Position numbers and translations under genes: made by a program | Part shown: positions 1 through 64,000 of the stretch, in pieces | How positions within the stretch are numbered: the first letter of the stretch is position 1 | Layout: each line of letters begins with the position of its first letter | Origin: Carcharhinus amblyrhynchos | Taxonomy: Eukaryota | Assembly: GCA_965287045.1 (NCBI GenBank) | Contig: OZ336871.1 | Coordinates: 36,890,001-36,954,000 of the forward strand | Direction: 5' to 3' | DNA length: 64,000 nt | Notes under the pieces: generated by a model | Seen by the model: the letters and a program-made list of their open reading frames with translations, nothing else | Told to the model about the DNA's origin: nothing | Database searches by the model: none

Positions 1-490
1 TCCAGTTCTTTAGGAAGGATGTGAAATCACTGAGAATTTGCAGAAAAGATTGATGAGAATGGTTCTGTGGATGAGGGACTTTGGTTATCTTAAAATATTG
101 AAGAAGTTGGAACGATTCTCCTTGGAGAAAGGAAGGTATAAAAAATCTTATAGAGGTGTTCAAAGTCATGAAGGTTCTGGACAGAGTAGATATAGGAAAA
201 ACTGCTCCCATTGGTAGAAGATCAAGAACAAGTGGGCACAGTTTAAACTAATTGGCAAAAGAAGCAATAGTGACATGGAAAAATGTTTTCACACAGCGAG
301 TGGTTAGGATTTGGAATGGACTGTCTGAGAATGCAATGGAGGCAGGGCCAACTGAGAGTTTCAAAAGGAAACTAGATCATTGTATGAAAAGGCAAAATTA
401 CAAGGAAAAGACAAGGAGGTGGCACTCAGCCCAACACATACATGATGGGCCAAATGGCCTCCTTTTGTGCTATAACTTCTATGATTGTAT
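1..490 (+). mobile_element. Degenerate CR1 LINE 3' fragment
   Basis: Remnants of the CR1 ORF2 C-terminus (NVFTQRVVRIWNGL in ORF 252..518) followed by the GGGCCAAATGGCCT 3' UTR motif. Confidence 0.85.
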
Positions 491-609
491 GTTTGGGAGA
501 TGTGGCTGTAATGTTTGAATAGCTACCAGTGAAAGGGTGTTCTGATTTATGGATGTTAGGTTTGCAACCAAGAGGCCCCATTTAACTGTAGCACCAAGGA
601 CCCTAAACA

Positions 610-985
610 AAATTGCAGTCAGTGGAAATCAGGAGAAAAGCTCCCCACATGTTGGAGTCATACCAAACACAAAGGAAGATGGTTGTAGTTGTTGGAGTCT
701 ATGATCTCAGCCCTAGAGCAACATTCCTCAGGGTAATGTCCAAGGACCAACTATTTCTACCTGCTTCATTAATAACGATCCCTCCGTATTATGGTCAGAA
801 GTGGGATGTTTACTGAAGATTGCTCGATGCTCAATACCATTTCTGACTCCTCAGATACTGGTGTTGGCTGTGTCCACATGCAGCCAAATCTGAACAACAT
901 TCAGGTTTGGGCAGGTATTTGGCAAGTAATGTTCACACCATGTAAGTGCCAGACTATGAGTAACTCCAACAGGATGTACTGAGTG
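610..985 (+). mobile_element. Degenerate LINE RT fragment (CR1/L2 group)
   Basis: Frameshifted RT motifs: LESYQTQRKMVVVVG, then GMFTEDC (FADD-like), then LNNIQVWAGIWQVMFTPCKCQTM. Same family as 51400-51995. Confidence 0.8.
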
Positions 986-1739
986 ACGTGAAATGATATT
1001 TAAATGAAAATTCTTTCTTTGAAAATTCGCACCATGGAAGAGTTTCTATATGGTATCATTAAAATTCTCAATGTTCAAGAACTCTTTTCATACACTGTGG
1101 CCGATACTTACCTTGTGATATGGACAAAGTGCATGGACCAACAGTGTCAGCACTCTGACCCCTTTTGTAAGCAATATGTACTTCTGGCAGGCTGTAATAG
1201 ACAAGGACAAAGGGCTTGAGCTTTATTGTAATACTCAAATAAATGACACAATAATTATTCCTCATCAACAGATTATATAATCGTTTATGTCTTTTGCTGC
1301 CTCTATTGCTTTGTGTGCAATATTGTAATTTTCCACCTCACCAACATTCATATTTTTCAATCATCATAGTCTATTTCTGCCACATTATTGTGATTCCACT
1401 ATCTATTTGCTCTAAGGTTTGAGGTATAGACAAGGCATAGGCATGAGCAAGTAATTTGAAAGTGGCAACGCTACCATCAAATCAGTGTTTGATGTTGTAA
1501 CCTGCTTGCCTTGCCTGCTGCAGTAGTCATTAGATACGTGTGTGCATACACCTTAATCAAAATGGTCTCTAGCGTACTTCCCATCAGGTGTGTGCATACA
1601 TCTTAGACCTCACTTTTGAGTGTTATTGGCTGCACAGTTAAAATATTAAGCCCACTTTTCCCCATAGTATTTCCAGCACTGAATTAGGTCAGTGTTTATT
1701 CTGGATAGTATATTTATCACCATCCCTTTTATCCAATGC

Positions 1740-2280
1740 TTTCTCTCTTGTGCTTATCTAGCTTTCCCCGAAATGCATCTAATCGACTCACCTCAACAAT
1801 TGCTTATGATAGTAAGTTCCATATTCTAACCATTTCTTGGTAAAGAATTTTCTTGATCCTGAATTCCCTTTTGAATTTATTAGTGACTATTTTATCTTTA
1901 TGGTCTCTAGATTTGGTCTTCCTTAGAGATTAAATCATTTTCTCTACATCTACCCAAACCTTTTCAAAAAGAATTCCATCAGGTCTTTCCCCAGCTTTTC
2001 CCTTCTTAGACAAAAAGCTCCAGTCTGTTCAGTCTTACCCGTTAGGCATAACTTCTCAGTTCTAGTAATATCCCAGCACATTTTTTTGCACCTTCGCCAG
2101 TGACTCTATTTCCCTTTTATATCCTTCTGGTGTGCCGACCAGAACTGTTCAAGTACAACAAGTGTGATTTAGGAAGGTTCTGAATAAAATTGTTCGTATC
2201 TTCTTTGCTTTTCAATTCTGTCCTCCTTTGTTTTTTTTTCCCTGGTCTTAGTCACCTATTTCTAGTGATCTGTGTATCAC
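1740..2280 (-). mobile_element. Old CR1 LINE 3' fragment
   Basis: Reverse-strand CR1 hallmarks (gttccatattctaacc, gaccagaactgttcaagtac). Confidence 0.65.
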
Positions 2281-5200
2281 TTGACTCTGGTTGGATTTAG
2301 TTTCCCATGACAACTAATGAGCAGACTTAGGCTATGTTGATTGGATGTTAAATCCAGGCCACCGAGAGTACCCTGCTGTATGCTTTAGGTTTTCTTTATG
2401 GTCTACTCATACAGTCCAGTATTATAAGACTCACTGTGGATTTTGACTGTGAAATAAATACCACAAATGTAACAACAAAATAAGTAGCATTTTTATTGCA
2501 TTTTTATATGTTCGTACACTCTGCTAAACATAATGAAATAGTGAACATAGAAAAAATGTTTTAGCTAAATAAAAAGGTATAAGGTTTCATTAAATAGTTA
2601 ATGCCACTTTGTGTACGGGTTGACACTTCTACAGATGTATAATGCAAAATGTTTTTGTCTCAAATTAAATATTACAGTAAACAAGTCAATAAAATGAGAT
2701 TGTTCCCTCCACATCCTGCTACAGTGTTTGGTTGAGAAGCTGGAATCAGTGTTAAAAATAGCCCAGTTCAGTCAGAATCTGCTGCCGCAGTCTCTGTAGG
2801 TACTGCACCTGTGAGGTGATGTATACTCATCCACCTGAGTCCTGTGTCTTAGAGTCATATTACCCTGCTTTGGTAGCTGGTTTCTTTTCTGACTTGGGAT
2901 TAGCCATAGGTTCCACTCCAGACTGCCTATGGATTCTACTGTAAACTGGCATTAAATCATCAGTTAAGCTGGGCATGAATGATCTGCAGCCTGCTGGAGT
3001 AACCTTCTCTACTTCCAACACCAGTTACTCCTTGACCGTTATCGTGCTATAGTTTGGCTTTGGTCATTTGTTTCCGAAAGAGAAAAACAACAAGCCACAG
3101 GCAATTCTGAATGTTCTGAGCTTTGTTCATTTTTTTTTACGTTGATTCACACTGTTACCAAGGTGACAGGGATGATCAGTCCCTCACTGAAGCAACAAAG
3201 GCATATTACACAGTTCTGATGATGGAGGAGTGCACCATTCCATAAAACTGGAATATAACAGGTAATTTATTTTCTTTTTTGACTTTATGTGAGCATTAAA
3301 AATAAAAACCACCATTAGAGCAAACTCACCCCCCAGAAAGGTAAAACTGAGCAGAAGCAGTCTGGTCCTTTAAACATGGCTAGATGGTACAAGTCAGAAT
3401 GCTCCTGGAGGAGAGTGTAACAAGACAGCAGTCAGTTTATTTTACAGATCAGATCTTCTACAAAGATAGGTGTATCATTTTGGAAATGAACCCTTGATAG
3501 AGGGCTGATATTTTTCTGTAACTATGACATCCAAATACCGGCAGGCACCCAACATGAAATTATGTTGGTGTAACATTTGAAAGAATTAAAACATGTTCAA
3601 AAAAAAAGAACAATGGGGCATGTTGTAAGATGTTAGGTGCAGATCTCACAATATAAAACCCATTTGATTGGAACTGCAAACACACGAGTTCTACATGCTC
3701 ACTGATACTGGATTCAGCATTTGGTATTTATACGTTTGTTGATTTCATGTTAAAAGCTATTTAACTAACAACACCAATGCAAACTTCAAGGTCAATCTTC
3801 AATTTAAGATGCAAATGGTACTGCTATGAATTTTAGGCAGGTACGGGAAGATAGAAGATATACAGAACTGTACAAATTTGTCTGATAATTTATTATTTTT
3901 CAAGCAAGATCAAAGCTGTAGGAAGGCTGCAGGATGGTTGCCTCTCTCAAATATGAAGAATAATGGATAAATTGTCCATTATAACACCATATTCTCAGAA
4001 CATATGCTTTGCAGTGGAGAATAAAGCACTGTTATTTTCAGAATCAAAAAAAATTGCAATTTGGAGTTACTAACTAAACAGGTTGGAGGCAGATGTTTTT
4101 TTGTAGAGCAGTCCTTGTTAGTCTGAGTTATGTAAAGAAAACTTGAGTGTGTGATGTCATTTGAGATGATCTTCAGTTTTCAGCTGGAATTTAGGCCACC
4201 AGAATATCCTTGACTAAAGGTGATCAGTCATGCATGGGAGCAAGAAAAGATAATGATACTGGTACAACACAAAAGACAGAGAAGAAAAAAGACTGTCAAA
4301 AACATGTATGTCTTTCACCTACTTGATTTGTGTGGGAACTCTATAATGACTTGCATGATCTTTCTTTTCTGAAACAAACCACAGACTACTGTTCATTCAA
4401 AAACTACAGTGCAGTTGCAGTGGATGAAAAGTTACAAGGGTGTTAGACTACAAAAGGAAATCTGTTCTCAATTCATGTGATTGTAAATGTTTTAACTCCA
4501 TTCATTGTAAACAGATCTATCCAGTCTCTAATATGCTCTCGTAATTATTTTCATAAATAGCACTGTCCAAAGGACAATTGACGCTTACTGTGCATCTTAT
4601 TGTTCATTACATGCATATCACATTTTTTCTGAAGCAATTATTTGGCATCTTAAAATTCCAATGAATGGCTAATGTCAATCAAAAATTCCACTTGTTCTAA
4701 AATTGGAACTTTAATACAAAACAAAAATATATATATTTAAAATATTCACACACTGCAATTAGTCATCATAGTGGGCAAGTCGGGTGATAATGTAACATTA
4801 ATAACACAATGACTAAAAATATTAAAAGCATGTTTTCCTTCTTGTTCACCTTCTGTTGAACACAGGAAAACACAGTAAAATGATATACAGACATGAAAGA
4901 ACCCATCACTGTGGCAGGGTTTTATAAAGAATTTGTTTCTGTTCCTTTGCTCTAATCCATCATACAAGAACCAACGTAAAAAGCAAATGATCTACAGGTA
5001 CAAATGCTACTTCTGTTCCTTATGTAAAATGTAAACTGTGCTGAGAAAGATACAACACAGGCATCATTTTTCATCCTAAACTTTTCAAACTGATTTTGTG
5101 GAATAGAAATTGTTAAGTGTTGTATCTGTTTTACCTCCAAACATGGACAGAATGATGATGAAATTTGAAGAATGTTGCTTTGGACACAATGAAGTAAGCT

Positions 5201-6199
5201 CCATAGTCTTTAATGTTCACATTTGCCAAGTGTGTGGAAATGTCTGGGAACTAGTTACCTTTGAAAAGGTAAATAAAGGTTAAGAATATGATTTGAACCA
5301 GGATGAGCACTCCAGACTACAGTGCCCTTGAGGACTGCTGCCATCCTATGATCACTCGTCTCCTCAATTCCACATCATCGCAGGAGACATACATGATGGC
5401 TGCCACTAGCAAGGCTAATTGGCCAGATATTTGGCTGCCTCATGAAGTACAAAAGGTGCCAGCAGCATTCATAATTTTGGAAGTGAGGACCATGACACTA
5501 ATTTCAGGTGAGCAAGGGCTTCCTGGCTGGGATTGTACTGTTTGTGCAATGTTAACTATGCACACGAAAATGAGTCATAATCAATTTCTGCCTTTTAACT
5601 TCTGCAGGTATCTTTGCTCTGATCTTTGTTGTGAAAGCAGGTAGGAAATAAGAATGTGCCCTTTCTAAACTTAGCAACAGATGATTGGTACATTCTAAAA
5701 AAAAATAAACAGAAATTGCCCTTCATATTGAAATAATGAAATAGTAATATTTCATTCTGGAGTGTAGATATGATTTGATTGCAGCAGTCTGCAAAATCCT
5801 GCCACTGTGGTTAAATTGACTTCTTATCATTCCTACACAGCAGATCTGCCCACACCCAAATTATAATACTCTAAAATTTCACTCATGATAGGTCATGATA
5901 GGTTGATGGATATTATTTGCCTTTGAGGACTCATCTCTAAATAATACAATTTCTGTGGATAAATTGTGGTTTGGAAATTCTGATTTGTAACAGAATGAAT
6001 GCTAGGTCAGGACAAATGCATTGTGAGCAGAATACATAGGTCATTAATCCTGTCAAGGCTCCTGCAACACTTCTGCTATTAAATACCAATTACATCAAAG
6101 TGGCAGGAATTGGAACCTTACATTTTCATTTAAATGTTTATTTTTCATGTTGTTTATAAGATTTTCACTTTAAAAGTCTTGGAAAATTAATGATGCCTG

Positions 6200-6610
6200 G
6201 GGAGGGAAACCATAGTTTTGTGAAGAGACTTGAGATACAGGGATGATTGTCACTATAGTAGGGAAGGCTAAATGTTTTTAATGTTGTGGAAGTATTAGTA
6301 AGATCAATAATAGAAGATTATTTCCTTTCATTAATGTGTGAAAAGTAATCAGTTTAAGATTGAGGATCAGGAGAGGGATTAAAATAAATTTCTTTAGACT
6401 GAGAATTTTAAATTTGGAATGCATTTGCTACAAGATGAACTTGAGGAATAGACTATTGTATATTTCAAGAGAAAAGTAAATAAATATTGAACCGACAGAA
6501 AGTACAGGACTGTGAGAAGCTGGCAGAGCAGTGGGATTAGTTGTTGATTGCTCCAACAAAAAATTCAATGGTTCAGATGGACTCTTATGCTGTAAATTTG
6601 TGGAATTCTA
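6200..6610 (+). mobile_element. Old CR1 LINE 3' fragment
   Basis: Decayed FF..RV...WN region and a CR1-like 3' end. Confidence 0.55.
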
Positions 6611-9600
6611 AGATGAAACCATAATATATATGATTTAGTATCTTTCTTACAGATAACTTAAGAGCTTTAATTCTTAATGTGACTCAAACCACAGCAGACC
6701 TGAGGATTCTATAGCTCGTTGACTTTACTTGGTTGACCTTAATGACTTTCCTGTAGTAAATTCACAATTTTAACATAAGGTTTACTGTTTTCACTATAAC
6801 ATTAATACCATTAACAGTAAATTATGCCAACCAAATGTAATCAAGCATCTGGAAATTAGTTTTGTGGCCATTCCCAAAAGGCTTGGCACTGCTTCCGTTA
6901 TTCAAAGCTATGGGAAAACTGTATTTCAAAGCACAGATTTGAAATAGAATCTTCCACAACATTTGGGATTTATTTTGTTTCTGTTTTGTGCTGGAGATCG
7001 TGCAGGTGGTGTTCTACAAAAATGTTAAATGGAAATAATTTCTGCTGATCTACCAATTTTTAGTCCCAGTGCAAGCTTCCAGATGGATTTGAATTGGGAA
7101 TGTTTTCTCCACACAATTTTCCAGGGATTGGAATTACTAACTTCAACAAGGAAACTGATATTAAAGTTTCTTTTGGCTATTTCTGAGCCTGAGTTAGTTA
7201 TTCTGCCTGTGGGTATTCAGGATTTCATAATCCTTTTTGCCAATTGTTTTTAATTATTACTTAGTTGACCCCTCCCCTCATCATTCCTGATGCCTATTGT
7301 TTTACAGGCTTGTTTGAAAGGAAGGAATCGATGGAGGAAGGCCTGGCTGATTAAACTATCCAAGAAATGCTCCCAAGGCCTCTAGCACTTACATTTCAGA
7401 AAAGAGAAGTGAAATTATCTAATTTTGGTGCATGCTGTGCTATTGGAAGCTTCTCTTCCTAAAAAAAGCTGTGCTAGGAGAGCCCTTCTGTATTACCATG
7501 ATATTTGAATGCCAAAGGATTCAAAGGATAGCATGGTTACAATATATCTTATGCTATAATAGTTTCAGTGAACGCACAGCCCCTTTAAGCCCTCAGGTTT
7601 AAAATGGTCAAACACACGCCATTCTGAAAATAAGTGAACTTCTGTGGATTTCTCCTCAAATCTCCCCAGATGATTCTTATACCATGAGCCATCTTCTCTC
7701 ACACGACTCCAACTTTCACACAATTCCAAACCCTCTCTCAAGAAGACATGCCTTAGAATCTTCTTTCAAACAATGCTTTCCCTCGGTTTCTCCCAACAAG
7801 GGTCCATTTCCATGTGTTACAGTCTCCTTTCAGCATTCTTTTGTCTTGAATGCTTTCAAGTTTTCACACAAACTCTCTGAGATCCAGCCACTAACAACTA
7901 TCACTTCACAGGCTGTTGTAAGATCTCACAAACCATAGAATTACTTCAGATATCTCTGGATTCTCACTAGCCAACTCCTTCTCACTCTTTTCAGCTTTGT
8001 CTTTAACCTCAATGAACAATACTGTGTTCCAATTCCAGTTTCCATTTACTCCTCTGACTTCACACTTCCTGGATTTTTTTTTATTCTCTGGCTTCTAGAA
8101 CTAATTGTTTTTTCATTTTATCTGGACTTGCCTTTGTGCCCAATTCTCTATTATTTTACTTCTGCTTCTGATAGTACTGAGGGAGCTGTTCTCTCTCTAG
8201 CTTCTGAGTTCCATCTGCTATGAATTCAGCTAAAACTGAACTCAAAAAGGATTTTTCTTAAAGGTAGCCCCAGAGTGCTAAACAACAGTGCATTCATTTT
8301 CCAAGCTAGTGTTTACATTTCCTGTTGTAAACTCTTTCTCAGCACAACAGAAACACAGTTTGAACTGAAACCAAAGACTCCCATACATACAAACATTTTG
8401 TCTAACATGAGTCTAACTAGACTTTTACCCTTTTCTACACAGAAACACTAATTTAAACACACTTAAATCTATATCTTATTTCTAACGTCCAGCAGTACAA
8501 ATATAGATCACTTAAAACTACCTCTGCTTCCTGACACCTGACAATGGGAGCTTACTATACCTATATTAATGGTATATCAAGATGCTTGGACAAGAATTGC
8601 CAATTGACTTGCCATGGATATTATAGGAAGTCTTGAAAAGCCAGCTACACAGTTCCATCATACTCAGACTTCAAAGACAAGGTTTCATGGAAGATGCATG
8701 AAGGCCAAGTTGGCAGACTTCCTGACCAAATGGATCCCTCTCCTTTAGAAAGACCCCCATCCACCATATTTTCATACTGGGGTGATGGGGGTAGGATGGA
8801 ATAGGACCTGCACATCTGGAGGCAGACCTAATGCAACTACCAGAGTGCGCAGATGGCCAGACTGGCAGGCTAGAATGGTTGTCTCTATTTACTGGGAAAG
8901 CTGCCCCATTTTAATGATTGTTAGGTTCCCAAACCCTCACCACCACACCCCACTCCCACCCATCCACCCCTCATGTCCCCTCATAATCCCTTATACTCCA
9001 TATATCCTCTATAGCTAGTCATCCAGTATCCACTACAGGCAGGCCTCAGGAGCCGTGTCTTTGAAATGGAGATTTTAAAAAACTTCCAATGTAATAACTC
9101 TCACTGAAACACATTTCATGCTGAAAATATCTTTCATTCATATAGCCCATTCAATTTTTTTGAACCCCCTTAAGTGGTAGGCCTGTTGTAAGAACAAACA
9201 CACATTTACATCAAAGACAGATAACCTTTTAATAACATAATAATCAATTGACAGCCCTTTACTGAGATAAGTGATTTTTTTCCTTTTGTAACTTAGTCAA
9301 GCATTCATGAAGCCTTTTTTTTGTATTTCAAAGTTTGTCAATGAAGAATTCCAGGGGCAGGCAGCAAGTTGTTTTTGGTTCCCCACTTGAGGCTGGGGCT
9401 CCCCAATCGATCACGTCCCCTCTCAGAGACTATGAACCACATTAACTTTCAGAAGGAAACCAGCTGCACTGAAATTGCAGGGAGCTTTAAATTGTACAAC
9501 ATCATAATAGAGTTGGCAAGAGCAAAAGTGCTGCATGCAGACTGACTGCTTGCACCTTACCCTGTGCCAGCAAAACATGCTGGAATTGGGAATGGGAGTG

Positions 9601-10611
9601 GGAATCCAGAATTGGGTCCCACCTGGCATTTTTTAAAGGGATCCCAAGTCGTCCTGACTTAACAAAAATGCAGACTAAGGGTCTGGGATACCTTTCACTA
9701 TTCTCTGTATAGCATACAATGCTGTTGACTACCAAAGTGGGCACTCATTAGAGAAAAAGTTATTTCAAGAAGCTGCCAAAATAGATCAAATAAGGTGATT
9801 GGTTAAAGCAAAAGGTGACATGAGGATTACTTTTTTACGCAATTAGTCTGTAAGATCTGGAGTGCACTGCCTGAGAGTGTGGCGGAGGCAGATTCAATCA
9901 TGAGGCAAAGGTTTACATTCACCTACTAGTAGGTTTGCAGGAGGAGGCCAGTAAAGTTGATAACTACGTAAGGCTGTTTCCTACCAAACCTTAATCTCAG
10001 CCTTGCAAGAGATTTTCAGGTGGAGTAATAGTGATTCCGCTCAGATGTCAGACAGGTAGGAGGTGTACTTCCATCAACAGCCTCCTTTCAACACTGGGTA
10101 CCCTCCACAAGTTCTGTCCCTTTGGGTGTTCCCTCCTCACATCCCTTCTGCTTAACCCACTCCCCTAAGCCTCAGCTCGCTGGGATAGGGACTTCCTTCC
10201 AAGTAAGGGGCAGAGATCTCACCTTCAGCCTGTTAAGATCTTTGGAGTATTAAATGGCTGTAGGGCAACCAGAATCAATGATGATGCACTCTCCACTGAC
10301 TCTTCAGGCAGTGGGCTGGGAAACCCCACCATCCAAAAAATTTGGCTTTGTGTTCAAAAGAGAATTGAATATTTATCTGAAGAGAGAAAAATTCAGGGAT
10401 GAGGGGGATAAAGTGGGGAAATGGGACTAGCTGAGTATGCTTATGGGGAAACCAGCATGAGCATGTTGGATCAAGTGTCCTCCTGTGCTTTAACATTCAA
10501 TGATTCAGTTTGATATAAATGTCATGAACTTTGTTTCTACCTCAACAGCTTTAATATTGCAAAGCAATAAAGGAATTAATAGAAATCTAAAAGACATACA
10601 TCTTTAATAGT

Positions 10612-10817
10612 ATGGGAGGTGGTGGTGCAGTGGTATTGTCACTCATCTAGTAACCCAGAGATCAGAGGTAATGTTCTTAGGATGAGGGTTTGAATTCCAG
10701 CGTGGCAGATGGTGAAATCTGAATCCAATAAAAGCTGGAATTAAAAAGTCTAATGACGACCATGAAATCATTGCTGATTGTTATAAAAAAAAACTCATCT
10801 GATTCACTAATGTCCTC
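10612..10817 (+). mobile_element. tRNA-derived SINE, 5' part
   Basis: A-box-like GGTGGTGCAGTGG and B-box-like GGTTTGAATTCC. A similar copy lies at about 39122-39370. Confidence 0.7.
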
Positions 10818-11525
10818 TGTGATGACACTGTATGTTTAAGAAATATATTTATATCATGTCTGGTAAGAGACAGTGTTTTGTTTCAAGGAGTCAATTTATC
10901 TGAAAAAAAGACATGCATTCCATGCTGAGACTGCAGGATAATAACTAATTTTAACTCATGTGTGTTTGCCTAAATAAAGTTAATACATTGGTGTTTACTT
11001 AGTTTTTTTCCCCTGGAGTTTCAGAGTTTTGAATAGATTGATTGACAGAGAACGGGGTAATGTGTTTAATAGGAGAAGCTAAGCTTGCAGGGGGAAACAC
11101 AATTTTTCTTTCATTTTTAAAATACAAAAGGTCGCTGTCTGGTTTTGAAAGAAGACATGTCTCTCTTTCTCTCTCTCTCTCTCTCTTTCTGGAAGTTGCC
11201 TGGGAGCTCCAGGGCCAGTAATCTAAATACAAGCATATAAGCCTGTGTTTTGCTAACTGAATTTGACAAGGGGTTCAAGTTTGTAAGAGGAATATTGTTT
11301 GAACTGGAACTCGCGGGGATAGATTAGCAGTTAAAGATTGTACCTCATTATGTTTAAGGATGGTTCAATTGTTAAATGCTAATTCATTTGCTATAATTAA
11401 ACTGCATTGTTAAATAAAGTTTGTTAAGGCTTCCAAGTGTGTCAGTAGAATTGTACTTGGAAAGGAACATCATATCCTCACATTAATGACAATCCTATTT
11501 AGTAAGGTTGTAGTGCCATGCAACA
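10818..11525 (+). mobile_element. Probable solo LTR inserted into the SINE
   Basis: Starts TGTGATGA exactly where the SINE breaks off, with an internal (CT)n tract, TATATAA and AATAAAGTTTG. Right end is uncertain. Confidence 0.4.
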
Positions 11526-12123
11526 CTATGAAGGCTCTCTGGATTACTGGTGACAACACCACTTCGCCACCGCTTCCCTGTGTGGTGGTAGTCCTAATGG
11601 TAGCAAGTTCCACATGCTAACTATCCTCTGGGTAAAGAAGTTCCTTCACAGTTGCTTATTAGATATATTAGTGATTATCATACATTTACCACCCATAGAT
11701 TTGGACTCCTCCACAAACGCAAACATCTTCTCTACACCTGCCATATTAAACTCTTCATAAAACCTTTAAGGTCAACACTCAGTATTCTGGTAGTTATTGT
11801 TCTGTTATCATTCTCCAGTGCCTCAGTATCCTTTTTAATAAAATGGAGATAAAGCGCTGGATTTTCATGTAGAGGTGGAAAAAGGTGAGTTGAACCCTTC
11901 TGTGGCTTCCCAAATGAGAGCCCTCTGCTGAACTCACATTGCACCATATGTTTGCATCTTGGAAGCTAGGCAAGTTCTGAGTGCAAGTCTTGATCGGCAA
12001 GGTAGGTGGAACCTACCAGGCCTCACCATAGCCAGTATCAAAGACCTGCCTGGAGATAACTCTGAGAGGCCACCAGAAGTGAAACATAACCCTTGCACTG
12101 TAAGAACTGTTGAGTTAGGAGTT

Positions 12124-12605
12124 AGAACATAGAACACTACAGCACAAACAGGCCCTTCAGCCCACAAGTTGCACCGATCATATCCATACCTACCAGGCCT
12201 ATCTATAACTCTCAACCCCATTAAATCCCATGTACTCATCCAGAAGTCTCTTAAAAGACCCCAGCGAGTTTGCCTCTACCACCACCGACGGCAGCCGATT
12301 CCACTCAATCACCACCCTCTGAGTGAAAAACCTATCCCTGACGTCTCCTCTGTACCTGCTCCCCAGCTCCTTAAACCTGTGTCCTCTCGTAGCAACCATT
12401 TCAGCCCTGGGAAAAAGCCTCTGAGAATCCACCCTATCTGTACCTCAACATTTTATAAACCTCTATCAGATCGCCTCTCAATCTTCGTCTCTCCAGGGAG
12501 AAGAGACCTAGCTCCCTCAACCTATCTTCATAAGGCATGCCTCCCAATTCAGGCAACATCCTTGTAAATCTCCTCTGCACCCTCTCAATAGCTTCCACAT
12601 CCTTG
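12124..12605 (-). mobile_element. Young 5'-truncated CR1 (HER1-like) LINE
   Basis: ORFs 12434..12616 and 12199..12432 (ERVQRRFTRMLP, RFFTQRVV..WNRLP) and a (TTCTATG)-type tail at 12124. Confidence 0.9.
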
Positions 12606-13791
12606 ACTGAAGGCATTCGATATGGTGCCTCACAAAAGGTTGCTGCAGAAGATTAAGGTACACAGAGTTGGGGGTAAAGTGTTAGCGTGGATTGAGGATT
12701 GGTTATCTAATAGGACGCAGAGGGTTGGAATAAATGGGTGCTTTTCTGGTTGGCAGTTGGTGACTAGTGGCGTACCGCAGGGATCGGTGCTGGGGCCTCA
12801 ACTATTTACCATATACATAGACAACCCGGAGGAGGGGACCGAGTGTAGGGGAACAAAGTTTGCTGATGACACGAAGATGAGTGGGAAAGTGAATTGCGTG
12901 GAGGACGCGGAAAGTCTGCAGAGAGATTTGGATAGGCTGAATGAGTGGGCGAGGATCTGACAGATGGAGTATAATGTTGGCAAGTGTGAGGTTATCCACT
13001 TTGGAAGGAATAATAGTAAAATTGACTATTATGTAAATGGTGAAAAATTACAACATGCTACTGTGTAGAGGGACCTGGGGGTCCTTGTGCATGAATTGCA
13101 AAAACTCGGTCTGCAGGTACAGCAGGTGATCAAGAAGGCAAATGGAATGTTGGCCTTTATTGCGAGGGGGATGGAATATAAAAGCAGGGATGTCTTGCTG
13201 CAACTGTACAAGGTACTGATGAGGCTGCAACTAGAGTACTGTGTGCAATTTTGGTCCCCTTATTTGCGAAAGGATATATTGGCCTTGGAGAGAATACAGA
13301 GAAGGTTCACCAGGTTGATACCGGAGATGAGGGGGTTAGCTTATGAGGAGAGATTGAGTAGATTGGGCCTGTACTCGTTGGAGTTTAGAAGGCTGACAGG
13401 TGATCTTACAGAGACATATAAGATAATGAAGGGGCTAGATAGGGTAGAGGCAGAGAGATTCTTTTCACTTTGAAAGGAAACAAGAACTAGAGGACACAGC
13501 CTCAAAATAAGATGGGGGGGAGGCAGTTTAGAACAGAGTTGAGGAGGAACTTCATCTCTCAGAGGGTAGTGAATCTCTGGAATTCTCTGCCCATTGAAGC
13601 GGTGGAAGCTACCTCGTTGAATATGTTTAAGTCACAGGTAGATAGATTTCTGATCGATAAGGGAATTAAGGGTTATGGGGAGCAGGCGGGTAAGTGGAAC
13701 TGAACCACTTTCAGATCAGCCATGATCTTATTGAATGGAGGGGCAGGCTCGAAGGGCCTACTCCTGCTCCTGTTTCTTATGTTCTTATGTT
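12606..13791 (+). mobile_element. 5'-truncated CR1 LINE (RT to 3' end)
   Basis: VTSGVPQGSVLGPQLF, KFADDTK and LEYCVQFWSP motifs, ending in a (TTCTTATG)n tail. Confidence 0.95.
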
Positions 13792-14246
13792 CAATGTGGT
13801 TTCTTTCATTGTGGTTCGACATGCCACCAAAATCTGGCTACCAACCCATCATGATTGTGTGGACAATGATGGTGCCCCAAGATTCCTATGCTAAGCAAAG
13901 TCACACACAGGCTTCTATCAGTGGTCATCAAGTCCTGTGGCTATGGAGATTTGGTGATGGGGACAGGACTGTATAACTGGAAAACACTAAGAATCCTCAC
14001 ACAGGTGATGGAAGTACGAACACCTGTGCTGGGACAGAGTAATCTTTGGGTAGAAGCACCTGTTACTGACCAGTCATCTTCAGGATTCCCTCTACTCAAC
14101 TCAAATGGGGAGGGAGATAGTAAAGGTGTCCTAAAAGTAGGTTGTTCCACTTTCTCCAGGCTGGGGAAAGCACTTGCAGGATCACCATCTTCAAGGCCAA
14201 AGAAAGAGAAGAATTCCAAGTTCTGTTCTTGACCAGTCTAAAGTTT

Positions 14247-14953
14247 TACATAAGAACATAAGAAATAGGAGCAGGAGTAGGCCACCTAGCCCTTCGAGCC
14301 TGCCCCGCCATTCAATAAGATCATGGCTGATCTGTTGTGGCTCAGTTCCACTTTCCCGCCCTCTCCCCATAACCCTTAATCCCCTCTCTTATCAAGAACC
14401 CATCAACCCGCTTCTTAAAAATATTTAGCGAGGCAGCCTCCACCACTTCAACGGGCAGAGAATTCCAGAGATTCACCACCCTTTGAGTGAAGAAGTTCCT
14501 CCTCAACTCCGTTCTAAACCGCCTCCCCTTTATCTTGAGGCTGTGCCCCCTAGTCCTACTGTCTTTTTTGAGCGGGAAGAGTCTCTCCACCTCTATCCTA
14601 TCCATCCCATTCATCATCTTATACGTCTCAATGAGATCTCCCCTCATTCTTCTAAACTCTAACGAGTACAAGCCTAGTTTATTCAGCCTCTCCTCATAGC
14701 TCAATCCCCTCAACTCCGGTATCAGCCTAGTAAACCTCCTCTGCACTCCCTCCAGGGCCAAAATATCCTTGCGCAGGTGCGGCGCCCAAAACTGCACACA
14801 GTACTCCAGCTGCGGCCTCACCAATGCCCTATACAGCTGCAGCAAGACCTCCCTACTTTTATATTCAATCCCCCTCGCTATGAAGGCCAGCATCCCATTC
14901 GCCTTCCTGACCACCTGCTGCACCTGCAAGCTGGGTTTTTGTGACACATGCAA
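14247..14953 (-). mobile_element. Young 5'-truncated CR1 LINE
   Basis: Uninterrupted 203-aa ORF2 C-terminus (14342..14953), CpG-rich, with an (AAGAACAT)n tail on the + strand. Confidence 0.95.
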
Positions 14954-14954
14954 C

Positions 14955-15675
14955 TCAATTCCAGAACACTGGGATCAAATTAAATCAGCTGTACTAGAGC
15001 CTTGTGTCCAGTCCACTGGGCTGAAGCATCAACATCGTCAGAACTGGCTCAATAAAAGAGATACTGAAATATGTGACCCCTGGGAACAAAATCTAGCAGC
15101 CTCATTGCCTAGGTGAACAATCCAAGGTTTTAAGTCAAAAGGGTAGCATTCCAACAACTCAAGACTGATGCCCAAAGGCAAATTAGGAAAATAATGGCTA
15201 TGTAGTGTGAAGAGAAAGCCTGAAAGATTTGACAATATATTGACCATCATGATATGAAAAGCTTTTTTGGAGCCACCATCAATTGACTAATGTCAACTGA
15301 TCAAAGTCCACTTTGTTCACAGGATGGTGTCTCTTTTCTTAAAGATGACAAGTCCATCCTTCAAAACTGGAAAGAATATTTTCAACAGTTTCTCAACTGA
15401 TAATCCACACTGGCAGCTGATACTCTCCAGGCTTATTCCTCAGTAGCTTGTGATAGAATCCATGGTTGAACCACCATTGATGGGAGAGCTGCAACAAACA
15501 ATCGAATGGATAAAAAAAAAAGCCTGCTGAAGTCTTCAAAGTTGGTGGACATTTGCTTACATCAAGACTCCATGCACTCATTTCATGGATTTGGAAGGAA
15601 AAGCAACTTTAGTCTGACTTCAGGATTGGGACAATAATACTATTTTCAAGAAGAGAAATAAATCATGCTGTTGGG
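14955..15675 (+). mobile_element. Degenerate RTE-clade LINE fragment
   Basis: HRQNWLNKRDTEI resembles RTE KHQDWFDEND.EI. Also WKEYFQQFLN and EVFKVGG..LTSRLHALISWIWKE, the region preceding the RT domain. Confidence 0.6.
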
Positions 15676-17022
15676 ACACTACCTCGCCCCCATGAGCTCC
15701 ACGAATATTGTGAACCCTCCTCCACACACAGACATCACAACAGCCCCCCCCACATGCTGATCACTTCTGGTGCCAGTCTACTTACCGCAACCCCCCCCAC
15801 CCCCCACCTGCCCCACGGACATTTGGCCCCCCTGCCAACTGCTGCTGTCTGCAGAATTCTCCACTTTCCACCTCGATTGCACCGGGCAGAGTTCCCTCCA
15901 TTCCTGATTCCACCCCCCCTGCCAATTGCCACCCCTGCAAAGTTCCGTCCCTCCCACTCCAATTACCCTATTATCTGAAATAATCCCATTAACAAATAGT
16001 GTGATCTTCAGAGATCCAACAGCAGCCAGCTAGAGTGGAATTTAGTCTGCCTACAATTTTCTGATACAAGACTTGGGTGGGTGAAGGTTTTTGCCGGCAG
16101 TTTGACTCAGAAAAGTACCCTTTCTCCTGGAAAATTAATTCCAATAAAATGGAGAAAATGATGCAAAAACTGACTGAGCTTTCTTCTCAGAACAAAAATA
16201 AGAATGTTTTGCGATATACAGTTTTCTTTTCTAAAATAAGACGGACACAAATTTACTTTCTTGAGTGTGTGGATTTAGAAGTTAAATTGGACAAACGTAC
16301 AAATGTTTGCATGTGCTTGACTCCAGCCCATACAATTTCGCAAGAAAAATTAGGACAAAGCAAAATGTAGGCCTATATGGCTTCATGCTTTCCAAATTAC
16401 CCAGTATACCAACTTCTAGCTGCTCTTTCAATAATTCAGTTGCATTTTCCTATGATTCTTCCTGGGAACCCTTCACAGTTATTCAACACCTCCAATTTGA
16501 GCAATTGCGCTGAATTTAATCTCTTGTCCTGTTCTCAGATGCATTTAAAATTATTGTTCTGGGTTTATGATCGATATCCCTTGTGTGTAAAAGTATAAAA
16601 TCTCCTGTGAGGCATTCTTTTGAAAATTGAGAAGTCATATCAAATAGTTGTTCATTATGTATCACCCTGATACTATCCAGCTTTGTTGGTCTCCACCACA
16701 CTGTGTCTAGGGACAAGAGGACCCCTTATACTGTATTGCAAGAACCAGAACCTTAGAGGGTAGTATGAATGTGACTGACCAAAGCATTCTTGCAGAAGTT
16801 AATAAAAGTAGATTAGGTTTTTGAAGTAGACCATGGATATAAATTTAGTGATGAAGATTAAATGAACAAAACATCATGAAACATATGGAATGGAATTTTA
16901 CGTTGGCAGATTTTTCCAGTCCCACTGAAGTCAATGGAGTTTTGAATGGCTCTCTGCATTTTATAGCCCAACCCTCATAATAGAGCAGTAAAATTCTGCC
17001 TGTACACCGGTCACACATCTTA

Positions 17023-17340
17023 GGGTGGCATGGTGGTACGGTGGTTAGCACTGCTGCCCCACAGTGCAGGGACCCAGGTTGGATTCCTGGCTTGGGTCAT
17101 TGTCTGTGTGGAGTTTGTGCATTCTCCCCATGTGTGCATGGGTTTCCTCTGGGTGCTCTGGTTTCCTCCCACAGTCCAAAGATGTGCAGGTTAGGTGAAT
17201 TGGCCATGCTGAATTACCCCTTAGTGTCAGGGTGATTAACTCGGGCAAATGCATGGGGTTATGGAGATAGGTGGACCCGGATGGGATTAATAGGTCAAAT
17301 GGCCTCCTTCTGCACTGTACAATGCTATGAATCTATGAAT
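17023..17340 (+). mobile_element. HE1-type V-SINE
   Basis: tRNA-like head GTGGTTAGCACTGCTGCC, V-domain GGTTTCCTCCCACAGTCCAAAGA and a CR1-derived tail. Confidence 0.9.
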
Positions 17341-17529
17341 CTTGGCGAGGCTGTTTGTATTGGGAGCAGGGAATGGGACCGATTGTGGGGTGGGAGAGAT
17401 AATGCATAGTCAGTGATAGTGGAACATCACACACCCCAAATCTGGAGGTCTCATGTTTCTCCATTATTAGATTGGAAATCTTTTTAACCTTCTAAATACT
17501 AGAATCAAAGTATAAAATCAGAGAAGAAA

Positions 17530-19085
17530 GCCAGAGATCAAAAATATAGAAATGTAAAATGGTCACAGCACAGAAGGATGCTATTCATCTCATTGAACCC
17601 ACTCTAGCTCTCAAAAGGAACAATTTGCTTCTGTAATCCTGCAATTATTTTCCCTTCAGGTGCTTTTTCAACTCAAGGCCACAATTGAAATCTGCTTCCA
17701 GCATACTGTCAGATCATAACCAGTTACTGTATAAAAATGTTTGTCCTCGTGTTGCCTTTTAAATTTTTGTCAATCACTTTAGATGGCATTCTCTAGTTCT
17801 TGAATTTTCTACCAATGAGAACAGATTCTCTCTATTCCGTCTAGACTTGTCATGATTTTGACTACCACTATCAAATTTCCTCCCAATCTTCTGTTCCTGA
17901 AGGAAAAGAAGCCCAATTTCTCCAATCTAACCACATAACTGAAGCCCCTTATTCCTAGAACCATTCTCATTAATCTTCTTTGCACCTTTTTTTACCCTCT
18001 CATGTCTCCCAAAATGCAGTACCCAGAATTGGACTTAATACTCCTACTGAGGTTGAACCAGTATTTTATAATGATGCACAATAATTTCCTTGCTTTTGTA
18101 CTCTATGTGCTGAACATTACAGGCTACTTGTGGATGTGAAAATAGGCGGATAAACCCATAATTTCAGACACTTTACCATCAGTGGCATGCTCATTGCTGG
18201 TCTACCTGCTCTAACCCCTTCCCCTTAGGGATATCTGAGAAGATGTCAGATGGGTTGCCCAACCTGTGACCAATTTGAGGCTCTTAAATGGGCAGAGAGG
18301 TCTCTGCCAATGGGAAGATAGGCCTCTGCCAATGTGTAGCCTGGCAGGTGTAACCCTGCAAGGCTGCTGGTCAGTGAAAAGGATCTTTCCCAGGTCCCCT
18401 GTGGCATTCAGAAGGTCTTCCCACCCTCCACAACTGTTTTACTTACCTGCATCCACCCTACCACCATCCTGTCCAAATGCCGCCAACCACCTCTCACTGG
18501 GGCCTGTCAGTCAGGCCCCAGTGAGATCTCATACTTAATTGAATGTCCAGGTCCATCACTGAATGTCGTCTCCTTGGCCTAAATGCATCACCAGCAGTGG
18601 CCACCACACTTGCTTGGTTCTGCCAGTCTGCACAGTTGCCAGTCTCCAATTGGCTGGCAACTCTGTGCAGTGGGATGTCCTCCTGGAGATGGATGGAAGT
18701 CCCATCTTACAATAACTAAAGGGTCATCACCTAAAAAACTAAAATGGGGCATGCCAGCTAAATGGAGGCAGTCTTAAACACGGAAATTTACACATGGATC
18801 CAGAGAGCCCAGCATCAGCATAAAATCCTGCCCTACGCCTTTATTTGTAAAGATGAGGATTCCATAGGTCTTTTAAACAATCTTCTTAAGCTATCCTTCA
18901 TGTTCAATGATTTGTGCACATATACCCTCAGGTCCCTCCACTCCTCCATCCCCTTTCGAATTATATAATGTTACTCCTACCAAAATGAATTACTTCACAC
19001 TTCGTTGCACTATATTTTATCTGCTGCATATCTCACCTATTCCAGTAGCCTGTCTATGCGATCTTGAAGTCTATCATTATCCTTT
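17530..19085 (-). mobile_element. Old CR1 fragment interrupted by a Harbinger-type non-autonomous element (about 18107-18832)
   Basis: CR1 motifs occur on both sides. The insert ends in the TIR-like TAAAATCCTGCCC. Confidence 0.6.
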
Positions 19086-20063
19086 CTAAAGTTGTACAGT
19101 TAAAGCACATGGGATTGCAGGTAATGTCTTGAGATGTATAGAAAGCTGGTTAGCAGATAGGAACAAAGATTCAGCATAATTGGGTCTTTTTATGATTGGC
19201 AGGTAATGAATAGTGGGGTACTGCTGGGGTCTTTGCTGGCACCCCAACTGTTCACATGATATATCAATGATTTGGAAGAGGGAACTAAATGTATTATGTC
19301 CAAATTTGTAGATGATACAAAGTTGAATGGGAGGGTGAGCTGTGAGGAGAATGCAGAGATGCTTCAGCATGATTTGGACATCTGTGTGGCAAATGCAGTA
19401 TAATGTAGATTATTGCAAGGTTATCCACTTTGGTAGCAGTAATAGGATTATTATTTGAACAGATTATTATTTTAACAGATTATTATTTGAATGAGTATAA
19501 ATTGAGAGAGGTGGATACTCAGCAAGACCTTGGTGTCCTCATGGATTAGTTGCTGAAAGTAAGCACATAGGTACAGCTGACAGTAAAGAAGGCAAATGAT
19601 ATGTTGGCCTTCGTAGCAATAGGATTTGCGTACAGGATTAGGAATGTTTTACTGCACTTGTATAGGGCATTGGTGAGACCACACCTGGAGTATTGTGTGC
19701 AATTTTTGTGCTCTTATTTGAGGAAAAACTTCCTTGCTATAGAGGTAGTATAGCAAAGGTTTACCAGACTGATTCCTGGGATGGCAGGTCTGTCATATGA
19801 GGAGAGACTAAGTCGGTTAGGATTGTATTCTTTGGAATTTGGAAGAAAAAAATTCTAACACGGTTAGGTAGGATAGATTCAGAAGAATGTTTCCGATGGA
19901 GGAGTCCAGAACTAGGCGTCATAGTTTTAAGATAAGAGGAAAACTTTTTAGAACTGAGGTGAGGAGAAATTTCTTCACCCAGAGACTGGAGAATATATGG
20001 AATTCATTACCATAGAAAGTAGTTGAGGCCAAAACATTTGTGATTTCAAGAGCAAGTTAGATA

Positions 20064-20728
20064 TAGAACATAGAACATAGAAAAGTACAGCACAGTACAG
20101 GCCCTTCGGCCCTCGGTGTTGTGCCGAGCTACGTCCTAACCTAAGATCAAGCTATCCCACTCCCTATCATTCTGGTGTGTTCCACGTGCCTATCCAATAA
20201 CCATTTGAAAGTTCCTAAAGTGTCCGACTCCACTATCACAGCAGGCCATCTATTCCACACTCCAACCACTCTCTGAGTAAAGAATATACCTCGGACATCC
20301 CTCCTATAGCTCCCACCATGAACCTTATAGTTATGCCCCTTAGGAACAGCTACACCCACCCAAGGAAATAGTCTATCAATGTCCACTCTCTCAATCCCCC
20401 TCATCATCTTATAAACCTCTATTAAGTCACCTCTCATCTTCCTTCGCTCGAAAGAAAAAGGCCCTGGCTCCCTCAACTTTTCCTGTTAAGACCTGCCCTC
20501 CAAACCAGCAAGGCTGCATCCTTGTGAATCTCCTCTGCACTCTCTCCAACGCTTCCACATTCTTCTTGCAGTGAGGTGACCAGAACTGTACTCAACATTC
20601 CAAATGTGGTCTCACCAAGGTCCTGTATAGTTGCAGCATAACCCCACGACTCTTAAGCTCAAACCCCCTTTTAATAAATGCTAACACACGATAAGCCTTC
20701 TTCACGGCTCTATCCACTTGAGTGGCAA
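20064..20728 (-). mobile_element. 5'-truncated CR1 LINE fused to CDS2-derived sequence
   Basis: ORFs 20592..20858 (ATQVDRAVKKAY..LYRTLVRPHLE) and 20147..20476, with an (AGAACAT)n tail. Confidence 0.9.
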
Positions 20729-20887
20729 TATATATTTTGATGTTCAATAATAAAGTTTTAAAAAGAGGTTTTGCATCAAACCCTGTGTGCTGATTAAGAC
20801 AGCACGATAAGTGGTTTGGTGAATTGCTAGCTGCTGACTCTGAGAATGTGTGGTCCACCCAATGTTGTTTTTAGACTGAAACATTAC

Positions 20888-21027
20888 CTGCTAAGTAGAG
20901 AGCAAAGGAAATGAAGCGGTGGTATTTGCTCAGGATCCGAAGGGGCTCCTCTCTCTGAACCAGTGTGAAAAACGTATCTGTTACCGTCTCGCCGTAGAAG
21001 AAGTAATTGGCACACAGCAAGAAGTAC
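20888..21027 (-). pseudogene. CDS2: Isolated 140-bp exon of CDP-diacylglycerol synthase (CDS2-like) with intact splice sites
   Basis: Encodes (W)YFLLCANYFFYGETVTDTFFTLVQREEPLRILSKYHRFISFALYLA(G), nearly identical to vertebrate CDS2 as I recall it. Acceptor TTTTTCCTTTTTAAG| and donor |GTAATG, phase 2/1. No other CDS exons were recognised in the window. Confidence 0.85.
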
Positions 21028-21057
21028 CTTAAAAAGGAAAAACGCGTATTTATAGAT

Positions 21058-21350
21058 ATAGAATTCCTACAGAAGGCAGCCATACGGCCTTTTGAGTCTG
21101 CACTGACAACAATCCCACCCAGGCCCTATCCCTGTAACCCCACATATTTACCGTACTAATCCCCCTGGCATGAACAGACAATTCAGCATGGCCAATCCAC
21201 CTAACCCACGTATCTTTGGACAGTGGGAAGAAACCGGAGCACCTGGAGGAAACCCACACAGACAAGGGGAGAATGTACAAAATCCACAGACAGTGATGCA
21301 AGCCGTGAATCAAACCCAGATCCCTGGCGCTCTGAGGCAGCAGTGCTAAC
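21058..21350 (-). mobile_element. HE1-type V-SINE
   Basis: Reverse complement of the V-domain and tRNA head. A second, internally deleted SINE lies at about 21369-21500. Confidence 0.85.
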
Positions 21351-21510
21351 TAAGCAGTGCTAAACAAGTTTATTTATTTAGTAGTGTCACAAGTAGGCGC
21401 GGGGAGAACATGCAAACTCAACATAGACAATGATTTGAGGCCGGAAATCGAGCCCAGGTCCCTGGCGCTGTGAGGCAACAGTGCTAACCACTGTGCCACT
21501 CTGCTACCCG

Positions 21511-21852
21511 GGTGAGAGGGGAGAAATACAAATGGGTCCAGAGGGACAGTTTCTTCACACAGAAGGTGGTGAGTGTCTGGAACAAGCTGGCAGAGGTAGT
21601 AGTAGAGGCGGGTACAACTTTGTCTTTTGAAAAGCATTTAGACAGTTACATGGGGGAAGATGGGAATTTCACAGTAACTTCATTGCAGCGTTAATGTAAG
21701 CCTGACTTGTGACTAATAAACTGAAAAAGGTGGGTATAGAGGGATATGGGCCAAGTGAGGAAACTGGGGCCAGCTTGATGGTTCAAAACCGGGTGGCATG
21801 GACAAGTGAGGCTGAAGGTCCTGTTTCCATGCTGTGAACCACTGTGACTCTA
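21511..21852 (+). mobile_element. CR1 3' fragment with a SINE tail inserted (about 21652-21720)
   Basis: SFFTQKVVSVWNKL motif and a CR1 3' end. Confidence 0.75.
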
Positions 21853-22924
21853 TAAAAGACGTGATCTGATCAGCCATGATCTTAGTGAATAGTGGGGCAG
21901 ACTCCAGGGGTTGAATGGCCCTATCCCTGCTCTTATTTTACGTCCCCCACACTTGGGGCTAAAGGAATCAAGGATATGGGGGAAGGGAGGATCAGGATAT
22001 TGAATTTGATGATCATAATGAATGGTGGAGCAGGCTCAAAGAGCTGGATGACCTACTCCCGCTTCTAGTTTCAATGTTTCTAAATATTTCAAAATTCTAT
22101 GTCATCAGCAAATTTTGAAATGCACCCAAGTCTTGGTCATTAAAATAGATCAAGAAAAGCACTGGTCTTAATACTGACAGCTGGAAAAATTTACTTCCTA
22201 CCATGTTCCTGTCCAAAAATAACCATTCACCACTAGTAATATGTGTTTAATGCAATGATTCATCATAGGGATCTGTCCTGAAAAGATATGTTGATCTTAT
22301 ATTGAGACCAGTATGTAAGTGTAGTCATGCATTATTGTGTCTTTTTTTAATTGAAGAAAATGCTTTACCGCATCATACTGGAAAAGAAAATGGGCACGGC
22401 TTACTTCAATATACTTGGATGCATCTCATAGGGTCCTGGGGTCTTGTCAACTTTCAGTTTTGACAGTCTATTCATCCCTTCCTCCTTATCAATTTTGAAC
22501 CCTTCTAGAGGCAGAATTTCTTTGTCTGTCACTAAGGGAGGAATTTTACATGCTTTCCCCACCTATCGATGGGCACAGCGAGCTGGTAAAATCACTCAAG
22601 AGCCAAAAAATTAGGATCATGCCAAATTCTTGGCTCTTACAATTTTATGAGAGCCAGATTTTCAATGAGGTCAGCCTCTTACTGGAAATGGGCGAGAGGC
22701 TGAATAATTTACTTAAATATATTTAAACTTGAATTTCCATATGTTTAGTGAGCCCAGTGCTCAATCGTCCAGGCTCATTTGCCTTTATGGCCTCACACCT
22801 CCTCCCCCCACACGCCCCCCCCCCACCCCCAAAATGAGCAACAGTCTGTTGGTTAAGCTGGTGGAACTGGAGGCCATTGAGGCCTCCCCGGGGAGGCCAA
22901 GGGTTAGGGCATGTGCACATTTAG

Positions 22925-23520
22925 TAGTACCTTGGGTAGTTGCTTATGCAATAAAAATGTATAGTTGTCCTGTAACTTTAGAATGGTATTGGAGTGATCA
23001 GGGCCTTCTCTTCAGAGAGGTATTGGACTGGCCAATGCTATCTCTCTCAGCAATTGTTGGTCAAATAAAGATACATCTTTGAGCAGGATACTGACTTTGT
23101 GAGTCTTCGTATTAGGTGAGGTTTCAGCATTACTTAGCTCTGAAAAAACCCTGCAACAATATAAAATTTGGAAGGACTGTAAACAGTGATGAAGCATAAA
23201 TCTTCAAAAAGGCATAGACAATTTAGTGGAGTGGGCAGATAGGTGGCAGATGAAGTTCAGTGTGGAGAATTGTGAAATGATGCATTTTGGTGGGAAGAAT
23301 TTGGAGAGATAATACAAAATAAGAGGTAAAATTTTTAAGGGGGTACAGGAGCAGAGGGATCTGGATTATATGTGTATAGATCATCGAAGGTGGCAGACAG
23401 GGTGGAGAGAGCAGTTAATAAAGGACATAGTGTTCTGGGATTTATTAATAGGGGCATGGAGTACTAGAACAAGGTGGTTATGCTGGACTTATACAAGACA
23501 TTACTTAGACCTCAGCTGGA
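22925..23520 (+). mobile_element. Degenerate CR1 RT fragment
   Basis: LVEWADRWQMKFSVENCEMMHFG and LYKTL.RPQL motifs. Confidence 0.7.
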
Positions 23521-24318
23521 TTATGGGATACAATCTTCCCAAATTGCACAGAGTGCTGGATCAGGTGAGAAAAGTTGTGTGAAACTCACCAGTTTGTCTA
23601 AGGAGACATGAGTAATGTACCAGAAGTTCTGAGAAATACAAGTTTAGTGAGGAGCTGAAGGAAATCGATACCAGGAGAGAAATGGTTTGGGAGAAATTAG
23701 TTGGATTAAAGGCCAAGTAAATCTCTAGGGCCTGATAATCTTTATCCAGAGTATTTAAGGAAGTGGCCCTAGAAATACTAGATTCACTGGTGACCATTTT
23801 CCAAAATTCTCTGGATTCTGGACTGTTCCTAGAGATTGGAAGATAGCTAATATAAACCTGCTATTCAAAAAGAGAAGTAGAGAGAAAACAGAAACTATAG
23901 ACCAGTGAACCTAACTTTGGCAGTAGGGAAATTGTTAGAATCCATTATCAAGGATTTCATAGTAAAGCATTTGGAAAGCAATGGTATAATCAAACAAAGT
24001 CAGCATGGATTTACGAAAGGGAAATCATGCTTGACAAATTGATTGGAATTCTGAGGATGTAACTGGTAGTGCTGAAAACGAAGAACCGGTGGATGTGCTT
24101 TATTTAGACTTCAGAAAGTTTTCGAAAGGTCTCAAACAACAGATTGCAAGTAAAGTTAGAGCACATGAGGTTATAGGTAATTTCTTGAAATGAATAGAAA
24201 GCTGATTAGCAGACGGGAAGCAAAGAGTTGAAATAAATGGGTCTTTTCCCGATTGGTAGGCGGAGACTAGTGGGGTTCTGTGGGTTCTGTGCTAGGACAC
24301 ATTATGTTCTAAATGTAT

Positions 24319-26695
24319 TGGGTGGAATCCTTCCAAAAAATTCCTAAGGCCAGAATTCTTTGGCAGTTCACGCTGGAGTAATTCTCCACCCCCTGACCAT
24401 GGGTTTCTTGCTGGCTTAGAATGACGTCAATGGGAATTCTCGTTGACAGTGACAGGACCAGAGAATCCTGGTGTTAGCAAACAATGCGCCACCTCCCACT
24501 TACAGGAAACATGCTGCTGGGAGGCCAGAGAATCTCGCCTTAAATGTCAAAACGATGAGAACAATGGAGTGATCTGCAGCAGTCTCTTCGGTGCACTCCA
24601 ATCATCCATCTCATCCTGGCAGCAGTCCCGTCCATCACACTTGGAATGTTCACCTTGACCCACTTATGGACACCCTGTGGCCATCCAACACCCAACTTCC
24701 CAGCATCCTCCTCAAATCCCTCTGGCACCCCAGTCACAACCCCCTGTTTGGTGAGGCACAGTGCCAATCTATGCCACTCATTTCCCCCCACCACCCTTCC
24801 CCGCCTCCACCCCTGCCTGGACCACCAGCCATCAAGCGCTCAATCGTCTCCTTATGTCTCCACAGGAGAAGATGGCGCATAAGAGAAGAGAGCAGGAGAA
24901 GACCAGTGGCAGAACCTCCTAGTTGCAATTCTTAACTCCTTGAGGAATGAGCGATGGAGCTCACAGGGGAGCTATTTGGCAGGGCTGTGATTGACCGCGA
25001 TGTTGGAGTATGCCACAGAAGTGAGGTTCTAAAAAAAAATTCTCAAGTAAGTGTTGAATTGCCCAGATATCTGTTTTCCCTAGCACTTACCCATGTGTCT
25101 TCTCTTGCAGGAGGAACACCAAATGAGCCGCTCCCCCCGTGCCCCCCCCCCCCCCCCCCCCCGCATTCCCCACAGGCCTGCCCCCTCTCCTATTGACCTC
25201 TGACAATACCTCGGAGGAAAGCTCTGAGGACAGTGCCATCCAGGTGTCAGAGACATCACCTGCCACATTCACCAGCGCAGAGACACACATCTCGGCAGGA
25301 AGAATTAGCAGATAGGTTTCAGAGTTACTTTCTGCACCACACAGCTGCTGATGCACATGTGCAATGGCATGGAAGATAAGGGCAGTCATCACCTTAACTT
25401 CCATCACGAGTAAGGTGACCTCCTCCCCCACAAGTGCCAGGTCCATGAAATATGGCGCAAGTGGCTCAGGCGGAGCCTTCGGTAGCACATGCCATACGGC
25501 AGCTCCTGAAAGAAAACACATGTCCTGTACAGCAGGAGTGTCTTCCTTGGCCATTTTCTGCCCTCCCCCTCAGGTCAATATGCGGCCAGGTCCTGACCTG
25601 GACCAGCAGCTCCCTGTTGGCTTGGTGTGGCCTCTTACCTGGGTTGACTGTACCATGGGAGGCAATGTCTATCAACTGACATGTTAGTGATCGCTGCCAG
25701 TTTTGCTTAGATACTATGGTATCTAATCCAATATTAAAATTTGGCGTTTATTGGTAGGGGGATTGAATTTAGGAGTCGCAGCGTCATGTTGCAACTGTAC
25801 ACAACTCTGGTGCGGCCGCACTTGGGGTACTGTGTGCAGTTCTGGTCCCCACATTATAGGAAGGATGTGGAGGCTTTGGAGAGGGTGCAGAGGAGGTTTA
25901 CCAGGATGTTGCCTGGTATGGAGGGGAGGTCCTATGAGGAGAGGCTGAGGGATTTGGGGTTGTTTTCGCTGGAAAGAAGGCGGCTAAGAGGGGATCTTAT
26001 TGAAACATTTAAGATGATTAGAGGTTTAGATAGGGTGGATAGTGATAGCCTTTTTCCTCTGATGGAGAAATCTAGCACGAGGGGGCATGGCTTTAAATTA
26101 AGGGGTGGTAGTTATAGGACGGATGTCAGGGGTAGGTTCTTTACCCAGAGGGTGGTGAGGGATTGGAATGCCCTGCCTGCTGCAGTTGTAAATGCGCCTA
26201 GTTTGGGGGCGTTTAAGAGGTCCGTGGATAGGTTTATGGACGAGAAGGGATTGGTTTAGGTTAGTGGGTCATTGTTTTGTAACTGGTCGGCGCAACATCG
26301 TGGGCCGAAGGGCCTGTTCTGCGCTGTAATGTTCTATGTTCTATGTTCTATTTAATATCCATTCTTGCTCTGGAGGTGGAGTAGGGGGGGTGCGGTGAAG
26401 ACGGACAGAAGGAAAGACAGTCCATAAGGTTATCCATCCCTGGCCCCTAAGTCCCTTCCAGCAGCTTGTGTTCTTGTGCGTCTGAACCCTGGCAACCCAA
26501 CATTTTTCCCAGTGAGCATAATGGTGGCTGTAGGAAGGTCCATTTTGAGGAACTCTTGCAGTATAAACCTGCATATACCCATCCAGACATCTGGTGCAAA
26601 GTGGCTTCCAGACATGGTGTGCTGTTCAGACAGATGATAGGGAAGCACCCTCCTGACTTCTATGCGACAACTGCCCCTGCTCTCCCCCCCCACCC
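24319..26695 (+). mobile_element. Harbinger/PIF-derived non-autonomous element with Myb/SANT-ORF remnants
   Basis: TIR-like GGGTGGAATC and peptide remnants EKMAHKRREQEKTSG and ELTGELFGRAVIDRDVG, resembling the Harbinger accessory protein. Contains a young CR1. Confidence 0.5.
25741..26350 (+). mobile_element. Young 5'-truncated CR1 (HER1-like) LINE
   Basis: Open 172-codon ORF2 C-terminus, CpG-rich, with a (TTCTATG)3 tail. Confidence 0.95.
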
Positions 26696-28204
26696 TTATC
26701 TCCAAAGTTACAGATGATACAAAGCTGGGTGGGAGGGTGAGCTGTGAGGAGGATGCATAGATGCTTCAGCATGATTTGAACTGTTTAAGCAAATGGCCAT
26801 ATGCATATGGGCAGTACAATGTGGTAAATGTGTGATTATCCACTTTGGTAGCATAGGAAAATAGGAAGACAGATTATTACTTGTAAATTGTGAGAGATGG
26901 ATACTCAATGAGACAGACCCTGGTGTTCTCGAGTATCAGTTGCTAAAAGTAAGTGCTTAGGTTCAGCAGGCAGTAAAGAAGACAAATGTTATGTTGGCCT
27001 CCATAGTGAGAGGATTTGAGCATAGGAATAGGGATGTTTTACTGCAATTGTATAGGGCATTGGTGAGGCCACACTTAGAGTATTGTGTGCAATTTTATCC
27101 TTTTTTGAGGAAGGATATCCTTGCTATAGAGAGAGTACAGCAAAGATTTACCAGGTTGATACCTGGGATGGCAGAACTGACTGACAGGATTATATTCATT
27201 GGAGTTCGAAGAGTGAGAGAGGATCTCTCAGAAACTTATAAAATTTGAACAGGATTCAACAGGGTAGATTCATAAAGAACGTTCCTGATAGTGGGGAGTC
27301 CAGAACTAGGGCTCATTGTTTAAGGATAAGGGGTAAACCTTTTAGGAGTGAGGTGAGGAGTAATTTCTTCACCCTCTGTGCATCTGTGGCATTCACTGCC
27401 ATAGAAAGTAGTCGAGGCCAAAATGTTGTGAGATTCCAAGAAGACATTAGATATAGCCCTTAAGGCCAAAAGGATCAAAGGATATGGGGGAAGGCAGAAT
27501 CAGGGTATTGAATTTCATGATCAGCCATGATCATAATGAATGGCTGAGCAGGCTTAAAGGACCGAATAGCCTACTCTACTCTGATTCTAGTTTCTATGTA
27601 TGTTTCTATGTTTCAGAATTTAATCAGTGTTGTAGATTTTAATTTTTGCTGTTTGTCCCTTTTATTTCTTACATAATCCCTACTTTTTTTCTTTTATTTT
27701 TGTGTATGTTTCAGCCACCTTTTCTCCCCTGATTTAACTGCACTCTGTACAATTTCAGAGTCATGGCGAGGATCACGCAACCAGATAAAGAGACGTCCTC
27801 AATATACCAGTAACATTTTTGAAGGGAGCCATGATGTTAAAGTTAAATTTAAAGCCCTTCCCCAACATACATCGTGTTTCCTGCTCACCCCCCCCCACCC
27901 CCGCTACCATGGACATACCCTTCACCCCACCCTTCAACACCCACATGAATGGAAGTACCCACCATCAAGGAAAAGGGGAACCCTTTCCATTGAAGCGGAC
28001 AGCCCCAGTGGAGAAGGGTAATACCCAAGCAGTTCCCCCGGCAATGCCCCCCAGCACAAGCACAAGTAATAACCACACATCTCCTGGGGAGGAGAAGGTG
28101 TAACAATGGCGGATGTTATGGCAATTACATGATCTTTATTAAAATGTATCGATATCAGGTTTACGCCCTTTCTACACTCCATTTTTGGTTTCTTGCAAGA
28201 TTGC

Positions 28205-28740
28205 ACCCCTTGTGTACAGTTCTGGGCACAAACTATACAAAGGAGATGAATGCACTGCAGAGAGTGGAACAAGAATGGTTCCAGCGATGAGAAACTTCAG
28301 TTATGAGGATAGATTGGAGAGGTTGGAACTGTTCTTCTTGAAGGCTAAGAAGAGATTACATTGAGATACTCATAATAATAATAGATACTCATAATAATCA
28401 AGATAATCCTGAGAGGCTGGCCAGAGTTGATAAGGAGAAACTGTTTGTGCTGATAAAAGGATAAATAAAAAGTGGGCACAGATATAAACTGATTTGCAAA
28501 AGAAGCAAATACGATGTGAGAAAAAGCTTTCTCATACAAGTGGTTCAGGTCTGGAATGCACTGCCTGGAAATGTAATGGAGGCAGGTTCAATCAAGGCAT
28601 TCATGAGGGCATTGTTTTTATTCAAGTAATTAATGTGCAGGAGTACAAGGAAAGGGCAAGGGAATGGAGTTTAGAGAGGCGGTGCAGATATAATGGGCCA
28701 AGTGGCCTCCTTCTGTGCCATAACAATTCTGTGATCCAAT
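28205..28740 (+). mobile_element. Degenerate CR1 3' fragment
   Basis: CVQFWA, ALQRVE and WNALP remnants, and a GGGCCAAGTGGCCTCC 3' end. Confidence 0.75.
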
Positions 28741-29794
28741 GTAACTTGAGGACCTAACACATATTGGAAAGTGAATATAATGGATGTTGTAGCTTTTTTA
28801 ACTTGTTGCTAAAAAATTGGCTTTATTTTCACACAACTTGATCATTTTGATGCCTGCTGTCCTATTGGATTCACATCAAGTTAAGTCTTATGCAGAGCAA
28901 GATTACACCTAAGTTCTGCAAAAAATTAGGCAGGAATGAGTGGTGATTTGCTGTCATTGGATGTTTGATCTAGAATGTCATTGTTTACGGGGATCTGTGG
29001 CACATGCAACGTGAGAGAAGTAAAAACATGGCTCTTTGATCAATCACATAAAAGAATCCTTACTGAAGTATTCAGAGTATAAATCAGGAAGTATAAACCA
29101 GGAATTTTAAATTTAATTTAAATTGTATACAGCAGGTGAAATAAAGTTTGGGATAAAAAGTAGGGATTATATAAGAAATAAAAGGGACAAACAGCAAAAA
29201 TTAAAATCTACAAATCTACTGATTACATTCTGAAAGATTGAGACTCCATACATGTAAAATAAAATGTGATGGATCAGAAAGATAGTTTGACAGTAATTCT
29301 GCCTGATTACAATGTTAAAAAATTGCTTGCATCTCAATGTAAGCCCTATTTTTTTCTGCCATGTTTAGTAGACAATAAATGGATAAGCACTTCACGCATC
29401 TTTATAAATTTCAGTGCCATGTCAGTCAAGGAATCAACAAAGTACTTTCATAGCGTAGCATGTGGAGAAGCAGTGTAACTCAAATTTCAACTTCTGGATT
29501 TTTGCATTTAACTGAGCATGTGAGTACTGAAGATGTTACTGTCTAATTTAGTCTAGAATGACAGTAAACATTGATAACCTCACCTGATTCTCAATGCAAA
29601 ATCCAGGCCACTGTAAAAATTTTAACTTAGACACAGCAAATTTACCTTATTATTTTTACTTATAATAAGCTTCTGTTTGCTTCAAACTAGAACCCTCCTC
29701 TTTATCCATGTTACCAGGGTGGAGACAACCCACAGAAAAATGAGCAATTTCGTAGGACTACTGCTATTAAATAGATTAACAACTCATTGATGTT

Positions 29795-29935
29795 TATGAG
29801 ATCTTATGATGTACAAATTGCTGGCGCATTCACCTACAAAGCAATAGCGACTGAAGTTCAAAGTAATTAATTGTATGTAAAGTGCTTTGGGGTGCTCTGA
29901 GAGGTGTGATAAATTGCTGAATAAATGTGAGCACT
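29795..29935 (+). mobile_element. Deu-domain SINE 3' remnant with L2-like tail
   Basis: Resembles the DeuSINE 3' part (TTCAAAGTAATTAATTG..TGTAAAGTGCTTTGGG..AATAAATG). Confidence 0.5.
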
Positions 29936-30859
29936 TCGTTTTTGCCTCTTGTTCTCAGACAGTTCTTTATTAGATGGAAATTCTAATAATAGACTTGCCT
30001 TTCAAACTGTTAATTTACCAGTTCTTTCCTATGCAAAATGATGTTAAATGTTTTACATGTGAATTGTGAGATATAATTTATGAGTCTCTGTTTGTGGCTT
30101 GGAACCTCATTTAACTTAACCACATGAACATCATGAGCGTGAGCCTCTGTAAGATTCTCCAGTCTATAGTCCCATTGAGGGAGGTTCTACATGGGGATTA
30201 GAGTTTGCAAAATTACCTTACACTATGTGCTTTCAACTAAATTGCTGTCATCTCTAAAATCTGATATGGGGCTTATTATAGGTCACATAGTTGAACTATA
30301 GTGAAGGAGACATTTTTGTGAAGTGGGACATTCCAAATAACAACACGAGTAGAAAAATTCAAGTTTAGAAAGAAACCACTTTCCTCAGGAAAGTTCATCA
30401 CTTTAGAATCCTAACTTTCACATTATTGAGGACCATACAACCCTCATAATCCAAGCCTGTTTAGACCTATGGACGAAATCATACCAAAAAATGATAGTGT
30501 CAGGATCTGACTGAAAACTGAGGTGTTTCTCTCCAAGGGGTCGTGGGTAGAGAGGTGGACTGGTGGTGTTGAGATGGCGGCGCAGGCTCGTTGGGCCAAA
30601 GGGCCTGTTTCCCGGGCTGATTTTGTTCTTTGTTTGAAACAAGGAAGTTTTCTTGCCAGATCATATGACACTCTGTTAGGAAAAAACAGGGGGCACATGC
30701 TTCAAACCATCATTCTGAGGGCAGGAGCCAAAACACAGCGATATAGCCCAGTTGCACTGAAATTGAGGTGCCCTTTATGAAGGGCACTCCAATAAGACTA
30801 AGAAATAACCTATCCCCCACCTCACCATGGAGGTCTTAGGGGCTCCAGCCTGAGATCAA

Positions 30860-31275
30860 AGGCAGCATCCCTCCATCAGCATCCTCCCTATGATCAATGG
30901 CGGCATTCCCTCTCCAACCCATTCAATGCCAACATCCACCCTCCCACTTCCAATACTGGCATCCACTCCATACCTACTCCCTCATACTCCAATCCAAGCC
31001 AGCATCTCTCCCTCCCCCCTCTCCTTCCCTCATGAACAATGCCAGCAACTCCACCCACCAAAAGTAATTGCTGGCATTCCTTCCCCCATCCCACCAATAG
31101 TCATTACCAACATTTCTCCCTCTTTCTCCTCATCAACAATGATTGCCTCCTCTCTCTCCCCTGTACTACTTCCGTCCTCCCTCCACCAACAATAATCGGC
31201 GGCATCACTCTCTCTGTCTCTCTCTCTCCCCATCCTCCCAAACAGTCATTGCTGGCATCTCCCTCTCTCCTCCAC
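30860..31275. repeat. Degenerate C-rich tandem repeat
   Basis: Recurrent TGGCATYCCYTCTC..CCACCAA units. Confidence 0.55.
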
Positions 31276-31439
31276 ACTACACACATGTGCCAACACCACT
31301 GCCCCATGAGACTCACGCTAGAGTCTGTCTGGCATTGCCCCCAGCTCAGATTGTCACTGCCAGGTTGGCATGTGCCAACCTGGTTGTACTAACCTATGCT
31401 AGGGAACAGTGCTGTATTCAAGATCACCCCCTACATGTT

Positions 31440-32345
31440 TTGGATTAGCTGCAGTTTAATATTGGAGAGACAAATGCATTGTCTTCAACACCTGCCGCAA
31501 ACTCTGTAATATTGCATGTGATTCTATCCCCTCCCTGACCACTATCTCAAATTGGATCAGATTCTGCAATTTTGGCATCCTATCCAATACCAAGCGGAGC
31601 TTCCAACTCCATATCCACTCTATTTCAAAGACTGCCAAGGCCTTCCCCTGTAATAATGCCCATTCCCCTCCACTTCAGCCCATTCAGTGCTGAAACTTTC
31701 ATTCATGCCTTTGTTTTATCATGACTTGGCTATGCTGTCCCAGCTGGTCTCCCATCCTCCATGCTTTATAACACTCAGTTCATCCAAGATTTTCCTGCCT
31801 GTATCTTATACCCTGCCAAGCCCCATTTACCTATTGCAGATCTAAATGGTTCCCAGTTCCCTAATAAATCTATTTAACACTGAGGGATTCTCTGACCTCC
31901 TTACAGTATTTTTCTCAGTGCCAGGAGGTGGTGCACTGTTGGATAGCAGTGGGATCCTCTGGTCCCACAGCTGTCATTGGGATTTCCCATTGATTCCACT
32001 CCAGCCGCTGGGAAACATGCAATGCAGATGTGTGTCAAGAGGACCAAAAAATCCTGCTAGTATGAACAGCTGGAAGGTCACACCCAAAGTTTTCACTCTT
32101 TTTCTCAAGTTTCTTCATCACCTTGCCCCTCCCTATTTCTGTAAACTCTTGCTATCCTACAACTCCTCCAAGCTTTCCAACTCTATATCCTTCTCACTCT
32201 AGCCCTCTGGTGCATTGCCCCTTTTTGTTGTTCCTTCAGCTCCCTTTATCCCACACTGTGGAATTCTTCCCCTAAGTCGTCTGCCTCTCCATCTCCCATA
32301 ACCCCTATTTAAAACTCACCTTTTTGACCAAGCTTTGAGTCATCT
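31440..32345 (+). mobile_element. L2 LINE 3' remnant interrupted by a short TIR element (about 31882-32084)
   Basis: QFNIGETNA (QLN.GKTEA-like), AETFIHAFVLS.LGY (AETLIHAFVTSRLDY-like) and LFKTHLF motifs. Confidence 0.7.
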
Positions 32346-33234
32346 CTCCAAATGTCCACTTTTTTGGCCTGGGAGAATTTTCCCTCTTCCCTCTGGACTA
32401 CCTCAATAAGATCTTCCTATAATTTTTAATGGTGGATTCCCGAGTGGAATGGCCAGCCAATGTAACCTAACTTTCCCTGATCCTGCAACTTTCAGTAGAG
32501 TCAACTGTGGTTATCTCAGATTGGAGCACCTTAGCATTTATGCCGAGACAAGCAGAAACTTGGGGCTACTGAGGTCTGTTAAAACAAATGAGAACATGGA
32601 TTTAAACTGTAAATATGGGCTCCATATCTCTGTTTTATGGACCTGTTGACATCATGTATTAATGTATTGACCTGCATTCTAAATATTTTCAATATTTCTA
32701 CCTCTACCACATTGCAGAATGTTCCAAACGTTTATCATAATTTCAGTAACAGCTATTTTTGATAACTGATTTAAATTTATGATTCACTCCCTTTTATTTC
32801 TGTCCTATTTTTCTGATTTAATTATTGTAAATTGCCTTAATTAATCAATTTAATCTTCATGGCATTTAGGTGTTTTTATTTGCCTTAATTTATCAAACAA
32901 TGGATACATTAATAAGTACAAGTGAAACGAGTCAGCTTTGAGCTGCATTACCATTGCTCACATATAAGGGTAAAGCTAAGAATCATGCAATCTTGCTACA
33001 GAGCCTCAACAGCATTGTAGTGCTGATTCTCCAATTTGTGTTTATATTAAAGCTCTTTGCTGGCAGTATAGATTGGCTGAATGAACATTGTAGATTATAT
33101 AAATAGTTAGCTATTCATTGGTTAAATTATTCCATTCATCCAATCGAGAACTATCCATTGCTGAATAATAACAATTAAAACCTTTGTTTTCTAGGCAAGT
33201 TTAAAGTTTCAGCACAATGAACAATGTATGACTT

Positions 33235-33250
33235 ATTTCTCTCCCTACAG
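33235..33250 (+). promoter_or_regulatory. Probable splice acceptor of the RNF182 coding exon
   Basis: Polypyrimidine tract TTTCTCTCCCTACAG|G with TGAC upstream as a possible branch point, 192 nt before the ATG. Confidence 0.6.
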
Positions 33251-33442
33251 GTAGTCTGACAGTTTACTTGCATGGATCCACAATTGTCAAATGCAAGCTG
33301 CCTACTCTCTGGGACATAGTGGGGGCTGACAATGGTTTGCCCATCTTCACCACTGCTTCCTATCTGGATTTACTGACATTAAAATGGAAACCACAAACAA
33401 CCTTCTGAAATAAACCATTGCCATTGTAGTTGAACAATCGCT

Positions 33443-34183
33443 ATGAACTTCCAGACCACTGGTGATTCCACTGAAAAACAATTGTTTTCTTCTGAGGAGC
33501 TGGAATGCAAAATCTGTTATAACCATTACAATCTGAAGAACAGGAGACCCAAGTTGTTGGAATGCTTTCACAGGGTGTGTGCCAAATGCCTGTATAAGAT
33601 TGTAGACCCTGGAGACTCCTCACAAAGTATAATTAGTTGTCCTTTCTGCAGGTATGAGACGAGTGTACTGGATGATGAAGTTGGTGGACTTCCAGATGAT
33701 AGTAATGTCCTTGCTGCCCTGGCATGCAAGGAGAAGAATAGAAAGCCTGCCTTGGACAACGCATCTGAGCTCCTACTGAGTCCAAAAACATTAGCTTCCA
33801 TTGCAAGTCCCTTCCATAGCTCCTCAAACTGTCTGGTTATCACTATCATGGAAGTTCAAAGAGAATCCCCACTATCTCAGAGATCACCATCAGCCATGGA
33901 AGTCCACAGCTCCAGTTTTGATTCAACAGCCTCAATGTCTCAGCAGTGGGAAATTTGGAATTGCCCTCCCCTACTCTGTCATATCATAGGAAGAATCTTA
34001 GTCTGGGTACTAGGACTTCTATATTTTGCTTCTTTACCTCTTGGTGTATATCTGCTAGTGATTCAGAAGGTCACAATGGGGATTATATTTGTCAGTCTTG
34101 TTCCCTCCAGTCTAGGTATACTTATGGTCTATGGTTTTTGTCAATGCTTGTGTCATGAGTTTTTGGATTGCATATCCTCATGA
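33443..34183 (+). CDS. RNF182: E3 ubiquitin-protein ligase RNF182(-like), single coding exon, 246 aa
   Basis: C3HC4 RING ([19 protein letters not shown]), the conserved [16 protein letters not shown] segment, two C-terminal hydrophobic TM segments and [13 protein letters not shown]. Colinear with vertebrate RNF182 over its full length. Confidence 0.93.
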
Positions 34184-34513
34184 AGCAAAATCTAAAAGTA
34201 AGTATGAAGTTACAGTAGCGCATCCTGGTCATAGGAATTCAGGCTTTGCATATTAACTCTGGCTTGTGGATTATGTCATTTTGCCATTTGGTGTGCCCAG
34301 TGAAGCTATACTTGCAGTAGAAAATTTTTACAAACTGTGATAGTTTATTCTTCAATGTGCAACATATTCTTAAGGCACATTATTTTGTTCAAAGTGAATA
34401 GTCACAATCTGAAAAGCACAAGGGAAAGCAAATTGAACAAACTATTTGAAAAGTGTAGGAGAAAATATGTCAGGATTCACAATAGACCTTTAAATCTAAT
34501 CATTATGGGTCTT

Positions 34514-34519
34514 AATAAA
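34514..34519 (+). promoter_or_regulatory. Candidate polyadenylation signal for RNF182
   Basis: AATAAA about 330 nt after the stop codon, just before repeat-derived sequence begins. Confidence 0.45.
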
Positions 34520-34645
34520 GGTACGTGAATCCATTTCTATATATTGGATGATAGAGATGTTAGATGATGGAGATTACAGAGAGACATAGTGCAATATATT
34601 AGAGAGAGGGAGAGACATTACGGGAGATTAGTAAGAGAGACACAC

Positions 34646-35745
34646 GGGCTACAATTCTCCCATCCCATCTTGCCACTTTTCTGGCAGGTCCAATCAGGAG
34701 ATGTGTGTCTGTGGCCTTAAATGGGATTTGCACACGAGCGGGGAATGCATGTGCATCGCCGCCAGACCACGCTGGAAACCGGTGGGAATGAAGTTAAGTA
34801 ATCTAAATCTTTTAAAATCTATTTTAAATATGCAGATTAGTTAATTATCAGGACTTTTCAGGTGCCAATCAAATCTCCCACCTCGCCAGGAGTACTTCAT
34901 TCTATAGGATTCAGACTAGCTCCCCATGTTTGGAGAACTAGTGGAAGACCCTGCCGGAATGAAAGGGGGGCAATCGGGGTCCCCCAGAAGGTTGGGCGGT
35001 GCGGCGGTAGTGCCCCCTGGGCGTGCACATTCTGGCACTGCCAGCCTGTGCTGCCTGGCACTGTCCAAGAGGCAAAGTGCCTATGTTGGGGCACCTTGGC
35101 ACTGCCCATCAGGCAATGCCAAGGTAGCGAGACTTATTGTGGGTGGGGTCTGGGTGCGATCGGTGGGGTGAGGTGGGGGGGGGGTCCAGCTGCCATTTTG
35201 CATTGGGATCAGTCTAGGATGGAGGGAAGGCAGTAATTGGGGCGGGCTGGGGCGGATGGTCTGCCGGGAGAGGTGTGGTGCTGCCTCCAGGAGGGAGGCC
35301 TGCCTTCGGTGGGGGGGGGGTCTGACCTCAGAGTGAGTGGGGTAGAGAGGTTCACCACAGCTGGGGAGTGGGGCCTGGGCATCGGGGCACTTCGGGACGG
35401 GGAGGTCAGAGCTGGCCCAGGAATTGTTGTGGGGGGCTGTGGGGGGGGTCTCAAGGGACAGCACTGCAGGGGTCCCGGGCTGGCCAGTGATCAAACTGAC
35501 CAGCAAATGGGAGTTTGACAGTTTGGGGTCACTGTGCACGCGCAAAGCTCCGGAACTGTCAAACTCTGGTGTGAATAGGGTCACCCCAAACCCCCCCCCC
35601 CCCACCTTGGTTTTTAATAAGATTTGTGACTGGGCCCTCTGCATTGCACCAAGTGTGGAGATTCAAGTGAAAAGCTGACCTGTCAGAACTGCCATGATCT
35701 AGAACAGTTTTGCCACCAATTCAGCACTTTTGGGAGAATCACCCC
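34646..35745. mobile_element. Harbinger-type non-autonomous TIR element (GC-rich)
   Basis: Imperfect TIRs GGGCTACAATTCTCC and GGAGAATCACCCC, with a CAC-like 3-bp flank on both sides. Confidence 0.65.
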
Positions 35746-35791
35746 CACAATGTGGGAGATTGCAGAGACAGATAAGAACATATATGTACAT

Positions 35792-36103
35792 CAGCACGGT
35801 GGCACAGTGGTTAGCACTGCTGTCTCACAACACTTGGGACTCAGGTTCAATTCCAGCTTTGGCTCTGTCTGTGTGGCATTTGCACGTTCTCCCCTAATTT
35901 GCGTAAGTTTCCTCCAGTGCTCTGGTTTCCTCCCACAGTCCAAAGATGTGCAGGTTAGGTTGATTGGCCATGCTGAATTAACCCTTGTGTCAAGGGATTA
36001 GCAGGGCAAACATGCAGGGTTCCGGGAATAGGGCCTGGGTGTGAGTGTGGTCAGTGCAGACTCGATGGGCTGAATGGCCTCCTTCTGCATTGTTGAGATT
36101 GTA
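35792..36103 (+). mobile_element. HE1-type V-SINE
   Basis: CACGGTGGCACAGTGGTTAGCACTGC head, V-domain and CR1-like tail. Confidence 0.9.
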
Positions 36104-36726
36104 TAAGAACTAGGAGCAGGAGTAGGCCATCTGGCCCCTCGAGCCTGCACCGCCACTCAATAAGATCATGGCTGATCTTTTCGTGGACTCAGCTCCACTT
36201 ACTTGCCCACTCACCATAACCCTTAATTCCTTTACTATTCAAAAATTTATCTATCCTTGCCTTAAAAACATTCAATGAGGTAGTGTCAACTGCTTCTCTG
36301 GGCAGGGAATTCCATAGATTCACAACCGTTTGTGTGAAGAGGTTCCTCCTCAATTCAGTCCTAAATCTGCTTCCCCTTATTTTGAGGCCATGCCCCCTAG
36401 TTTTAGTTTCACCTGCCAGCAGAATCAACTTCCCTGCTTCTAATCTATTCCCTTCATAGTCTTATATGTTTCTATAAGATCTCCCCTCATTCTTCTGAAT
36501 TCCAATGAGTATAGCCCCAGTCTACTCAGTCTCTCCTCATAAGCCAACCCTCTCAACTCCAGAATCAACCTAGTGAATCTCCTCTACACCCCCTCCAGTG
36601 CCAGTATATCCCTTCTCAAGTAAGGAAACCAAAACTGTACATAGTAGTCCAGGTGTGGCCTCACCAGCACCTTATACAGCTGCAACATAACCTCGCTGTT
36701 TTTAAACTCTATCCCTCTAGCAATGA
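36104..36726 (-). mobile_element. 5'-truncated CR1 LINE
   Basis: IARGIEFKNSEVMLQLYKVLVRPHLDY and RFRTELRRNLFTQ motifs. Confidence 0.9.
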
Positions 36727-36754
36727 AGATGGTACAGAAGATTTCAGAGACACC

Positions 36755-37620
36755 CAGTCTGGGAGGTTGGGGAGGGACAGAGAGCAAGAGATGGTACAGG
36801 CACTCAGACTGGGAGATTGGGGAAGGATATAGTGCAGCAGACTGAGGTGGGAGGCAATGTAGGAGACTGGGGAGGGACACCATATGGGAGACTGGGGTGG
36901 GAGGTAGTGTGGGAGACTGGGGAGGGACACAATGCAGGAGACTGGAGAGAGTCAGGGCGGGAGACTGGAGAGAGTCAGGGCGAGAGATTGGAGAAGGAGA
37001 GACAGTGTGGAAGAGTGGAGTAAGACAGAGACAGTCCAGGAGATTGGAGAAAGAATTATAGAATCCCATTTGGAAAGGAGGCCATTTGGCCCATTGAGTC
37101 TGCACCAACCACAATCCCATCCAGGCCCTGTCCCCTTAACCCCACCTATTTACCCTACAACCCCCTCCCCCACCCCCGACACAAAAGGGCAATTTGGCAT
37201 GACCAATCCAACCTAACTCGCACATTTTTGTGTGGAGAAAATGAGAGCACCCGGAGGAAACCCACGCAGACACAGGGAGAACATGTAAACAGTGACCCAA
37301 GGTTGGAATCAACCATGGCTTCCTGGCATCATGAGACAGCATTGCTAACCACTGTGCCACCATGACACAGAGAGAGCGATCTCCATGGCTGGAGATTGAA
37401 GAGAGAGAGAGACAGAGCAAGAGATTGTAGAGAGAGGCAGAGCAGGAGATTTGAGAGTGAGGGAAAGAGACTGGGCAGGAGATTGGAGAGGGGCATATTG
37501 TGGGAGATTGGAGAGGAGCACATTGTGGGAAATTGGAGAGGGGCACATTGTGGGAGATTGGAGAGGGGCACATTGTGGGAGATTGCAGAGGGGCACATTG
37601 TGGGAGATTGGAGAGAGGCA
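36755..37620. repeat. G-rich minisatellite (about 25-bp unit GGGAGATTGGAGAGGGGCACATTGT) interrupted by a SINE
   Basis: About 5.5 near-perfect units at 37477-37620 and degenerate units at 36755-37050. Confidence 0.85.
37058..37362 (-). mobile_element. HE1-type V-SINE
   Basis: Reverse-strand V-domain and GCTAACCACTGTGCCACC head. Confidence 0.88.
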
Positions 37621-37860
37621 TAGGCTGGAATTCTCCTATCCTGCCCACCATTGGATTTCTAGTGGGTGGGGAGAACGGACCATGTAAAGGTCCATTGAAG
37701 TTGGGCAGGAATCTCCAGTTTTCAGGTGAGCATGGCCAGAGAATCCCACCCATATTGTTCAAGATTGGAGAGATACACATCATTCAGAGATGCATTTTGT
37801 TGGTTTGGAGGATAAATATTTAGAACCATGGAACAGGTTAGATAGCAGTGTGGAGTTACT

Positions 37861-38659
37861 GGGGTGATTTTGATCCCTCAGTCTCTGTCCATAGGAATGG
37901 CAGCATGTGCTCAAAATCTGACAGGTGCGACTTGTGCCAACGAATTTCCAAGTTCTGATCATATTGTCCCCTCGCCAGTGAAGCATTGCAAAACAAACGG
38001 CAGCACTGTTCAGTTTATTTTAAACATTAGCGTGTCATTGGTGAGCACTCTCTCAGGACTCTTCCCCCCCACCACCTCACCAGATATTCAATGGGTGCCA
38101 GCGTGCCATCATACCAGCACCATTTGCAACAGATTCACCCAGATGTGAACCTATTGTAGGGGTCTCCCCAGGGCCTTAAAGATAAGTATAGCCCACAGGG
38201 GAGAGAGTCATGGCCAGATGGTGACCTGGTGGTAATGGAGGTGGATGCCAGCTCAGCCTGTGACAGTGGCGGGTTGTGGGGCGGAGAAGGTGGAAGGTAC
38301 CGATGATTGAGACGACAGGGGTGTTGGGATGTAGGAGAAGATGCTGCTGATTGGGGGCAGGGAGTAGAGGCTGCTGATCGGGTGGGTAGAGAAGTGCTGA
38401 TTCCATCCGGGGTTGGGAGACCCCTGAGACCTCCATGATGGGCTGGGAAGGTATACTCCTTTAAAGATCTCTGAGCACAGGTTTTGCTGGTGTGTTGAGG
38501 CTGTGCCCTACTGTATGATGTGTGAAACATGCCCCTTTGATTTTTTTGGCAGAGCAGCATCAGATCTGGAGAGAAACCCGATTGGTTTCTCTGGAGAGAA
38601 ACACTCTGGTTTTCTCACCGGAAGCAAAACTCTGCCATCTTTTGACAAGATTTCACCCC
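37861..38659. mobile_element. Harbinger-type non-autonomous TIR element
   Basis: TIRs GGGGTGATTTTG and AGATTTCACCCC. A shorter MITE lies at about 37623-37751 (GGCTGGAATTCTCC / GAGAATCCCACCC). Confidence 0.6.
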
Positions 38660-38662
38660 ATA

Positions 38663-38687
38663 TTTCAGGTTTGTGACCTTTCATCAG
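38663..38687 (-). ncRNA. Hammerhead ribozyme core remnant (PLE-associated), truncated by a TIR element
   Basis: Minus strand reads CUGAUGA-A-AGGU-CACAA-ACCU-GAAA, both conserved boxes around a 4-bp stem II. Stem III is interrupted at 38659. Confidence 0.55.
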
Positions 38688-38799
38688 AAAAATTAAATTA
38701 TAATAGGTTTTCATCAAGCGAAAGTGGGGAAAGTGAGATGGTGAAAGTGGGTAGTTAAATGAGAAATCATTGTGAAAAGCCAAATATATTGGGAATGGA

Positions 38800-39120
38800 A
38801 TTGTTTTTGTTCTTCTAAGTACCAGGGAGAGGCATGAAGTCCATTGCTAGGAAATGGGGTTTGGAGCGGGACCTAAAACTATAGCTTCAGCCTTCTCAAT
38901 ATTTAATTGAAGGAAATTTCTGCAAATTTAGTACCACATGTCAGATATGCAGTCCAATAAGTTAGCAGCAATGGAAGAATTGAAAGAATTATCAACATAC
39001 ATGTGAAAGCTAATGCTGTGCTCTCAGATGATATTACCAAGGAGGAGCATGTAGATATGGAAGAGGTGGGGTGACACTAAAATTAATGATGCTGGAGCAG
39101 GAGAAAAAAAACATTACTTG
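38800..39120 (-). mobile_element. L2 LINE RT remnant
   Basis: Minus strand SFHMYVDN (FHMYADD-like) and NFLQLNIEKAEAIV. Confidence 0.6.
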
Positions 39121-39989
39121 GAGATGGTAACATAATGGTCAGATTACTAGACTAGTTGCTAATCTAGACACCTGGACTAATGTTCTGGAAACATGAGTTC
39201 AAATATCCACCATGCACTTCATAGAATTTAAAATCAATTAATTAATGGAAAGATCTGAAATTTAATGTTATCATAATATAATCATCTCTTCAAGAAAGAG
39301 ATGATTATTAATTTGTGTTGTAAAATCACATCGAGTTCACTAATCCCCTTTAGGAAAGTAAGTCAGCCATGTGGAGAATCTGGATTTAATGGAGGTCATG
39401 GGGTTAGATGATTCTGACAAAAATGAATAAAAACGAGTTTAATGAAACTGCTTTGTTTGGAATCTAGGGCATTTAGTTTCCCACCTTGTTTTGGTATTCT
39501 ATAAATTCAGTGACCAGCTAAAGAGAATAAAATGGCTGAAGTGGTTGGGGCAGAGAATATTGTGCTTTTAAAAGAATATTGAGCAGTATTTGAACCGAGA
39601 AAGGTAAATGACAGGGGAGTGAAGAGGTAAAGTGTGATTGCTGTATTAATTGGTAGCAGAGACTAATTTGGTCAATCCTGTGATTCTAACTAGAACTGTA
39701 TTCCACTCTGGACTGTCAGTTGAATGATAGCTAAAATCGATGATGAGTTCCAGTAGATTTTTCAGGTTGTAACCTGGTGTTGGCTAGTTACAATGATATT
39801 GGGACTAGCTTAGAGGTTTTTTTAAAAAAAAAGGTGGCGTGGACAGCTTGGGCCAAAGGACCTGTTTCCATGCTGTGAACCTCTATGACTCTATCATTCA
39901 TTGCCTAGTCAGCATATTTACTCCAGACCCACACCAATGTGGCTGACTCTGAAGTGGCCCAGCAACCCACTCAGATGTTGACTACCTAA

Positions 39990-40275
39990 ATTGGGTCAAT
40001 ATTCTTCAAAGAACGAGAAGTGATTTAAATGAAACATACAAGATTCTGAAGGGTCTTGACAGATATTGTTGAGATATTGTTTCCCCAGGCTCAGGAATCT
40101 AGAATATGGGAGCCCAGCCTCCAGAAAGGATTTGATCATTTTGATCATTCAGATGAGGAGAAGTTTTTTTCACTTAGAGTTGTGAATCTTTGGAATTGTA
40201 TACCTCAGATGGTAATGGGTACTCCATCGTTGAGTTTATTCATGACTGAGATTAATAGATTTTTGACAGGCAGCT
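39990..40275 (+). mobile_element. CR1 3' fragment
   Basis: ETYKILKGLDR and FFSLRVVNLWN motifs. Confidence 0.75.
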
Positions 40276-41859
40276 AGAAGAAGGACAAATGGGCCAAAGG
40301 CTCATCATCTGTCTGGAACTCACTCTGGTCCTGGTTTCCAACAGTCCGTCAAATGCCAGCACCCTGGGCACTCTCTGCCTCTACCAGTTTGTCATGTGAG
40401 CATGATGCGCACTATCAACTAAGCAAATGTGCTACTACCCACCGACATTCCTGTATCTGCAGTGGTGCTTGGTGCAAGAGAAATGTGACACAGGCATATT
40501 TATCAGTGGCGCCGCCTCAGTTGTCAATGGAAAGTCCTCAGGGCCTGACTGGCTCTGGAGGATGGTTCATCTGAGGGAGGAAAACAATCGGTCAGTATTA
40601 TTACTGAACACCCAGTTGATGCCTGTTCTAGGTGGCCAAGTTCAAACATCACAGTGGCTTTGTGGTTGCTGAATAACTAGGGACTAATTCTCAGAAGTAT
40701 TTGTGAGGAATGAGATAACTCAATATTCCTTTTACTATCTGCCTTTCCCACTTCTGCCCACTGGACTCTTACCTTCCTCAGAAACTCTCTGCAACCTAAG
40801 GATCTTCCTCTGTGTTCACTCCCAAGCCCCAGGATACATATTTCATGGCAAATCAGTATTATTAGGTTGGCCACCCCACCACCAGTTGCAGATCACTTTG
40901 CATTACAATGGCTTCTTTTCTGTTAGTGCAAAGATCCATTCAGTTCTCAATCCTCCACTTTCAACATCATACCATGCTGTCCCCAGTCCCTTCACTCCCA
41001 CAAACCATGTTGATGTTTCTTACACCTTGGCACATCTGACCCTTACATGGACCCAGGTGTTCTGATCTTATCTCCCAGCCTTAATACACAAAGGCAGATG
41101 TGCGTTCTGAGACTCTGATTACTAATTCCTGAGGAGCACCACTATGGAAGGGGAACCTTCCACATTTCTCCACACTGGACCATGCCAACTTGGTACTCAA
41201 TCTTTCCACTTGCAGAAGACCACTGAACTTTTTATGGCACAATATCCCATGTGAGGTGGACCAGGCTATGCCCACTGACCTCTGCTGCTACCTTTCCCCA
41301 TACCTTTTTGGTTTGGGGGGGTTGGGGAGGGGGCCTCTTCTTGCCATCCATGGCATTAAGATACCCTTCCTAGCATTCTGCCTCCATGAGAGCAGGAAGT
41401 CAGTCATCTGAAAGAAAGACCTTGCTGTCTATCTGCATTACCCTGCCCCTGGTATGTTTCCTGGATGCTGCAATCATTCTGGACAGCTCCCTGTGCCGTC
41501 TCCAATGTTGTCAATGGTCTGACTCAGCTGCCTTTGACCTGCCTGCTGGGTCTCCATTGGATCCAGTGCCTGCCACACTCACCCCTGCAGGTCTTGCAGA
41601 GCATATCTGGGCGTGTTTCACACTGGCCAATGACTTAATTGGGCAGGCAGTATAATGTTGCGTGCCCTTGTTAATCTCGGGTGGAAGTGGAAAACACAAC
41701 TGCTTCTGGCACTGCCCACCAAGCACGTTTTTCACTTGTAAAATTCTTGCCATTATGGTTTTTTCACCTTCATCCAAATTGGTTGCCTCATTCGAGAGCC
41801 CAATAGGTGTTGAAGTCCGGTCCAGAAAAAAAATCCTTCTCCCTTTCCTCACAGAATTT

Positions 41860-42795
41860 CTAGCAGCAATGGGAAAGGCAGATACTTGAGATGTGATTAC
41901 TTGTGTCAACCTGCCCTATATTAATATTACTTGAGATATCAGGGACAGAAAGCAGAGATTAGAGATTAACTTGTATTTTCAGACTGAAGGGAAGTATGCA
42001 GAGATGCTCTCCAGGAATTAGTATTCGGGCTATTCCTCTTTTTGACATATATTAATGAATTTTGTTGTACAGAGGATCATTTCAAAATTTGTAGATTTGA
42101 AACTCGAAAATGGAGTAAACAATAAGGAGGATAGTAATAAACTTCTGGACATAGACAGACTTTTGAGATATGACAAAGGAAATTTAATTCAGGGAAGTAA
42201 GATAAGTTTTTAAAGGTGGCAAGCTGAGTAGGCTTTCAAAAAAGCACTTGGGATCTTTGGTTTTAATAACAGAGGCATTGAGTACAAGAGCAAGGAAGTT
42301 ATGCTCATATTTACAAAACATAGGCCACAGCTCTGAGCACAAAAGACTGTTAAGGCCTTGGAAAGATTGCAGAGAACTTTACTAGAATACTGCCAGGAAT
42401 AAGGAACTTTGGTTGTGTGGCAATGCCGGAGTTGTTCTCCTTACAGTAGAAAAGGTTTGGAAGAGATTTGATCGAGGCGCTCAAAACCATGTCTGGTTTT
42501 GTTGAAGTATAGAGAAATAATTCTCAGTGGTAGAAGTATTGGCAACCAAATAACAGAGATTTAAGGTGATTGACAAAAGAACAGGTGCAATATGAGCATT
42601 TATTTTTATGCAGTGAATTGTTGTGATCTGAAATGTATTGCCTGGAAGGATGGTTGAAACAGTTTTGATAATAACATTCAAAAGAGCTTTGTATAAACAC
42701 TTGACTATTGGGATAGAGCAGGGAAGTGAGATCAATTGGATACTTCCACCAAAGAGCCAGCACAGGGACAATGGGTCAAATAGCTTCCTTCCATT
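41860..42795 (+). mobile_element. Old CR1 LINE fragment
   Basis: RGIEYKSKEVML, ALERLQR and CR1 3' end motifs. Confidence 0.7.
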
Positions 42796-44086
42796 TTGTT
42801 GGCGAGAACACTGAAATTCAAAAGTCAGTTCTAGGCTAAGTTGTAATAAAATCCTGGTATCTTGTGTTTGGCCTGCTCAGGCGCCCCGAGCGTGTGATTA
42901 CATCAGTTGGCGGTGTTGCAGTCTTACTTTGGCCAGTGTCCTCACTGTTAGAAATGTGGATGTTTCATTTCTATGTTCATCAGGTGCAGGATTTGCTGTG
43001 TTGTCCTCTGTATCATGTTGTGACCCATAAAACAGTGTTCCAATGACTCTGCAAACTCTAGCAAAATCAGTGCGGGTACTTTCCAGAATTCCACCTGTGG
43101 TGGGGAGTCAGGAGAGTGACAAATGACTCTTGGTTGTTTAATATCTATACACCAGAGTGGCTCATCTAGGCTTCTAATAGAATAATGCATCAGTCAACAT
43201 CAACAGTACTGTAAAGAGCAATGGGTCAGCTGCAGAAGATGAATACTTATACTAACTGTCTTCCTTTCATTTACAAGACTCCCATTATTTAGAATTCTGT
43301 TAACAGACAAAATTATAAGCTGATCTTTGACAGGATTTTTTTAGAAGTATTTAACAAAAAAATTACTTTCATGCATTTTGAATATGAACATGTATTTTTG
43401 TTTAGTTCTTTGTGGAAGGTGATAGAAACAAGGAGTGGCTTAGGAATTGATCCACTTTTTGATAATAAGAGTTTTATTTAGATGCAAAACAACTGGTGTT
43501 TTAGACACAAATAAAGTTTTATTCATTAAGTCAGCCAGTGGACAAAATATGAGCACTACTCATTCAATTAATTCTGCCACGTTAATACGTACAATGATGT
43601 GGTCGATTGGGTTAAAAGTTGAGTAAAGATTGAGCTCTCAGCTTGGGTTCAATAGAAATAATTCAGAATATTAGGAAAGTGAGCTCTTGGAAAGGAAAGT
43701 GCTGTCACAGATCAGCAGGTATCTGATGTGGAAGCAGATCCATGTATTAAAATGTTCTGGGAAGTTCTGTCATGCCTGATTTGTATTAAGTGTGGACCTG
43801 GGTATTATCCCCAGAATGTTTTGAGATTGAATATAAGAGGTCCAGTTCTGTTTTGGGTTTCCTGAATAGATAAAATATACAATCTAATAAGAATAGGGCT
43901 AAACTAGCAAAATAGTCAGTGATTATCATTGATAGCAACAGAAAGGGTTTCAGATTTACTTTGCAGTGGTCTTAATAAAAGCTTTCCTCTGCAATGACTC
44001 TTACCTACAATGCCCAGTGGTGCAGCACAGTTTGCTTTATCACAAATAGCATTGGTTCATGTGAATGAATTCCTCATGTATGAGAT

Positions 44087-44237
44087 AAAAGTAAATTATT
44101 GCAAATGCTGGAATCTGAAATCAAACGAGAAAACGCTGGAAAATCTCAGCAGGTCTGGCAGCATTTGTAAGGAGAGAAAAGAGCTGATGTTTCGAGTCCA
44201 GACAACTCTTTGTCAAACCCAGCATTTTCTCTTTTGG
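44087..44237 (-). mobile_element. Short Penelope-like terminal fragment with a 17-bp TSD
   Basis: Flanked by TTCCTC(A/G)TGTATGAGAT at 44070-44086 and 44238-44254. Has a degenerate hammerhead-like core (UUGACAA..CUCGAAAC on -) and a short inverted terminal piece. Confidence 0.65.
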
Positions 44238-44527
44238 TTCCTCGTGTATGAGATTCTGCACCTCAGCACAACCCAGGGCAAGGTGGCTCGTTAAGACTTA
44301 ACAATTCCATAGTGGGAGAAAGAAGTAAATCACCTCACACTGCTCTTCTGCATCGCCTAGCCACTTATTCATCAATGTCTTCCAGACCCATTGGTCAATA
44401 ATGGTGCACAGTATTACAGAGGAGACAATATAAGAATAAAATGCAAATCATAAACAAATACAGCAATATTTATTGGACTATTTGTCTATCAATAACCAGG
44501 GCAAGTGTCTACTAAAAATAAGCTGTA

Positions 44528-44590
44528 CGTGTGTGTGCGTGTATGTGTGTGTGTGCGTGTGTGTATGTGTGTATATATATATATATGTAC
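44528..44590. repeat. (GT)n-(TA)n microsatellite
   Basis: Read directly from the sequence. Confidence 0.95.
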
Positions 44591-45125
44591 GTAATTGTTA
44601 AATATACATGGTGCTGAATGTTCTCAGACACTTATAAAATGTGAGTTTGACTCAGGCCGATGTATAGAAGAATAATAAATGTTTACAAAGTATGTTGACT
44701 GAGTCCAGACTGTTTACAATCTCCCTTTTATAGGTCCAAACTGAAGTTCACGAAAGCATTTGAATTCAAGTGAGCAAGTCATTTTTTAACAAAGTGTTGA
44801 ATATTGTGGGTTTCTAAAATCACTGAAATCAGGGACTTCCAAGAAATGTAATTCATTCCTGAGCTCACAGCTATGTACAACACTTGTGTTCTGCCCACAC
44901 TCTGGAGGTAACATCCACGCTTCCACCATGTGATCTTTTTTGTAGCTGTATCATTACATTTTCACACAACCACTCAGTCTACATCTTCCCTGCTCAGCTG
45001 GAACACCCAGTGGCATGGGATGTAACATCGTGTACAACAGGAAACTATGTACAGACCATTATGTAACATTCAATTAAACAAACTAACAACTAACTATTAA
45101 CACATATATTGAGTCATGGATTAAA

Positions 45126-45445
45126 ATCATAGAATCCTAAAGTGCAGAAGAAGGCCATTCGGCCCATTGGGTCTGCACCGACCACAATCCCATCCAGGCT
45201 CTATCCACATAACGCCATGCATTTACCCCAGCTAGTTCCCCTGACATTAAGGGGAAATTTAGCATGGCCAATCCATCTAACCTGCACATCTTTGGACTGT
45301 GGGAGGAAACTGGAACACCAGGACGAAACCCATGCAGACAAGAGGAGAACATGCAAACTCCACACAGACAATGACCCAAGCCAGGAATCGAACCGGGGTC
45401 CCTGGCGCTGTGAGGCTGTAGTGCTAACCATTGTGCCACCATGCT
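45126..45445 (-). mobile_element. HE1-type V-SINE inside Gypsy
   Basis: Full head, V-domain and tail on the minus strand. Confidence 0.92.
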
Positions 45446-46387
45446 GACCCTGTTTAGGTTCTAGCAACTGCGCAGTCAAAATCCTGACCATTTCACTTGG
45501 TGTTGCAAGGCCAAATGTGTAGGCATCTTGATCATAGTGCATTTTGCTTTTCAATCTGCATTGCAGGAGGGCATCATTCACATTGGTTTCACATTTAGGC
45601 TGCAGCAGTTATTAGTAGTAGCAATTGTGGTCCTGGAGTGTCTGGAAAAAGTAATTGTGCTGATGAGGGCAGGCTCTGTCATGGTTGATTTACTGGTTGA
45701 GCAGTGCAGCATAACAGTCTATATGATCCCATGCACAGTTCTCTAGAAGATGTTTGGATGAGTGAGCTACCCTTTCCACCAAACCATTTGACTGTGGATA
45801 TAGGGGACTGCTTGTGATATGCTTAAAGTCCCACAGGCATGCAAAGCTGATGAATTAGCGAACATTGTCTGTAATAAGTCTCTGTGGGATGCCATGTGTG
45901 GCGAAGTGTTTCTTAAGCTTGATGACTACTGTTTTACTTGTCATGTTTATAGGAACATAGAAAATAAGAACAGGAGTTGACCATTCAGCCCTTCAAGCTC
46001 AATGGCAGGCAGTTAAGTTCAAACCAACCGGAATACGAACCAGCTAACACTAAATGTTGTTTATTATTCCATTCAAAGGTGTCAATGACCATGCTGTGAA
46101 TGACCATGGGAGATCTGGGACTTTGTGTAAATGCAGTGATTCCTTTGCTTGTTGTGACTGTAGTGCATTGCATAGTGTGCATCTGGAGATTTCCCCTTTC
46201 CATGTCTGCGTACATGGAGGGCCATGTATACTGGGCCAGTGATGCCTTGACCAGCATCTGGATCATTCCACCCTACAACGCCCTTGGTGCAGATGTTGGG
46301 TGTAGTACCTCTGGAGGGCAGTAAGATGATGGATCATTGGCCATGCAGTATTAGCCCATGTGGTACAGTCAGTTCATCTCTAATGGT

Positions 46388-47018
46388 GAACATAAGAACA
46401 TAAGAAATAGGAGCAGGAGTAGGCCATCTAGCCCTTCGAGCCTGCCCCGTCATTCTATAAGATCATGGCTGATCTGGAGTGGATCAGTTCCACTTTCCAG
46501 CTTTCTCCCCATAACCCTGAATTCCCTTGTGTCAAAAACCTATCTACCCGTGATTTAAATATATTTAGTGAGGTAGCCTCCTCCACTTCAACGGGCAGAG
46601 AATTCCAGAGATTCACCACCCTTTGAGTGAAGAAGTTCCTCCTCAACTCTGATCTAAACTGCCCCCCCGTTATCTTGAGGCTGTGCCCTCTAGTCCTGCT
46701 ATCCTTTCTAAGCGGGAAGAATCTCTCTACCTCTACTCTATCCATCCCTTTCATTATCTTATACGTCTCTATAAGATGCCCCCTCATCCTTCTAAACTCC
46801 AAAGAGTACAGACCCTGTCTATTTAGTCTCTCTTCATAGTTCTCCGGTATCAGCCTAGTGAACCTCCTCTGCACTCCCTCCAAGGCCAAAATATCCTTGC
46901 ACAAGTGCAGCGACCAAAACTGCACACAGTACTCCAGCTGCAGCCTCACCAGTACCCTGTACAGTTGCAGCAAGACCTCCCTGCTTTTATGTTCTATCCC
47001 CCTCGCTATAAAGGCCAG
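46388..47018 (-). mobile_element. 5'-truncated CR1 inside Gypsy pol
   Basis: 172-aa ORF2 C-terminus (46455..46973) and an (AAGAACAT)n tail. Same subfamily as 14247-14953. Confidence 0.92.
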
Positions 47019-48004
47019 TGAAGAATGTGCAGAGCTCTGGCCAGCTCCTCATGATGACGGCAGACAGCTGCCAATATGTGATGTCTGCCTTTAGGACCTG
47101 CTTGACTTCCTAAGTTTGATGAGAGGACAGAAACTCTATTGCCATAATTTCTATATCTTCCTTATAACCTGCCTGATCTCTAGTGGTAAGAAGGCGCTGC
47201 AGAGAGCTTCAGCCAAGTACAGCTCCTTGTCACATTTGTAGAAGACTCTGAGGTTGTAGCATTGCAATTTTACTATCTTGCGTTGCAGCTGAGCAGACAC
47301 AATATAGAGATGCTTCTTTAAGATAGTTTAAAAAAAATCTGTCGTGCCATGAAAGTGAGTAAAGTATGTTTGTCTACAGGAATGGCCATCTGTCGTATAG
47401 CCATTATCTTGTCTGGATGGGCATTACAGCATTGTGTGTGGGTAAATTTCCCACATAAGAAACTTGGTTGACCCTGAATCTGCAATTCATAGGGTGAAGT
47501 TTTAACTGGATCATCCTGGTTCTGTCATGAACGGGATGAATATGTGCATCATGCTCTTGCATTGTACAACCCCAAACAAAGATGTCATCAGCAATGATCT
47601 CGCAAGGTTGGCCTCCATACACCACTGGAAAATCTCACTGCCTGTGGAGATCCATTGGGCATACAAAGAAAATTATAGCTGTCTTCTGGAGACATGAATG
47701 TGATTACTTTCGAGGTTCTCTTATCAAATGGATGTACCAGAACTTGCATCGAGAATGCTGAAGTCCTTAGCATTTGGCATGTCAGCTATTATCTGTTCCA
47801 CCGTCTTCATAGGGTGATGAGGTCCGAGCAGTCCCTTGTTCAAGCACACTGGGTCAATGCAAATCTTGATCATGCCATTTTTCCTTATGGCCACCATTAC
47901 TGAAACCCATTCTATGGCCTCGCACGTAGGGGTTATGACACCTATTGCTGTCAGCTTGTGCAACTCATTAATTATTTTCTGCTTCATGGCCACTGGTCAG
48001 AGCA

Positions 48005-48267
48005 AGAAGTCTCACAACAGCAGGTTAAAGTCCAACAGCTTTATTTGGTAGCACAAACCACTAGCTTTCGGAGCACTGGTCCTTCATCAGGTAAGTGGGA
48101 ATTCTGGGCACAAACAGGGCAAATAAAGACACAAACTCAATTTACAAAATAATGGTTGGAATGCGAGTCTTTACAGGTAATCAAGCCTTAAAGGTACAAA
48201 CAATGTGAATGTGTGTGGAGAGAGGGTTAAGCACAGGTTAAAGAGATGTATGTGTATTGTCTCCAGC
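48005..48267 (-). mobile_element. Penelope-like pLTR fragment with hammerhead core and 14-bp TSD
   Basis: TSD CA(C/G)TGGTCAGAGCA at 47991-48004 and 48268-48281. Minus strand CUGAUGA-A-GGA-CCAGUGC-UCC-GAAA at 48066-48090. Confidence 0.8.
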
Positions 48268-49450
48268 CAGTGGTCAGAGCACAGACTATTGATAGTCGTA
48301 AATGAATGAGGCTCATGTGGTATACTACTGGTAGCTTACCAATGATGTCACAGTTGGAGAAGTCTCTATACGCTGTTATCTCTGGAGCTTGGAGTTGTAG
48401 AGCATGCACTTTTGGAGCTGAATGAGCTCCAATGCAACGGTGTTCAGCTGGGTCAGCAGACAGGGAGAGGGGCTTGTGTCCAGGGAGCAATTGGCGCATG
48501 GGGGGTGGTGTGGCGGGTTTGATGTCCGTGAGGGGTGGAGAAAACTGGAAGTGATCAGGAATATGACCCGATGTCTGGGGGAGAAGGGGGGAGGGTGTTG
48601 GGGGGAAATGACAGATCTCCAGTGCACTGTGTACACTATATACTGAGAGATCAGCGCAGTGGTGCGCTGTAGCTCAGCAGCTGGCTTCACTGGTGAGATC
48701 ACGCTCTGCCCTGCCCCCTACTGCCAAGAATCTCATCCTGTCATTTCTTTTTAACTTAAGTGCCATAAGATTGTATTTTTCAACTCACCAAAAAAACAAA
48801 TGTGAAATTCTCGCACTTGCTCAGCACTTTGAATTTTTTTGGAAGATCACCCCCTAAATTTCTGGTCAGCTATATGGAACTTGAAATTTCCCTTTGTGCA
48901 GTGGAGGGTTTCTACATGTTCAGTGTGAATTGTCCACTATAAGCCACAAGGTGTGTCTGGGCATGGGAATCTGATACTGCAGACTAGCTCCGGTAACCTT
49001 CGGATGGATGGATCATTAACTCCAGTGTCAGTCTTGACTTTAATTCTGGAATTGCTGCCAATTATGTTGAAGATAGTGAGGATCTCACTATCAATTTTGA
49101 TGCAAAAGAGTGCTGCTGGAAGTTCTGTAGATTTATTGCTTTGGTTGAACACTGATTCATTCTGATTGAACAGTTGCCAGGTTGCTTATGACAAAGGAGG
49201 GCTGCTATAGTGCTTAGTAAAGTGGTTCAATTTCCTCCATTTGTTGTATCTTTTATTATTTGCAAAACAAGCTGTTTTGTTTGATGGGTACGGCTGCTGC
49301 ATTTGGAGCAGGGACCCCTGCACTGCAAATGCCTCAGTTTCCCACCTAAAATTTCTGCTTTGTTTCTCTGATTGTTCGTTTAACACAGTAAAAAGTCTGA
49401 CAACACCAGGTTTTAGTCCAACCTATTTATTTGATAATATATTATATAAT

Positions 49451-51830
49451 ATATGGACTGCTTCAGTTTCTGAGGAATTATGAATGATACTGGAAATATT
49501 CCCACTTCTGACCTTGTAATTGAAGGAAAGTCATTGATGAAACAGCTGAAGATGATTGGGCCTAGGACAATACTCTGAGGAACTCCTACATACAGTGATA
49601 TCTTGGAACTGAGATGATCGACCTTGAACAACCACAACCTTCTTTTGTGCTAGGTATGACTCCAACCAGTGGAAAATCTCCCCCCAATTTCTATTGATTC
49701 CAGTTTTGTTAGAACTCCTTTATGCTATACTCGGTTTATTGCTATTTTGATGTCAAGGGTAGCCACTCTCACCTCAGCTCTGGATTTCAGATCTTTTATC
49801 CATGTTTGAACCAAGGCTGGAATAAGGTTGAGAGCTGAGTGACCTGGTGGAACCCAAACTGAGCCATACAAGTATAGGTGACAGACGCAAAGCAATAAGT
49901 AATCTTGTACTATAATGTATGTTTCTTAAAACCATTCAAAGGGAACATTTCAACATTATGCTTTGGGTAAACTGACTGGTCCTTGAGAACGTGATGACGT
50001 AGCTACAAAGAGGTCATGTGGCTGGAGTGTGGGATTATCCCCAGGAGCACTGACAAAGTGCAAGTGTTGTGTTTGGAGGCTGAGCTCAGGAAAAAACTAC
50101 CTTTGTTGATTTCGGTGACTTAGGAACCCACAACATTCAACATGGTGTCTGGATTTGGCAGTATGGCACAAGGACTTTGCCACTTCGACCCATTTGTCTT
50201 TGAAGAAAATATTGTGGATAGTTGGGAGAAGTTCCAGAAGGAGTAACCTATTTACTGCTGTGCTGTACTCACTGACAAGTTGAATATTGGTATAGGCTTA
50301 TAATTTATTAAACACCACAGGCCCTGAGCCGGTGAAAAATCAAAATTGTTTGTTTTCCAAACAGAGGAAGAAAATGTAGATCCCAAGGTAATCTTGAATC
50401 AGTTCAGGAACATCCATCTCTCAGGAAAAAACATCATCCTTGATAGAATTCGATTCAATAACCAAAGAGCAGATGAGTCAATACACAGCTGCTGTGAGAA
50501 AAAGACTTAACATTACAAGCAGCCATCAATATCTGTGTGTTAAACGAACATGATGTGGGTATGCCGGCGTTGGACTGGCGTAAACACAGTAAAAAGTCTG
50601 ACAACACCAGGTTTTAGTCCAACCTATTTATTTGATAATATATTATCAAATAAATAGGTTGGACTAAAACCTGGTGTTGTCAGACTTTTTACTGTGTTTA
50701 CGCCAGTCCAACGCCGGCATACCCACATCATGTTCGTTTAACACACAGATATTGATGGCTGCTTGTAATGTTAAGTCTTTTTCTCACAGCAGCTGTGTAT
50801 TGACTCATCTGCTCTTTGGTTATTGAATCGAATTCTATCAAGGATGATGTTTTTTCCTGAGAGATGGATGTTCCTGAACTGATTCAAGATTACCTTGGGA
50901 TCTACATTTTCTTCCTCTGTTTGGAAAACAAACAATTTTGATTTTTCACCGGCTCAGGGCCTGTGGTGTTTAATAAATTATAAGCCTATACCAATATTCA
51001 ACTTGTCAGTGAGTACAGCACAGCAGTAAATAGGTTACTCCTTCTGGAACTTCTCCCAACTATCCACAATATTTTCTTCAAAGACAAATGGGTCGAAGTG
51101 GCAAAGTCCTTGTGCCATACTGCCAAATCCAGACACCATGTTGAATGTTGTGGGTTCCTAAGTCACCGAAATCAACAAAGGTAGTTTTTTCCTGAGCTCA
51201 GCCTCCAAACACAACACTTGCACTTTGTCAGTGCTCCTGGGGATAATCCCACACTCCAGCCACATGACCTCTTTGTAGCTACGTCATCACGTTCTCAAGG
51301 ACCAGTCAGTTTACCCAAAGCATAATGTTGAAATGTTCCCTTTGAATGGTTTTAAGAAACATACATTATAGTACAAGATTACTTATTGCTTTGCGTCTGT
51401 CACCTATACTTGTATGGCTCAGTTTGGGTTCCACCAGGTCACTCAGCTCTCAACCTTATTCCAGCCTTGGTTCAAACATGGATAAAAGATCTGAAATCCA
51501 GAGCTGAGGTGAGTGTGGCTACCCTTGACATCAAAATAGCAATAAACCGAGTATAGCATAAAGGAGTTCTAACAAAACTGGAATCAATAGAAATTGGGGG
51601 GAGATTTTCCACTGGTTGGAGTCATACCTAGCACAAAAGAAGGTTGTGGTTGTTCAAGGTCGATCATCTCAGTTCCAAGATATCACTGTATGTAGGAGTT
51701 CCTCAGAGTATTGTCCTAGGCCCAATCATCTTCAGCTGTTTCATCAATGACTTTCCTTCAATTACAAGGTCAGAAGTGGGAATATTTCCAGTATCATTCA
51801 TAATTCCTCAGAAACTGAAGCAGTCCATAT
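49451..51830. repeat. Long palindrome with 1190-bp arms and no spacer, centre between 50640 and 50641
   Basis: Block-by-block comparison shows the arms are reverse complements with one mismatch (49767 T vs 51514 T). Centre TTTGATAATA|TATTATCAAA. Confidence 0.97.
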
Positions 51831-51995
51831 CCAAATTCAACAAGACCTGGACAATATCCAGCTGTGGGCTGACAACTGGCAAGTAACAACTGCTAGGCAA
51901 TAATAGTCTCCAATAAAAGAGAATAATCATCTCCCCTTAACATTCAATGGCATTACCATGGCTGAATTTCTCATTATCAACATCCTGGGAGTGAG
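51400..51995 (+). mobile_element. LINE RT fragment (CR1/L2 group); its 5' part is mirrored in the left palindrome arm
   Basis: HWLESYLAQKK, GVPQSIVLGPIIFSCFINDFPS and QQDLDNIQLWADNWQV motifs. Confidence 0.85.
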
Positions 51996-52404
51996 GTAAT
52001 GTAAAATCTGCTACATGATTCTTTTGTAGGGGATTAGCTGTCAAGCAGTTCCCACAGACTTGTCCACATGTGGCAACTGGAATAAGCATAGGAATGGTAA
52101 AATGGTCTTCAGGTGTCAGTTCCAGGAGTAGCAAGGTGTGAAGAAAACATTGACTTTAGCCATTTCAGGATTCACTATAATAAAATTGAATGTCCAATGT
52201 GCATCATTTCTTACAAAGTGCACTAGTGTGGTGCTATCATCTGCTCTGACATGACGATCATTTAGGACCAAAAATACTGTGGTGTAGTCTGGGGGTAGTA
52301 TGGGTGATGGCCTGATGAAATGTATGTTTATTGTCAGGGCAATGGGACTGAGAAGAGGTAAGGTTAAGGTATCCACCATAAACTTTGTTCCTCAAAGAAC
52401 ACTG

Positions 52405-54230
52405 AAACATAGAAAATACATGGCACAGAATGAGGCCATTTTGTTCATCGTGTCTGTGCTGGCTGAAAAAGAATTATTTATCCAGATTAATCCCACTTTC
52501 CAACTCTTGGTCCATAGCCCTGTAGGTTATGGCACTACAAGTGCCTATCTAGCGCTTTTTAAATGAAATGAGGTCAGCTGCCTCTTTCATTCTTCTAGGC
52601 AGTGAGTTCCCTCATAAGTTTAAGCACCTCACTTAAAATTCCCCTTTTCCTCCTCTGTTCCAAAGAAAAGGAACACAGTTTATCCAAACTTTTCTCATTG
52701 CAAAAATTCTTCATTCCTGGTAACAATTCTCAGTTTTCTTTCTGTTCTCTCTGGTGCGATCACACCCTTGCTGTGATACAATGATCAGAATTCTCGCTGA
52801 TGTGTCTCACACTTCTCCAGCTGAAATTCCATTTGCCAAAGTTTGTTTCGACCAGACCAGTTTGTTAACAGCTTTCTGCAGTCTACAGCTTCCTCATCAT
52901 TATCAACTATTTGACCAATTTCTGTGTCTTGTAAAAATGTCTAATTCATGTCCTTTACATTTATGTTCAAAACACTGATATGTACCAAGGGACTCTAGTT
53001 CTGAGTTCTACAACATCCCACTTAAAAACTGCCTTCCAATCACACAAAAAAATACAAAAATATTACCTTTTGTTTCCTGTCACTGAGCCAGTTTTGGACC
53101 CAACTTGCCACGTGCCCTTGGATTCCCTGAGCTTTTAATTTTCTGACCAGTCTGCCATGTGGTACCTTGTCAAACATTGTGCTAAAGTCCACGTAGAATT
53201 CAACAAAAATGCTACTCTCATCAACCTTTCAGTTTGTTAGTTTCTCAAAAACATCAATCAAACTAATCAACATGGGGGGGTGATGTTTCAAATAAAAATC
53301 AGTGTTCAATGAGTGGGAAAACGGGAGTCTGTAAGATGATCCATGTCAGTGGCGGTGGGTGGGCTGGGGGGGAGTGGTGGGTAGCGTAAACCCACTAGAA
53401 AGGCCGGTACCAGATTGTTCAATGTACGAGGAGATCAGTGGACATCCCACTCCCAGACATAGCCGCCCTCCAGAACGCCAGCCCCACCACCAACACCCCC
53501 AGACACCCTCCCGCCCCCCCCCACTTTCCCCAGATCACTAGTTTGACTCCGACCTCCAGTCACTGGTTATGACGCCGATCACCAGCCGCCACCCCCCAAT
53601 GCTGAGTCCCTCTTCTCTCCCCTTCTATCTCCCCAGTCTGGCTCTGCCCCATCTGGTCATGTCCCCTGCGAGGCCCCACCCCCTTGGCACAGCCTTGTGC
53701 CATATGCCCCCAACCTCCCGGGGGGACCTCACTGGCGAGGCCATCACGTCTGGGACCCCTTCTTGGCAACCAGCTGTGATGTCCGCTGATGGGAACCTTC
53801 TCCGGCAAGGTCAGAAATCCAGGTGAGCCAGGACAATACCGTCCAGAGCTCGCTAAATAGATTTAAATGAAGGAATGAATATTCAAATCAGCCTCGTGCC
53901 ATTCCCAAGTGTGAGGCTGATTACGTTAAAAGAAAATGGCCTGGGAAGATTACAACCTGTTGGCTGCCGGGCAGGAATTAGATTTTTTGGTCCCGCTTAA
54001 ATTTCCTGCCCCGCCAAGCTAGTCGAGTAGCCTAAGGGGGCAGAAAATCACACCCCAGATCGATTCTGACTGCCCTTTATTAATCCATGCCTTTTCAATG
54101 GTTTACACAGTCTCTCAAAATGTTTTCTAATAATTTGTCCATGACTTAAGTTAGGCTATTAGGACTGTAATGACTCAGTCCACCCATTCCTCACTTTTCA
54201 AATAATCTTCAATGTTAGCAATCATTCGGT
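52405..54230 (-). mobile_element. Old CR1 interrupted by a Harbinger-type TIR element (about 53274-54056)
   Basis: CR1 tail near 52405 and RT remnants (FDKVPH). Insert TIRs GGGGGTGAT and AAATCACACCCC. Confidence 0.65.
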
Positions 54231-54449
54231 CAGCAATGAGACACGCTGTAATGTCTTTTGTAGCAAATTGCTCCATCATGTTGTACTGCAGCCCATCTAT
54301 ACCCAAGTAAGTAAATAACTATTTATTTATTAGTCACAAGTAGGCTTACATTCACACTGCAATGAAGTTACTGTGAAATCCCCTAGTCACCACACTCCAG
54401 CACCTGTTCGGGTGTACCGAAGGAGAATTTAGCATGGCAGTTTTTAGAC

Positions 54450-55203
54450 TGTGGGATGGTAGGGTGTTGGGGAGAGTTACAGAACAAAGAGATCTAGGGG
54501 GTGCATGTTCATAGCTCCTTGAAAGTGGAGTCACAGGTGGACAGATTGGTGAAAAAGGCATTCGGTATGCTTGGTTTCATCGGTCAGAACATTGAATATA
54601 GGAGATGGAATGTCTTGTTGAAGTTGTACAAGACATTGGTATGTCCACACTTGGAATACTGTGTGCAATTCTGGTCACCCTATTATAGAAAGGATATTAT
54701 TAAACTAGAAAGAGTGCAGAAAAGATTTACTAGGATCCTACCGGCACTTGATGGACTGAGTTATAAGGAGAGTTGAATAGACTGGGATTTTTTTGCTCTG
54801 GAGCATAGGAGGCTGAGGGGTGACCTTATAGAGGTCTATAAAATAATGACGGCATAGACAAGAAAGATAGTCAATATCTTTCCCCAAAGGTAGGGGAGTC
54901 TAAAACTAGAGGGCATAGGTTTAAGGTGAGAGGGGAGAGATACAAAAGTGTCCAGAGGAGCTATTTCTTCACACAGAGTGGTCAGTGTCTGGAATAAGCT
55001 GCCAGAGGTTGTTGTAGAGGTGGGTGCAATCTTATCTTTTAAAAAGCATTTAGATAGTTACATGGGTCCGATGGGTATAGAGGGATATGAGGCAAACGCA
55101 GGCAAATGGGATTAGCTTAGGGGTTTTAAAAAGAAAAATAAGGGCGGCATGGTCAAGTTGGGCCAAATCGCCTGTTTCCATTCTATAAACTTCTATGGCT
55201 CTA
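54450..55203 (+). mobile_element. 5'-truncated CR1 LINE preceded by a SINE tail (-, about 54320-54450)
   Basis: SLKVESQVDRLVKKAFGMLGFI..LEYCVQFWSPYYRKD and a CR1 3' end. Confidence 0.9.
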
Positions 55204-55523
55204 AAAAGTCCTGCTCTTCTCTCCAACAGAATTTCCATTTGTCTCTTTTACCCTCTCCACCTTCATTGCTTTCCATTTCCCTCTGGATGTTCAACTTTTG
55301 TTCTACCAGTCACACATTCCGACCACTTGCTGGATGCTTTTAGCATTTTTCTCAGCCTTTATCATCACCATTCACATTCCCTTTATTCAATTACAGTCCT
55401 TCCTCCATCCTCACAGTATAAATCATGTCTGATTTTCTTTGTCTTCAGCTCTGACAAAGAGTCACCCACGTTCATAATGTTGGCTCTATTCTCTCTCCAC
55501 AGATGCTATCAGACCTGCTAAAT

Positions 55524-55840
55524 TTAAGAACATAAGAAATAGGAGCAAGAGTAGGCCATCTGGCCCTTCGAGCCTGCCCCGCCATTCAATAAGATCATGG
55601 CTGATCTGTCGTGGCTCAGTTCCACATTCCCGCCCTCTCCCCATAACCCTTAATCCCCTCTCTTATCAAAAACCCATCAACCCGCGTCTTAAAAATATTT
55701 AGCGAGGCAGCCTCCACCACCTCAACGGGCAGAGAATTCCAGAGATTCACCACCCTTTGAGCGAAGAAGTTCCTCCTCAACTCCGTTCTAAACTGCCCCC
55801 CCTTTATCTTGAGGCTGTGCCCCCTAGTCCTACTGTCCTT
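55524..55840 (-). mobile_element. Short young CR1 3' end
   Basis: Nearly identical to 14252-14565, including the tail. Confidence 0.9.
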
Positions 55841-57339
55841 TCAGTATTTTGCCTTTTAATAGTTTGCATCCCAGTTAGCTGCTGCAGTGCCCATGTCCCT
55901 ACAACTCATGTTCCAAACCACTTGTCTGAACTAATATTGAATGTTGACATAGTTCTTCTGTCAACCACTATCCCTGAAAGTTAATTCCAGTAATATCACA
56001 GCTGTCTCTGTGAAGAACGTTCTCCGGCTCTCTATCCTAATCTAGTAAGGTTAGAGTTGGGTTTCATGCAGGGGAAAATTGTTTGCCGCAACCTCCTTCC
56101 ATTTCCCTTGAAAAAAGGCTGTCCTGCAGCGATAATACAGTGGTAGCCTTAAAAGTGCAATGTGGGACTTCTGCCCTGAGTGGAAGAAATTTGCCTTTGA
56201 GAGCTGGTGATCAATTTAATTAGCCTGCAATTCTTGCAGTCTCAGCAGCACCAAAGCTCAAGGGTGGGCATTGCTGGGACTGCAAGCTGACCTAAACAGC
56301 ATACATTCCAGACTTACTTGGGTAAGTCTGGGTGTTTTGGGCAGGAATAGACAAGGCACCTTAGTGAGGGAGAGGGTGGGGACGGGGGTGTGGTTTGGGA
56401 TACCCCTTCCCATTTTTTTTCACCAGAGTTGGTGTAAAAGCAGCCTGCCCATTCTCACCCTTCTTCCACCACCAACTGCATTATGACATGGGCAGTGCAA
56501 TATTTGGGTCAATTGACATGTTAATAAGCTCAATTGCCTATAAATCAGTTTTTTCAGAATGACAGGTAAGCTGCTGATTTCAGCATTAACCCAACTACTG
56601 GATTATGGGAACTCAACATACTGGCTTTGGGTTCACGATGTCGTCATACTGGATTTTGCGCAGCAGTCCGTGTGTAAAATCCCAGCCTTAAACCCCTATA
56701 CATCCTCAATTATTAGATAGTCCTCCTTTATCTACATTGTCTCATGCTCCTGTAATTTTAAAGACCTATTATTTCTGAAGGAGAAAACCCAGTTTTTCAT
56801 CTCTTTGTATTTTAATTTCCACACATCAATGGACATAATTTTTGACTTCTATTTTCGTGACCTGTGTAATGTTTTTTTTATTGTATTTATCACTATATTT
56901 GACTGCACACTGGCAAATTAATTCGGTATTTGTAGTTTTCTGTGTCTTTATTGCTATATTTATGCCTTTATTTATATCCCAGTTCAATTCAGATTTGTTG
57001 TTTATTTGTGTGATGTTATTTATTAATCGTTCTATTTATAATTATATTTAAGTGTTCGCAGTTTTTGATCCTCCCAATACACATTAACTGTAAAGTATTC
57101 CAAAACAATTATTCAAATGACAGCAATCTCAAGCATTACAAAAACTTAAATATTTAAAAGAATAGAGAATTGACACTTTTTTTTGTAAAATCTTTTTCTT
57201 AATCAGCTGAAGTTTACCTTCTTCAGTTTAACTACTCCAAAGTCTTTTAAGTCCTTGGTACTCAAATAAAGTCACTTGCTTAACTTTCGAGTAACAGTTC
57301 TCTTATTTGATTATCAGTGAAAGTGAGTTGGAATTCAAG

Positions 57340-58490
57340 ATTGTCAATGTTGGAAAGCATCAGCCACTAGCTGATTTGTAGCAGCCCTGAAAGTGGTTGC
57401 TGAGGCCTCCTCACATACTCCAGGAAGCATGCCTGCACCCAAATTCATATGTCCATGTCTTTTGTTTTTGGCACTAAATCATACCCAGAATAAAACTTAA
57501 GTCCTTCCTGAAGGGTAAAGTTGTGCAATGCACAACTTACTATTATAATCTCCAACATTTTCACATGAGAATATTGTAAAGTGTGTCCTGACCTGTCCAG
57601 ACAACGAAACCTGAATGTCCTCTCCATCACCTGACATGTTGAGATATGAGTAGTTGTATCTTTCCAGTGTTACGTGGCTGGTCCTGTGGTATGGTGTCGT
57701 CAAGCATTATCTCTACAGTAACCATGTCACCCAATGGCCATCCTGAACTTTGAGGTAACCCACTCATGTTCTGGTAGGACCTTGAGTTCCCTAGGATGAA
57801 TGAATAATGATCATAACTCTGGTGATTTGGATTGGCAAGAACGATTTGCACTCATGATATTCAAAGAATGGAAGTCCTTTCTCTTGCTATATGAAACAGC
57901 CTCATCATTTGGCACCTCCAGTGAATGGGTTTTCCATCAATAGGCCCAACTACTTTTCAAAAAGTAGCAAACTGTGGAATGCAGTGAATCGTTCCCTCAT
58001 CATGTACCTTGTAGGTATCATGTCAAAATCAATAAAATCAGAAACCTTAGTAACCTGGTGAATGTAGGACCTTGCAGCACTTTGCATGTTACACATCTTT
58101 CCTGACTAAAATGACCCAGATATATAAAAATTCAATACAGCAGTTGCTTTAATTGCCACTGATAAGACGGTGCGGCATATGGAGCTTGATTTTGGGTTAT
58201 CCTGCAAAAAAAGCACAGTCACTTCCCAATTGAAGAATAGTCCCCTGACGCACAACTTTTTCAACATCATATTGAATGATGCCCTCTCCCTATATTCTCT
58301 CAGGGCTGGGTGGTTGATCTTTCCAATCAGCGAATGGGAATGGTGCCTGACTCTTCTTTTGTAATCCGTGTGCCTGCATTGTGCCCTCTGTCTAACACAG
58401 GTGTATAACAGAAAGCAAGACGCCAGAATTGCCAAAAGGCAAAGAATTTTCCACCTCACTAGTTGAATCTGCAAGATGTGCTTCAATTTC
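57340..58490 (-). pseudogene. Degenerate Harbinger/PIF (HARBI1-like, DDE_Tnp_4) transposase
   Basis: LSVAIKATAVLNFYISGSF (N-terminal), QIV..HYSFIL.NS..GWPLGD (catalytic region) and ERTFRFRCLDRSG..LQYS..IIVSCALHN (C-terminal), with multiple frameshifts. Confidence 0.8.
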
Positions 58491-59217
58491 TGTTTAAAAA
58501 ATAGTTTAATTTACATTGAAATCAATTGGACATCATATCATATGTAATATATCGCATAGTCCTTTTGTAAAACATGCTAAATGCCAAATTGCAGGAAAAA
58601 GTTTTTAAAATCACATATCTTTTTAACCATCCTGGAGAGTTACAGATAATTTAAACATCTAATCAAATGTTACAATCTCTAATAAACCCAGGGAATTTTG
58701 CAATACAGCTACTACCAGCTGTGTTTTACTTTCACAAATGCAAACCCGCTCCTACACCTGCAATCAAATCATCTAGTCAGAAACATTCAATTTTCTGAGT
58801 ATCTTTGGCTATCTACCCATGTCTCCATGATTATAACCATTTTTTAAAAAAAATTTAATGGCTAATTACCATGGTTTAATTTAATGGTTATAACCATTTT
58901 TATTTTAAAAATTCAACTATAATATGGAATAACAGCAATTGGGCATCATAAAACCAGCTACCAGAACATAAAACCTTCAAAGTATCTACCCTGCATGTCT
59001 GCACAGTGGGACATCCGCACAGCCCTGACGTGCATCAGTCTCCTATGCTGAGATGTTCTTGTGGTGGAAGGCCTCTCACTTTAGGCCTGCTGTGTGTTAG
59101 TTCCTGGCCTAAGTCATGAGCTAGGTCTTGAAGGAAACAAACCTTGTCAGCAGCCTTTGACTTAACATGTTGTTTTAAGTACAAATGGCAAGAGGACTGC
59201 AGTATTCTTAGGAATGA

Positions 59218-59540
59218 TGGGGTAGCACAGTGGTTAGTACTGCTGCCTCACAGCACCAGGGACCTGGGTTCGATTGTAGCTTTGGGTGGCTGTCTATGTG
59301 GAGTGCACATATTCTCCCTGTGTTTGCATGGATTTCCTCCGGGCTACTCCCACAGTTCAAAGGTGTGCATGTTAGGTGTATTGACCGTGCAAAATTGCCT
59401 CTTAGGGTCCAAAGATGTGTAGGTTAGGGGGATTAACCATGGTAAATGCATAAAATTACAAGGATAGGGTGGAACAGAGGCCTGCGTGGGATGCAGGCTC
59501 AATGGGCTGAACGGCCTCTTTTTCCACTATATGGATTCTA
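59218..59540 (+). mobile_element. HE1-type V-SINE
   Basis: GTAGCACAGTGGTTAGTACTGCTGCCTCACAGC head and a CR1-like tail. Confidence 0.85.
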
Positions 59541-60499
59541 TGGAGGAAGTCTGGAGAGATGCTAGAATTTATGGAGTCCCTGAGAAGTATGTATGACTCC
59601 AAATAAAATGGAAGAAGTGGAAGGAAGAAATCACGATTACTGCCAGCACAATGAACATTCAACTGCATGATAAGCTCCCTATGATTAGCCCTCAGCTGTG
59701 GATTGAAGGAGTGGAAAACCTTTCAGTTGATAAAGATGGCTGACTTCACATGAAGAGCTGCAAGACAATGCGTGGAAGTCTCACATACCTCTGCTGGCAG
59801 GATCAATGGTGGAAAGGGGGAAAATTTGGCAGGAGATCCAAAAATCACTTTCATGCTGGTGTGAAACTACAATGGAAACTCTAGAACAATGTGAGATGCA
59901 AAAGCTGGGACTTACTTGAAGAAGGTCTTGGACTGTCTCCAGAGTTTGGGATGGAGGCTGCCAGCAAGCCTAGAACACTGCAGCAGTGAGTGGCAGGAGT
60001 ATTTATCACGTGGATCTCCCAGCTTCAGTGTCTTCAAGTAGGTCTACATTCCAGCCTGAGAGTGTTTCTGGAGGTCCATCCTGTTTTTTCAGGACGTTCA
60101 TCTTCCAGCCTCAGAGTGTTCCTGGAGATCCATCTTCTTTCTCCAGGAGGTCTGTCTTTTTTCAATGCTGGGCTCCTTTTAAATATGGCATCTGATATGA
60201 TGGTGGGACACGTGCAATCAAGCCTTCCCACTCTGAAGACAAAGCAAAATTAATGCAGAATTAATTACGCTGAGGATGGAAGATATGGTGTGGTTTCCTG
60301 TTAGCTTGGGAAACACTCCCTGTCCCTAGCAAGAGTCTGAGCCCTGAATGAGAGAACTCCATCCAACATGTGCCAATGGTACCCTAGGTCTCTTGGAAAT
60401 CTGCAAGTTGTGCAAAAAATCATCTCATTGCCTGCTTGTTTCTAGTAAGTGTGAATGAGTTGAAGCTGTCTTTCTTTGTTAAGAGAGTTTCATTGAACT

Positions 60500-60600
60500 C
60501 CTTTACACTGCAATCAACTTCCAGATGTTGCCTATATTTCCTGTAGCAACCTGGAAGGAACCAGATGCATAAAAGTTAGGGAAAATAATTTGTATGGTCT
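60500..60600 (-). mobile_element. Second Harbinger transposase N-terminal fragment
   Basis: NFYASGSFQVATGNIGNI matches the Harbinger/HARBI1 FFASGSFQ motif. Confidence 0.6.
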
Positions 60601-61231
60601 TTTGATTTGCACAGTTTATCAGTGTCCCCGTCGTTTGCAATGGAGGCATTGGACAGTGGTTGCAGGCTACTAATCTTGCCCATGAGGGTGCTTTGCACTG
60701 CATTGCTGGTAACATTACTTTGTAGGGCAGTTCAGGAATTGCTTTCCTTGACTTTGATGGTCCCTGCATTTTGGTGATCCGATGTGATGGACTGAGAGTG
60801 GTTTCTGCCCCATATAGTGTCCTTTCTGCTTAAGATGTCCGATGTTGTTCATTTAGCTGTCAGTTTAACTAACTGGATTCCTTGTCTCAGGATATTTAGC
60901 TTGCAAGAGATCAGACTGACAGGTTCCTGGGTGGTTGGATTCTCTTACTAAATTTGGCTCTCGCCAGTATTTTAAAACACAATCAAATTTGACAGTTGTC
61001 TCATTGATAGCATGTCACGCAACGATACTGTCTGTAATTAATCCAATCAAGTAAATAATTGTATTGATTTATTCTGCATTTGACATTTTATCTAAGCCTG
61101 TAGCAACGCTATATCTTAAAAATCTTTTCCTCTAGGAACTCCAATTCTGTGACTGCTGTGGGCCATGGGTGAATCCTCATTGAGCTGGAAGTATGGAATT
61201 ACAATCCACATTGAAGATTTTTTAAAATGTG

Positions 61232-61825
61232 ATGATGTGGAGATGCTGGCGTTGGACTGGGGTGGACACAATAAGAAGTCTCACAACACCAGGTTGAAGT
61301 CCAACAGGTTTATTTGGAATCACAAGCTTTTGAAGTGCTGCTCCTTCATCAGGTGAGTGGGGAGGTGGGTTCACAAACACGGCATTATATAGGCACAGAA
61401 ACAATTGCAAGGTAATGGTTGGGAAGTGAGTCTTAACAGGTAATCAAGTCTTTACAGGTACAGCTAGTCAGAGAGGAGAAAGGGATGATCACAGGTTAAA
61501 AAGGTATGAATTGTCTCAAGCCAGGAGTTCGTAGGATTTTGCATGCCCAGGCCAAATGGTGGGGGTTATAGGTAATGTGACATGAACTCAAGATCCCAGT
61601 TGAGTGTGGAACTTGGCTATCAGTTTCTGCTCAGCAATTCTGTATTGTGTGTTTTGAAGGCTGCCTTGGAGAAGGCTTATCCGAAGATTGGAGGCTGATT
61701 GCCCGTGACTGTTGAAGTGTTTCCCAACTGGAAGGGAACATTCCTGCTTGGTGATTGTCACGTAGTGTCCATTCATCCGTTGTTGTAGCATCTGCATTGT
61801 CTCACCAATGTACCAAGCCTCGGGA
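61232..61825 (-). mobile_element. 5'-truncated Penelope-like element (GIY-YIG endonuclease C-terminus plus pLTR)
   Basis: IGETMQMLQQRMNGH..LPVGKHFN..RIAEQKLIAKF. The pLTR has a mutated hammerhead core (61328-61352). TSD TTTTAAAATGTG at 61220-61231 and 61826-61837. Confidence 0.88.
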
Positions 61826-62313
61826 TTTTAAAATGTGGGTACAGCTTTAAGAGATATAGGGTTCCAAGATAGCATTACTGCTCACTGCCTAACAATGGAT
61901 CTTCCTGCAAAGGGCTTGCTTCCATTCTGCAAACCTCTATGACGGTTTTTGGTATGTTTTCCAAAATGGCAATGGCATGTTGCTGCCTGAAAAAGGGTCT
62001 GGGATGGTTGTGTGGCTCGGCCAGCTGCCGATTTAATTTAATCTGCAATATATCATTGCAAGCTGGGACCCATAGAAAAGATCCATAGGCCATAGGCTTA
62101 TTGTTAAGGAACTAGGACGGTCACAAGGTACCCAATAAACAAAATTAATTTAAATATTTTTTGCTTTGTGAAATTTGGGAACAGAATTAGTGATGTGTTC
62201 CATTCTGACAGATTTTCTGCCTGAGTGAATGAAAAGGAATTTCTCTTGTCTAACTGGCCTGGAATTTAAAAACAGATCTCATCCTTGCAGATTGGGAGCT
62301 CTGCTTGTTGAAG

Positions 62314-63158
62314 CTGGACTGCCAAAGGAGATTCAATGCTTCCAGGTTCTTGGGTCTCTGGAGGTATTTCTTTCTGCCGAATTTTGTCCATGTCCATACC
62401 TTCAGTTGGGAGTTTATTTCAGTCCCAAATCTGTTGAAGGTCTTCTTAATTAATTTCTCTGCATTTTTGTGAGGATAAGGGTTTTTGATGCAGATGCTGT
62501 AACATAAAGATTTAGATACCAGGAAGTAGGCTTTGTCATCGTGACTATATTAACAACACGCCGTTATTAACAACTCACAACTAATATATATATAAATATA
62601 TATATCTGGCCTTCTCTAGACTCAGTAAGAAGTCTCATAACACCAGGTTAAAGTCCAACAGGTTTATTTGGTAGCACAAGCCACTAGCTTTCGGAGCACT
62701 GATCCTTCATCGGGTGAGTGGGATTTCAGTTCACAAACAGGGCATATAAAGACACAAACTCAATTTACAATTTACAAAATAATGTAAACCCCAGTCCCAC
62801 GCCAGATCTCCACATCTTCTCCAGACTGACCTTGGTTCTAGATCATGCACCTTCTTAAGTAACTGTGTGGCAGTACTTCATGTTACCGCATCTGCATCAA
62901 AAACCCTTATCCTCACAAAAATGCAGAGAAATTAATTAAGAAGACCTTCAACAGATTTGGGACTGAAATAAACTCCCAACTGAAGGTATGGACATGGACA
63001 AAATTCAGCAGAAAGAAATACCTCCAGAGACCCAAGAACCTGGAAGCATTGAATCTCCTTTGGCAGTCCAGTTATTAATAACGGCGTGTTGTTAATATAG
63101 TCAAGATGACAAAGCCTACTTCCTGGTCTCTAAATCAGGAATCTTCATGTTACAGCAT
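62314..63158. repeat. Permuted inverted duplication (A-B ... A'-B')
   Basis: 62314-62509 is the reverse complement of 62876-63071, and 62509-62575 is the reverse complement of 63070-63136, with about 3 mismatches each. Confidence 0.9.
62623..62815 (-). mobile_element. Penelope-like pLTR fragment plus inverted 3' tail, with 12-bp TSD
   Basis: TSD CTTCTC(T/C)AGACT at 62611-62622 and 62816-62827. Hammerhead-like CCGAUGA..GAAA at 62689-62713, and an inverted terminus CCCCAGTCC..CCACATC. Confidence 0.8.
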
Positions 63159-64000
63159 TCTCAGTCCACAATAGCCCCACATACACCTGACCCTTCTATT
63201 ACTCAAAACTCATTGCCAGTTAAAATCTAGGCCATAGAATGGATGTGTATAACTATGCTATATCAATAGAGAGGATGCTGAATCAATAGAGGCTGATTAC
63301 CATAGTAAAAGATTACAATGTTCTAGGACTAGCTCAGTCCAGAAAGTTCAGATTCTGTGATCCAATGCTTTAAAAAGGGAGTGGTGTTCATGCAGAATAT
63401 ATCTCAGGACACTACAGATGGACAGTGTAAGATTTTTCAGCTCCTAAAATGAATGGACAGAAAATAGTGGATCAGAAGTTTGTAACCTTCCCCAGAGATG
63501 CTTCCAGCAGGGGCACTGGATAACAAAATCATCCCTTAACATTTTTGTATGAATATGAACTGCTTGATGGTGCTGGTAGTGGGTTAGTGGGGGCGGGGGG
63601 GAGGCATTGAGGGGTGCAGTGGTATACTTAGGTCTCTCTAAGGAGAGTGACAAGAGAAACCATACACCAGCTCTTTTGATATGTTTTAATAATCCAATTT
63701 ATTTCATTTATATTGTGGAGCAGGATTTCTTAAAAATTCAAAAAACAAATTATTTGACAAACAATAAAAAGATAACCTTTGAAGACAACAATCACCTTTA
63801 TAACACCAATTGTGCATCATGTATGGTGCTATTTGTGAAATGCTGATAATTAAAGAATAGCTAGATTACTTCCATTTCATTAAATTTAATATATAATTTC
63901 TCAATGTTTACTTTTTAAGCACGCAATAGTCAGGTAAACAACTGTTATAAAGTTCCACAGGAGGAACTTTGCAATTATGTGTTGACGTTAAAAAAAGAGT

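Follow-up and report, generated by a model that had tools for sequence, protein, structure and literature searches.

A stretch of 64,000 nucleotides (hereafter the window; G000:C2:36890001-36954000, in a searched genome of 2.92 Gb) holds on its minus strand a single coding exon of the phosphatidate cytidylyltransferase gene CDS2, set among LINE sequences. The questions raised by this locus are where the exon was derived from and by which process it was carried there. A first-pass annotation had attributed it to a new CR1 insertion whose reverse transcriptase (RT) switched template onto CDS2 pre-mRNA, thereby creating a chimera of 984 bp flanked by an 11-bp target-site duplication (TSD). In the current study the exon was compared with its donor gene, with relatives of the LINEs on either side of it and with other insertions in the same genome.

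Results

Identity of the exon and its donor

The region immediately around the exon comprises the following features:

20888-21027, minus strand: CDS2 exon of 140 bp, AG/GT splice sites intact, one synonymous difference from the donor
20729-20887, minus strand: unique sequence from the start of the downstream CDS2 intron
20072-20728, minus strand: 5'-truncated fragment of a CR1-type LINE, resident in the donor intron and copied along with it, 3' hairpin intact

This arrangement agrees with the first-pass annotation, which had described an AG/GT-bounded 140-bp exon with a near-perfect CDS2 peptide (here minus strand 21027-20888), then some 160 nt of intron (159 nt) and a 5'-truncated CR1 in matching orientation, 3' tail included. 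The 46-aa peptide of the exon shares 91-96% identity with the best-scoring vertebrate CDS2 (phosphatidate cytidylyltransferase) matches, the best being that of Callorhinchus milii at 96%, and every match naming a paralogue among the 120 listed of 279 says CDS2; a Pfam search with this peptide alone returned no match.

Intact splice sites and an open frame are what a native gene, or an old CDS2 paralogue, at this locus would also present. This explanation has next to no probability, as just one of 22 genome matches of the full CDS protein lies on contig C2, the remainder forming an ordered exon series on C34 and a more diverged series on C1, and tblastn with the same protein found no other CDS exon in the window. 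Twelve coding CDS2 exons follow one another in order on the plus strand of C34 (tblastn, 100 kb of C34), the orphan exon corresponding to the fourth of these; C34 therefore carries the CDS2 gene and the window an orphan copy, which bears out the earlier view that the exon is not native. The C1 series (G000:C1:111407539-111447627, minus strand) is probably CDS1.

A search of the genome with the 324 bp surrounding the exon gave exactly two matches, namely the window itself and C34:17376228-17376551. A near-identical second copy with intron flanks had been predicted and was found on C34, but the accompanying prediction, that no CR1 would adjoin it, failed. Identity to the donor extends well beyond the exon, as outlined below:

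20067-21953, minus strand: whole copied unit, ~1.88 kb; donor G000:C34:17375195-17377208 (plus strand), within the CDS2 gene
21028-21953, minus strand: 3' portion of the upstream CDS2 intron, made up largely of old repeats (tRNA-type SINEs and pieces of LINEs in antisense)

Copy and donor differ by 17 substitutions in 1881 aligned bases (99.1% identity; aligned span 21953 to 20072). The unit is thus ~1.88 kb long by identity to the donor and not 984 bp, with ~926 nt of upstream intron in place of the ~25 nt formerly assigned. It takes in 1058 of the 1380 nt of the upstream intron (in donor coordinates), the exon and 816 of the 1871 nt of the downstream intron, and holds no complete intron. The SINEs in the copied upstream intron are presumably HE1-like and the LINEs HER1/CR1-like, repeat types that, together with the best peptide match, point to a cartilaginous fish; the SINEs, the left 11-mer of the supposed TSD and the CR1 fragment are all already present in the donor intron. 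The exon was consequently moved to another chromosome-sized contig as intron-exon-intron DNA of an intact CDS2 gene. Neither a third copy of the unit nor a copy of the next 9 kb of CDS2 was found in near-identical form among the best 40 candidates scored per search.

The donor intron also carries a 132-bp LINE tail (G000:C34:17375584-17375715) with TTCTG on either side, which is absent from the copy. The copy preserves the empty site of this insert, which either arrived later or is polymorphic in the donor.

The resident CR1 fragment

The LINE at the 3' end of the unit, which we take to be of the CR1 clade from its tail and the end of its ORF2, lies on the plus strand of C34 as do the CDS2 exons. 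Its 659-bp CR1 part is 99% identical to the donor and 91% to the next family copy (best 40 of 8526 candidates). When 23 other family copies are used for comparison, 36 columns, among them a 4-nt insertion, are private to donor and copy, which differ mutually at 7 internal sites; the final 50 bases contain just one private change. The donor fragment deviates from its family's column majority at 50 positions (7.6%), as against a donor-copy difference of 0.9%. Because the private changes common to donor and copy number 36, compared with 17 differences over the whole unit, the resident CR1 is, to judge from these alignments, old and was in the CDS2 intron before copying took place.

It was this result that decided against the template-switch model of the first-pass annotation. 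Although the order of exon, intron and CR1 tail and the 11-mer on which it was built are indeed present, the same CR1 sits in the donor at the same junction and shares the private columns, the insertion among them; the next-best family copy reaches only 91% against the donor's 99%, and identity to the donor continues for 890 nt beyond the supposed TSD. Owing to the shared position and the private columns, the model is refuted beyond reasonable doubt. The junction of cellular sequence and LINE, which a template-switch chimera creates anew, exists in the donor.

The last 72 nt of the donor fragment fold into a stem-loop topped by a GGGCC-GAAG-GGCC hairpin. In a longer copy of the resident LINE's family, a frame of 500 aa encodes an RVT_1 domain. 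Families of CR1 that share this hairpin and tail repeat show 97-98% identity among dozens of copies and were recently active in the genome.

The 11-mer taken for a duplication

21053-21063, minus strand: left copy of the 11-mer, which is the tail of a SINE and occurs in the donor too

The window contains this 11-mer at two places (20058-20068 and 21053-21063), the donor stretch at one. The letters of the repeat described earlier are thus present at both sites, yet they do not constitute a TSD, one copy being the donor's SINE tail; that at 20058-20068 straddles CR1 tail and target. The pair is a by-product of similar tail repeats. No 11-bp TSD was seen among the readable control tail-ended insertions of the 1.764 Mb survey described below.

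Target site and junctions

The unit had been placed inside an older CR1 resuming at about 21952, and this holds with resumption at 21954. The target and the two junctions are as follows:

19093-20066, plus strand: target, one half of an older CR1-type LINE
21954-22095, plus strand: target, other half of the same LINE, rejoining the first with 0-2 bp missing
21950-21953, minus strand: 5' junction, 2-4 nt common to target and donor (AG or AGTG)
20067-20071, minus strand: five bases absent from the donor, extending the TTCTATG tail in register and running into target CTAT

Most of 24 relatives of the target element have just two bases (usually AG) between the corresponding flanks, and the window either kept two such bases (TG, found in 2 of the 24) or lost them. 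Because the target flanks rejoin within two bases in these relatives, the unit has no TSD and 0-2 bp were lost. Neither long homology at either junction nor a poly(A) tail was found.

The 3' end of the copy coincides exactly with the resident CR1 hairpin and TTCTATG tail, in CDS2 sense. The donor tail ends after TTTTCTATGTTCT, while the copy goes on for five in-register bases into target CTAT; these extra bases are counted against the present-day donor, which could have lost a tail unit later.

Several of these properties are those of known insertion classes. As in target-primed CR1-type insertions, the 3' end lies at the hairpin and a short tail repeat, and the missing TSD and the tail-target microhomology resemble those of other insertions in this genome. 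As in 5' transduction, the element and its upstream flank lie together at the donor, the copy has new outer flanks, and the element is co-oriented with the upstream host transcription unit. The removed introns, poly(A) tail and long TSD of an L1-type processed retrocopy are all wanting. Microhomology, micro-deletion, the lack of TSD and poly(A) and an intact donor also characterise class 2 templated insertions, although these are features shared with CR1-type insertion.

Survey of tail-ended insertions

In a control survey of 1.764 Mb, 153 tails were located (79 LINE and 74 SINE), using a strict motif by which decayed tails are undercounted; 41 of the 79 LINE tails carry the same 16-mer as the donor hairpin tail. 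A repeat continued downstream of 50 of the 153 tails, and its upstream half was found for 39. Twenty-four of the latter were kept as resolvable, the other 15 being weakly supported, ambiguous, redundant or false joins, and 9 tails with apparently long inserts were inspected individually. The resolvable set consists of the CDS2 unit (sampled by design), two tandem CR1-CR1 arrangements and 21 insertions of essentially the element alone, such that unique upstream DNA accompanied 0 of the 23 others (upper 95% bound 12%). By visual reading, the control junctions extend from a loss of about 6 bases to a duplication of about 8, frequently with overlap into the tail, as is the case for the donor's 132-bp insert; the junction of the CDS2 copy falls within this range of ordinary CR1 junctions.

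The strict motif makes lower bounds of the estimated probabilities that a random 3' end falls at a co-oriented LINE tail (2.5e-4 to 4.7e-4) and that a random hit does so when either end and LINE or SINE tails are allowed (up to 1.8e-3). A local estimate by hand, from 4 sense tails in the 19.5-kb CDS2 span, gives ~0.4%, likewise a lower bound.

Three other arrangements were encountered. A single split target (L219:4250-6403; G000:C2:148564250-148566403) contains two LINEs, from different families, in head-to-tail order, as if co-inserted or one inserted at the other's tail, and no second joined copy of this pair was present among 40 candidates scored. A similar head-to-tail LINE pair is found at C2:148499158-148496785. 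A SINE-ending stretch of 2219 bp near G000:C34 17128447 has a 100% identical second copy within the surveyed stretches and represents a recent local duplication or an assembly duplicate.

Age of the copy and integrity of the assembly

Changes polarised as derived number 7 in the copy and 8 in the donor, with 2 unresolved. Their distribution over window 21900-20204 is lopsided: all 6 in the 5' part arose in the donor, and 7 of 9 in the 3' part arose in the copy (Fisher p=0.007, post hoc). Chance or recombination between CDS2 haplotypes may be responsible.

Short-read contigs from 4 of 24 listed runs (X1, X3, X5 and X7) were compared over 18600-21200. X1 and X3 match the unique flank fully; 6 of 523 letters differ in X5 and 19 of 525 in X7. 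At positions 20973 and 21065 X5 and X7 have the donor letters, X1 has the copy letters at both, and X3 one of each. From the flank divergence, the copying event is of roughly the same age as the split from the organism of X5, or younger. The copy's variants thus exist in independent read assemblies, but X1 or X3 may be the source sample and CDS2 alleles would look alike. Depth over the exon versus the unique flank is 17.6 versus 14.2 (X1) and 19.2 versus 13.1 (X3), figures that do not represent a copy number.

A second CDS2 haplotype misplaced into C2 during assembly could account for a 0.9% difference, which might be allelic, and no contig listed from the four runs bridges the 3' junction (one X7 contig reaches 29 letters into the CR1, 31 being required to count as bridging); with repeats on both sides of this junction, the result is no evidence either way. 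Such an artefact is nevertheless very improbable, given that the two halves of the target fit together to within 0-2 bp of the arrangement in 24 family copies, that one end lies exactly at the tail with extra tail bases, and that the nearest assembly gaps in the surveyed stretches are ~233 kb away on C2 and 163 kb on C34. The copy is, on the sequence evidence, real, young and single.

Functional context

33434-34183, plus strand: single-frame RING-finger ORF of 249 aa (RING domain by Pfam) with a hydrophobic C-terminal stretch

The exon is antisense to this ORF, the nearest coding one identified, and lies 11.5 kb upstream of it; the name RNF182 for the RING ORF is that of the first-pass annotation only, and a CpG-island scan located no promoter for the gene. 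The exon has moved with its splice sites intact, but the description of the locus as an exon-shuffling intermediate is weak, in view of the exon's length, 140 bp not being a multiple of three, and of its antisense position. The copied unit is probably inert and without function.

Discussion

The proposal that CR1 RT brought the exon into the older CR1 is probably correct in its agent, albeit not by template switching. The explanation that we consider the most probable is that an active CR1 RT used the dead CR1 tail of an unspliced CDS2 RNA as its binding site and copied the RNA upstream of this tail, i.e. a 5' transduction in trans. Germ-line RNA carrying the tail would have been provided by CDS2 pre-mRNA, a skipped-exon lariat or an intronic transcript. 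An internal SINE promoter was also considered as RNA source and was ruled out because the unit begins ~440 nt upstream of that SINE. CR1 ORF2 made elsewhere would have bound the hairpin in trans and primed on target CTAT via the tail repeat, a single slip on which may have added the five tail bases. Synthesis would then have proceeded through the CR1, the intron, the exon and 926 nt of upstream intron, stopping 322 nt short of the previous exon, and the 5' end would have been joined via 2-4 nt of microhomology.

Our preference for this route, with ORF2 acting in trans on RNA of the CDS2 intron, is due to the end of the copy at a sense tail, which is improbable by chance, to the biochemistry of UnaL2, to the existence of tail-borrowing SINEs and to the recent activity of CR1. 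In the L2 element UnaL2, reverse transcription begins in the 3' repeat, requires the stem-loop and slips on the repeat (PMC1636434), and five extra in-register tail bases would, by analogy, be expected from slippage of this type. SINEs are reported to borrow LINE tails for their mobilisation (PMC3747384). We infer an RNA intermediate, since the copy includes no entire intron that splicing could have removed. Some observations count against the model: break-repair patches likewise show microhomology, minute deletions and short additions templated nearby (PMC5110952); a tail unit may have disappeared from the donor subsequently; the chance figures, derived with a strict motif, are lower bounds; the template needs both flanking introns unspliced and offers no free 3' end at the tail; and this is a single case, with none among the 23 other resolvable insertions.

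The main rival, formerly the second option, is a DNA-level patch: microhomology-mediated synthesis would have filled a double-strand break within the older CR1 with 1.88 kb taken from CDS2 genomic DNA, the end at the CR1 tail arising by chance or via a repeat favouring template release. The absence of a TSD, the loss of 0-2 bp, the 2-4 nt of microhomology at both ends and the retained introns all suit such a patch, and class 2 templated insertions, as characterised in PMC5110952, look alike. We nevertheless regard it as unlikely, as it requires a coincidence of ~0.03-0.4% in position and orientation, the 4-nt target match is too common to single out the tail, and the extra bases continue the tail repeat.

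Should transduction by CR1 RT be the correct reading, it bears on an accepted restriction. CR1 has been described as recognising its own 3' sequence, a property invoked for the scarcity of retrocopies in CR1-dominated genomes (PMC5470649, PMC3136929), and a 2026 preprint credits 14,081 retrocopies in cartilaginous fishes to CR1 or Tx1 by correlation (10.64898/2026.06.26.734816). The donor-copy pair offers a concrete way round CR1 stringency, namely a host RNA that already bears the tail. Tentatively, dead sense intronic CR1 tails could possibly serve throughout the genome as handles by which a stringent CR1 RT copies unspliced host RNA. If this is true, CR1-rich genomes, thought to be retrocopy-poor, disperse intron-containing exon cassettes that retrocopy screens miss because introns are kept while poly(A) and TSDs are absent; dispersed duplicates with an end at a sense intronic CR1 tail would be the signature for which to screen.

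Comparison with known systems

A literature search, with most subscription journals outside its coverage, found no report of this exact arrangement, though its parts have parallels. In L1 template-switch chimeras (U6-L1 and similar), cellular RNA sequence lies 5' of a truncated LINE (PMC4494074); these make their junction during insertion, whereas the CDS2-CR1 junction pre-exists in the donor. Class 2 templated insertions bring in distant sequence with microhomology and micro-deletion, without TSD or poly(A), and the part of that account drawn on here does not explain why a patch should stop at a LINE tail oriented for priming (PMC5110952). In the habu snake, PLA2 genes are coupled to a CR1 fragment (PcRTF) and CR1-linked retrotransposition has been suggested (PMC4280545). 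There too a host gene sequence is followed 3' by a CR1 fragment, but the PLA2 genes, in the portion of that report considered, are tandem at one locus and the mechanism is only suggested, whereas CDS2 provides a dispersed donor-copy pair with both junctions.

The closest likenesses are to systems in which an enzyme works in trans. Stringent recognition of a 3' stem-loop and short repeats is reported to result in the copying of any tail-bearing RNA (PMC3747384, PMC1636434, PMC5135761), as with the tail-borrowing SINEs, namely eel UnaSINE/UnaL2, shark and ray HE1/HER1 and turtle PolIII SINE/CR1. These SINEs differ in having their own Pol III head and in amplifying, while the CDS2 unit is without an identifiable promoter of its own and one copy was found. 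In SVA 5' transduction, for example that of SVA_F1 and MAST2, host sequence upstream of a non-autonomous element is moved by a LINE enzyme in trans (PMC3287187), and the CDS2 unit likewise places host sequence 5' of the element. SVA, according to the same source, uses L1, poly(A) and TSDs of 4-20 bp, and SVA_F1 took MAST2 by splicing (PMC3287187), in contrast to the decayed CR1 handle, the lack of poly(A) and TSD and the unspliced cargo of the CDS2 unit. By analogy, then, the arrangement described here would work like SVA 5' transduction combined with the tail-borrowing of SINEs, with a decayed CR1 as its handle and unspliced RNA as its cargo.

Follow-up and report, generated by a model that had tools for sequence, protein, structure and literature searches.

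A 2.4-kb spacer-less palindrome centred on a PLE end and probably seeded by the insertion of the element

The window, that is, the whole 64-kb stretch of DNA that we analysed, contains a palindrome with two arms of 1190 nt each and zero spacer (49451-50640 and 50641-51830), and the structure is confirmed. Its centre is the 90-nt end of a Penelope-like element (PLE) fused to its own mirror image. The palindrome probably exists as a real allele, in which the tip of a PLE insertion gave rise to an inverted duplication of 1.1 kb. Inverted duplication of the flank by a retrotransposon is known from LINE-1; what is unusual here is an inverted flank copy of 1,100 bp at a PLE. The palindrome is a mutational by-product with no evident function. 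The locus is informative for PLE integration and for palindrome stability, and it is a single locus in dead transposon DNA, with no gene affected.

The geometry was established with a repeat finder and self-BLAST, and the arms were compared directly. They agree at 1189 of 1190 positions, the sole difference being a T/A transversion (49767 versus 51514). An earlier sequence-only reading of this DNA had described arms that differ at one base, and this count and all of its coordinates are confirmed. None of the 13 CpGs per arm differs between the arms, and the 40 nt around the centre (50640/50641) are 85% A+T. Outside the locus the longest spacer-less arm in the 64-kb window is 9 bp, and in 20 out of 20 local shuffles the longest such arm measures 7-10 bp; a second PLE-centred palindrome is absent from the same 64 kb. 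The longest short hairpin outside the locus is one of 35 nt (18492-18526), with 15-bp arms and a 5-nt loop. The features of the locus are collected in Table 1, together with the other PLE copies of the window.

Table 1. The palindrome locus from left to right, its host element and the three other PLE copies of the window.
Feature	Position	Strand	Remarks
Left copy of the 15-bp target-site duplication	49373..49387	+	Last 6 nt (AACACA) also PLE sequence, priming microhomology
Tail-less PLE pseudo-LTR (pLTR) tip	49388..49439	- (element sense)	Internal start close to that of the tail-less copies 48001 and 62619
6 nt beyond the tip's symmetry centre, start of the mirror arm	49440..49445	.	
Junction: 5-nt filler and 4-nt ATAT microhomology to the flank end	49446..49454	.	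9+9 palindrome with 49437-49445
Inverted copy of the right flank 50746-51830	49451..50535	-	LINE RT fragment, Gypsy 5' LTR (~49967-50142), gag start (50163-50535)
Third copy of the target-site duplication, inverted, carried by the fold-back	50536..50550	-	
Mirror copy of the 90-nt tailed PLE tip	50551..50640	-	
90-nt PLE 3' end	50641..50730	+	32-38-nt tail (~50693/50699-50730)
Right copy of the target-site duplication	50731..50745	+	Gypsy gag homologue residues 166-169 on both direct copies
Original flank	50746..51830	+	Gypsy gag 5' part (minus strand, start 51118), 5' LTR (~51139-51314), plus-strand LINE RT fragment
Old decayed Gypsy LTR retrotransposon hosting the insertion	44795..51314	-	LTRs ~67% identical; also broken by PLE 47994-48281 and LINE
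Tail-less PLE, 48001 copy	47994-48281		Intact minimal hammerhead motif, 11-bp duplication; breaks the same Gypsy between homologue residues 424 and 429
Tailed 5'-truncated PLE, 61232 copy	61220-61837		Endonuclease-region remnant, 12-bp duplication; hammerhead core AAAA instead of GAAA
PLE insertion, 62619 copy	62611-62827		Tail-less copy with hammerhead motif and opposite tail-only piece (~62788-62819), 12-bp duplication

The PLE identity of the centre is borne out by alignment with the PLE copies in the window: over 85 nt, its 90-nt sequence and the terminus of the 61232 copy agree at 83.5%, and its identity to the ends of the 48001 and 62619 copies is ~80%. The palindrome locus itself has no ORF. 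The 61232 copy retains an ORF remnant for which the named matches are all shark proteins (17 of 30 candidates passed) and which is 68% identical to residues 553-627 of one of them, P0010, a protein with an RT domain; on these matches, a shark is the probable source of the DNA. Pfam does not call a GIY-YIG domain here; judging by motifs, we take the P0010-like region to be the GIY-YIG-type endonuclease of a Neptune-type PLE. Target-site duplications accompany all three other PLE copies (11, 12 and 12 bp, the last 12-bp one with one mismatch), compared with 15 bp at the palindrome. The locus has a one-sided tail within the 30-40-nt range, a head-to-head inverted 5'-truncated copy with a palindromic junction and a short duplication, all of them features described for PLE insertions. 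The range of 32-38 nt for the tail length comes from the assignment of the 6-nt microhomology, and the tail is present on the right copy and missing from the left. The layout of the 62619 copy, where a tail-less copy faces a tail-only piece, fits priming from both nicks in this genome. As expected, prokaryotic genome contigs yielded no exact match to the PLE tip.

The insertion sits in the gag region of an old Gypsy element. Residues 1-169 of the Gypsy polyprotein P0024 map by tblastn to 51118-50733 and residues 166-358 to 49386-48862; the two matches overlap only at four codons inside the duplication, and pol continues leftward. The homologue thus runs collinearly across the insert, as expected from the earlier description of a 1343-bp insertion (49388-50730) in Gypsy gag with a 15-bp duplication. 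The identification as Gypsy is based on a stop-free RT piece (8 of 13 candidates) and on tblastn of three full-length matches, and the LTR pair lies at ~51139-51314 and 44795-44982. Other searches with the Gypsy pieces were negative: Pfam gave no match, the word-indexed search returned no relative of the gag-protease piece, and no solved relative of the pol piece was found. One HMMER match of the gag-protease piece was discarded as an unrelated repetitive protein. Also in the flank is part of a LINE RT that extends beyond 51830; its Pfam match (RVT_1, E 5e-6) falls short of the curated threshold. Because the Gypsy homologue is collinear across the insert and the LINE continues past the end of the palindrome, we identify the right arm as the original sequence and the left one as its copy. 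Both flanks are intact and collinear, with no flank lost. Copying of 1.1 kb of host flank, as first proposed, therefore stands; the copied DNA consists of remains of old transposons (a Gypsy LTR and gag and a fragment of LINE RT) and is not a gene.

Several other features of the window deserve mention. At 62314-63158 there is a small inversion with inverted duplications at either end (62314-62509/62876-63071, 193/196 identical, and 62494-62575/63070-63158, 78/89 including a 7-nt gap), with an apparent switch at a 16-bp inverted repeat and a 10-nt AT palindrome at the return junction. We rejected it as a replicate of the PLE-tip palindrome: the PLE lies inside the loop with a 12-bp duplication of its own, and the switch points are non-PLE. 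It shows that inverted duplications arise here without a PLE tip, and because its arms have diverged, such inverted structures are real in this genome. A non-PLE inverted repeat (27584-27691 and 29152-29265, 62-nt core at 97%, 1460 nt apart) could be a staggered inversion or a pair of transposon ends. Two older inverted LINE 3' fragments, ~80% identical, lie at 13088-14952, and many further LINE and SINE-like copies are spread across the window. A 249-codon open frame at 33434-34183 (+) has an N-terminal RING finger (Pfam zf-RING_5, E 1e-7) and probably represents one exon of an E3 ligase gene of the host. Tandem arrays of degenerate 25-bp GA-rich units form two blocks at 36737-37645.

Two kinds of repeated segment frame the palindrome. 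The 15-mer TGTTCGTTTAACACA occurs at 49373 and 50731, and inverted at 50536, and nowhere else in the window. The left junction had been said to carry a 64-bp copy of the hairpin tip, and the match is exact (49382-49445 equals 50583-50646), its first 6 nt being common to the 15-bp duplication. Across the 64 shared nt the three tip copies are identical, and so are the three copies of the duplication. Fold-back at the PLE tip with copying of the right flank is supported. If the allele is real, it shows fold-back at a PLE end that was already attached to the target, because the mirror carries the duplication and the flank.

At the return junction on the left, the end of the flank and the centre of the tip have ATAT in common, and the filler together with these 4 nt (49446-49454) repeats the tip centre. 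The 5-nt AT filler noted earlier is indeed present, and it looks templated by the tip centre: it completes a second palindrome of 9+9 bp centred at 49445/49446, which only 1 of the 32 possible A/T 5-mers would do (a post-hoc test). On the bottom strand, the order is flank copy, partial tip copy, full tip. We infer that the overshooting strand re-primed on the tip, giving the templated filler; the junction resembles polymerase-theta-type joining with a templated insertion. The tip and the flank end also match over 6 nt, which is no more than chance would give and was not considered further. In the model, the tip forms only a weak hairpin (-2.2 kcal/mol, z -1.1), and no fold is obtained for the left tip by itself.

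How did the palindrome arise? We see about an even chance that one aberrant PLE integration left a real genomic scar by way of nicks, two cDNAs, fold-back, fill-in and microhomology rejoining. The 15-bp duplication would reflect nicking of both Gypsy target strands 15 nt apart, presumably by the PLE endonuclease. The 3' end of the top strand would prime at an internal start site, giving the tail-less copy with its 6-nt microhomology, and the 3' end of the bottom strand would prime at the 3' end of the element, giving the tailed copy. The two opposed copies are present at the locus, and priming from both strands as their source is suggested by the Anolis PLE, whose protein nicks and extends both strands and whose two start sites bracket the tail (PMC11167929). 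The right cDNA would stop at its AT-rich end, near the position at which the hammerhead of its relatives is predicted to be cut, and would then fold back. A DNA polymerase would extend the folded end, copying first the end's own 90 nt, then the duplication and finally flank over 1,085 nt, a product that we can read directly; this extension would probably fill a resected gap. The new strand would be released at an unligated nick at 51830, and its ATAT end would re-prime on the tip, so becoming complementary to the left cDNA, after which the ends would be joined and filled in.

Support for a single event comes from the tip and duplication copies, because their identity records no time gap; against it, 64 identical nt are also compatible with a time gap of a few percent divergence. 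Nor is snap-back, from which a loop usually remains, the easiest way to a zero spacer; end-joining of two identical cDNA ends, or ligation of a hairpin, would yield one more readily. The weakness of the modelled tip hairpin and the lack of a second PLE-centred palindrome in the 64 kb also speak against it. The fit to the Anolis PLE is reduced by the left junction, which has 6 nt of homology, whereas the Anolis PLE initiates without target homology (PMC11167929).

A possible alternative, which we hold to be less probable, takes two steps. An ordinary short inverted PLE pair (a 58-bp perfect stem with an AT-rich centre) would have been inserted first and later cut as a cruciform or hairpin, or have stalled a fork; its right end would have folded back, or have received a hairpin cap that was subsequently opened at a distance of 1190 nt by a nick or by replication and breakage, and would have been joined again to the left end, a route that includes a giant P-nucleotide addition. 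Both the absence of a spacer and the 6 nt by which the left tip overruns the centre would follow directly, although tip-templated filler accounts for these 6 nt without an earlier pair. Inverted pairs with palindromic junctions are a common PLE product (PMC3846280), and it is established in yeast that short inverted repeats seed inverted duplications (PMC10622511, PMC10766186). Switching also occurs in this genome, as the inverted duplication at 62314-63158 was apparently seeded by its 16-bp non-PLE inverted repeat. Against two steps, a second break is required, the tip and duplication copies are without divergence, and palindrome processing usually widens the spacer or deletes an arm (PMC10766186), while here nothing is deleted. 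Fold-back during integration and later cruciform cleavage would be indistinguishable by sequence alone.

An artefact appears unlikely. The true allele would then be the short inverted pair, and the long arm would have entered the assembly through whole-genome amplification or through a library molecule that was chimeric or folded back. The near-identity of the arms would suit such an origin: one difference in 2380 bases by error alone has a probability of 0.21 at QV40 and of 0.02 at QV50. Among genomic ONT reads ~0.55-0.6% are fold-backs, which arise repeatedly at given sites (PMC12870357), long perfect palindromes are rare in natural genomes (PMC10766186), and an existing 58-bp hairpin could seed artefacts. 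However, a fold-back read has one junction, and the second junction, which returns to the proper left flank across only 4 nt of homology and a templated filler, could hardly be invented by an overlap assembler; moreover, fold-backs are virtually absent from the HiFi data tested in the study that counted them (PMC12870357).

Very improbable is RNA-templated capture, whereby a read-through transcript of an earlier tailed insertion (tip, duplication and 1.1 kb of flank) would be reverse-transcribed into the same site by template jumping, leaving two pLTRs in direct and one in inverted orientation around host DNA: the left arm does read like cDNA of such a transcript, but re-insertion at an identical nick with the same 15-bp duplication would be needed, poly(A) is absent at 51830, and the captured DNA is the immediate flank, for which DNA-level fold-back takes fewer steps. 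The locus does not fit a breakage-fusion-bridge or ODIRA palindrome, there being no distal loss and the flank being present twice, not three times.

The position of the fold-back had been placed within a few nt of a hammerhead cleavage site. Using the minimal PLE hammerhead definition (PMC4209133), a motif search of the 48001 and 62619 copies recovers the core boxes together with a helix III that is palindromic and a helix I of 4 bp; the 61232 copy has the same features with one core change. The putative cut lies 15 nt upstream of a shared AAATAAA in the former two and 8 nt upstream in the latter. The fold-back point is 7 nt upstream of this conserved motif and the end of the left tip 13 nt upstream, so that the offset of the fold-back from the putative cut is 8 nt with the 48001 and 62619 copies as reference and 1 nt with the 61232 copy. 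The sequence at the locus starts downstream of the hammerhead motif, and the ribozyme is thus absent from it; the window as a whole likewise lacks the ribozyme of this subfamily. Scanned against Rfam, the entire window had 0 matches at gathering score. When the three hammerhead regions were folded freely as RNA, none took up the hammerhead fold, and neither they nor the 90-nt tip have significant structure (z between -0.6 and 0.5). For the Anolis PLE in vitro, hammerhead cleavage is dispensable, and none of the RNA-seq reads terminated at the cut site (PMC11167929). The fold-back is thus near the predicted homologous cut (offset 1-8 nt, according to which copy serves as reference), and a role of hammerhead cleavage in fixing the tip position would be plausible for this PLE subfamily.

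For the age of the palindrome, a rate of 7e-10 mutations per base per generation is given for the epaulette shark (PMC10587355), possibly not the species of this DNA. At this rate, one real mismatch translates into ~6e5 generations (95% range 1.5e4 to 3.3e6), an estimate to be read with the reservation that the mismatch may be an error and that arm-to-arm conversion would hide age. The palindrome may be very recent or tolerated, the two states suggested earlier. The LINE copy elsewhere in the window does not span the mismatch site (49767/51514), leaving the ancestral base unpolarised. If real, the locus is a natural 2.4-kb, AT-centred palindrome without spacer, a type described as unstable and rare (PMC10766186), and its age is possibly 1e4-1e6 generations. 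Each of the mirrored Gypsy LTRs points toward the centre, so that transcription reading through it would give a long hairpin directed against Gypsy and PLE sequence; this is an old LTR, probably a silent one.

More speculatively, we would generalize in the following way. Fold-back of target-attached first-strand cDNA could be a regular PLE step and the source of head-to-head pLTR palindromes without an antisense RNA template; overshoot of this step would yield kilobase-sized spacer-less host palindromes which would be maintained in the germline where genomes are rich in PLEs and mutate slowly, as in sharks, and PLEs would be recurrent generators of inverted duplications and hairpin-RNA loci. 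If so, palindrome centres are expected genome-wide on this PLE tip. As for the earlier suggestion that PLEs are a source of inverted duplications of host DNA, it is based on this one locus; its generality does not follow, and LINE-1 is already known for the same outcome.

How does the locus compare with known systems? With long-read fold-back artefacts (PMC12870357) it shares spacer-less, near-identical mirror arms; it differs from them by its second, non-homologous return junction and by the biologically correct duplication across the insert. In yeast, foldback priming takes place at breaks near short inverted repeats (PMC10622511), and in humans palindromic junctions have in most cases undergone rearrangement by the time they are observed (PMC10766186). 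Our locus has in common with foldback priming and with ODIRA, as described in these papers, that a short palindrome folds back and is then filled in; unlike there, we see no dicentric outcome, terminal loss or triplication, and the flanks are retained and the arms intact.

Known PLE insertions are also close. Their reported pattern is an inverted truncated copy with a palindromic junction, a one-sided tail of 30-40 nt and a short duplication, and the origin of these inverted, tailed insertions is described as unresolved (PMC3846280; PMC8557442). The head-to-head pLTR insertions (PMC3846280; PMC8557442; PMC11167929) and the palindrome have in common the inverted 5'-truncated copy, the palindromic junction, the tail and the duplication. 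In contrast to those insertions, the mirror here also takes in the tail, the duplication and flank DNA of 1,085 nt, and the far junction has a tip copy as well, the third. A PLE-made inverted duplication of target flank was not found in the accessible text of the mostly open-access literature searched, including bioRxiv 10.64898/2026.07.22.740005 and PMC3072357.

Counterparts of the outcome are LINE-1 insertions with inverted duplication of the target flank. In normal colon clones 3 + 1 such events (0.3% and 0.1%; the 4 events are ~0.3% of somatic insertions), of 52-220 bp, have been assigned to a process C (PMC10191854). Two more, an experimental example and one from a cancer, lie on the reciprocal end and keep the duplication (bioRxiv 10.1101/2024.12.14.628481). 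As in these cases, the palindrome has a preserved duplication and an end-joined return junction, and a small hairpin would have primed synthesis over the flank. An inverted flank copy with a preserved duplication, which marks the LINE-1 class, is present at our locus, and fold-back of the non-cDNA end, which marks it as well, is not: the centre lies inside the retroelement. The locus works like this class in a different configuration. The reported LINE-1 events fold on the reciprocal (non-cDNA) end and are somatic or experimental, whereas here the cDNA tip is folded, both ends carry cDNA, the copy measures 1,190 bp and there is zero spacer. If the allele is real, it would extend retrotransposon-induced inverted duplication from somatic LINE-1 to a second class of retroelement.
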